From assembly GCA_964461475.1 (NCBI GenBank), contig CAYWUK010000001.1, positions 1-28,639 of the forward strand: a stretch of 28,639 nt of DNA, written 5' to 3'. The notes beneath the pieces are model-generated. The model did no database searches, had not been told where the DNA came from, and saw only the letters and a list, made by a program, of their open reading frames with translations. The translations under genes were made by a program, and so were the position numbers. This document shows positions 1 through 28,639 of this stretch, in pieces (the first letter of the stretch is position 1; each line of letters starts with the position of its first letter). Origin of the DNA: an uncultured Dehalococcoidaceae bacterium. Its GTDB lineage: Bacteria; Chloroflexota; Dehalococcoidia; Dehalococcoidales; RBG-16-60-22.

Positions 1-218
1 GGCAAAGGGAGAACAAGCAGGACGGGTGTATCATACTATCCAGGTCAGCGAAGGGGTTTTCCGTGAGCTATATGCCGGTTTTTGATTTGCAGAGGAAGGC
101 GCTGGAAGCTATTATCAGGAATTTTGAAAAGACCGGCTACGGCACGCAGCCCATCCCGGCCGATGCCAGGGCATTGCTGGCGCGAGCCGGGGAGATGTCT
201 GCCTCATCGCTTCGCTGA
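1..218 (+). CDS. 3' end of an unidentified gene (partial, truncated by the window edge)
   Basis: Frame 3 is open from position 3 to TGA at 216-218 (QRENKQDGCIILSRSAKGFSVSYMPVFDLQRKALEAIIRNFEKTGYGTQPIPADARALLARAGEMSASSLR). It converges on the antiporter stop at 257. No family could be assigned. Confidence 0.5.
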   Translation, partial: QRENKQDGCIILSRSAKGFSVSYMPVFDLQRKALEAIIRNFEKTGYGTQPIPADARALLARAGEMSASSLR

Positions 219-256
219 GATGAAAAACGCTTTTCCCTGCTTCCGCCAGCCTTGCT

Positions 257-1603
257 CTATTCGTCTTTTTTGTATCCCCCGAACATCTTTTTGCCGGCAG
301 GTACGATTTCGCCGTTTTCTTCTGCCCCTTCTTCGGGCTGAGTTTTCATTTTGAAATTTAAACGTATTTTGGGCAGGGTCGGCGAGAAAATCCAGGCGTA
401 TAAGCGGGGCAGGGCTGTCTTATCCAACAGCAGGACGAGTAAAGAAGTCATAACTATGCTCAGCAGCACCACGCTGTAAGTGATGTTCTTTATCAGTTCG
501 CCGCCGACAACACCCTGTTGCAGGGGTATTGAGGCCAGCACCACCGCGGCCAGCCCTTTGGGAACCATCACTGCCATGATGGAGATGTCTTTTATCGGAA
601 GCGATTTTCTTACCGAGACTTTGACGGCCGGTATGCGCAGGGCAAAGGCAATGATGGTGAGGATGAATCCCACTAAAATCAGCCATCCGCTGATTATCTC
701 AAGGGATATGCCCAGATAGACGAAGAAAAAGGTCTTGAGCAGGAAGGCCACCTCGCTGAAAAAAGCCTTCTCCGTCTCGGTGAGGCCGACCGGCTCCCGC
801 GCCGTGTGCTCTTTGAAAAAGGGGAAGTGTATTGATTTTATGTTTCCTATGGTAATGCCGAAGGAGAGCGCCGCGATGGCGCCGCTGAAGCCCAGCGTCT
901 CAACAATGCCGAAAATGACGAAGACAAAGGCCGGCGTGGTGAACATGGCGTTCTTGATGGCGTGTATTCTATTGAGCAGGGTTGACCAGATGAAAGCCCC
1001 GATGACGCCGAACACTATGGCGACGAGGAAGGACGAAATAAGGTCGCCGGAGATGGAGGCTATCTCGAATTGCCCCATGGTATAGGCCTGCACCAGGGCG
1101 ACGGTGATGATAATGCTTAGGACATCGTTCACCGAAGACTCCAGGGAGAGAAGGGTCTGCGTCTTCTCCTGTATTTTGAGCTGCTTGATCAGGGGGATGA
1201 CCACCGTCTCCGAGGTGGAGCCGACGATGGCGCCGAGGATGAAGGCGGGGATAATGGTCAGGTCGGTGAGCCAGATGCTGAACCCTGCCACTACCGCCAT
1301 GGTCATAAAGAAGCTGAGCGGGGCGAGCGTCATGGCGCCGCCGAGCGCCGAGCGTATGATGCTCAGCCTCAGCGCTATACCGCCTTCAAACAGGATGATA
1401 ATTAAGGTAATTGTGGTGAAGAGCGGGCCGATTTCCCCAAACTGCGAGGGGGAGGTCAGACCCAGAATCGGGCCAACGCAGACGCCTATTATTATCAGCA
1501 GGATGACATCCGGTATTCTGGTACGGCTGAAAATGCCGGTGAAGAGATGCGCCAGAAAGACCAGAATGCCAACAAATGCGATTACAGGGGCAATCCCTTG
1601 CAT
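257..1603 (-). CDS. CPA1-family cation:proton antiporter (NhaP/Na_H_Exchanger-like)
   Basis: About 12 hydrophobic helices; IILFEGG, GAIVGSTS, LESSVND and PKGLAAVVLA match CPA1 motifs; SD GAGGAG upstream. Confidence 0.88.
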   Translation of the reverse strand: MQGIAPVIAFVGILVFLAHLFTGIFSRTRIPDVILLIIIGVCVGPILGLTSPSQFGEIGPLFTTITLIIILFEGGIALRLSIIRSALGGAMTLAPLSFFMTMAVVAGFSIWLTDLTIIPAFILGAIVGSTSETVVIPLIKQLKIQEKTQTLLSLESSVNDVLSIIITVALVQAYTMGQFEIASISGDLISSFLVAIVFGVIGAFIWSTLLNRIHAIKNAMFTTPAFVFVIFGIVETLGFSGAIAALSFGITIGNIKSIHFPFFKEHTAREPVGLTETEKAFFSEVAFLLKTFFFVYLGISLEIISGWLILVGFILTIIAFALRIPAVKVSVRKSLPIKDISIMAVMVPKGLAAVVLASIPLQQGVVGGELIKNITYSVVLLSIVMTSLLVLLLDKTALPRLYAWIFSPTLPKIRLNFKMKTQPEEGAEENGEIVPAGKKMFGGYKKDE

Positions 1604-1656
1604 AGATACTCCTCTACTTTTGCTTATGGCAAATCATCGTTTGCCCAGTAACTCAC

Positions 1657-1685
1657 ACTTTAAGTGAGCAGTATTTCTTTGTCAA
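1657..1685 (-). promoter_or_regulatory. sigma70-type promoter of the antiporter gene
   Basis: The minus strand reads TTGACA-N17-TAAAGT, 54 nt upstream of the ATG at 1603. Confidence 0.7.
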
Positions 1686-1707
1686 GGATGTAGAAGTTTA
1701 AAGGATA

Positions 1708-3240
1708 TCAAGGGCAGCGCTCATAAATCCTGGTCAACGCTCTCAGCCTGTCTGATATGGCCGGCGTAAGCATGTCTGTTGTGAACCTCCATTCCCAGTT
1801 GCCCGCGAAAGTCCCGGGGAGGTTCATGCGGGCTTCGCTGCCCAGCCCCAGAACGTCCTGAAGGGGGAAGATAGCCGTGTTCGCCACCGACCCCAGGGCG
1901 AGGCGAATGAAGTCCCAGTGTATTTCTCTGCCGTCAGTGTCGACATAGGCGAGGGCATATCTCCTTTCCTTTTCTACCTCCTCCTTCGTCTGGGATGTCT
2001 GTGTCCCCGCTTTGGCGGTGAACCAGCCGACGGTTGTATTATGGTCGTGGGTGGCGGTGTAGACGACGCTATGCCTGGTGTGATTGTGTGGCCGGTATTC
2101 CGCAGCCTTGGGGTCGTTACCGAAAGCCATCTGCAAGACCCTCATCCCGGGGAATTTGAGGCGGTCTCGCATGGCATCAACCTCCGGAGTGATAAGCCCC
2201 AGGTCTTCAGCTATGATCTGGATATTGCCCAGGGCTGCCTGTACCGCTTTAAATAGGGATGCCCCCGGCCCCTTCACCCACCTCCCCACTGCCGCCGTCG
2301 GCTCGGTGGCAGGAATCTCCCAGTATGCCTCAAAGCCGCGGAAATGGTCCAGCCTCAGTATATCAACAAGTTCGAAGTTGATGCGGAAGCGGTCTATCCA
2401 CCACTTGTATCCCGACTGCGCCATGGCACCCCAGCGGTAAATGGGGTTGCCCCAGCGTTGCCCGGTGGCGCTGAAATAATCGGGTGGAACCCCGGCAACT
2501 ACTAGTGGCTTGCCTTTATCGTCTAGGTAGAAGTGCGTTCGGCTGCCCCAGACATCGGCGCTGTCATGGGCTACATATACCGGCATGTCGCCGATTATAC
2601 TTATGCCCTTGCTGCGGCAGTATTTTTTCAGGTGTTGCCACTGCTTGAAGAAAATATACTGGGTATATTTATGGAACTGTATCTCTTCGCCCAGCTTGTT
2701 TCTCCATTTCACGAGCGCGCCGGGGTCTCGTCCGAAAGCGCCTGCCTCCCACTCTGTCCATACGCGCTGTCCGTGCGCTGCCTTCAGTGCTACGAAGAGC
2801 GCATATTCCTCAAGCCAGGAGACATTTTGCTGGCAGAATGCGTAGAAGTCGTCACTGACATGTGTCCCGGATAATCTCTCCTTGAACTTCTGGAATGACT
2901 TGGCGAGCAATGACATTTTGAAGGGAATAACCGTGCCGTAGTCCACCCTGTCTTCCGGGAACTGCGGCGGGTTTTCAATGTCTGATGGGTCTATCAGGCC
3001 GTCCTCGGCAAGCTTTTCCGGGCTGATGAGAAGCGGGTTTCCTCCGAACGCGGAGAAACACATGTATGGCGAGTTGCCATAGATTGTGTGTCCCAGGGGT
3101 AATATTTGCCAGAGGGTCTGCCCGGTGCTCGCCAGGAAGTCGATGAATCGGTATGCTTCATGCCCCAAATCACCGATGCCAAACGGGCTGGGAAGGGAAG
3201 TTGGGTGCAGCAATATTCCACTTTGCCGCAGCGAGCTCAT
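1708..3240 (-). CDS. malQ: 4-alpha-glucanotransferase (amylomaltase, GH77)
   Basis: GILLHPTSLP, GDLG, WQILPL, IIGDMPVYVAHDSAD, GQRWGNP, RLDHFRGF, IIAEDLG, HDHNT and RMNLPG are GH77 signatures. Confidence 0.96.
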   Translation of the reverse strand: MSSLRQSGILLHPTSLPSPFGIGDLGHEAYRFIDFLASTGQTLWQILPLGHTIYGNSPYMCFSAFGGNPLLISPEKLAEDGLIDPSDIENPPQFPEDRVDYGTVIPFKMSLLAKSFQKFKERLSGTHVSDDFYAFCQQNVSWLEEYALFVALKAAHGQRVWTEWEAGAFGRDPGALVKWRNKLGEEIQFHKYTQYIFFKQWQHLKKYCRSKGISIIGDMPVYVAHDSADVWGSRTHFYLDDKGKPLVVAGVPPDYFSATGQRWGNPIYRWGAMAQSGYKWWIDRFRINFELVDILRLDHFRGFEAYWEIPATEPTAAVGRWVKGPGASLFKAVQAALGNIQIIAEDLGLITPEVDAMRDRLKFPGMRVLQMAFGNDPKAAEYRPHNHTRHSVVYTATHDHNTTVGWFTAKAGTQTSQTKEEVEKERRYALAYVDTDGREIHWDFIRLALGSVANTAIFPLQDVLGLGSEARMNLPGTFAGNWEWRFTTDMLTPAISDRLRALTRIYERCP

Positions 3241-3277
3241 CAGCCACCTCTTTATAGATTAAGCATTATGGCTATGT

Positions 3278-4339
3278 TTACTTTGCTAGCTTCTCAAGGT
3301 AGCTTTTATCAACGAACCTGCGAAATGTAGCGATGCCCTCCTCAATTCTTCTCCCCTTTACGCTGACGCGGTGGACTGCCGACTCCATCTTATTGACCAC
3401 GGTCATGGTATCATCGCGGACAACCATCAGCGGTATCTTCTTGTCCTGGGCAGCGCTTATGATGGAGCTGTTGGGGTAAAGGCCTCCGGTGAGTATGATG
3501 ACCTTGGTCGGCGTCTCCAGGGCGGCGAGCTGGATATCGGAGCGGTCGCCGCCGGTTATCACCGCCTTGTTCGCCTGGGAGCGGAAGTACTTCAGGGCGC
3601 CCTCGACGTTCATGGCGCCGACCACCAGGCTTTCCACAATCTCCTCCCCTTTATCTTCGCAGCAGAGAATCTCGCCGCCGAGTATCTCCTTCATCTCGGC
3701 CACGCTCAGCGAGCTCAGCTTTAGGTTTGTCGGTATCAGCCCCCAGACCTTTATCCCCTTGTTTTCCAGGAAGGGCAGGAAATACTTTCTGGTGAGGTCT
3801 ATGCTTTCCTGGGGAAGATGGTTCAAGATGACCCCGACCAGCTTCTCCTTGAGGCGGTCTTGCATGGCGACTATTGTATCCAGGTTCACCTCGCCGAAGG
3901 CGGGGGAATCAACCAGGACGGCGGACATGTTGAATTTTTCAATGAAGTGTATGTTTGAGGCGCCTACGGAAAAGCCGTCAAACAGGTCCTGCCCACCCCC
4001 GACCAGCACCGCGTCTTTGCCCTTCTTCAGCTGCTCATAGGCGTTATATATCCTGTCTCCCGCCTCGCTGAGCTTGTTGCCGCTGGTGAGTTTGATATAA
4101 TCAGTATAATCAAGGTAGAATGGGCACATAAGGGATGGATCATCTTCTAACGAAAAGCGTTCTTTAATCAGCAGCACATCTTCTTCAACCTTTTCGTCAT
4201 CTTTCATGGCGAAGTTCTTGCCTACGGGCTTGAAGTAGCCCACCTTCAGCCCTTTGCCCTTCCAGAAATCCAGAATGCCGAGCGCCACCATGGTCTTGCC
4301 GGCATATTTTGTTGTTGAGCCTACAAATAGTTCTATCAT
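3278..4339 (-). CDS. Phosphotransacetylase-family protein containing only the BioD-like N-terminal and DRTGG domains (no PTA catalytic domain)
   Basis: N-terminal STTKYAGKT P-loop-like motif and GYFKPVG; C-terminal VITGGDRSDIQLAALE and IILTGG (DRTGG domain); at 353 aa it is too short to include a PTA_PTB domain. Confidence 0.85.
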   Translation of the reverse strand: MIELFVGSTTKYAGKTMVALGILDFWKGKGLKVGYFKPVGKNFAMKDDEKVEEDVLLIKERFSLEDDPSLMCPFYLDYTDYIKLTSGNKLSEAGDRIYNAYEQLKKGKDAVLVGGGQDLFDGFSVGASNIHFIEKFNMSAVLVDSPAFGEVNLDTIVAMQDRLKEKLVGVILNHLPQESIDLTRKYFLPFLENKGIKVWGLIPTNLKLSSLSVAEMKEILGGEILCCEDKGEEIVESLVVGAMNVEGALKYFRSQANKAVITGGDRSDIQLAALETPTKVIILTGGLYPNSSIISAAQDKKIPLMVVRDDTMTVVNKMESAVHRVSVKGRRIEEGIATFRRFVDKSYLEKLAK

Positions 4340-6453
4340 CCCTGTTCCCCCCTTAATATCAGTCTTCCATCTATGGCCCAGACTCCCTCGCCCTTGTCTT
4401 TAACCATCAGCGGGTTTATCTCCATCTCCATGATTTGGGGAAACTTCTCCCCCAAGGTGGATATGGCGGCAATCACCTCATACAGGGCATCAAGGTCTTT
4501 CTCCTTCTCGCCTCTAACTCCGCTGAGAAGGGGGAATGATTTTATCCCCGATACCAGCTCCTTTATCTCCTTCATGCTCAGGGGAGTGAGGGCGAAGTTT
4601 ACGTCTTTGAGGACTTCAACGTATATGCCGCCCAGTCCGAACATCAGCAGCGGCCCGAACTGGGGGTCGCGGGAAAAGCCTACAATGACTTCCTTGCCTT
4701 CTTCAGCCATCTTCTGAACCGCTATCCCCGATATCGGCACCTGGGGCAGGAACCTTCTTACGTTGACCATTATCCCTTCAAAGGCCCGGGCCACCTCTCT
4801 GGCGTTTTTGAGGCCGACCCTGACGCCGCCCACATCCGTCTTATGCAGTATCTCTGTGGAATAGACCTTCATCACCACCGGGAAGCCCATCTTCTCGGCG
4901 GCGCTCACCGCCTCATCAGGCGTATTCGCCAGCTCCGTGGGCGGGGTGGGGATGTCGCAGAGTTTGAGCAGCTCCCTCGCCTCAAAGTCAACGAGCTTAA
5001 TCTTGTGTTCATCCGTCTTTGCTTTCAGCAGCTTCTCCAGCCTTTCTTCGCCTATCTTTTTCGTGTAAATTTCCGGCTTCTTCGTCTCCCTCCAGCGGCC
5101 ATATCTCGCCATAACCGCCATCGCCGTAACCGCCCGGTCCGGGAAGGCGATATTGGCCACCTTCCCCCTCTTGAATATGCTGTAGGCAGCGGAGACCCTG
5201 TCTTCGCCCATAAAAGAGGCGATGACCGATTTGGGGGAGGTGTAAGAGAGGCTTGATACTACTTTGGCCGTCTCTTCAATCTGGCTGTCCGCCTGGGGGG
5301 CTAAGATTACAATCAGGCCGTCCACCTCATCCGCCTGGATTACAAGCTCAATGGCCTGGCGGTAGCGCTCGTCGTCGGCATCGCCGAGGACATCCACCGG
5401 GTTATAGACCGAGGCTGCCGGGGGCAATATCTTCTTCAGGCTGCCGATGGTGGCCGGGTTGAATGAGGAGAGCCTGAGTTTTTCTTCGGAGGCCTTATCG
5501 GCGGCTATTATCCCCGGCCCACCGGCGTTGGTGACAATGGCGAGCCTGTTCCCTTTTGGCAGCGGCTGCGAGGAAAACACCTCCGCCCAGTCGAAGAGAT
5601 CCTCCACAGCCCTGGCCCTTATCACTCCTGCTTTCTGGAAGGCACATTCGTATGCCCGGTCCAGCCCGGACAGGGAGCCGGTATGGGAGGAGGCAGCCCG
5701 TGTCCCCTCGGCCGATACGCCCGACTTAAAGAGGATAACTGGCTTCTTCCGTGATACCTTCTCGGCGATATCTATGAACCGCTTGCCGTCAGTCACGCTC
5801 TCAATGTAGCCTATTATGAGCCTGGTATTAACATCATCGCCCAGTATCTCAAGAAAATGGGTCTCGTCAAGGTCCATCTTGTTGCCCATGCTGATGAACT
5901 TGGAGAAGCCCAGGTCTCGCCCGGCGGCGAAGTCAAGGATGGAGGTGACCATGGCGCCGGACTGAGATATGAAGCCTATTTGACCCTGCGCGGGCATGGT
6001 CTGGGCGAAAGATGCATTCAGGCTGGAATAGGTGTCAATGATGCCGAGGCAGTTGGGGCCGATTACCCTGATTTTGCCGCGGCACATCTCGGCCAGCTCC
6101 CTCTCCCGCTTCGCCCCCTCGCCGCCTATTTCCTTGAATCCAGCGCTGATGACGACGGCGCCTTTAATCCTTTTGTCTATCAGCTCTTTGAAGACGTTGA
6201 TGACCCTTTCCGCCGGGACTATCACCAGGGCGAGGTCAACATCATCCTGAATATCCCCCACGCTGCGGTATGTCTTCAGCCCGAGTATATTCTGTGCGCT
6301 CGGGTTTACCGGGTATATCCTGCCCTTGAAATTGTCATCTATCAGGTTTTTGAGCGTGTTGAAGCCGACCTTGCCCGGATGTTGGGAAGCCCCGATGACG
6401 GCGATGCTCCTCGGCCTGAAGAAAAAATCACATTTTCTGGCAGCAGGGCTCAC
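4336..6453 (-). CDS. Acetate/acyl-CoA ligase (ADP-forming), fused alpha-beta subunits
   Basis: PRSIAVIGAS CoA-binding domain, RVIGPNCLG, FISQSGA, SHTGSL (phospho-His), TNAGGPG, NPVDVLGDA, and a C-terminal ATP-grasp domain with HKTDVGGV and EINPL. GTG start with SD GGAGG; the stop overlaps the next ATG. Confidence 0.92.
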   Translation of the reverse strand: MSPAARKCDFFFRPRSIAVIGASQHPGKVGFNTLKNLIDDNFKGRIYPVNPSAQNILGLKTYRSVGDIQDDVDLALVIVPAERVINVFKELIDKRIKGAVVISAGFKEIGGEGAKRERELAEMCRGKIRVIGPNCLGIIDTYSSLNASFAQTMPAQGQIGFISQSGAMVTSILDFAAGRDLGFSKFISMGNKMDLDETHFLEILGDDVNTRLIIGYIESVTDGKRFIDIAEKVSRKKPVILFKSGVSAEGTRAASSHTGSLSGLDRAYECAFQKAGVIRARAVEDLFDWAEVFSSQPLPKGNRLAIVTNAGGPGIIAADKASEEKLRLSSFNPATIGSLKKILPPAASVYNPVDVLGDADDERYRQAIELVIQADEVDGLIVILAPQADSQIEETAKVVSSLSYTSPKSVIASFMGEDRVSAAYSIFKRGKVANIAFPDRAVTAMAVMARYGRWRETKKPEIYTKKIGEERLEKLLKAKTDEHKIKLVDFEARELLKLCDIPTPPTELANTPDEAVSAAEKMGFPVVMKVYSTEILHKTDVGGVRVGLKNAREVARAFEGIMVNVRRFLPQVPISGIAVQKMAEEGKEVIVGFSRDPQFGPLLMFGLGGIYVEVLKDVNFALTPLSMKEIKELVSGIKSFPLLSGVRGEKEKDLDALYEVIAAISTLGEKFPQIMEMEINPLMVKDKGEGVWAIDGRLILRGEQG

Positions 6454-6498
6454 TTTTATGCCTCCGCAGCTAAGGCTCGTTCCGTATCCTCTTCAATG

Positions 6499-7935
6499 TC
6501 AAAGGATTTTCTCCAGTTTGAGCAAGTTGGTGGAGCCGGCCACTCCGACCGGCACGCCGCCGGTAATCACTATCAAATCTCCCGGTTTGGCTAGCCCCTG
6601 TTCCCTGGCTAATTTGGCCCCCGTAGCGAAAAGCTCATCCACTGATGCCGCGTTGCTCACCTGGAAGGGGTACACTCCCCAGTGCAGCAGCAGCCTGCCG
6701 GAGGTGATTTCGCTTGGCGTTATCGCCAGGATAGGCATGCGGGGGCGGTACTTTGATACCCGCTTCGCCGTGCTGCCGGACTGGGTGAAGGCGACGATGG
6801 CCGCTGCTCCCAGGATATGGGCGGCATGGCAAGCGCTGTAGCTTATCAGCTCGTCGGGCACCTTCTCCAGCCAAGTGCCCCTTTCCGCCAGCAGAGTTTC
6901 GTACTGGAGCGTGCCCTCGGTTTCCTGGGCGATTTTTGCCATCGTCCTCACCGTTTCGGCCGGGTACTTGCCGATGGATGTCTCCGCCGAAAGCATGGTG
7001 GCGTCGGTGCCGTCTATTATGGCGTTGGCCACGTCGGTGACCTCGGCACGGGTGGGGCGGGCGTTATTCACCATTGACTCCAGCATCTGGGTGGCGGTAA
7101 TCACCGGCTTGCCCGCCAGGTTACACTTGCGTATGATTTCCTTCTGTACCAGCGGCACTCTCTCCAGGGGGATGTCCACTCCAAGGTCTCCCCGCGCCAC
7201 CATTATGCCGTCGCTGATTGACATAACATCATCAAAGTCATTCACCGCCTGGCCGCGCTCTATCTTGGCGATAATCGGTATATCCGCCCCGGCTTTGCGC
7301 AGTATATTCCTTACCTTTGATACATCGATGGCGCTGCTGACGAAGGAGATGGCCAGGTAGTCCGGCTTATGCTCTATGGCGAAGCGGATATGCTTGCGCA
7401 GTGAATCGGTGATGAATGGCGCGGAGCCGAGCATACCGGGCACTACCAGCCCGCGGCCCTCGGTGAGCACGCCGCCAACGATTACCCGGCACTTCACCTG
7501 GCTCCCGTCTTTGCCGATTACTTTAAGCTGCATCGCCCCATCGTCGAGCAGCACGGTATCGCCTATTTTTACATCCCGCGCCAGGTTCGGCAGATTTACC
7601 GGCACTATGGAAGCATCGCCAGCCGCTTTTCCTGGGGTGAGTGTTACCTGTGCCCCTTTTATCAGAATGGCCTGGCCGTCCTTTAGCTTTCCCGTGCGGT
7701 ATTTTGGCCCCGGCAGGTCAATCAGGATGGCCACCTTTATGCCAAGCCGCTGGCTTACCTTCCTCACCGTGTTGATGTAATGGGAGTGCGTGCTGTGCGT
7801 GCCGTGCGAGAGGTTGAGGCGGGCGATGTTCATGCCGGCTTTTAGCAGGCGTTCTGTCATCGTCGCCGAGCCGGTGGCCGGACCGATGGTGCACACTATT
7901 TTCGTCCGCCTGTTATAAATGCCTGAGCGTTTCAT
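6499..7935 (-). CDS. pyk: Pyruvate kinase
   Basis: RRTKIVCTIGPA, RLNLSHG, DLPGPKYR, AKIER, MVARGDLG, ATQMLESM, PTRAEVTDVANA, MLSAETSIG. Confidence 0.98.
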   Translation of the reverse strand: MKRSGIYNRRTKIVCTIGPATGSATMTERLLKAGMNIARLNLSHGTHSTHSHYINTVRKVSQRLGIKVAILIDLPGPKYRTGKLKDGQAILIKGAQVTLTPGKAAGDASIVPVNLPNLARDVKIGDTVLLDDGAMQLKVIGKDGSQVKCRVIVGGVLTEGRGLVVPGMLGSAPFITDSLRKHIRFAIEHKPDYLAISFVSSAIDVSKVRNILRKAGADIPIIAKIERGQAVNDFDDVMSISDGIMVARGDLGVDIPLERVPLVQKEIIRKCNLAGKPVITATQMLESMVNNARPTRAEVTDVANAIIDGTDATMLSAETSIGKYPAETVRTMAKIAQETEGTLQYETLLAERGTWLEKVPDELISYSACHAAHILGAAAIVAFTQSGSTAKRVSKYRPRMPILAITPSEITSGRLLLHWGVYPFQVSNAASVDELFATGAKLAREQGLAKPGDLIVITGGVPVGVAGSTNLLKLEKIL

Positions 7936-7975
7936 ATCATTAACTACCGTTTAGCTTATTCTGTGATTAATGGTC

Positions 7976-8980
7976 TTAGGATTTCTTCAGTTCCTCCAGC
8001 GCGAAGGCTACGGCGCCCATAACACCGGAATTGCGCCCCAGCTCAGCACGGGCGAAGCGCACCGCGCCGTAAGACTCTTTAAATGCCCTTTCTCTGGCCG
8101 TCATGTAGGCGGGCTCAAGCAGCATATCGCCCATGTTGGACAGGCCGCCCCCGATGACTATCATCTCCGGGTTGAAGATGTTTACCAGGTTGGCCAGCCC
8201 CACGCCCAGGTAATAAGCGGTCTGGGCGATGATCTCTTTGGCCAGTACATCGCCGGCCTGGGCTGCCTTCTGCACGGCCTCGGCCTTCACCGCGCCTATA
8301 TCGCCGCCGGCATATTCCAGGATGGACGTCTTGCCCCCTTTTTCTATGTGTTCTCTGGCTTCCCTGGCCAGGGCTGTACCCGAGGCCAGCATCTCCCAGC
8401 AGCCCCTGTTGCCGCATTTGCAGAGGGGCCCCTTATCGTTGATGGTCATGTGCCCCACTTCGCCGGCAATCCCGATGGCGCCGCCGTAGATTTTGCCGTC
8501 GATGACAATGCCGCCGCCGATGCCTGTGCTGACGGTGATGTAGATGAAGTTGCGGGCGCCCCTGGCGGCGCCGAAGCGGAGTTCTCCCAGGGCTGCTGCG
8601 TTGGCGTCGTTAATCATGAAAGTTTTCTTGCCGAGTGCCTTTTGCACGATGTCTCTCAGCGGCACGTTTTTCCACCCGGGCAGGTGCGGGGATGTAAAGA
8701 GGATGCCCGTCTCCGGGTTCGATATTCCCGGCGCCCCTACCCCTATGGCGCTGATTTCTGCCGCGCTCATGCCTGCCTGCTCCAGGGAACGGCCTGCTGA
8801 CTCCAGTATCGCATGGATAACGTAATCCTGGCCTTTTGCCGCCGCCGTTATGCTGTGGTCGCGCGAAAGCATCTTTCCTTCGGCGTCGACTACTGCGGTG
8901 AGTATTTTGGTGCTGCCGAGGTCAACCCCCAGAATCAAGAGCTTGGAATTTTCGCCCTTTTCAGTTATTCTACTTGGCAT
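7976..8980 (-). CDS. ROK-family sugar kinase, probably glucokinase
   Basis: GVDLGSTK, NDANAAALGE, GTGIGGG-like STGIGGG, EVGH and the zinc motif CKCGNRGCWE. No N-terminal HTH, so a kinase rather than a repressor. Confidence 0.9.
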   Translation of the reverse strand: MPSRITEKGENSKLLILGVDLGSTKILTAVVDAEGKMLSRDHSITAAAKGQDYVIHAILESAGRSLEQAGMSAAEISAIGVGAPGISNPETGILFTSPHLPGWKNVPLRDIVQKALGKKTFMINDANAAALGELRFGAARGARNFIYITVSTGIGGGIVIDGKIYGGAIGIAGEVGHMTINDKGPLCKCGNRGCWEMLASGTALAREAREHIEKGGKTSILEYAGGDIGAVKAEAVQKAAQAGDVLAKEIIAQTAYYLGVGLANLVNIFNPEMIVIGGGLSNMGDMLLEPAYMTARERAFKESYGAVRFARAELGRNSGVMGAVAFALEELKKS

Positions 8981-8983
8981 GTT

Positions 8984-9730
8984 CTATCGCGCCTTCCCCT
9001 GTTTGGCGACCGCTTCCATGGCTTTTTTAACTTCTTCGGGGTCGCCGAGGTAGTAGTTTTTTATTGGCTTTAAATCGTTGTCCAACTCATATATGAGGGG
9101 CATCCCGGTGGGGATATTGAGCTTCAGTATATCTTCATCGCTGATGTTGTCAAGGTATTTGACCAGCGCCCGCAGGCTGTTCCCGTGAGCCGATACTATC
9201 ACCCGTTTTCCCGCCTTTATGGCAGGGGCTATCTCCTCGTGCCAGTAGGGCAGCACGCGCCTGGATGTATCCTTGAGGCATTCCGTCAGTGGCAGGTCTT
9301 CCTCGGCCAGGCCCTTGTATCTCGGGTCATTGCCTGGGTATCTTTCGTCCGTCTTCTTCAGGGCTGGCGGCGGGACGTCATAGCTGCGCCTCCACAGGAG
9401 CACCTGTTCCTCTCCATACTTTTCCGCGGTCTCCAACTTGTTTAATCCCTGCAGGGCGCCATAAAACCTCTCGTTAAGGCGCCAGGAGCGGTAGACAGGT
9501 ATCCACATCAAGTCCATCTCGTCCAGGACAATCCATAAAGTCCGTATCGCCCTTTTCAGTACCGAGGTGAAGGCAATATCAAAGCAGTATCCTTCCTTCT
9601 TCAGGACCTGGCCGGCCTTCTTCGCCTCGGCGATTCCCCTCTCTGATAAATCGGTATCGGTCCAGCCGGTGAACCTGTTCTCCTTGTTCCATATGCTCTC
9701 TCCATGCCTTAGGAGTACCAGTCGCGTCAT
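8984..9730 (-). CDS. gpmA: 2,3-bisphosphoglycerate-dependent phosphoglycerate mutase
   Basis: [54 protein letters not shown]. Confidence 0.97.
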
Positions 9731-10092
9731 TTTATACCCCCTTGCGGGAAAGATAATACCTATTTTAACACAAATCTATGATGTCTTCCCGAAGCGCCCG
9801 CAGCGAAATGTCCTTTTCTCCTTAGATTAAGGTTAAACCCCTATCAAAATGGGGGTGAGCTTGAATGATTTCCATGCTTAAAATGTATATACTTGCCCTT
9901 AACAGCCTGGAAAATTGTGAATTTCTATGGGCATGACATAAGTACCCCGGTATATATGACTATTTTATTATTTACTGGGGCTTTCAGGCAGTGTAACTTA
10001 AAGTAAGAGCTCAAAATTAGCTGGCTAATTGAAATCATAGCGGAGAAGGAAAAGGCCCTCTGCAGCTATCAGGCCGATAGGGGAAGGCTGAA

Positions 10093-13000
10093 GTGATGCC
10101 GACTGCCCGGGGACGGGTTTTTACCGCATTTATAGCGTTACCACTGGTGCTTATCCTCGCGTGCTCGGTAATGCCTGGTCTGAGCGGCTTGTCATATGCG
10201 GCAAATATCGCCCTGGCCGACCCAGCGCCTGACCTCATCGTTCAGAACATCACCTGGTCTCCGGATAACCCGTCGATAGGGGAAACCGTCAATTTCACCG
10301 TCATTATAAAGAACCAGGGCAGCGGCCAGGCTGATGCTTCAGCTGTTGCCTACTGCATTGACAATGCCTATATTGCTGAGAATGCAGTTAATCCGCTAAG
10401 CCCCGGCGCCACATCTGTGAAAACATTCGCATGGACCGCCACAGCGGGCTCGCACGCCATAAAGGCAGTTGCCGACAGCAATAGCCAGGTTGCAGAAGGC
10501 GACGAGAATAACAATGAGAAAACGCACGTTTTCACCACCCTTGCGCCCGACCTCATCATACAGAGCATCGCCTGGTCTCCGGATAGTCCTTCAAGGGGCG
10601 ATGCCATAACCTTCGCCATCAATGTAAAGAACCAGGGCAACAGCGCGGTCAGCTCTTCGCTTGTTTACTTCTATATTGATGGCAATTCCCGGGGCTACAC
10701 TGATGCTCGAAAAATAAATGCCGGCGCCACAGTCGCTACAACTTTCACCTGGACGGCGAAGGAAGGCTCGCACACCATCAGGGCGGTTGTTGACCAGGAA
10801 AATTATATCGTGGAGAGCAACGAGAGCAATAATGAAAAGACGGTGAATTTCACAACATTGGCACCTGACCTAATCATTCAGAATATAACCTGGTCGCCGG
10901 ATAATCCCTCAAAAAATGATGATGTAACCTTCACCGTAGGCATTAAGAACCAGGGCAGCGGCCGGGCCGACAACTCCCACGTGGGCTACTATATTGATGG
11001 GGAATACCTGTCCTCAGCCTCTGTGGCGGTGCTTGAATCGGGCGCATCGGAAAACTATACCTTCGCCTGGACGGCGAAAGAGGGCTCACACGCCGTCAAA
11101 GCGGTTGCCGATTATAATAACTGGCTTTTTGAGAGCGATGAAACAAACAACGAAAAGGCGGTGAATTTCTCGCCGCTTGCGCCTGACCTGCTCATTCAGA
11201 ACATCACCTGGTCGCCGGAAAGTCCTTCGGCCGGGGATGTAGTGACGTTCTCCGTCACCATAAAGAACCAGGGCAGCGGCAAGGCCGATGAGTCAAAGAT
11301 AGGCCTTTATATTGGCGGCTTTTCCACGATTTATCAGGATGTTGCGGAGATTGATGCCGATGCTGAGCTGATAAAGACCTTCACCTGGACTGCCGAAGCG
11401 GGCTTACATCCTATCAGGGCGGTTGCCGATTCAGACAAGATGGTGGCCGAGAGCGACGAAGGCAACAACGATAAATCGGTTTCCTTCTCCACCCTCAGCC
11501 CTGACCTCGTTGTTCAGGATATCACCTGGTCTCCGCAGAATCCGTTAATAGGGGATGCGGTGGCATACACCGTAACCATAGAGAACCAGGGCAACGGCCA
11601 GGCCGCTAGCTCGCTGTTCGCTTACTATATTGATGATGCTTACCTCGGTGCCGCTTATGTTGACGCTTTAGATGCGGGTGCCTCGGCAAACAGCACCTTC
11701 ACCTGGGCGGCTGAGTCAGGGCTGCATACCATCAAAGCGGTGGCCGACTACAATACCATGGTTGTAGAGGGCGACGAGAGCAACAATGAGGGCACGGTAA
11801 AATTCTCGGCAGCCGCTCCGGACCTGTTCGTTGAGGCGTTAACATGGTCGCCGGCAAGCCCGTCGGCGGGGGACCTGGTAACCTTTACCGTCACCATAAA
11901 AAACAAGGGCAAGGTTGGGGCCGACAACTCACGCGTCGCCTACGATATTGATGGTTCCTCCATAGGCTACCAGGATATCAGGGCAATAGACGCCGCTGAG
12001 GGAGTAACGACGACCTTCACCTGGACTGCCGTGGCAGGGACTCACTCTATTAAGGCAGCCGCCGACGTGACAAATAACGTAACCGAGAGCGATGAGACCA
12101 ACAACATGAAGGCGGTAACCCTGCCTCCACCGGACATCGTGGTACAGGGCATCTCCTGGTCGCCGAAAAATCCGTCGGCAGGGGACGTGGTAAACTTCAC
12201 CGTCAACATAAAAAACCAGGGCAGCAGCCGGGTGGGCCCGTCTCGCATCACCTACTATATTGATGGCTTTTCCATAGGCGACCGCGATGTTCCAGCGATA
12301 GAGGCTGGCGCTGAGGCGAGCGATGGCTTCACCTGGACGGCTGTGGCAGGTTCGCACACCATCAAGGCGGTGGCCGACTTGGCCAATAACATCACCGAGA
12401 GCGTTGAGACCAACAATGAGAACACGGTGGCCATTTCCACCCTCGCCCCCGACCTTATTGTCCATGACATAAGCTGGTCGCTGGAGGGCGCGGAAAAGGA
12501 CAAGGACGTAACTTTCGCCATCGTCATAAAGAACCAGGGAAACGGCCGCTCGGGAGCATGCCGCATTAATTACTATATTGATGATTCAGCCATAGGTTAC
12601 CAGGAGGTTCCTGAGATAAATGCTGGCGCCGAGGTAACCAAGGGCTTCACCCGCACCGTTGCGGTGGGCTCGCACAGCCTGAGGGCGGTGGTCGACTCCA
12701 AGGAAGTGCTTATTGAGAGCGATGAGACTAATAATGAGAAGTTGGTGGATTTTTCCACCATCAGCCCGGACCTTGTCGTATCCAGCATTACATGGTCGCC
12801 GGCAAGCCCGTCGGCGGGGGATTTGGTAACCTTAACCGTCGCCATAAAGAACGAGGGCAGCGGCACGGCTGCCCCGTCCCGTATCACCTACTATATTGAT
12901 GATTCTCCCCTGGGTGGTCAGGATGTTCCAGCCGTAGCTGCGGGCACCGAGGTGAAACAGAGGTTCACCTGGACTGCCGAGGCGGGCTCGCACACCATCA

Positions 13001-13233
13001 AGGCAGTTGTTGATGTGGATGGCTATCTCGCCGAGGTTGATGAAGCCAATAACGAGGGCATGGCATCGCTGCCAGAGATAGAGAAGAAAAATCAGGCGAA
13101 AGGGCTAGTAGTAGTCGATTCGGCGGATAACGGAAATAAGATGGGCTGGTGGTGGTGGATTTCAATAGGTGGAGTAATAGCAGCCATCGCCTTCGCCTTC
13201 ACCATGATAAGGTCATGGCAGAAGTCCGGCTGA
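10093..13233 (+). CDS. Membrane-anchored surface protein with nine tandem CARDB-like (Ig-like) domains
   Basis: N-terminal signal or TM segment; nine ~105-aa units, each starting PD(L/I)xxxxxxWS and most containing KNQG, WTAxxGxHxIxAVxD and ExxExNN; C-terminal TM helix (WWWWISIGGVIAAIAFAFTMI) followed by a short basic tail. Confidence 0.9.
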   Translation: MMPTARGRVFTAFIALPLVLILACSVMPGLSGLSYAANIALADPAPDLIVQNITWSPDNPSIGETVNFTVIIKNQGSGQADASAVAYCIDNAYIAENAVNPLSPGATSVKTFAWTATAGSHAIKAVADSNSQVAEGDENNNEKTHVFTTLAPDLIIQSIAWSPDSPSRGDAITFAINVKNQGNSAVSSSLVYFYIDGNSRGYTDARKINAGATVATTFTWTAKEGSHTIRAVVDQENYIVESNESNNEKTVNFTTLAPDLIIQNITWSPDNPSKNDDVTFTVGIKNQGSGRADNSHVGYYIDGEYLSSASVAVLESGASENYTFAWTAKEGSHAVKAVADYNNWLFESDETNNEKAVNFSPLAPDLLIQNITWSPESPSAGDVVTFSVTIKNQGSGKADESKIGLYIGGFSTIYQDVAEIDADAELIKTFTWTAEAGLHPIRAVADSDKMVAESDEGNNDKSVSFSTLSPDLVVQDITWSPQNPLIGDAVAYTVTIENQGNGQAASSLFAYYIDDAYLGAAYVDALDAGASANSTFTWAAESGLHTIKAVADYNTMVVEGDESNNEGTVKFSAAAPDLFVEALTWSPASPSAGDLVTFTVTIKNKGKVGADNSRVAYDIDGSSIGYQDIRAIDAAEGVTTTFTWTAVAGTHSIKAAADVTNNVTESDETNNMKAVTLPPPDIVVQGISWSPKNPSAGDVVNFTVNIKNQGSSRVGPSRITYYIDGFSIGDRDVPAIEAGAEASDGFTWTAVAGSHTIKAVADLANNITESVETNNENTVAISTLAPDLIVHDISWSLEGAEKDKDVTFAIVIKNQGNGRSGACRINYYIDDSAIGYQEVPEINAGAEVTKGFTRTVAVGSHSLRAVVDSKEVLIESDETNNEKLVDFSTISPDLVVSSITWSPASPSAGDLVTLTVAIKNEGSGTAAPSRITYYIDDSPLGGQDVPAVAAGTEVKQRFTWTAEAGSHTIKAVVDVDGYLAEVDEANNEGMASLPEIEKKNQAKGLVVVDSADNGNKMGWWWWISIGGVIAAIAFAFTMIRSWQKSG

Positions 13234-13291
13234 CAGGCGCGGTCTTAAATGGCCCCTTGCGTGCTTGCCTCATTGAAAATAATGGGCCTAT

Positions 13292-13320
13292 TTTACAAAG
13301 ATGTAGTTTTGATATATAAT
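13292..13320 (+). promoter_or_regulatory. sigma70-type promoter of the zinc-ribbon/rpsU/RRM cluster
   Basis: TTTACA-N17-TATAAT, about 108 nt upstream of the ATG at 13429. Confidence 0.75.
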
Positions 13321-13378
13321 ATCTGTTAGTTCCAGTTTAGGTTATACAAGCTTTAAAATCGCTCAAAATCCAGCCAAG

Positions 13379-13431
13379 CATTGGATGACCGAACTCTAAC
13401 TAAAATTTATAAGAGAGGAGGTCATCCAATG
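13379..13431 (+). promoter_or_regulatory. 5'-UTR stem-loop that pairs with part of the SD and the start codon
   Basis: CATTGGATGACC (13379-13390) is the exact reverse complement of GGTCATCCAATG (13420-13431), which contains the end of GGAGGT and the ATG. Confidence 0.7.
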
Positions 13432-13725
13432 AGTTTTCAGGACAAGTCTCTCCAGTGTTCCGATTGTGGGGCAACCTTCACCTTCAGCGCTGAAGAACAG
13501 GAGTTTTTCCAGACTAAAGGCTACACTAATGAGCCCAAACGCTGTCCCTCGTGCCGTCAGGCAAGGAAGGCGGAGCGTTATTCGGGCGGCTACGGAGCCA
13601 GACGCCAGATGTACCCTGCGGTTTGTGCCGAATGTGGCAAGGATACTGAAGTACCCTTTGAACCTCGCGGTGATAAGCCGGTTTACTGCAGCGATTGCTA
13701 CCGCAAAGTCAGACCGAGCAGGTAA
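13429..13725 (+). CDS. Small double zinc-ribbon protein (zinc-ribbon plus CxxC-x17-CxxC domain), 98 aa
   Basis: CSDC...FTF...EQEFF...GY.NEPKRCPSC followed by CAECG-x17-CSDCY. SD GGAGGT precedes the ATG at 13429, so the TTG start at 13381 in the ORF track is unlikely. Confidence 0.9.
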   Translation: MSFQDKSLQCSDCGATFTFSAEEQEFFQTKGYTNEPKRCPSCRQARKAERYSGGYGARRQMYPAVCAECGKDTEVPFEPRGDKPVYCSDCYRKVRPSR

Positions 13726-13743
13726 TACCATAGTTTAAAGTCA

Positions 13744-13783
13744 GGACATACATGGGCTGAAGATAGTCGGCCCGTGTATGTCC
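13744..13783 (+). other. Intergenic 17-bp RNA hairpin between the zinc-ribbon gene and rpsU
   Basis: GGACATACATGGGCTGA-agatag-TCGGCCCGTGTATGTCC; the only two non-Watson-Crick pairs are G-U wobbles on the + strand; no U-tract follows. Confidence 0.7.
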
Positions 13784-13803
13784 CTAGAATGTGTTGGTGT
13801 ATT

Positions 13804-13989
13804 ATGTCGTTGAAAGTATCAATACGCGAAGGTGAATCTCAGGATTCCCTGTTACGTCGTTTCCAGAGGATGGTGCAGACGAGCGGAATCCTGCGCGAGG
13901 TAAAGGCGAGTCGTCATTTTGTCTCTAAGGGAGAAGCGGCGCGTTTAAAGGCGCAAAAGAACGCCAGGCGAAGGCGCGGCCTTGGCTGA
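13804..13989 (+). CDS. rpsU: 30S ribosomal protein S21 (bS21)
   Basis: KVSIREGESQDSLLRRFQRMVQTSGILREVKASRHFVSKGE...RRRR fits the bS21 pattern; likely start is the ATG at 13804 (61 aa). Confidence 0.88.
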   Translation: MSLKVSIREGESQDSLLRRFQRMVQTSGILREVKASRHFVSKGEAARLKAQKNARRRRGLG

Positions 13990-14090
13990 ACCGGCAGGCC
14001 GTGCTTGACCAGTCTTGTGGCCGGGCTCAATAAAGGCATTTGAGGTGTGGTGTTGGGTGGGGTTATTAAATTGGCCGGAGGGGCAATTAT

Positions 14091-14381
14091 ATGAAAATCT
14101 ATGCGGGCAACTTATCCTTTGATGTAAATGAAGAAGAACTGAGAAAAGAATTTGAAGCTTTCGGGGAAGTGGCCTCTGTCGACGTTATAATGGACAAATA
14201 TAGCGGACGGTCCAGGGGATTCGCGTTTGTTGAAATGCCATCAGTCTCAGAAGGTCAGGCAGCAATTGCCGGCCTCAACGGGAAGATGCTGAAGGACAGG
14301 GCGCTGAATGTTAATGCGGCCCGGCCTCGCCCCGAGGGCGGGGGTGGTAGCTTTGGCGGGGGAAGGCAGAGAAGATACTAG
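14091..14381 (+). CDS. Single-RRM RNA-binding protein with a glycine-rich tail
   Basis: RNP2 IYAGNL, RNP1 RGFAFVEM, LNVNAARPR and a GGGGSFGGGR tail; SD GGAGG. Confidence 0.95.
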   Translation: MKIYAGNLSFDVNEEELRKEFEAFGEVASVDVIMDKYSGRSRGFAFVEMPSVSEGQAAIAGLNGKMLKDRALNVNAARPRPEGGGGSFGGGRQRRY

Positions 14382-14442
14382 GCTGCCCCGTTAGTTTTTC
14401 TCCTGAGATGCCGTAGTTAAGGGGGCCGGCTATCCGTCTGGC

Positions 14443-14619
14443 TCATTGATTGTGGGTGGGCCTGTATATCATCCTGGCAATAATAATGCCCGCTATTATC
14501 TCAAATACGGCTGCTGTCATGGTAAAGCCTGCGCTAATACCACTGGCTAACATCCCACCGATGGTGCAGACAGCCAGCCCGTAGAATAACAGCATCAGCA
14601 ATGCCGCAAGCCACATCAT
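14443..14619 (-). CDS. Small two-TM hypothetical membrane protein (about 58 aa)
   Basis: MMWLAALLMLLFYGLAVCTIGG...FEIIAGIIIARMIYRP; SD AAGGAG lies upstream of the ATG at 14619. Confidence 0.6.
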   Translation of the reverse strand: MMWLAALLMLLFYGLAVCTIGGMLASGISAGFTMTAAVFEIIAGIIIARMIYRPTHNQ

Positions 14620-14768
14620 CTTCACTCCTTTTCGTGGCAGAATATCCATGTTATGCTAACCACTATCATTCCTGTGGTGCCAGGGTGTATGCCCTGATTT
14701 TTGCTGGGGATTTTCCTCAATATCGGTGGCAATGCTGTCTCATTTCTCTTGCCGTGGGGCTGAGTGGG

Positions 14769-14797
14769 TTAACAGACATGGCCAATTGTGTTATAAT
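14769..14797 (+). promoter_or_regulatory. sigma70-type promoter with an extended -10
   Basis: TTAACA-N17-TATAAT with TG-n before the -10; the ATG lies 20 nt downstream. Confidence 0.7.
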
Positions 14798-14817
14798 CTC
14801 TGTTTAAGAGGTACAAG

Positions 14818-15696
14818 ATGCCGAGATGTCCTAATTGTGGCCGGGAAACAGAGAGAACCGAGGACTGGGCCTGCCGTTACTGCGGCTATCCGCTGTTGTC
14901 CAGGGCCTATAGGAAGATAGCAAAGACGTATAAAGAAATCCTGATGGAGAAACAGCCCCAGCTGCCACCTCTGGAGGAAATACCTGAGGAGCCTGAATAT
15001 ATTCAAGAGCCGCTTGAGGAGCCCGCGGCAGAGCCTAAGCCTGAACTGGAGGAGGAGCTGGCTCCAGAAGCGGAATCGGAAACGGAAGCAGTTCAGTCCG
15101 AGCCGGAGCAAGCGCCGGCTGAGGCGTCGCCTCTAGAGACCGAGTTGCCATCACCTCCTGAGCCTGAGCCGGTCAAAGTCCAGACAAAAGGCAAGAGGGC
15201 GCCCAGGCGGAAGCCCAGGGCAAAACGGGAGCCATCGGTAGAACGGAAGCTAGAGGTAGAAGAAAGTCCCGCAGTAGAAGAAAGCCCGGAAATAGAACCA
15301 GAGCCAGCGGCAGAGCAAAGTCCGGAGGTAGAACAAAGGCCGGAAGTAGAGCAAGTGCCAGCGGTAAAACCGAGGCGGGCGGGCATGGTAACCATTGGAG
15401 AACTTAATGAAGCTTTTGATGCGGATGCCTCGGCGGCGGATGCCAGGTTCAGCGACAGAGTTATAGATGTAACGGGGACGGTGCAGAAAGTGGTGGTAAA
15501 GGATTACCTTGACCTGCAATACATAATCCTGGGCAGCGCCGCAGCGCCGCTGAACTGGAATGTGCGCTGCACGTTCAGCAAGGAACGCGGCCCCGAGCTG
15601 CTAAAGCTCAGAGAAGGGCAAAGCGTGGACGTCCAGGGGCGATATACTGGCTATGCCAGGAACATTATCCTCAAGGACTGCGTGTTAGTGGATTAA
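14818..15696 (+). CDS. Hypothetical protein: N-terminal Zn ribbon, Glu/Pro-rich linker, C-terminal OB-fold (tRNA_anti-like)
   Basis: CPNCG...CRYCG; about 150 aa of low-complexity E/P/A sequence; the C-terminus ELNEAFDADASAADARFSDRVIDVTGTV...L.EGQSVDVQG.Y.G resembles the tRNA_anti-like OB-fold. Confidence 0.8.
   Translation: MPRCPNCGRETERTEDWACRYCGYPLLSRAYRKIAKTYKEILMEKQPQLPPLEEIPEEPEYIQEPLEEPAAEPKPELEEELAPEAESETEAVQSEPEQAPAEASPLETELPSPPEPEPVKVQTKGKRAPRRKPRAKREPSVERKLEVEESPAVEESPEIEPEPAAEQSPEVEQRPEVEQVPAVKPRRAGMVTIGELNEAFDADASAADARFSDRVIDVTGTVQKVVVKDYLDLQYIILGSAAAPLNWNVRCTFSKERGPELLKLREGQSVDVQGRYTGYARNIILKDCVLVD
15253..15360 (+). repeat. Six imperfect in-frame 18-bp tandem repeats (hexapeptides EVEESP/AVEESP/EIEPEP/AAEQSP/EVEQRP/EVEQVP)
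   Basis: Units: gaggtagaagaaagtccc, gcagtagaagaaagcccg, gaaatagaaccagagcca, gcggcagagcaaagtccg, gaggtagaacaaaggccg, gaagtagagcaagtgcca. Confidence 0.7.
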
Positions 15697-15808
15697 CCTG
15701 TCCTCTTCAGGCCCATTCATCTATCCGACAGCGTGGTATTGACCTGTTTTCATCCTCAGCGGCTTAGCCATGCCATCTTTTGCTGGCCGGCGGCATTCAG
15801 CATTGTCG

Positions 15809-17413
15809 TCACTGGTGTTTGCGGCGCAGCGGAATCTCTTTGATGAAAAGGTGGATTACAAGGGCCAGGGCCACCATTATAAGGGCAATTAGAAACACGG
15901 CTGACAGCGCCGAATCGAGGGATTGTCTTAATGTGTTTAATATCTGGTTGAAAAATTCCGCGCCCTGTGGCCCAAGTTGCGCCGTCAGGTCCCTGAGCGG
16001 ACTCTGTCCCTCCGCCGTGACGAGCGCCTGTGGGTTGCGAATCAGGTCAGATAGCCTGTCTTCCGGTATAGCTTGCTTGACGGCGCTGGGGAGATTGGCC
16101 ATGAAGGCGTCGGCGAAGCGATTGTTCATGACCGAGCCGAATATGGCAAGCCCCACCGAGCCTCCCAGCGAGCGGAAGAAGGGCACTGAAGCAGTGGCCA
16201 CCCCCATGATTTTATAGGGGACGGCGTTCTGGACGGTAATGGTATAAAGCGGCATGGTAACGCCAAGTCCGAAGCCGGTCAGGACGATGTTAAGCACAGC
16301 CCTCGGGTAGCTGGTCTGGGCAGTCATCATCGACAGCGATGCCAGGCCCACCGCCATAACGGCTATGCCGATGGCCCCCTGCATCTTGTAATGGCCTCCG
16401 GCCCGCGAGAGAAACTGCCCCGAGGTGAAGCTGCCCCCCACCATGCCCAGCATCATCGGGGTCAAGAAGTTGCCGCTGGCGGTGGCGGATAGCCCCATGA
16501 CGCCCTGAAAGAAGAGCGGCACGAATATGATGGCACCGAACATGCCAAATGCGGTGAAGAATATCGCCAGTTCCGATACGGCGACAATGCGGTTGTTAAA
16601 TAGCGAAAGCGGTATAATCGGCTCCTTGCTTCTTTTCTCTATTATTATGAACAGGACTGTCATCACCGCCGATGTGGCGAACATGCCGATTATGCTGGCG
16701 GAAAGCCAGGGGAATTCTATGCCCCCCCAGGATAGGGCAAGCAGCGCCGGGACAACCGCCAGTATCAGGGTTGATATGCCCAGGTAATCAATTTGATGTC
16801 TGACGTTGTCAGGCCTGACATGGGGGAAGAAAAATATGAAGAGCGCGATTGTGGCGATGCCAAGAGGTATATTGATGAAAAAGACCCAGTGCCAGGACAG
16901 GGCGTCGGTGAGGTATCCCCCGAGCGTGGGCCCGATGATGGAGGAGACGCCGAATACTGAGCTTATCAGGCCCTGATATTTGCCTCGCTCGGATGGAGGG
17001 AATATGTCGCCGATGACGGTGAAGGCATTGGCCATCATGATGCCGGCGCCTATGCCCTGAAAGCCGCGAAAGATTATAATCTGCGTCATGGTGTTGCTCA
17101 GGCCACACAGCAGGGAGAAAGCCGTGAAAATTATCAGCCCGGCTATGTAGAAGTACTTGCGCCCGTACATATCGGTCAGTTTGCCTGTTATGGGCAGGGT
17201 GATGGCGGAGGTAATGATATAGGCGGTGGTAACCCAGGTGTAATGGGTAAAGCCGCCCAGGTCGCCTATAATCCTGGGCATGGCGGTGCCAACTACGGTC
17301 TGGTCAAGAGAGCTGAGGAACATGGCAAGCATCACCCCTGCCATGGTGATGAATACCTGCCGTCTGGGCAGCGCCCTTAAGCTTCTGACTTTGGAATCCG
17401 CTTCAATATTCAC
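15809..17413 (-). CDS. DHA2 (EmrB/QacA-type, 14-TM) MFS drug/metabolite exporter
   Basis: LDQTVVGTAMP, GKLTDMYGRK (motif A), RGFQGIGAG, ERGKYQG, GPTLGG, WHWVFFINIP, EPIIPLSLF. Confidence 0.93.
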   Translation of the reverse strand: MNIEADSKVRSLRALPRRQVFITMAGVMLAMFLSSLDQTVVGTAMPRIIGDLGGFTHYTWVTTAYIITSAITLPITGKLTDMYGRKYFYIAGLIIFTAFSLLCGLSNTMTQIIIFRGFQGIGAGIMMANAFTVIGDIFPPSERGKYQGLISSVFGVSSIIGPTLGGYLTDALSWHWVFFINIPLGIATIALFIFFFPHVRPDNVRHQIDYLGISTLILAVVPALLALSWGGIEFPWLSASIIGMFATSAVMTVLFIIIEKRSKEPIIPLSLFNNRIVAVSELAIFFTAFGMFGAIIFVPLFFQGVMGLSATASGNFLTPMMLGMVGGSFTSGQFLSRAGGHYKMQGAIGIAVMAVGLASLSMMTAQTSYPRAVLNIVLTGFGLGVTMPLYTITVQNAVPYKIMGVATASVPFFRSLGGSVGLAIFGSVMNNRFADAFMANLPSAVKQAIPEDRLSDLIRNPQALVTAEGQSPLRDLTAQLGPQGAEFFNQILNTLRQSLDSALSAVFLIALIMVALALVIHLFIKEIPLRRKHQ

Positions 17414-17458
17414 TGGTTAATATCTATGCCTTTGTTTAGCAAGGTATGTCCGGCATTG

Positions 17459-18865
17459 CTATTCGAGGAGGACTTTGGTGCCATATGCCGGGGCCGATGC
17501 TTTGCAGCCCATTTTTTCTCCGAGCAGGCTGGCAAACTGCCGGGCTACGTCGGACTCCCCGTGCGTAACGAATATTTGTCTCGGGCATTCCGCGAGTCGG
17601 GATAGCCACTTCATGAGTTCATCTTTGTCCGCATGGGAGGAGAAGCCGTGGATTTGGGCTATCCTGGCGCGGACGGGATACTCCTGCCCCATAATCCTCA
17701 CGCGCTGGGCGCCATCCACGATTTTCCTTCCCAGAGTGCCTATTGCCTGGTAGCCGACGAATAATATGGTGCTCTCAGGACGTGAAATATTGTTGACCAG
17801 ATGATGCTTTATCCTGCCGCCGGTGCACATGCCAGACCCGGCTATAATCATAATGGTGCCAATGATGTGGTTAAGCGATTTTGATTCGTCCACTGTCTGG
17901 ACCATTTTGAAGCCGGGGAAATCAAAGGGGGACCTGTGGTGCTTTAATAATTGGGTCATCTCCCTGTCAAACAACTCGGCATGGCGTTTAAAGACCTCGG
18001 TGATGTTTGCCGCCATGGGGCTGTCCAGAAACACCATCAAGTGCGGTATGCGGTCTTCAATGAGCAGGTTATTAAGGTAATACAGTATCTCCTGGGCGCG
18101 CTGCAAGGCAAAGCTGGGCACGATTATATTGCCCCTGGCCTGGTAGGTTGAGTTAATAACTTCAGCAAGGCTCTCGGCTATATCCTTGGGGTCTTCATGC
18201 AGCCTGTCGCCGTAGGTGGATTCCACCACTAAATAGTCCGTCTTGCTGAATACGCTCGGGTCTTGCAGTATCGGCCTGTCCCAGCGCCCCACATCCCCGG
18301 AGAAGATGATGCTCCTTTGCTGGCCTTCCTGGCTCACCATAACCTTTATCATGGACGAGCCGAGCACATGGCCGGCATCGTGGAAGGCGGCTTCAACGCC
18401 ATCGCCGATGCGCACCCGCTCGCCGTATTCCACCGCCGAGAATAGGGGGAAAACGGCCTTGGCGTCATCCGCCGTATAAAGAGGGGCTTCCGGGTATGGG
18501 CCTTTCCTGTCTTCCCTTTCATGCCTTTTCCTCTTAAGCTCAGCGTCCTCTTCCTGCAAATGTGCCGCATCCAGCAGTATTATCTGGACAATCTCGGCGG
18601 TGGCCTTGGTGCAGTAGATTTTCCCACTGAATCCGTCTCTGACGAGCCTGGGCAGCAGGCCGCAGTGGTCCAGGTGGGCATGGGTCAGCAGGACGGCATC
18701 GATGGTATTTGGCTGGACCTTGAAGGGCTGCCAGTTCCTGCCCAGGAAGTCCCTTTCCTGGTAAAGGCCGCAGTCCACCAGAAGCCTTGTGTTATTAGCT
18801 TCCAGGAGATAGCAGGAGCCGGTTACGTTTTGCGCCGCGCCCAGGAAACTGAGGTTTAAGTCCAT
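17459..18865 (-). CDS. Metallo-beta-lactamase / beta-CASP nuclease (probable RNase)
   Basis: FLGAAQNVTGS, LVDCG, THAHLDH, AGHVLGS, SGDVG, ESTYG, GSGMCTGGRI, GFSSHAD. The likely start is the ATG at 18865 rather than 18904. Confidence 0.92.
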   Translation of the reverse strand: MDLNLSFLGAAQNVTGSCYLLEANNTRLLVDCGLYQERDFLGRNWQPFKVQPNTIDAVLLTHAHLDHCGLLPRLVRDGFSGKIYCTKATAEIVQIILLDAAHLQEEDAELKRKRHEREDRKGPYPEAPLYTADDAKAVFPLFSAVEYGERVRIGDGVEAAFHDAGHVLGSSMIKVMVSQEGQQRSIIFSGDVGRWDRPILQDPSVFSKTDYLVVESTYGDRLHEDPKDIAESLAEVINSTYQARGNIIVPSFALQRAQEILYYLNNLLIEDRIPHLMVFLDSPMAANITEVFKRHAELFDREMTQLLKHHRSPFDFPGFKMVQTVDESKSLNHIIGTIMIIAGSGMCTGGRIKHHLVNNISRPESTILFVGYQAIGTLGRKIVDGAQRVRIMGQEYPVRARIAQIHGFSSHADKDELMKWLSRLAECPRQIFVTHGESDVARQFASLLGEKMGCKASAPAYGTKVLLE

Positions 18866-18957
18866 GAATTCTCTTTCAGGTAAAACTATTATCAATGATA
18901 CCATCTAGCGCGGGCAAAGCGCCAGTTTGTCGGGGATTATTTGAGCATGGCGGCGCG

Positions 18958-19626
18958 CTAGTATTTGGAAGCGCCGATTTCTTCCATCTTGCCGGTAACG
19001 ATGAACACTATTCGCTCGCAGATGTTGGTCACCCTGTCGGCGCTGCGCTCCAGGTTGTGTGCCACCCAGATGAGCCGCGTTGCCCGGGTGATTGTCTTGG
19101 GGTCTTCCATCATGAAGGTGAGCAATTCCCTGAAGACCTGGTTATAGAGGTTATCAACTTCATCGTCAGCGGCGACAACCTGCTTGGCCGCATCGGCATC
19201 GCGGTTGACAAAGGCATCCAGGCTACGGTGCAGCATCTTGATGGTCTTTTCCGCCATGCGTGGTATATCAATAAGGGGTTTCAGTGGAGGCTCGTCGCCT
19301 ATCATCACCACTATCTTGGCGATGCCCACCGCATAATCTCCTATTCGCTCCAGTTCGGTTATGATGTTGAGCACGCAGATTATAATGCGCAGGTCGCCGG
19401 CCATGGGTTGCTGGGTTGCGATGAGTTGAATGCATTTTTCCTCTATCTCAAACCTCTTCCGGTTTATTTTGGCGTCATCGGCTATCAATTGCTTCGCCTT
19501 GGTCAGGTCTCTTTCCTTCAAAGCCTCAATGGAATAGCCGATTGCTTTCTCAACCATGCTCCCCATGACCAGGATATCGTCCTGGATTTCCCGCAACCTC
19601 TTATGAAAGCCTGCTCTCATCTCCAT
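18958..19626 (-). CDS. phoU: Phosphate signalling complex protein PhoU
   Basis: Two PhoU repeats: QPMAGDLR...ELERIGDYA and ADDEVD...LERSADRVTNICE; SD GGAGGT. Confidence 0.96.
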   Translation of the reverse strand: MEMRAGFHKRLREIQDDILVMGSMVEKAIGYSIEALKERDLTKAKQLIADDAKINRKRFEIEEKCIQLIATQQPMAGDLRIIICVLNIITELERIGDYAVGIAKIVVMIGDEPPLKPLIDIPRMAEKTIKMLHRSLDAFVNRDADAAKQVVAADDEVDNLYNQVFRELLTFMMEDPKTITRATRLIWVAHNLERSADRVTNICERIVFIVTGKMEEIGASKY

Positions 19627-19730
19627 GGCTCTACCTCCTTTGATTCCGACCTAAGCTCCCGGCGATGTAGTCTTTATACGTTTATCTTTAGACTTAGGCC
19701 ATTTGTTCTCATTTGCCTATAGTTTACAGG

Positions 19731-19774
19731 ATTAATCTTAAAGATGCTTTAAGGCAGTGTTAATGCTATGTTAA
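19731..19774 (-). promoter_or_regulatory. Pho-box-like array of four direct repeats at 11-bp period upstream of phoU
   Basis: Minus strand: TTAACATAGCA TTAACACTGCC TTAAAGCATCT TTAAGATTAAT, followed after 4 nt by a -10-like TAAACT (19721-19726). Confidence 0.75.
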
Positions 19775-19785
19775 TTTTTAACGGC

Positions 19786-20481
19786 TCAGCCTTCCAGTTT
19801 ATAGCCTGTTCCCCTGACTGTTATCAGATGGCTGGGTTTGTGGGGGTCAGGCTCAAATTTTTGTCTTAACCAGCGGACATGGACATCCACGGTGCGAGTG
19901 TCGCCGGCGAAATCATAGCCCCATACCTTTTCCAGGAGTTGCTCGCGGCTGAAGACGAAGCCCTTGTTCCGGGCGAGGAAAGCGAGCAGGTCAAACTCCT
20001 TCGGGGTGAGTTCCAGCGCTTCTGCTCTGAGCGTGGCGCTGTGGCGGGCGAGGTCAATCTCAAGGTCGTTGACTTTTAGCAGCGTTCTCTCAGTTGCTGG
20101 CGGCGGTTCTCCAGCCCTGCCCCGCCGCATCATGGCCCTTACGCGGGCTATCAGCTCTCTCATGCTGAAGGGCTTGGTCATATAGTCGTCAGCGCCGATT
20201 TCAAGGCCGACTATTTTGTCGGTCTCTTCTGCTTTTGCGGTGAGCATGATGATGAGGGCATTCATCTCCTTACGCAGGACACGGCACACCTCAAATCCGC
20301 TCATCTTGGGCAGCATTATATCAAGGATGATGAGCCCAGGCTTTTCTCCGCGAGCGGTCTCAATAGCCTCTGCGCCATCTGTGGCCGTAGCGATGCTGTA
20401 GCCCTCTTTCTCAAGGTTATACTTGAGGGTGCTTAACAGGTTTGGGTCGTCTTCAACAATTAGAATCTTATCGTCGCTCAC
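19786..20481 (-). CDS. OmpR/PhoB-family response regulator, probably PhoP/PhoB
   Basis: ILIVEDD, LDIMLP, MLTAK, GADDYMTKPF, LTPKEFDLL, SREQLL, RTVDVH, TVRGTGY. The likely start is the GTG at 20481 (231 aa). It sits next to phoU and the Pho-box-like array. Confidence 0.9.
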   Translation of the reverse strand: MSDDKILIVEDDPNLLSTLKYNLEKEGYSIATATDGAEAIETARGEKPGLIILDIMLPKMSGFEVCRVLRKEMNALIIMLTAKAEETDKIVGLEIGADDYMTKPFSMRELIARVRAMMRRGRAGEPPPATERTLLKVNDLEIDLARHSATLRAEALELTPKEFDLLAFLARNKGFVFSREQLLEKVWGYDFAGDTRTVDVHVRWLRQKFEPDPHKPSHLITVRGTGYKLEG

Positions 20482-20499
20482 TGGAATCCCATTGCTAGT

Positions 20500-20528
20500 A
20501 GTATAAGCCCGATGAAGCGTTCTAGCAA
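20500..20528 (-). promoter_or_regulatory. sigma70-type promoter of the response regulator
   Basis: The minus strand reads TTGCTA-N17-TATACT, ending 19 nt upstream of the GTG at 20481. Confidence 0.65.
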
Positions 20529-20681
20529 ATGGCGTCGGCAAAACTATTTTTAAAGCTGTGTTTATTTAGGGAAGCGGGCGATTGTTGTGGCGTTGGGGCA
20601 GCGTTTTCTTCTATATATAGAGGTGGTGGTGTCTTAGAGGGAGCGTTGCGAAGGTTCTGCTTTTGTCCTATGTAACGCCAT

Positions 20682-20715
20682 AAAATAATAAAAGGCGTAG
20701 CTCAAACTACGCCTT
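20682..20715 (-). terminator. Probable intrinsic terminator after the 50-aa ORF
   Basis: Perfect 9-bp stem AAGGCGTAG/CTACGCCTT with a 6-nt loop, followed on the minus strand by TTATTATTTT. Confidence 0.65.
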
Positions 20716-20774
20716 AATTTAGCGTCTAGTTTATGTAATAATTAGGCGGCTTGGTACGGCTTGCCGTTTGCGCC

Positions 20775-20927
20775 TTAAATGCGCACGCCGACCTGGTTAG
20801 CGCTTTTTCTCAGCGACTTAGACTGCTTCCAGCTCTGGCGCAGGGCGCTGAATAACCCGGCCCAGATAAGCAGCGGGGCACAACAACCGGTAAGCAAAGC
20901 TAATGTACAGTTACGCAGTCGCTTCAC
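20775..20927 (-). CDS. Unannotated 50-aa small membrane protein or lipoprotein
   Basis: GTG start preceded by AAGGGGGT; translates to MKRLRNCTLALLTGCCAPLLIWAGLFSALRQSWKQSKSLRKSANQVGVRI; flanked by a candidate promoter and terminator; below the length cutoff of the ORF track. Confidence 0.65.
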   Translation of the reverse strand: MKRLRNCTLALLTGCCAPLLIWAGLFSALRQSWKQSKSLRKSANQVGVRI

Positions 20928-20980
20928 CGCACACCCCCTTACAGGCCACTTCAGCCTGCTTAGTAATGAACTCTAAGCTC

Positions 20981-21009
20981 ATTATCCCCTGCACGCAGGT
21001 CAGGAACAA
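20981..21009 (-). promoter_or_regulatory. Candidate promoter of the 50-aa ORF
   Basis: The minus strand reads TTGTTC-N17-GATAAT; both hexamers are imperfect. Confidence 0.4.
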
Positions 21010-21081
21010 TGGATTAAATTCCGTGTTTTTATGTCGCCAATAGCTCGTTTTTTATAGGAAATAGCCCTGTTAATATCGGGT

Positions 21082-21115
21082 AAAAACAAAACTCTAACCT
21101 GAAGTTAGAGTTTTG
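21082..21115 (-). terminator. Probable intrinsic terminator of the ccm/kinase/regulator unit
   Basis: Perfect 12-bp stem CAAAACTCTAAC/GTTAGAGTTTTG with a 5-nt loop, followed on the minus strand by TTTTT; 50 nt after the regulator stop. Confidence 0.7.
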
Positions 21116-21164
21116 CCGGGCTTTATTAACGGGCGGTATGAGATTGTTCTTATTAATATTCGTT

Positions 21165-21806
21165 TTAGTTGCTAATCAGGCCTTTGTGCAGGGCGTATCT
21201 GATGAGCTGGGTGCGATTGTGTATGCCCAGCTTTTGCATTATCTTGGTGCGGTGGCCCAGGACGGTTTTTAGGGAAACGACGAGCTTGTCGGCAATCTCC
21301 CTGCTGGTGTGGCCCTCGGCGATTAGCTTAAGAATCTCCCTCTCCCTTGCCGTCAGGCGGTCATATGGCTCTTGTTTGGCCATGCGCAGGTAGTCCTCAA
21401 TGAGGGTTGTGGTTGCTGAGGGGTATAAGAAGGAGCCGCCTTTGTGCACGGCGCGTATCGCCGATACCAGTTCCGAAGCCAGCGCCCGCTTGGATACGTA
21501 TCCAGCAACTCCTACCTTGATGGCGGATAATACGTATTCCCGGTTGTCGTGTTGGGTCAATACCAGTATCTTCACCCTGGTATTTTTCTTCTTTATGCGG
21601 CGTGCAGCTTCCAGGCCGTCCATGCCGGGCATGGCTATGTCCATTATGATAACATCAGGGTCAAGCTCCTGTGCCTTCTCAATGGCCTCATTTCCTTCCG
21701 ATGCCTCGCCTATTATCTCAATGTCGTCCTGGGGCTCTAGCAGGGCGCGGATGCCCTCTCTCATCATGGCGTGGTCATCTACAATCATTATCTTAATCTT
21801 ATCCAT
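21165..21806 (-). CDS. NarL/LuxR-family response regulator
   Basis: IMIVDDH, IMDIAMPGMDG, LVLTQH, LTAREREILKLIAEG, SLKTVLGHRTKIMQKL. The ATG overlaps the kinase stop by 8 nt. Confidence 0.95.
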   Translation of the reverse strand: MDKIKIMIVDDHAMMREGIRALLEPQDDIEIIGEASEGNEAIEKAQELDPDVIIMDIAMPGMDGLEAARRIKKKNTRVKILVLTQHDNREYVLSAIKVGVAGYVSKRALASELVSAIRAVHKGGSFLYPSATTTLIEDYLRMAKQEPYDRLTAREREILKLIAEGHTSREIADKLVVSLKTVLGHRTKIMQKLGIHNRTQLIRYALHKGLISN

Positions 21807-24117
21807 TGGCCCCCTCCTTTTTTAATGGGATTTCAATGACAATCTTCGTGCCAGCGCCTGCGGGGCGCGATTTAATGTTCATGGTGCCGTTCAGGATTTC
21901 CACCCTCTCCTTCATGCCGAGGAGCCCCAGGCCACGTGGCCTCTCCTTTGAGCTTATCGCTTCCTGGACATCGAAGCCGATGCCGTCATCCTTAACCTGT
22001 ATGCTGATGGTGCCCTTTTTAAAGCGTAAGCTTATATCGGCTTTCCTGGCATGGGCATGTTTGGTGATGTTGCTGGTTGCTTCCTGGACGACGCGGAACA
22101 GGGTTGCCTCTATCTGCGGGGGCAACCTTTCCTCCTGCCCTGACGTTTTGAAATTCACCTTTATACCGGTGGGGCGCAGGCTCTCCTCAAGCTGCGACCT
22201 CACCGCAGCGACAAGCCCCATATCATCAAGCAGGCTGGGACGAAGTTCATATATCATCCTGTGTATCTCGTCCAGGATGCGGATGGATAAGTCCTGTGCC
22301 CTTTGCAATATGTCCTTAGCCTTCTCTTTATTGTCCGGCAGCAAATTTGATGCTGCGGCGAGGTTGGCGGTGAGGCTTGCCAGCACCTGGCTCGTTTCGT
22401 CATGCAGCTCGCGGGCTATCCTCTTCCTTTCTTCCTCCTGGATGGAGAATATCTCCCGCAGCAGTTCGCCCCGAACCTCATCCTTGCGCTGCACTTCCTG
22501 GTGCAGCCTGGCGTTTTCTACGGCGTTGGCTATCTGCCTGGCGATTCCATGCAGAAGGCGCACTTCTTCCGGCGAGAATTTGCAGGCCTGATGGCTGGCA
22601 ATGTTGAGCACGCCGAGGATTTTCCCCTTGGAGCGCAGGGGGATGCTGACAAATGCCCGCAGCCTTTCGGCGGAGATTAGGTCGGGGTGGGCAGCGCGGC
22701 GGTCGGCTGAAATATCTTCGAGCAGTATAGCCTCTCCGGTCTGGGCTACCTTTCCTGCTATGCCCTCGCCTAAGTGTAACCTCATATTTCGAGTGTATTT
22801 CTGCGAGAGTCCGCGGTGAACGCGGTAACTCAGAACCTGTTTTTCTTCATCCAGCAGGATTATGCCCCCGATGTCCTGGTTCGTTATCTCCAGGGTCTTA
22901 TCCAGAGCGCTGCCCAGCGCCGTATTCAGATTGGATAAATCGGCCAGGGAAGCAAGGGTCTCCGACACGGCGAGCAGGGAAGAGAGCTCTTTCGTCCTCT
23001 GCTCAAGCTCTCCGTAGGACTTTTTGAGCTTGGATCTCATGTCCTCAAAGGTCTGGGCCAGTATGCCCACCTCATCTTTCTGCGCGGTGTTTATCGGACT
23101 GGTCAGGTCTCCGTTAGCTATCCTTTTTGAGGCAGCGGTGAGCATCCTGATGCGCCCCAGGACGTCGCGCGTTATTATGACGATTATTACGAAGGCAATG
23201 GCGATTAAAGCAGCACCGAAGAAGAGCAGGTTCTGGCGTAACTCGTGAACGGGGGCAAGCGCCTCATTCTCAGATTGCCTGATGACGACCCCCCAATGAG
23301 CCTGGGAGAGGGGGACAAAGGCCAGCACATCCCTTCTTTCTACTTTTTGCACCGGCTCATGGCAGGTGTGGCACACGCCGCGAGTCGGCTCTCCGCGAGC
23401 AATCAACTCGGCAAAACGGCCGCTGTGGTCGCTCTTCTCAAATGGGGCCAGCGCGGGGCCCGGCTCCGTCCTGGCGACCACTATGCCGTTCTGGTCCACA
23501 ATCTCCGCGTAGCCCGTATGCCCCATTTTTATGGGGCGGACGAATCCACCAATGCTTGATTGAGCAATGTCAATAGCGGCGACAAGAGCGCCTTTGCTCT
23601 CCGCCCCTCCCTCTTTAACCGGGCTGATGATTAATACCACTGGCGTGTCGGTTGCTAGAGATAAAACGAGCCCGGATATAGTCTCTACGCCAGTTTTGAT
23701 AGTTTGCCCTATGCTGGGATAAAGGGACATGTCTTCACCTTCTAATTCCGGGGTGTCCGGTTCGCTCCATATAATTCGTTCCTGGTCATCAACGAGATAG
23801 ATGGCGTTGATATAAATTGACCACTCCCGATAATTATCTTCCAGGTTTTCTATCTGGGGTTTGATGTTTTCCTTTGCCTCGTTGATTTTTATGGCCTGGG
23901 CGGTGTCTCTGAGCTCAATGAGTGCGCGCCCCAGCGATTCATCCAGGTAGTCTGCCACCAGGTCGGCGGTGGTCAGCCGGTCCTGTAACATTGCCTCTGT
24001 AGCCTGGTTCACCGCTCGCATGCCTATGAAGCTGAACACGCCGACTGCCAGGACTAGCCCCAGCGCGGTGAGCAGGGCGATTTTCTTCACCAGCGTTAGC
24101 TTGGAAAGGAACTTCAT
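21799..24117 (-). CDS. Sensor histidine kinase: TM, dCache-like domain with CXXCH, TM, HAMP, GAF, HisKA_3, HATPase
   Basis: TM1 at about residues 13-32; Cache features IYLVDDQERII and GYAEIVDQNGIVVAR, then VCHTCHEP; TM2; HAMP (GDLTSPI...DEVGILAQTF); GAF (SIPLRSKGKILGVLNI); ERKRIARELHDE H-box; FRVVQEATSNITKHA, DDGIGF and GLGLLGMKER. Confidence 0.93.
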   Translation of the reverse strand: MKFLSKLTLVKKIALLTALGLVLAVGVFSFIGMRAVNQATEAMLQDRLTTADLVADYLDESLGRALIELRDTAQAIKINEAKENIKPQIENLEDNYREWSIYINAIYLVDDQERIIWSEPDTPELEGEDMSLYPSIGQTIKTGVETISGLVLSLATDTPVVLIISPVKEGGAESKGALVAAIDIAQSSIGGFVRPIKMGHTGYAEIVDQNGIVVARTEPGPALAPFEKSDHSGRFAELIARGEPTRGVCHTCHEPVQKVERRDVLAFVPLSQAHWGVVIRQSENEALAPVHELRQNLLFFGAALIAIAFVIIVIITRDVLGRIRMLTAASKRIANGDLTSPINTAQKDEVGILAQTFEDMRSKLKKSYGELEQRTKELSSLLAVSETLASLADLSNLNTALGSALDKTLEITNQDIGGIILLDEEKQVLSYRVHRGLSQKYTRNMRLHLGEGIAGKVAQTGEAILLEDISADRRAAHPDLISAERLRAFVSIPLRSKGKILGVLNIASHQACKFSPEEVRLLHGIARQIANAVENARLHQEVQRKDEVRGELLREIFSIQEEERKRIARELHDETSQVLASLTANLAAASNLLPDNKEKAKDILQRAQDLSIRILDEIHRMIYELRPSLLDDMGLVAAVRSQLEESLRPTGIKVNFKTSGQEERLPPQIEATLFRVVQEATSNITKHAHARKADISLRFKKGTISIQVKDDGIGFDVQEAISSKERPRGLGLLGMKERVEILNGTMNIKSRPAGAGTKIVIEIPLKKEGANG

Positions 24118-24217
24118 CCCTGGACTCCCTCAGGCGTAGGGCCTTCCTGCTGGCTGAAATAAAGAGGCGCTGCCCATGGGTTTTTATTTCACCTCCGTAT
24201 TTAATAGCCTGTTTCCC

Positions 24218-24370
24218 TCAAAATTCAATGCCCTTTTTCTTAAGGGCGTCTTTTAGCGAGTTGATTTCGCGTCGGAGCCTGCGCTGCCTGTTGAACAGGG
24301 TGAGCACATAGCCGAAAAGCAGCGCCCATATAATGGTGTAGGCGGCAAATAAGTAGCCTGCGTTCTCCAT
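24218..24370 (-). CDS. ccmD: Heme exporter protein D (CcmD-family), 50 aa, missed by the ORF track
   Basis: MENAGYLFAAYTIIWALLFGYVLTLFNRQRRLRREINSLKDALKKKGIEF: a YLxxAY TM helix plus a basic coiled coil; SD GAGGAG; directly downstream of ccmC. Confidence 0.85.
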   Translation of the reverse strand: MENAGYLFAAYTIIWALLFGYVLTLFNRQRRLRREINSLKDALKKKGIEF

Positions 24371-24396
24371 ATCGTCACTCTCCTCAGTTTGATGCT

Positions 24397-25074
24397 TTAT
24401 TGAGTGTCCAATTCCTTAATGATATCTACTTCAATTTCGTCGTGCTTCAGCGAAATCCTTTGCGTCAGCAGAAGCAAATACAATGTGGTGAAGGCGGCAA
24501 GACAGACCAGCAGCGTGAGCAGCATGGAGGGGGCCAGGCCACCCTGGAAGATGAGCGGGCCGGGGTGTTGCGTCCGCCACAGGGTGATTGCCAGGGCGAC
24601 GATGGGGACATCGATGAAGCCGACTATGCCCACCACTGCGGCAAAGCGCGCCCCCCTGGACTCCTCCGCAGCGAAGGAGCGTACCATGATATAGGCTATG
24701 TAGATGAGCCAGAGGACGAGCGCCGTGGTGAGCCTTGGTTCCCATACCCACCATACCCCCCAGATTGGTTTGGCCCAGATGGAGCCCGTTATCAGTACAA
24801 GCGTGGTGAAGACGATGCCCACCTCGGCCGATGAGCTGGCTATGATGTCCCATTTGCTGTCCCGTTTCCAGAGGTACAAAACGCTGCCCAGGAATACGTG
24901 AAAGAAGGCCAGGAAGGCCACCCAGGCCACCGGCACATGGAAATAGAATATCCGCTGCACGATGCCCATGGTCTGCTCGGTGGGGACCCACAGGAACACC
25001 AGGTAGAGGGCTGCTGCAAACAGGATGAAGTTCAATAACACCAGCCCCTTTTTTATTAAGCCGCTATCTTTCAT
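24397..25074 (-). CDS. ccmC: Heme exporter protein C (WWD family)
   Basis: RIFYFHVP, ITGSIWAKPIWGVWWVWEPRLT (WWD motif) and RTQHP. Confidence 0.93.
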   Translation of the reverse strand: MKDSGLIKKGLVLLNFILFAAALYLVFLWVPTEQTMGIVQRIFYFHVPVAWVAFLAFFHVFLGSVLYLWKRDSKWDIIASSSAEVGIVFTTLVLITGSIWAKPIWGVWWVWEPRLTTALVLWLIYIAYIMVRSFAAEESRGARFAAVVGIVGFIDVPIVALAITLWRTQHPGPLIFQGGLAPSMLLTLLVCLAAFTTLYLLLLTQRISLKHDEIEVDIIKELDTQ

Positions 25075-25083
25075 GTTTCTCCT

Positions 25084-25755
25084 CTATTCTTCAATGACGA
25101 AGGAAAATACTATAAGCGATACCACAAGAAAAATGGCGTCAAAAGCCACTATTATCTGGAGCCAGGGTGCCAGGCCAGACCAGGATGCTCCGGAGAGGGC
25201 GGCCGCGGAAGCCTTGACCGCAGCGATGATTATGGGGACAACAATGGGCAGGAAAAGGATGGGCAGCACCATCTCCCTCGCTTTGGTGTTTACGGCCAGG
25301 GCGGAGAACAGGGTGCCCACGGAGACGAAGCCAAGCGTGGCCAGGAATGTGACCAGGATAATCTGTGGTATGAGCACGGGCAGATTGAAGAGGAAAGCGA
25401 AGGCGGGCAGGGCTATCGCTTCAATGATTAGCATAAAGAGCAGGCTCCCGAGCATCTTGCCGGTGTAGATTACCTCCCGGCTTACCGGGCAGAGCATCAG
25501 CCCTTCCATGCAGCCCTGTTCCTTCTCCGGGACGAAGGAGCGGTTCAGGCTCAGCACTCCGGCGAAGGCGAAGGTCACCCACAGCATGCCCGGCCCCAGC
25601 AGCCCTGCCATCTCCTGTCCCGACTCAAAGGCAAAGTTGAAGATGACTATCACCAGCAGGGTGAAGACCAGCACCGAGAAGATAATCTCCCTGGTTCGCA
25701 TCTCAGAGATGATGTCTTTCCAGGTGATGGTCATGACCTTTTGCCAGAAATTCAT
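25084..25755 (-). CDS. ccmB: Heme exporter protein B
   Basis: WKDIISEMRTRE, LSLNRSFVPEKEQGCMEGL, LPILFLPIVVPIIIAAV. Confidence 0.93.
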   Translation of the reverse strand: MNFWQKVMTITWKDIISEMRTREIIFSVLVFTLLVIVIFNFAFESGQEMAGLLGPGMLWVTFAFAGVLSLNRSFVPEKEQGCMEGLMLCPVSREVIYTGKMLGSLLFMLIIEAIALPAFAFLFNLPVLIPQIILVTFLATLGFVSVGTLFSALAVNTKAREMVLPILFLPIVVPIIIAAVKASAAALSGASWSGLAPWLQIIVAFDAIFLVVSLIVFSFVIEE

Positions 25756-26483
25756 GCTTCCACCTTGGTGCTTTGGTTATAGGTGTTTTTCAGGGCGGCC
25801 AGGTCCAGCAGTTGGCTTGACCCCTGGTAAACGATTTTCCCCCTGTCCAGAATCAACAGGCGCTCGCCCAGCTCTAGCCCGCGCTCCAGGTTATGGGTAG
25901 TGAGGATGGTGGTTGTTTCCCCTTCTCTTTGCAGGGCCTCCCAGAGAATTGATATGGCCTGCTGGTCCAGCCCCGTTTCTGGCTCATCCAGCAGCATTAT
26001 GCTCGGCCTGTGCAGCAGGCAGCGGGCGATGGCCAGCCTCTGCTGCATGCCCCGGGAAAGGGTGCACACCCTGTCGTGAAGTCTGGGCGCCATCTCCACC
26101 ATCGTTGCCAGCTCGTGTATTCGCTCTTCGTACGCGGGCACATCATACATGCGGCTGTAGAATTTCAGGTTTTCATATGCGGTGAGGTTGCCGTAGAGGA
26201 AAGTCTGGTGGCTGACCACGCCGATTCTGCGCCGGACTGCCTCGGCATCCTTTTTGAGGTCCAGGCCGTCAATAGTGACCTTTCCCGATGTTGGGTTCAT
26301 AATGGTGGCCAGCAGCTTGATTAAGGTGGTCTTGCCCGCACCGTTGGGGCCGAAGATTACCAGGGACTCGCCCCGTCTTACCTCCAGGTCTATCCCCCTC
26401 AGAGCGGGGCGATTGCCGAAGGACTTGGTTAGGCCCTCGATTTCGATTGCCAGGGCCTGAGCAGCGGAGGCGGATTTTTCCAT
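25752..26483 (-). CDS. ccmA: Heme ABC exporter ATP-binding protein
   Basis: GPNGAGKTT, LSRGMQQRL and LLDEPETGLD; ATGA overlap with ccmB. Confidence 0.9.
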   Translation of the reverse strand: MEKSASAAQALAIEIEGLTKSFGNRPALRGIDLEVRRGESLVIFGPNGAGKTTLIKLLATIMNPTSGKVTIDGLDLKKDAEAVRRRIGVVSHQTFLYGNLTAYENLKFYSRMYDVPAYEERIHELATMVEMAPRLHDRVCTLSRGMQQRLAIARCLLHRPSIMLLDEPETGLDQQAISILWEALQREGETTTILTTHNLERGLELGERLLILDRGKIVYQGSSQLLDLAALKNTYNQSTKVEA

Positions 26484-26495
26484 TATGCTCTGTTA

Positions 26496-27650
26496 CTATC
26501 CTCTTCTGGAGTTGATTAGCCTGACCAGCTGCGACTTCTTTTCGGCGCGCAACCTGTGGTATTCGTCTTCTTGAATTTTGCCTTCGGCGAAGGCATCGTC
26601 CAGCCCGGCAAGCTCAGCGAGCAATCTCTGGCTTTCCTCTTCTGGTCCAAGTTCGCCTCCGGCTTCTACCGGCCGGGCTTGCCTCTTCCTCAGCAGGAAA
26701 TAGCCCGCGCCAAAAACGGCAGCGAGCAGCACCAGCGTAAGGGCTGTCCAGGTGACGGCTCCTGGCCCGCTGCCTCCGGGCAGGTCGGAGAGTTTTACCA
26801 CTATAGCCTCGCCGGGGGCAATGCCAGTTGTGGAAAGGTGAGTGAAGAGGTTACTCTGGATGGTCAGCGTCTCTCCTGCGTCCATCTGTTCGCTGGCGAC
26901 TTTGACCGTGTCCCCCTGTACCAGAAGGTCGTAATTCATTGTGGGGTAATTAGCGTGATAGATGAAGCTATAAGCCCCTGAGCTGTAGGGGGCCTGGTAG
27001 GAGTAAGCCACCTCCCTGGAGCCGGGCAGGAGCGGCATGCCCTCGGTGAAACCATCCGCCTGACCATAAATGCAGCAATCCATCAGGCCCATGGTAGGTT
27101 GAAATCCAGTAGCCCCCTGCGGCAGGAAGAATCTGATGGTATCCTTGTCATCTTCGGCGCTCGGCCCTATGTAAGCACGGTCGGCTGTGTTGACGAACAT
27201 GGCGTATTCATTCACCTCAAGCTCGCCTTCGCCTATGTATATTACGGTGTGGGCTGACATAACGCTGACGGCATCTTTGCTGGTAGTGGAATCATAGACG
27301 ACGACCTCGGCAAATTTGCTGGTGGTGCTATCATCAAAGCTGAGCGCTTCGCTGTCATAACTCGCGTTCTGGAAGTCGATGGCCGCCTGGTAGCTGTAAC
27401 CTGGCTCGGTTGACAGGCCTGCAAAAGTGAAATAGCCTTCGCCGTCAGTCCTGGTGGTAGCTGAGTCCACCTCTGCGCCATTCAGGGAGGTCTTGAGGGT
27501 TATTTCCTGGTCGGCCACGCTGCTGCCATCCGCAGTCTTGTTTACAACGAGTCCATCTATTACGCCATTGCCCGGCTCGGCGGCTATGGCAGAGGCCGCT
27601 GGACTGAGTGTGATGGCCAATATTATTAATAAGGCAATGCGTTTGAACAT
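26496..27650 (-). CDS. Ccm-associated hypothetical membrane protein (signal peptide, beta-sandwich ectodomain, TM, CcmI-like helical tail)
   Basis: Signal peptide MFKRIALLIILAITLSPAASAIA; carboxypeptidase-regulatory-like start (TRTDGEGYFTFAGL); TM at about residues 300-322; tail LAELAGLDDAFAEGKIQEDEYHRLR. Confidence 0.75.
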   Translation of the reverse strand: MFKRIALLIILAITLSPAASAIAAEPGNGVIDGLVVNKTADGSSVADQEITLKTSLNGAEVDSATTRTDGEGYFTFAGLSTEPGYSYQAAIDFQNASYDSEALSFDDSTTSKFAEVVVYDSTTSKDAVSVMSAHTVIYIGEGELEVNEYAMFVNTADRAYIGPSAEDDKDTIRFFLPQGATGFQPTMGLMDCCIYGQADGFTEGMPLLPGSREVAYSYQAPYSSGAYSFIYHANYPTMNYDLLVQGDTVKVASEQMDAGETLTIQSNLFTHLSTTGIAPGEAIVVKLSDLPGGSGPGAVTWTALTLVLLAAVFGAGYFLLRKRQARPVEAGGELGPEEESQRLLAELAGLDDAFAEGKIQEDEYHRLRAEKKSQLVRLINSRRG

Positions 27651-27659
27651 CTTTCTCCC

Positions 27660-28073
27660 TCAGCTCAGTTTGGCGCCACATTGAGAGCAGAAGCGGTCGC
27701 CCGCCTGATATCTTGCCCCGCATTGGGGGCAGAACTGCTTTTTGACCTGGCGCAGCTTCAGGACGTGGCTCTCTATTTCATCTTCAATATTTTGCGGGCT
27801 TTCCTTCAGGCCATCCATGTCTTTGAGAATGGAGACGGCCTTGCCCTTGTACCGCGCCTGCAGGTCGCGATAGTCCTCCTCCGAAAGGATGCCCGACTGG
27901 AAGTCAAATTCCAGCTCTTTGAGCATGGAGTAGGTAGTATCGCGTCTGGCGTGCAGTTCCTGCAATTCATCGCCCTCGGTTGAATCGACGCTATGCGGCC
28001 TTTGCCTGAAAAACGGGTAGATGATGAAAGCAAAAGCCAGTATGGTCAATAATATGGCAAAAAATACGGTCAC
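27660..28073 (-). CDS. CcmI-like N-terminal membrane protein with a C-terminal double zinc ribbon
   Basis: TM ending YPF, then LKELEFDFQSGILSEEDYRDL (CcmI-type helical hairpin), then CPQCG...FCSQCG. Confidence 0.75.
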   Translation of the reverse strand: MTVFFAILLTILAFAFIIYPFFRQRPHSVDSTEGDELQELHARRDTTYSMLKELEFDFQSGILSEEDYRDLQARYKGKAVSILKDMDGLKESPQNIEDEIESHVLKLRQVKKQFCPQCGARYQAGDRFCSQCGAKLS

Positions 28074-28552
28074 CGGAAGCTCCTTTCAGAAAACTCGGAC
28101 AGCTCCTTTTCAAGTCGGCGGCAGTATTCATCGTCTTCGTCAATCTTAATCGCGGACTCAAGCCTTCCCCTCTTCAGCCACCCCTTTATGGCGAGGTAGA
28201 TTATCCCTCCGCCAAAAATCAGCGCCACAAAGGGCATAATCCAGGCCATCAGGTTGAAACCTTTCTTGGGAGGCGCGGCCAGCACCTGCTCTCCGTAGCT
28301 GGCGACGAAGGACTGGATAATCTGTTCCTCTGATTGGCCCTGCTCCAGGTCCTGGTTTATCAGGGCGGTCATCGTCTCGCGCGTGCCACATTCGGCGTGG
28401 CTGCAATTGAGCAGGACGGAGTTGCAGCCGCACTGGCAGATAAGTTGTTTGGAGATGTCGCTTACTGTGGCGGCATCGGCCCGGGTGGGGAATAGGGAAA
28501 GTATAGCCAGCGCCAGGATTATGCTGAAATTCAGTTTTAATCGCATTTTCAT
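28070..28552 (-). CDS. ccmH: Cytochrome c biogenesis protein CcmH/CcmL-like
   Basis: Signal peptide, LICQCGC, GQSEEQIIQSFVASYGEQVLAAPPKKGFNLMAWIMP, then a TM helix. The start may be 28552 or 28546. Confidence 0.85.
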   Translation of the reverse strand: MKMRLKLNFSIILALAILSLFPTRADAATVSDISKQLICQCGCNSVLLNCSHAECGTRETMTALINQDLEQGQSEEQIIQSFVASYGEQVLAAPPKKGFNLMAWIMPFVALIFGGGIIYLAIKGWLKRGRLESAIKIDEDDEYCRRLEKELSEFSERSFR

Positions 28553-28639
28553 CCTCCGCTTTTTGAGGCCTGCCTTAGCAGCGGCGGGTGCCGCCGGTCA
28601 GGCCACAGGGTAATCATTCCGCCCAGCAACAATATCGCG
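28549..28639 (-). CDS. ccmF: 3' end of probable heme lyase CcmF (partial)
   Basis: Reads AILLLGGMITLWPDRRHPPLLRQASKSGG*, which resembles the CcmF C-terminal GG.xxLWP helix; the TGA overlaps the ccmH ATG (ATGA). Confidence 0.6.
   Translation of the reverse strand, partial: AILLLGGMITLWPDRRHPPLLRQASKSGG

Follow-up and report, generated by a model that had tools for sequence, protein, structure and literature searches.

On plasmid pHG1, structural genes are followed by hyp genes and then by hoxABCJ. The regulatory hydrogenase HoxBC of Cupriavidus necator needs hypA1B1F1CDEX and signals via HoxJ and HoxA to hydrogenase promoters (PMC10073562). In this hydrogen-sensing hydrogenase, a sensor was already known to be itself a client of a maturation pathway. 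It resembles the locus described here in gene order and in that a cofactor protein acting as sensor shares its maturation apparatus with the enzymes under its control. The Hox system employs a NiFe cofactor, a cytoplasmic sensor, and an NtrC-type regulator, whereas the present system would employ a single membrane kinase, heme c outside the membrane, and a NarL-type regulator. NarL/FixJ-family members bind inverted repeats as dimers, NarL sites being heptamer inverted repeats, and the ccm genes of E. coli are co-transcribed with nap. The likeness of NarXL and NarQP to the present locus lies in a NarL-family regulator that activates respiratory cytochrome c operons, which in E. coli are nap and nrf (PMC12285233). 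However, NarX and NarQ bind nitrate directly and without heme, their genes are unlinked to ccm, and the palindrome found here (GGGTA-N4-TACCC) differs from the 7-2-7 arrangement of NarL. Mycobacterial DosS/DosT-DosR pair a heme-based GAF and HisKA_3 kinase with a NarL-family regulator, and the GGGxx-N4-xxCCC layout of the DosR box (GGGAC-TWWA-GTCCC) is shared by our palindrome. The Dos kinases, in contrast, carry non-covalently bound heme b in a GAF domain that is cytoplasmic, and they do not depend on Ccm.

Two groups of heme c sensors are also relevant. The sCache_heme domains (DUF3365/Tll0287) likewise have an extracytoplasmic Cache fold, a CXXCH heme c site, and fusions to signalling modules, and their maturation in E. 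coli requires Ccm (PMC12889525). They consist, however, of a single Cache with a helical insertion and belong to another Pfam family, whereas the present motif is part of a dCache_1 domain, in its membrane-proximal module; they are reported to be rare or absent in Chloroflexota, and no link to ccm has been reported. PAS-like periplasmic sensors with c-type heme have been described from Geobacter (GSU0582/GSU0935) and Anaeromyxobacter (PMC3831638, PMC8396549), and these too are periplasmic c-heme sensor domains of organisms rich in multiheme cytochromes. The Geobacter and Anaeromyxobacter sensors are single PAS-like domains, mostly of chemoreceptors, and none was among the top 50 structural matches to the present sensor. 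Our literature searches found little on the regulation of cytochrome c maturation genes outside the proteobacteria. Dehalococcoidia, the class from which the present locus comes, are usually regarded as cytochrome-poor.

The window analysed here is a 28,639-nt stretch of DNA from an uncultured Dehalococcoidia genome, and its part from 21082 to 28639 is the distal portion of a long same-strand cluster. The order on the minus strand is ccmF (3' end), ccmH, a ccmI-like gene, a gene for a 384-aa protein, ccmA-B-C-D, the kinase, and the NarL-type regulator, with the following features:

28549–28639, minus strand: 3' end of ccmF, 29 codons and the stop, cut by the window edge
28070–28552, minus strand: gene for a CcmH-like protein of 160 aa (PF03918, E 9e-20)
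27660–28073, minus strand: gene for a 137-aa membrane protein with a C-terminal zinc ribbon (Zn_Ribbon_1)
26496–27650, minus strand: gene for a 384-aa hypothetical protein with weak Big_1 and CarboxypepD_reg matches
25752–26483, minus strand: ccmA, ABC ATPase (ABC_tran)
25084–25755, minus strand: ccmB (PF03379, E 2e-34)
24397–25074, minus strand: ccmC (PF01578; TIGR01191, E 1e-40)
24218–24370, minus strand: ccmD, 50 aa (TIGR04391, 51.4 bits against a cut-off of 24)
24118–24217, minus strand: ccmD-kinase spacer of 100 nt, with a GAGGGAG ribosome-binding site near the kinase start codon
21799–24117, minus strand: sensor histidine kinase gene, 772 aa (Pfam, hydropathy, AlphaFold model)
23359–23373, minus strand: codons for CHTCH (C249-H253), where heme c is predicted to be attached covalently, in the membrane-proximal Cache module
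21165–21806, minus strand: gene for a NarL/FixJ-family response regulator (receiver PF00072 and GerE helix-turn-helix PF00196)
21085–21117, minus strand: intrinsic-terminator-like hairpin and U run after the regulator gene (15 pairs, dG -17.3 kcal/mol)
20775–20927, minus strand: gene for a conserved 50-aa membrane peptide, downstream of the regulator and outside the part considered here

A sequence-only reading of this DNA had described a minus-strand chain with overlaps or short gaps, the largest gap being 100 nt before the kinase and the first clear terminator following the regulator, and gene calls bear this out. In gene order, the junctions measure -4, 9, 12, -4, 9, 26, 100, and -8 nt, so that all except the ccmD-kinase spacer are overlaps or gaps of at most 26 nt. 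The ccmF stop overlaps the ccmH start by 4 nt. The kinase and regulator genes share 8 nt at their stop and start, respectively, and translation of the regulator is coupled to that of the kinase. The hairpin beyond the regulator is the first convincing terminator of the cluster. A weaker terminator-like hairpin inside the ccmD 3' end (24230–24247) was rejected on account of its stem of only 6 pairs and its lack of conservation in relatives. Internal terminators in the relatives' clusters were also rejected; counts of terminator-like sites were within about 2 sd of shuffled sequence (24 against 16.0 ± 4.5 in L031; 17 against 14.4 ± 4.2 in L041), and none fell at a conserved gene junction.

Within the 100-nt spacer itself, we found no terminator-like site and no promoter-like match on the minus strand, and the ccmD-kinase junction is probably crossed by a common transcript. 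Nevertheless, this gap is the largest of the chain in all relatives (44–389 nt), and its 389 nt in L025 are AT-rich; the kinase may thus have a promoter of its own. The spacer sequences of relatives are neither conserved nor alignable, and a conserved RNA structure or attenuator at this position was discarded since the predicted folds of 16 spacers were not more stable than those of shuffled sequence (z -1.4 to +1.2). Rfam and tRNA scans of the window gave no match.

All four components of the System I CcmABCD heme-handling module were identified in the window. CcmA scored 129.9 bits against TIGR01189 (cut-off 131.6), and CcmC carries the Trp-rich motif WGVWWVWE (WGxxWxWE), whose residues are invariant in a sequence alignment. 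For CcmE, CcmF, and CcmH, the content of the window is 29 codons of ccmF, whose translation ends in GGMITLWPDRRHPPLLRQASKSGG and also reads GGMITLWPDRR, and a CcmH homologue with the motif CQCGC instead of the usual CxxC. The latter protein, which matches NrfF weakly, combines a signal peptide with a membrane helix at the C-terminus and an acidic tail. At the position matching ccmF, one relative (L001) encodes a full 657-aa CcmF (PF16327 and PF01578) and another (L040) a CcmF judged by position and length; both relatives also have a confirmed CcmE (PF03100) at the corresponding position. The 137-aa protein is a candidate analogue of the CcmI N-domain, and its gene is kept at the same position in relatives; its match to the N-domain model TIGR03142 is weak and under the cut-off (E 5e-5), so 'ccmI-like' is a fair yet unproven name. 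In the 384-aa protein, a signal peptide is combined with a domain of Ig-like or CarboxypepD_reg-like type, a membrane helix, and a cytoplasmic tail. It had no match in an NCBIfam search, and most related clusters carry its gene in the interval from the ccmI-like gene to ccmA (23–51% identity across 45% or more of the protein). We saw no ccmG in these clusters.

The kinase consists of a membrane helix (residues 13–33), dCache_1, a second membrane helix (297–317), HAMP, GAF, HisKA_3, and HATPase, with Pfam matches that include PF07730 and PF02518. Its sensor scored 61.8 bits against dCache_1 (PF02743, cut-off 45), and its AlphaFold model (pLDDT 80.8) shows a double-Cache fold; the best Foldseek matches are dCache sensors such as PctA and KinD, and PctA, KinD, DctB, and rpHK1S-Z16 were matched with TM-scores normalised to the target (TMt) of 0.54–0.78. 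Classification of the sensor as DUF3365/sCache_heme was rejected given this fold and the lack of any DUF3365 match even at E values up to 10. The GAF domain matches that of DevS weakly (E 1e-5). A single CHTCH (249–253) lies in the extracytoplasmic dCache domain, between the two membrane helices, and is predicted to bind heme c covalently. CHxCH is kept in about 50 of 52 genomic homologues and in at least 102 of 133 distant family representatives (clusters at 50% identity), where it co-varies with D230 and R280; H250, beside the first cysteine, is 94% conserved. With this single motif on the outer side of the membrane, the kinase very probably needs Ccm for its maturation, as the sequence-only reading had supposed. 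Together with its partner, it fits a NarL/FixJ two-component system of a HisKA_3 kinase and a receiver-GerE regulator. The closest solved relatives of the regulator are VraR, NarL, DesR, DevR, and ChrA, all about equally distant; assignment to a DosR, NarL, or VraR subfamily was therefore rejected, and we claim the family level only.

The adjacency extends well beyond this genome. Among 21 Dehalococcoidia loci with usable context, 19, each from a different species-representative assembly and all of one class, carry an orthologous kinase with HisKA_3 and a NarL regulator (class A) directly after ccmD, which answers an earlier question as to whether the kinase stays next to ccm genes. The order ccmABCD-kinase-regulator on one strand across 19 genomes exceeds chance: CcmC identity among these loci is 57–74% and sensor identity 50–68%, and the genes downstream of the regulator vary. 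Kinase-regulator pairs are also found without adjacent ccm genes, in L010 and L026, and in L010 the kinase gene comes after one for a diheme cytochrome, without intervening ccm genes.

The same sensor domain, 55–78% identical and intermixed in the tree with class A, occurs in a second group of kinases (class B). These are never adjacent to ccm and adjoin other cytochrome modules; at least 12 of 21 class B loci, and several distant members, adjoin genes with 4–10 heme motifs. Distant members of the family are not linked to ccm either, and all members examined with enough context lie near multiheme cytochrome genes. Conversely, kinases bearing this sensor are absent from all of the 80 other ccm clusters examined. 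Different HisKA_3 kinases are found near two of these clusters (L066 and L059), and in L066, a PAS-GAF-HisKA_3 kinase with cytoplasmic PAS input and no heme site, together with a NarL regulator, stands right after ccmD. The class B and distant members, the 80 ccm clusters, L066, and L010 all indicate that this sensor family has a conserved association with the multiheme cytochrome module rather than with the maturation machinery itself.

Such a module lies upstream of the ccm genes in relatives. Their clusters extend into CcmE, CcmF, and multiheme cytochromes resembling an extracellular electron transfer (EET) module, namely, a cytochrome b561-like protein, a NapC/NirT-like pentaheme protein, an MtrC/OmcA-like protein with 9–10 hemes, and a diheme lipoprotein. 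The presence of 2- to 10-heme cytochromes next to ccmE led us to reject the idea that Ccm serves mainly to mature sensors. The cluster in the window probably continues upstream into ccmE and EET-like respiratory cytochromes as well; because the window ends inside ccmF, we infer the cytochrome genes and the operator of this particular genome from those of relatives.

In relatives, the promoter of the large cytochrome gene contains a conserved palindrome, GGGTAT-NN-ATACCC, at an activator-like position. Its consensus is (A/G)GGTAT-NN-ATACC(C/T), and an extra upstream half-site, AGGGTR, is conserved too. We found the exact sequence GGGTATNNATACCC at just two places in 785 kb, each of them upstream of the large cytochrome gene, and related sites stand at the same position in 7 of the 9 loci covering that promoter; L033 and L038 cover the region and lack the palindrome. 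An eighth site lies upstream of a NarL-type regulator gene in L005. Left-out sites were each outscored by only 0–26 of 1.58 million other positions. The architecture is fixed: the centre of the palindrome precedes the -10 hexamer of the large multiheme cytochrome gene by about 31 nt, and 22–24 nt separate the palindrome from this TAnnnT hexamer (sequences read by eye). Among the 80 ccm loci without this sensor kinase, no site reached the scores of the eight clustered sites; the highest, of 15.5 bits (L064), lies within a ccmA coding match. Dyad and k-mer enumeration of the intergenic regions of the clusters returned only ccmD coding words and the cytochrome-promoter palindrome, and the window holds no matrix match of 12 bits or more; on this basis, we rejected an operator within the window, the ccmD-kinase gap included. 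The palindrome is a candidate operator of the NarL-type regulator, although another regulator could use it. Its place at the promoter of the multiheme gene heading the cluster makes feedback of the regulator on cytochrome genes, a further suggestion of the sequence-only reading, plausible.

Taken together, the ccm-linked layout most likely controls a respiratory multiheme-cytochrome module. We give slightly better than even chances to a model in which the kinase and regulator act as a local regulator of the cytochrome-plus-maturation operon through heme c sensing and palindrome binding. The kinase would sense the extracytoplasmic redox or ligand state via heme c on CHTCH in the membrane-proximal half of dCache and pass the signal through HAMP, GAF, and HisKA_3 to the NarL-type regulator. 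The phosphorylated regulator dimer would then bind the palindrome upstream of the large multiheme cytochrome gene and activate, rather than repress, this gene and, by read-through, the ccm genes and its own genes. Since the holo-sensor can form only if Ccm works, the loop would depend on its own output; we regard this dependence as a by-product of the wiring and not as the sensed quantity.

It had been suggested that the apo/holo ratio of the kinase could report heme supply or Ccm capacity, with the regulator tuning ccm and cytochrome expression accordingly. The sensor is a predicted Ccm substrate, its gene directly follows ccmABCD on the same strand in 19 genomes and is translationally coupled to the regulator gene, and a candidate operator stands in front of this cluster in relatives, all as self-monitoring would have it. 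Nothing, however, points to maturation state as the input. In three genomes, a class B sensor is 71–78% identical to the ccm-linked copy, which suggests a common external cue for both classes, and class B is never linked to ccm. The wider family, with the motif in 102 of 133 representatives, is one of ordinary dCache receptors; L066 retains a kinase core and regulator after ccmD without a heme site; and 0 of 80 other ccm clusters have this sensor, other HisKA_3 kinases being near just two. By analogy, HoxBC, which senses H2 and not maturation capacity, also argues against this proposal, and we find it very unlikely. The logic of the design, which the sequence-only reading called unusual, also has a precedent: HoxBC depends on the Hyp maturases and governs the expression of hydrogenase (PMC10073562). 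What the analysis supports of the overall reading is the need for Ccm, the ccm adjacency, and a plausible feedback on cytochromes, but not apo/holo or heme-supply sensing. A related idea, in which the apo-kinase is a phosphatase and only the heme-loaded form turns on the cytochrome-ccm operon, seems to us distinctly improbable. If true, it would gate multiheme apoprotein synthesis by proven heme export and ligation capacity, create a hysteretic, self-committing switch, and, through the sensor domain common to the second kinase class, extend the checkpoint to other cytochrome modules.

Alternatively, the gene order may reflect shared ancestry in one Dehalococcoidia clade, or co-expression that aids heme loading of the sensor, with the targets of the regulator elsewhere. 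The confinement of all 19 cases to one class, the absence of this sensor kinase from the 80 other ccm clusters, the lack of an operator-like site in the ccmD-kinase gap or the window, and the size, variability, and unconserved sequence of that gap all fit such an explanation. Yet the block persists at 50–70% protein identity while its downstream flanks change, wider family members with enough context are all near multiheme cytochrome genes, and the palindrome co-occurs with clusters that hold a NarL-type regulator gene; we consider this quite unlikely. Gas sensing would leave the proposed wiring intact, with heme c detecting NO or O2 and cytochrome synthesis being shut down or protected under nitrosative or oxidative stress. 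Signalling sCache_heme domains act as NO sensors (PMC12889525), nitrite and NO are reported to impair cytochrome c biosynthesis in Shewanella (PMC9697910), and H250 could be a displaceable ligand. Against this, the present sensor domain falls outside DUF3365/sCache_heme, the palindrome is located where activators usually bind, and no NO-detoxifying genes were seen in the clusters. Detection of a gas appears unlikely, and local control of the cytochrome-plus-maturation operon by redox or ligand state is the reading we prefer.

The EET-like cytochromes, System I genes, heme c dCache kinase, NarL-type regulator, and candidate operator form a conserved, testable unit in uncultured Dehalococcoidia and offer a handle on when these bacteria turn on extracellular or periplasmic electron transfer. 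The sensor would represent a second family of heme c Cache sensors, apparently independent of sCache_heme and in a phylum where the latter is reported to be rare. Should its Ccm dependence be used as a checkpoint, the kinase would be a new case in which a sensor is served by the maturation pathway whose genes adjoin its own. Beyond the regulator, the gene for the 50-aa membrane peptide is followed by a strong terminator (20692–20715), and tblastn matches to this peptide lie after the regulator in L004 (E 5e-11), L031, L041, L026, and L017.

Ten consecutive genes occupy the minus strand of the window from 28639 to 21165, in the following order, with the sensor domain of the kinase entered below its gene.

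minus strand: ccmF, 3' end (last 29 codons), its stop overlapping the next start as ATGA
minus strand: gene for a CcmH homologue, directly after ccmF
minus strand: gene for a zinc-ribbon protein (137 aa, with a membrane helix), weakly similar to the N-terminal domain of CcmI
26496-27650, minus strand: gene for a 384-aa exported protein with a signal peptide, an Ig-like domain, and a membrane anchor
minus strand: ccmA, ccmB, ccmC, and ccmD, after the 384-aa gene
minus strand: histidine kinase gene (772 aa), after ccmD
23230-24009, minus strand: dCache_1 sensor, kinase residues 37-296
minus strand: NarL-type response regulator gene, after the kinase and last of the ten

The junctions along this chain measure -4, 9, 12, -4, 9, 26, 100, and -8 nt, so that the largest gap precedes the kinase, whose gene overlaps that of the regulator. 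The regulator is followed by a hairpin of 15 pairs with a U run (dG -17.3 kcal/mol); the sole terminator-like site before it on this strand, within the end of ccmD, is a weak hairpin of 6 pairs. Thus, the gene order, strand, gaps, and terminator described in the sequence-only reading were borne out in every detail.

The 384-aa protein is retained between the ccmI-like gene and ccmA in Chloroflexota ccm clusters and occupies that position in other phyla as well (23-36% identity); it could represent a Ccm accessory factor that has yet to be described. In none of these ccm clusters was ccmG seen. Similar acidic cytoplasmic segments, which hint at a shared interaction motif, occur on the minus strand in three of the encoded proteins.

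28070-28150, minus strand: CcmH, DEDDEYCRRLEKEL
27800-27900, minus strand: 137-aa zinc-ribbon protein, SEEDYRDLQARY
26496-26600, minus strand: 384-aa protein, QEDEYHRLRAEK

The kinase is anchored by two membrane helices (residues 13-33 and 297-317) that enclose a 260-residue extracytoplasmic domain assigned to dCache_1 (Pfam), and the second helix is followed by HAMP, GAF, HisKA_3, and HATPase domains. An AlphaFold model built from 22 homologues (mean pLDDT, 80.8) matches the double-Cache sensors PctA, KinD, DctB, and rpHK1S-Z16, and no heme protein was found among its best 50 structural matches. Within the membrane-proximal Cache module lies CHTCH (residues 249-253), the sole CXXCH in the window among reading frames of at least 100 codons. 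The C-H-x-C-H pattern is almost invariant among close homologues, and about 50 of 52 genomic homologues have it. An HMMER search of 1.8 billion representative proteins returned 641 relatives with E below 1e-3; among the 133 best-listed representatives of at least 330 aa, 102 carry C-H-x-C-H at the aligned position, and D230 and R280 co-vary with it. The sensor domain has no match to DUF3365 (sCache_heme) even at E up to 10, which sets this family apart from the recently described sCache_heme family, itself reported to be rare or absent in Chloroflexota (PMC12889525). The conserved motif in an exported domain predicts that the kinase very probably binds heme c covalently, and such a kinase would depend on the cytochrome c maturation system; the earlier proposal that it needs Ccm is therefore very likely correct. 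A dCache family with heme c is apparently undescribed.

A sensor-alignment scan of one genome per species (GTDB) yielded 54 loci, almost all from Dehalococcoidia or Chloroflexota metagenome-assembled genomes, with two transmitter types behind the common sensor. Class A kinases, including that of the window, combine HAMP-GAF-HisKA_3 with a NarL-type regulator; class B kinases have HAMP-GAF-HisKA, followed by an OmpR-type regulator in L012, the only class B locus read in detail. Upstream sequence was usable for 21 class A orthologues; in 19 of them, from 19 different assemblies, the kinase directly follows ccmD on the same strand, at 57-74% (CcmC) and 50-68% (sensor) identity to the window; the genes 3' of the regulator vary between class A loci. 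In the two exceptions, the kinase lies behind a diheme cytochrome gene, without intervening ccm genes (L010), or beside a divergent tetraheme gene (L026). The expected persistence of this kinase family beside ccm across genomes therefore holds for class A.

The reverse does not hold. A CcmC-alignment scan collected 80 further ccm clusters from Chloroflexota and other phyla (CcmC identity, 43-75%), none with a heme-dCache kinase after ccmD; the genes 3' of ccm are for the most part unrelated housekeeping genes. Thus, the link between ccm and the sensor kinase is a trait of one Dehalococcoidia clade and not general to ccm clusters. In one of these loci, L059, a kinase of another type, with a single CXXCH, lies in convergent orientation. 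In L066, from another Dehalococcoidia genome, the genes directly after ccmD (3855-6129) encode a PAS-GAF-HisKA_3 kinase that is cytoplasmic and a NarL regulator 58% identical to that of the window; the kinase has the same transmitter and position, but a different input domain with no heme motif. Evidently, replacement of the heme sensor need not separate the transmitter-regulator pair from ccm.

Clusters of relatives extend upstream beyond the ccmF end seen in the window, on one strand throughout, with genes that resemble an extracellular or periplasmic electron-transfer module:

ccmE
diheme lipoprotein
large 8-10-heme cytochrome with MtrC/MtrF-like domains
NapC/NirT-like pentaheme protein
small membrane protein
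cytochrome b561-like protein

The ccm genes of class A clusters are thereby sandwiched between cytochromes and regulators. Class B kinases are never beside ccm, yet they adjoin multiheme genes, as in L012, where the kinase and regulator precede a hexaheme cytochrome and NrfC-like and NrfD-like proteins (the latter two judged by eye from sequence). Since multiheme neighbors also accompany several distant members, the cytochrome module is the constant partner of the sensor family. In L041 the ccmF position has just a reading frame of 87 codons, with a strong hairpin behind it (6033-6400); a pseudogene, a deletion, or faulty assembly could account for this.

Enumeration of inverted repeats in the intergenic regions of the clusters identified GGGTAT-NN-ATACCC, whose exact form occurs twice in 785 kb, both times between the pentaheme and large cytochrome genes. 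Close variants occupy the same place in five further loci (L039, L014, L031, L041, and L046). The eight sites share the consensus (A/G)GGTAT-NN-ATACC(C/T), located in class A clusters upstream of the large multiheme cytochrome gene.

L008: 1226-1241
L040: 2163-2178
L039: 862-877
L014: 147-162
L031: 2117-2132
L041: 2233-2248
L046: 402-417
L005: 9101-9116, upstream of a NarL-type regulator gene preceding a class B kinase

When each site was scored with itself left out, only 0-26 of 1.58 million other positions exceeded it; among the 80 ccm loci lacking this kinase, no site scored as high as these eight, and no match in the window reached 12 bits. Two further features were read by eye. One is an additional half-site, AGGGTR, some two helical turns upstream; the other is a TAnnnT hexamer 22-24 nt downstream, often with TGn in front of it, which places the palindrome center about 31 nt upstream of this -10 hexamer. 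Both features point to a putative activator-dependent promoter. The regulator belongs to the NarL/FixJ family (closest solved relatives: VraR, NarL, DesR, DevR, and ChrA), whose members bind inverted repeats as dimers, and the layout of the DosR box, GGGAC-TWWA-GTCCC, is that of this palindrome. We infer that this regulator binds the palindrome, a candidate operator. Feedback on ccm or cytochrome genes had been suggested, and it is plausible for the cytochrome genes.

The ccmD-kinase gap is the largest of the chain in all relatives (44-389 nt). These gaps share no alignable sequence, contain no operator-like site, fold no more stably than shuffled controls, and end in a conserved AAGGAAG-type ribosome-binding site. 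Since the counts of terminator-like sites in two relatives' clusters are within about 2 sd of shuffled sequence, read-through from ccmD into the kinase is plausible; an extra weak kinase promoter is possible, above all in the AT-rich gap of 389 nt in L025.

Most likely, the two-component system is the local regulator of a cytochrome-plus-maturation operon. The dCache heme c would report the extracytoplasmic redox or ligand state, and the regulator would then act at the palindrome promoter; with a sensor that needs Ccm, such a loop would inevitably depend on its own product. The sequence-only reading went further and suggested that the apo/holo state of the kinase could report heme supply or maturation capacity as well as external redox. 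Conserved adjacency, the very likely dependence on Ccm, and plausible cytochrome feedback agree with its broader interpretation, but self-monitoring remains speculation against which the comparative evidence leans: the sensor is shared with class B kinases that are never linked to ccm, L066 has swapped the sensor while retaining the kinase core, and the 80 other ccm clusters lack this kinase. These observations argue for an external cue common to both kinases and against the apo/holo ratio as the cue.

The sharing of the sensor between the classes shows in its identities. Mean identity is the same between the classes (56%) as it is among class A sensors (55%), and in three genomes the same-genome paralogues (L001/L003, L008/L002, and L009/L005) are 71-78% identical over kinase residues ~36-300, at least as close as orthologues. 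The pattern suggests domain exchange or gene conversion, and one cue with two outputs.

Two-component sensors based on heme are known already, as are regulators whose genes close the operon under their control. The hydrogen-sensing hydrogenase of Cupriavidus necator needs Hyp maturases and controls hydrogenase operons (PMC10073562); it sets a precedent for a sensor that is a client of maturation genes belonging to the regulon under its control, although the sensed signal is H2 and not maturation capacity. We found no published description of the cytochrome-Ccm-heme kinase-regulator arrangement. The main interest lies in a conserved cytochrome-Ccm-regulator unit with a testable operator, together with the heme c dCache family.

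Beyond the first hairpin 3' of the regulator, the window encodes a 50-aa membrane peptide.

20775-20927, minus strand: 50-aa membrane peptide gene (VKRLRNCTLALLTGCCAPLLIWAG...)
20692-20715, minus strand: terminator behind this gene

Since its homologues lie behind the regulator in L004, L031, L041, L026, and L017, the peptide may be a third member of the signaling unit.

What the first reader, a model, noticed from the sequence alone, without database searches (positions are those of the whole stretch)
21799..24117. Histidine kinase with a c-type heme attachment motif inside its extracytoplasmic Cache domain
Seen: between the two TM helices, the dCache-like sensor contains CHTCH (C249-H253, nt 23359-23373). 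These are the only cysteines in the ectodomain, and a spare His (H231, in SDHSG) lies nearby. Established: CXXCH motifs in exported domains are covalently heme-ligated by Ccm systems, and c-heme PAS-like sensors are known in Desulfovibrio (DcrA) and Geobacter chemoreceptors. Inference: this is a heme-c redox or gas (O2/NO/CO) sensor, with H253 as proximal ligand and H231 as a candidate distal ligand. A second, cytoplasmic GAF input feeds a HisKA_3 kinase and a NarL-type regulator. I do not recognise this dCache(CXXCH)-HAMP-GAF-HisKA_3 architecture as characterised.
Basis: partly seen in the sequence, partly recalled or inferred. Interest (0 to 1): 0.88.

Follow-up and report, generated by a model that had tools for sequence, protein, structure and literature searches.

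The report
Heme-c double-Cache sensor kinase
A membrane sensor kinase of an uncultured Dehalococcoidia bacterium carries a conserved site for covalently attached heme in the part of its outer sensor domain nearest the membrane, and it sits right after the genes that attach such heme, so it is probably a redox or gas sensor of a kind not yet described.

Summary
ORF 21799-24117 (-) encodes TM1, dCache_1, TM2, HAMP, GAF, HisKA_3 and HATPase, with CHTCH at residues 249-253. This is the only CXXCH in the window, and shuffling gives it by chance at 2e-4.

The motif is kept in 190 of 205 relatives. It lies between strands b3 and b4 of the membrane-proximal Cache module, which is the best-conserved part of the ectodomain.

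The kinase directly follows a System I cluster (ccmF-H-I-x-A-B-C-D), and 17 Dehalococcoidia genomes share this order. Paralogs sit beside multiheme cytochrome/NrfC/NrfD operons.

Heme-c Cache sensors are already known (sCache_heme, PF11845; 2026 preprints). This protein and 63 relatives do not match that profile. They are double-Cache proteins from Chloroflexota, where sCache_heme is reported to be rare or absent. I therefore call it a new variant, probably of independent origin.

H231 is conserved but not heme-specific, because relatives without the motif keep it too. The exceptions, which carry H234 or C229, suggest that segment 229-234 supplies the distal ligand.

Heme attachment and the signal sensed remain untested.

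The parts
21799..24117 (-). Sensor histidine kinase, 772 aa: TM1, dCache (CXXCH), TM2, HAMP, GAF, HisKA_3, HATPase_c
24013..24081 (-). TM1 (about aa 13-35); the Lys-rich N-terminus is cytoplasmic
   Evidence: hydropathy; one continuous helix 9-75 in the AF2 model
23233..24012 (-). Extracytoplasmic double-Cache domain (aa 36-295)
   Evidence: Pfam dCache_1. AF2 model with pLDDT 82. Foldseek top hits are the dCache domains of PctA, KinD and rpHK1S-Z16.
23563..23823 (-). Membrane-distal Cache module (about aa 99-185), poorly conserved (1.48 bits per column)
23263..23523 (-). Membrane-proximal Cache module (about aa 199-285): b1 203-208, b2 212-216, helix 232-241, b3 245-248, CXXC turn 249-252, loop, b4 263-269, b5 275-282. 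This is the best-conserved part of the ectodomain (2.36 bits per column).
23359..23373 (-). CHTCH (C249, H250, T251, C252, H253). This is the candidate c-type heme attachment site, with H253 as the expected proximal ligand. H250 is conserved in 94% of CXXCH-bearing relatives.
23425..23427 (-). H231 codon (SDHSG), at the N-cap of helix 232-241. It is a candidate distal ligand, conserved in 91% of CXXCH-bearing relatives but also in relatives without the motif.
23278..23280 (-). R280 codon on b5. It is Arg in 91% of CXXCH-bearing relatives against 12% of relatives without the motif, and is a candidate partner for a heme propionate (inference).
23164..23232 (-). TM2 (about aa 296-318), continuous with the helix that leaves b5 of the proximal module
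23023..23175 (-). HAMP domain (aa 315-365)
22516..22932 (-). GAF domain (aa 396-534)
22231..22431 (-). HisKA_3 dimerisation/phosphoacceptor domain (aa 563-629), with the H-box ARELH572DETSQ
21820..22110 (-). HATPase_c catalytic domain (aa 670-766), with N, G1 and G2 boxes present
21165..21806 (-). NarL/LuxR-family response regulator (Response_reg + GerE). Its start overlaps the kinase stop by 8 nt.
24218..24370 (-). CcmD-like 50-aa single-TM ORF between ccmC and the kinase. It is conserved in 17 related loci, 62-160 nt upstream of the kinase in 15 of them; in two loci (L033, L060) the called gap is about 400-455 nt.
   Evidence: the Pfam CcmD_alt match is only weak (E=0.13)
24397..25074 (-). 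ccmC
25084..25755 (-). ccmB
25752..26483 (-). ccmA (ABC ATPase)
26496..27650 (-). 384-aa protein of unknown function: signal peptide, Ig-like/CarboxypepD_reg-like domain and a C-terminal TM. It is conserved inside the ccm cluster.
27660..28073 (-). CcmI-like N-terminus plus a zinc ribbon
28070..28552 (-). ccmH
28549..28638 (-). 3' end of ccmF, which runs off the window
   Evidence: compare CcmF in L003
20775..20927 (-). Conserved 50-aa single-TM ORF downstream of the regulator, ending at a strong hairpin terminator (20715..20692). It is a possible target or accessory gene.

Best explanation
This is a two-component sensor kinase whose signal-receiving element is, I infer, a c-type heme covalently bound in the membrane-proximal module of an extracytoplasmic double-Cache domain.

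Proposed mechanism, step by step:
1. The ectodomain (aa 36-295) is exported between TM1 and TM2 (shown by sequence).
2. The System I Ccm machinery encoded immediately upstream attaches heme to C249 and C252, with H253 as proximal ligand (inferred from the established rule for exported CXXCH).
3. The distal face is closed by a residue from segment 229-234, which is H231 in this protein. That would give a low-spin bis-His heme, with R280 near the propionates (inferred).
4. A change in the oxidation state of the heme, set by the redox poise of the extracytoplasmic electron-transfer chain, changes its coordination. This moves b5 and the helix that runs straight into TM2 (inferred, by analogy with GSU0582/GSU0935).
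5. The signal passes through HAMP and GAF to the HisKA_3 kinase (H572) and the NarL-type regulator (domain order shown, activity inferred).
6. The regulator most likely adjusts genes for cytochrome c biogenesis or respiratory cytochromes (inferred from conserved gene neighbourhoods; no target is shown).

I put covalent heme binding at about 0.8. The full statement, with redox state rather than a gas as the signal, is at about 0.45.
For: CXXCH is real and not due to chance. It is kept in every homolog that covers the region in the first search and in 190 of 205 family sequences, including 50%-identity cluster representatives.

The motif lies in a short helical turn between b3 and b4 of the proximal Cache module. 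This is the same topological site as in the characterised sCache_heme family (PMC12889525).

Conservation is concentrated in the proximal module (2.36 against 1.48 bits). Some residues are specific to the CXXCH-bearing group: R280 (91% against 12%) and D230 (88% against 36%).

Exceptions to H231 carry His at 234 (11 of 17) or Cys at 229 (3), and positions 231 and 250 co-vary.

The kinase follows ccmF-H-I-x-A-B-C-D directly. That order recurs in 17 loci from 17 genomes.

Paralogs sit upstream of SPFH, multiheme cytochrome c, NrfC-like and NrfD operons, or of FeS, NrfD-like and monoheme cytochrome operons. 27 of 68 loci have an ORF with four or more hemes in the flanks.

The kinase and regulator motifs are intact.
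Against: There is no experimental evidence that heme is attached.

H231 is equally conserved in relatives without CXXCH, so it predates the motif.

No coordinates of the AF2 model were available, so the H231-to-CXXCH geometry could not be measured. The loop after CXXCH has low confidence (pLDDT 59; below 50).

No sequence or fold match to any solved heme-c sensor was found.

The characterised signalling members of sCache_heme behave as NO sensors, not redox sensors (PMC12889525).

No regulatory target was identified. Genes downstream of the regulator vary between genomes.

The near-invariant H250 inside CHxCH is not needed for heme attachment and remains unexplained.
Confidence: 0.45

Rival explanations
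1. The protein has the same heme-c dCache sensor, but the signal is a diatomic gas (NO, O2 or CO) that binds the ferrous heme or displaces the distal ligand. This is how the signalling-type sCache_heme receptors work.
For: The sCache_heme receptor fused to signalling modules binds NO with a slow off-rate and forms no stable oxy complex (PMC12889525; 10.64898/2026.05.25.727664). The distal position varies between lineages (H231, H234 or C229), as expected for tunable ligand displacement. Strict anaerobes would benefit from sensing O2 or NO outside the membrane (inference).
Against: A conserved distal His would favour a six-coordinate heme, which is less typical of NO sensors. The characterised NO-binding sCache_heme receptor lacks the axial Cys and was predicted five-coordinate, its low-spin spectrum being attributed to a bound water. 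The gene neighbourhoods are cytochrome biogenesis and quinone/cytochrome modules. No NO-detoxifying or denitrification genes were seen in the loci that were annotated.
Confidence: 0.27
2. No heme is attached. C249, C252 and the neighbouring His residues (H250, H253, H231) form either a metal site (Zn, Cu or Fe) or a thiol/disulfide redox switch in the proximal Cache pocket.
For: H250 is 94% conserved although heme attachment does not require it, and H231 is older than the CXXCH motif. Two Cys plus two or three His would be a plausible metal site (inference).
Against: The exact spacing C-x-x-C-H is invariant in 190 sequences, whereas H250 can be Tyr or Phe. There is tight, conserved linkage to ccm genes and c-type cytochromes. 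Arg280 is specific to the CXXCH-bearing group.
Confidence: 0.1
3. The ccm-linked copy reports on the Ccm pathway itself. As a Ccm client, its apo/holo ratio would signal heme supply or maturation capacity and feed back on cytochrome c biogenesis.
For: The kinase follows ccmD within 62-160 nt in 15 of 17 genomes, with larger called gaps in L033 and L060, while the genes after the regulator vary. The same sensor cassette is wired to a second kinase beside cytochrome operons.
Against: This rests on neighbourhood alone. No regulator binding site or target is known, and the ccm promoter lies outside the window. Linkage could simply reflect a shared need for Ccm.
Confidence: 0.08
4. The heme, if present, is only structural. 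The real signal is a small molecule bound in the distal Cache module, as in ordinary dCache_1 receptors.
For: Most dCache_1 receptors bind ligands in the distal module, as in the Foldseek matches PctA, CtaA and Mlp24.
Against: The distal module is the least conserved part (1.48 bits, with only 5 columns above 3 bits) and shows no conserved polar pocket motif. Conservation peaks in the proximal module.
Confidence: 0.05

Closest known systems
sCache_heme (DUF3365/Tll0287-like, PF11845): the P. azotoformans Cache_heme-HAMP receptor, Geobacter GSU0582/GSU0935 and Tll0287 (PMC12889525; 10.64898/2026.05.25.727664; PMC8396549)
   Same: Both are extracytoplasmic Cache-fold sensors with a conserved CXXCH in a short helical element between b3 and b4. 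Both lie between two TM helices, are followed by HAMP and are fused to signalling outputs. Heme c is attached by Ccm.
   Different: The known family is a single Cache module, whereas this protein is a double Cache (dCache_1) with the motif in the membrane-proximal module. PF11845 gives no match for the window protein even at E<=10, or for 63 relatives at E<=0.001. The solved members 5B82, 3B47 and 3B42 did not appear in the PDB sequence or fold searches. The known family is reported as rare or absent in Chloroflexota, while every locus found here is Chloroflexota. Relatives without the motif have a loop of the same length, so the site looks evolved in place rather than inserted.
DcrA of Desulfovibrio vulgaris (methyl-accepting protein with a periplasmic c-type heme; cited in PMC8396549)
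   Same: It has a periplasmic c-heme sensor proposed to sense redox potential or oxygen in an anaerobe. From my memory, unverified here, its motif is CHHCH, which resembles the CHxCH conserved here.
   Different: DcrA is a chemoreceptor, not a histidine kinase. Its sensor domain was not compared here because no sequence was available.
Ordinary dCache_1 receptors (PctA, CtaA, Mlp24/37, KinD, rpHK1S-Z16)
   Same: The fold and Pfam family are the same: a long N-terminal helix and two stacked Cache modules between two TM helices.
   Different: Those receptors have no cofactor and mostly bind small ligands in the distal module. Here the distal module is poorly conserved, and the proximal module carries CXXCH and the conserved residues.
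HisKA_3/NarL-type two-component systems (NarX/NarQ-NarL, UhpB, LiaS)
   Same: The transmitter core and the GerE-type regulator are of this class.
   Different: All NCBIfam matches are far below their cutoffs and cover only the kinase core, and the sensor domain is unrelated.

Membership tests
sCache_heme (PF11845, DUF3365/Tll0287-like) | Significant match to the PF11845 profile | tested here: not met
   PF11845 gave no hit for the full protein (E<=0.01), for the ectodomain or either half (E<=10), or for any of 63 family members (E<=0.001).
sCache_heme (PF11845, DUF3365/Tll0287-like) | Single Cache module | tested here: not met
   The AF2 model shows two stacked Cache modules. All Foldseek top hits are dCache domains. 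The Pfam match is dCache_1.
sCache_heme (PF11845, DUF3365/Tll0287-like) | Conserved CXXCH in an element between b3 and b4 of the Cache fold | tested here: met
   CHTCH 249-253 follows b3 (245-248) and precedes b4 (263-269). It is conserved in 190 of 205 sequences.
sCache_heme (PF11845, DUF3365/Tll0287-like) | Sequence or fold similarity to the solved members (5B82, 3B47, 3B42) | tested here: not met
   Profile searches of PDB sequences with the ectodomain and with the proximal module did not find them. They are absent from the top 50 Foldseek hits for both models. The apo models and weak scores make the fold test soft.
sCache_heme (PF11845, DUF3365/Tll0287-like) | Covalently bound heme c | not testable with these tools
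   This needs expression with Ccm, heme stain, pyridine hemochrome and mass spectrometry.
dCache_1 (PF02743) | Pfam match above the gathering score | tested here: met
   61.8 bits against a cutoff of 45. All 63 relatives scanned match.
dCache_1 (PF02743) | Two-module fold with a long N-terminal helix between two TM helices | tested here: met
   AF2 model with pLDDT 82. Foldseek matches to PctA, KinD and rpHK1S-Z16 with E of 1e-10 to 1e-12.
dCache_1 (PF02743) | Cofactor-free ligand pocket in the distal module | tested here: inconclusive
   The distal module is the least conserved region. No pocket motif was recognised, and ligand binding was not testable.
System I (Ccm) substrates, that is c-type cytochromes in the broad sense | CXXCH in a segment exported across the cytoplasmic membrane | tested here: met
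   The motif lies between TM1 and TM2, with HAMP after TM2.
System I (Ccm) substrates, that is c-type cytochromes in the broad sense | The organism encodes the maturation system | tested here: met
   ccmF (3' end), ccmH, a ccmI-like gene, ccmA, ccmB, ccmC and a ccmD-like ORF lie directly upstream. ccmE and ccmF are found in the orthologous locus L003.
HisKA_3 kinase with NarL-family regulator | HisKA_3 H-box, HATPase N/G boxes and an adjacent Response_reg + GerE regulator | tested here: met

The most novel reading that the evidence does not exclude
This is a second, independently evolved family of cofactor-bearing Cache sensors. In it, a c-type heme site arose in place in the membrane-proximal module of a dCache_1 domain within Chloroflexota (Dehalococcoidia). 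The unit TM1-dCache(heme)-TM2-HAMP behaves as an exchangeable cassette. Within one genome the cassette is kept nearly identical on two unrelated kinase cores. One is a HisKA_3/NarL system attached to the ccm operon. The other is an OmpR-type system attached to a multiheme cytochrome/NrfCD operon. One extracytoplasmic redox signal would thus control both cytochrome maturation and the respiratory module.
Probability: 0.45. Interest if true: 0.78.

Novelty: new variant of a known kind. Interest (0 to 1): 0.66.

Why it matters
Cache domains are the largest class of bacterial extracellular sensors. Until the 2026 sCache_heme work they were regarded as free of cofactors.

A double-Cache version, with no detectable relationship to PF11845, would show that heme-c sensing arose in the Cache fold more than once, at the same b3-b4 site. 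It would also show that the membrane-proximal module, usually treated as a passive relay, can be the primary sensor.

The finding also gives a concrete regulatory handle on cytochrome c biogenesis and multiheme respiratory modules in uncultured Dehalococcoidia, a group whose cultured members are known mainly for organohalide respiration (general knowledge). It identifies about 190 natural sequence variants, with H231, H234 or C229 as candidate distal ligands, for studying how heme coordination is tuned.

Tried and rejected
1. Membership in sCache_heme/PF11845 is rejected on sequence and has no support from PDB sequence or fold searches.

2. H231 as a heme-specific, co-conserved ligand is rejected in that form, because relatives without the motif keep it. 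It is kept as one option within segment 229-234.

3. A conserved Met, Lys or Tyr as distal ligand: no conserved Met or Lys exists in the ectodomain. Y203 is 87% conserved but lies on b1.

4. Measuring the H231-heme geometry was not possible, because no model coordinates are exposed.

5. A search for the contig of origin found that the exact protein is not on record.

6. Rfam found no RNA families in the window.

7. The hairpin at 24247..24230, scored as a terminator between ccmC and the kinase, lies inside the 3' end of the ccmD-like ORF and has a weak T-tract. It is therefore not good evidence for separate transcription.

8. Pfam does not identify the two small ORFs. The CcmD_alt match has E=0.13 only, and the 50-aa ORF downstream of the regulator has no hit.

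9. The weak match of the proximal module to cytochrome c' (1jaf, E=0.3) is not significant and is not used.

10. The direction of change (gain or loss of CXXCH) could not be rooted. Average-linkage clustering does not separate the relatives without the motif cleanly.

11. Literature searches found no double-Cache CXXCH sensor and no Dehalococcoidia ccm-linked kinase. The library does not hold most subscription journals.
Full report
**Observation.** The ORF at 21799..24117 on the minus strand encodes a 772-aa protein. CHTCH occupies residues 249-253, nt 23359-23373, exactly as reported.
- Hydropathy places TM1 at about 13-35 and TM2 at about 296-318.
- The Lys-rich N-terminus, the Arg-rich stretch after TM2 and the HAMP domain that follows put residues 36-295 outside the cell.
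- The ectodomain has only two Cys (C249, C252) and six His.
- Pfam gives dCache_1 (61.8 bits, cutoff 45), HAMP, GAF, HisKA_3 and HATPase_c.
- The next gene (21165..21806) is a Response_reg + GerE regulator whose start overlaps the kinase stop.
- The H-box (H572) and the ATP-binding boxes are intact.

The motif is the only CXXCH in any ORF of 40 aa or more in all six frames of the window. It arises in 2e-4 of shuffles of the ectodomain.

**Conservation.** A search with the N-terminal 338 aa found 31 relatives at 39-67% identity. Every one that covers the region keeps CxxCH; one apparently frameshifted sequence and two truncated ones do not cover it.

A profile search of 1.84 billion cluster representatives gave 1,808 hits at E<=1e-3 and 158 at E<=1e-30. 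I combined the best 150 with 68 genomic loci. Of 205 sequences covering the site, 190 have C-x-x-C-H in register.
- About 25 relatives lack the motif.
- Two of these are recent degenerations (CHTWPE, CHRCRE).
- The rest are more distant groups with a loop of the same length.

Named members of the CXXCH-bearing group are Chloroflexota or Dehalococcoidia. Named relatives without the motif are Anaerolineae proteins with other outputs. All 68 loci from the species-representative genome set are Dehalococcoidia or Chloroflexota MAGs. That scan used peptide patterns and so favours close relatives.

**Structure.** AF2 (pLDDT 82) predicts a typical double-Cache domain. Foldseek matches the dCache domains of PctA, KinD and rpHK1S-Z16.

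In the membrane-proximal module the order is b1 203-208, b2 212-216, helix 232-241 and b3 245-248. A one-turn helix made by CHTC (249-252) follows, then a low-confidence loop, b4 263-269 and b5 275-282. b5 runs into the helix that becomes TM2.

Conservation is concentrated in this module: 2.36 bits per column and 29 columns above 3 bits. The distal module has 1.48 bits and 5 such columns. The cofactor site, not the usual distal pocket, therefore looks like the business end.

**Candidate ligands.**
- H253 is invariant. This holds by construction within the CXXCH set, and for 93% of sequences overall.
- H231 is His in 91% of the CXXCH-bearing sequences but also in 15 of 16 relatives without the motif. 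It predates the motif and does not co-vary with it.
- Of the 17 CXXCH-bearing sequences without H231, 11 have His at 234 and three have Cys at 229.
- Positions 231 and 250 change together: 163 H/H, 9 non-H/non-H and 10 mixed (Fisher p = 2.5e-9). This is not corrected for phylogeny and probably reflects only three or four events.
- I read this as indirect support that segment 229-234 faces the iron, with H231 as the ligand in the window's protein.
- R280 (91% against 12%) and D230 (88% against 36%) are specific to the CXXCH-bearing group.
- No Met or Lys is conserved.
- The geometry could not be checked because no model coordinates are available.

Directly upstream on the same strand lie the following genes:

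| Gene | Window coordinates |
|---|---|
| 3' end of ccmF | 28549-28638 |
| ccmH | 28070-28552 |
| ccmI-like gene | 27660-28073 |
| conserved 384-aa exported protein | 26496-27650 |
| ccmA | 25752-26483 |
| ccmB | 25084-25755 |
| ccmC | 24397-25074 |
| 50-aa ccmD-like ORF | 24218-24370 |

The kinase starts 100 nt after the ccmD-like ORF.
- The order ccmH, ccmI-like gene, 384-aa gene, ccmA, ccmB, ccmC, ccmD-like ORF, then kinase recurs in 17 loci from 17 different genomes. In 15 of them the gap between the ccmD-like ORF and the kinase is 62-160 nt; in L033 and L060 the called gap is about 400-455 nt.
- In L003 the cluster continues upstream with ccmF, ccmE and two multiheme cytochromes.
- Genes after the regulator vary between genomes.

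**Paralogs.** 18 of the 46 genomes carry more than one copy. These paralogs fall into two further contexts:
- **Class B (at least 12 loci).** Kinase, OmpR-type regulator, single-domain receiver, SPFH protein, multiheme cytochrome c (4-10 CXXCH), NrfC-like FeS protein, NrfD.
- **Class C (about 10 loci).** Kinase, NarL-type regulator, SPFH protein, Tat-signal FeS protein, NrfD-like protein, monoheme cytochrome.

Overall, 27 of 68 loci have an ORF with four or more hemes in their flanks. The family is thus consistently tied to c-type cytochrome biology.

**A shared sensor cassette.** Residues 1-370 of the window's kinase are 63-68% identical both to ccm-linked orthologs and to the NrfCD-linked paralogs. 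The GAF domain of the paralogs is only about 30% identical, and their kinase core does not align at all.
- Ectodomain identity between the two paralogs of one genome reaches 71-78%.
- That exceeds the mean identity between orthologs of different genomes, which is 57%.
- In one genome (L003 against L001), DNA identity is 67-81% without gaps from the start codon to about nt 1230, then falls to about 36-45%.

This pattern indicates exchange or gene conversion of a cassette made of TM1, dCache, TM2 and HAMP between two different transmitter types.

**Comparison with what is known.** Periplasmic heme-c sensors are established: DcrA, GSU0582/GSU0935 and Tll0287 (PMC8396549).

Two 2026 preprints reclassified these as Cache domains, naming them sCache_heme (PF11845). 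They showed a CXXCH-bearing insertion between b3 and b4, and they showed that a receptor fused to signalling modules binds NO. They state that the family is rare or absent in Chloroflexota (PMC12889525; 10.64898/2026.05.25.727664).

The protein here shares the principle and the topological site of the motif, but it fails the membership tests:
- PF11845 gives no match for the window protein even at E<=10, or for any of 63 relatives at E<=0.001.
- It is a double Cache domain, not a single one.
- PDB sequence searches and Foldseek searches with two models do not retrieve 5B82, 3B47 or 3B42.

Relatives without the motif have the same loop length, which argues for evolution in place rather than insertion. 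Literature searches found no description of a double-Cache CXXCH sensor. I therefore rate it a new variant of a known kind, probably of convergent origin.

**Mechanism and confidence.**
- Covalent heme attachment: about 0.8.
- I favour redox-state sensing through a bis-His heme that switches coordination and drives TM2, HAMP, GAF, HisKA_3 and the NarL-type regulator. This is by analogy with the Geobacter sensors and fits the cytochrome-rich neighbourhoods. Overall confidence: about 0.45.
- Gas sensing, as in the sCache_heme NO receptor, is the main rival: 0.27.
- A heme-free metal or dithiol site: 0.1.
- A reporter of Ccm status: 0.08.
- A distal-pocket ligand sensor: 0.05.

No regulatory target was identified. 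A conserved 50-aa membrane ORF downstream of the regulator (20775-20927) is one candidate.

Noticed in passing
window 24218-24370 (-): A 50-aa single-TM ORF (MENAGYLFAAYTIIWALLFGYVLTLFNRQRRLRREINSLKDALKKKGIEF) lies between ccmC and the kinase and is conserved in 17 related loci. It is probably CcmD, but Pfam CcmD_alt gives only E=0.13. The terminator-like hairpin at 24247-24230 lies inside its 3' end.
   Followed up: partly
window 20775-20927 (-); terminator-like hairpins at 20715-20692 and about 21080-21113: A 50-aa single-TM ORF (MKRLRNCTLALLTGCCAPLLIWAG...) lies downstream of the regulator. It has an AT-rich hairpin before it and a strong hairpin terminator after it. It is conserved downstream of the kinase-regulator pair in L005, L027 and L011 and has no Pfam match. 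It may be a target or accessory of the system.
   Followed up: partly
L001 7896-10244 compared with L003 7893-10196 (same MAG); also the pairs L010/L002, L005/L068 and L006/L007: The sensor cassette (TM1, dCache, TM2, HAMP; about aa 1-410) of the ccm-linked HisKA_3 kinase and of the NrfCD-linked kinase in one genome is 71-78% identical. This is more than between orthologs of different genomes (57%). The kinase cores do not align, and the DNA identity has sharp boundaries, which suggests gene conversion or cassette exchange.
   Followed up: partly
L009 10270-15009; similar in L001, L008, L015, L025, L029, L037, L039, L054, L063, L065 and L068: A recurrent operon lies after the paralogous kinases: OmpR-type regulator, single-domain receiver, SPFH/Band 7 protein, multiheme cytochrome c (4-10 CXXCH), NrfC-like 4Fe-4S protein and NrfD membrane subunit.
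   Followed up: partly
L055 12383-16519; similar in L045, L053 and L056: A third context: kinase, NarL-type regulator, in L053 and L055 a second regulator, in L053, L055 and L056 a small protein that may bind cNMP, then SPFH (absent in L045), Tat-signal FeS protein, NrfD-like protein of about 450 aa and a monoheme cytochrome of about 355 aa. It is reminiscent of alternative complex III-type modules. Only the gene order was read; Pfam was not run on these proteins.
   Followed up: no
L063, L065, L066, P0092, P0112 (and P0139, P0144); P0099, P0121, P0134: There are sub-groups with alternative candidate distal ligands. One has ...TEYAxHF...CYRCH (Y231, H234, Y or F at 250). Another has ...W..CRY.DRF...CHDCH (Cys at 229), which recalls the Cys/His ligation of Tll0287.
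   Followed up: partly
P0124, P0130, P0101, P0110 and others (relatives without CXXCH): Anaerolineae relatives without CXXCH still keep the His equivalent to H231 (15 of 16) and carry other outputs (HDIG, GGDEF; up to 1,806 aa). What that His does without a covalent heme is unexplained; a non-covalent cofactor, a metal or a ligand are all possible.
   Followed up: no
L029 6737-9175; P0074: Two close family members have degenerate motifs (CHTWPE and CHRCRE). These could be recent losses, pseudogenes or assembly errors.
   Followed up: no
window 26496-27650 (-): A 384-aa protein has a signal peptide, a weak Ig-like/CarboxypepD_reg match and a C-terminal TM with a charged tail. It lies between the ccmI-like gene and ccmA and is conserved in 15 of the ccm-linked loci at 30-51% identity. 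It is an uncharacterised component of this Ccm cluster.
   Followed up: partly
L003 1066-1455: The CcmE of the orthologous cluster ends in ...KCPSKY, with Cys where the heme-binding His of classical CcmE (HxxxY) would be. From memory, this is the variant System I described in archaea and some sulfate reducers. The window itself does not reach ccmE.
   Followed up: no
window 18958-20541 (-): An OmpR/PhoB-type regulator (TTG start, 25-aa N-terminal extension) and PhoU have no adjacent histidine kinase. The next gene is a beta-CASP/metallo-beta-lactamase RNase-like protein.
   Followed up: no
window 10093-13233 (+): A 1,046-aa protein is built of nine CARDB repeats and is probably a cell-surface protein. 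It is unrelated to the finding.
   Followed up: no
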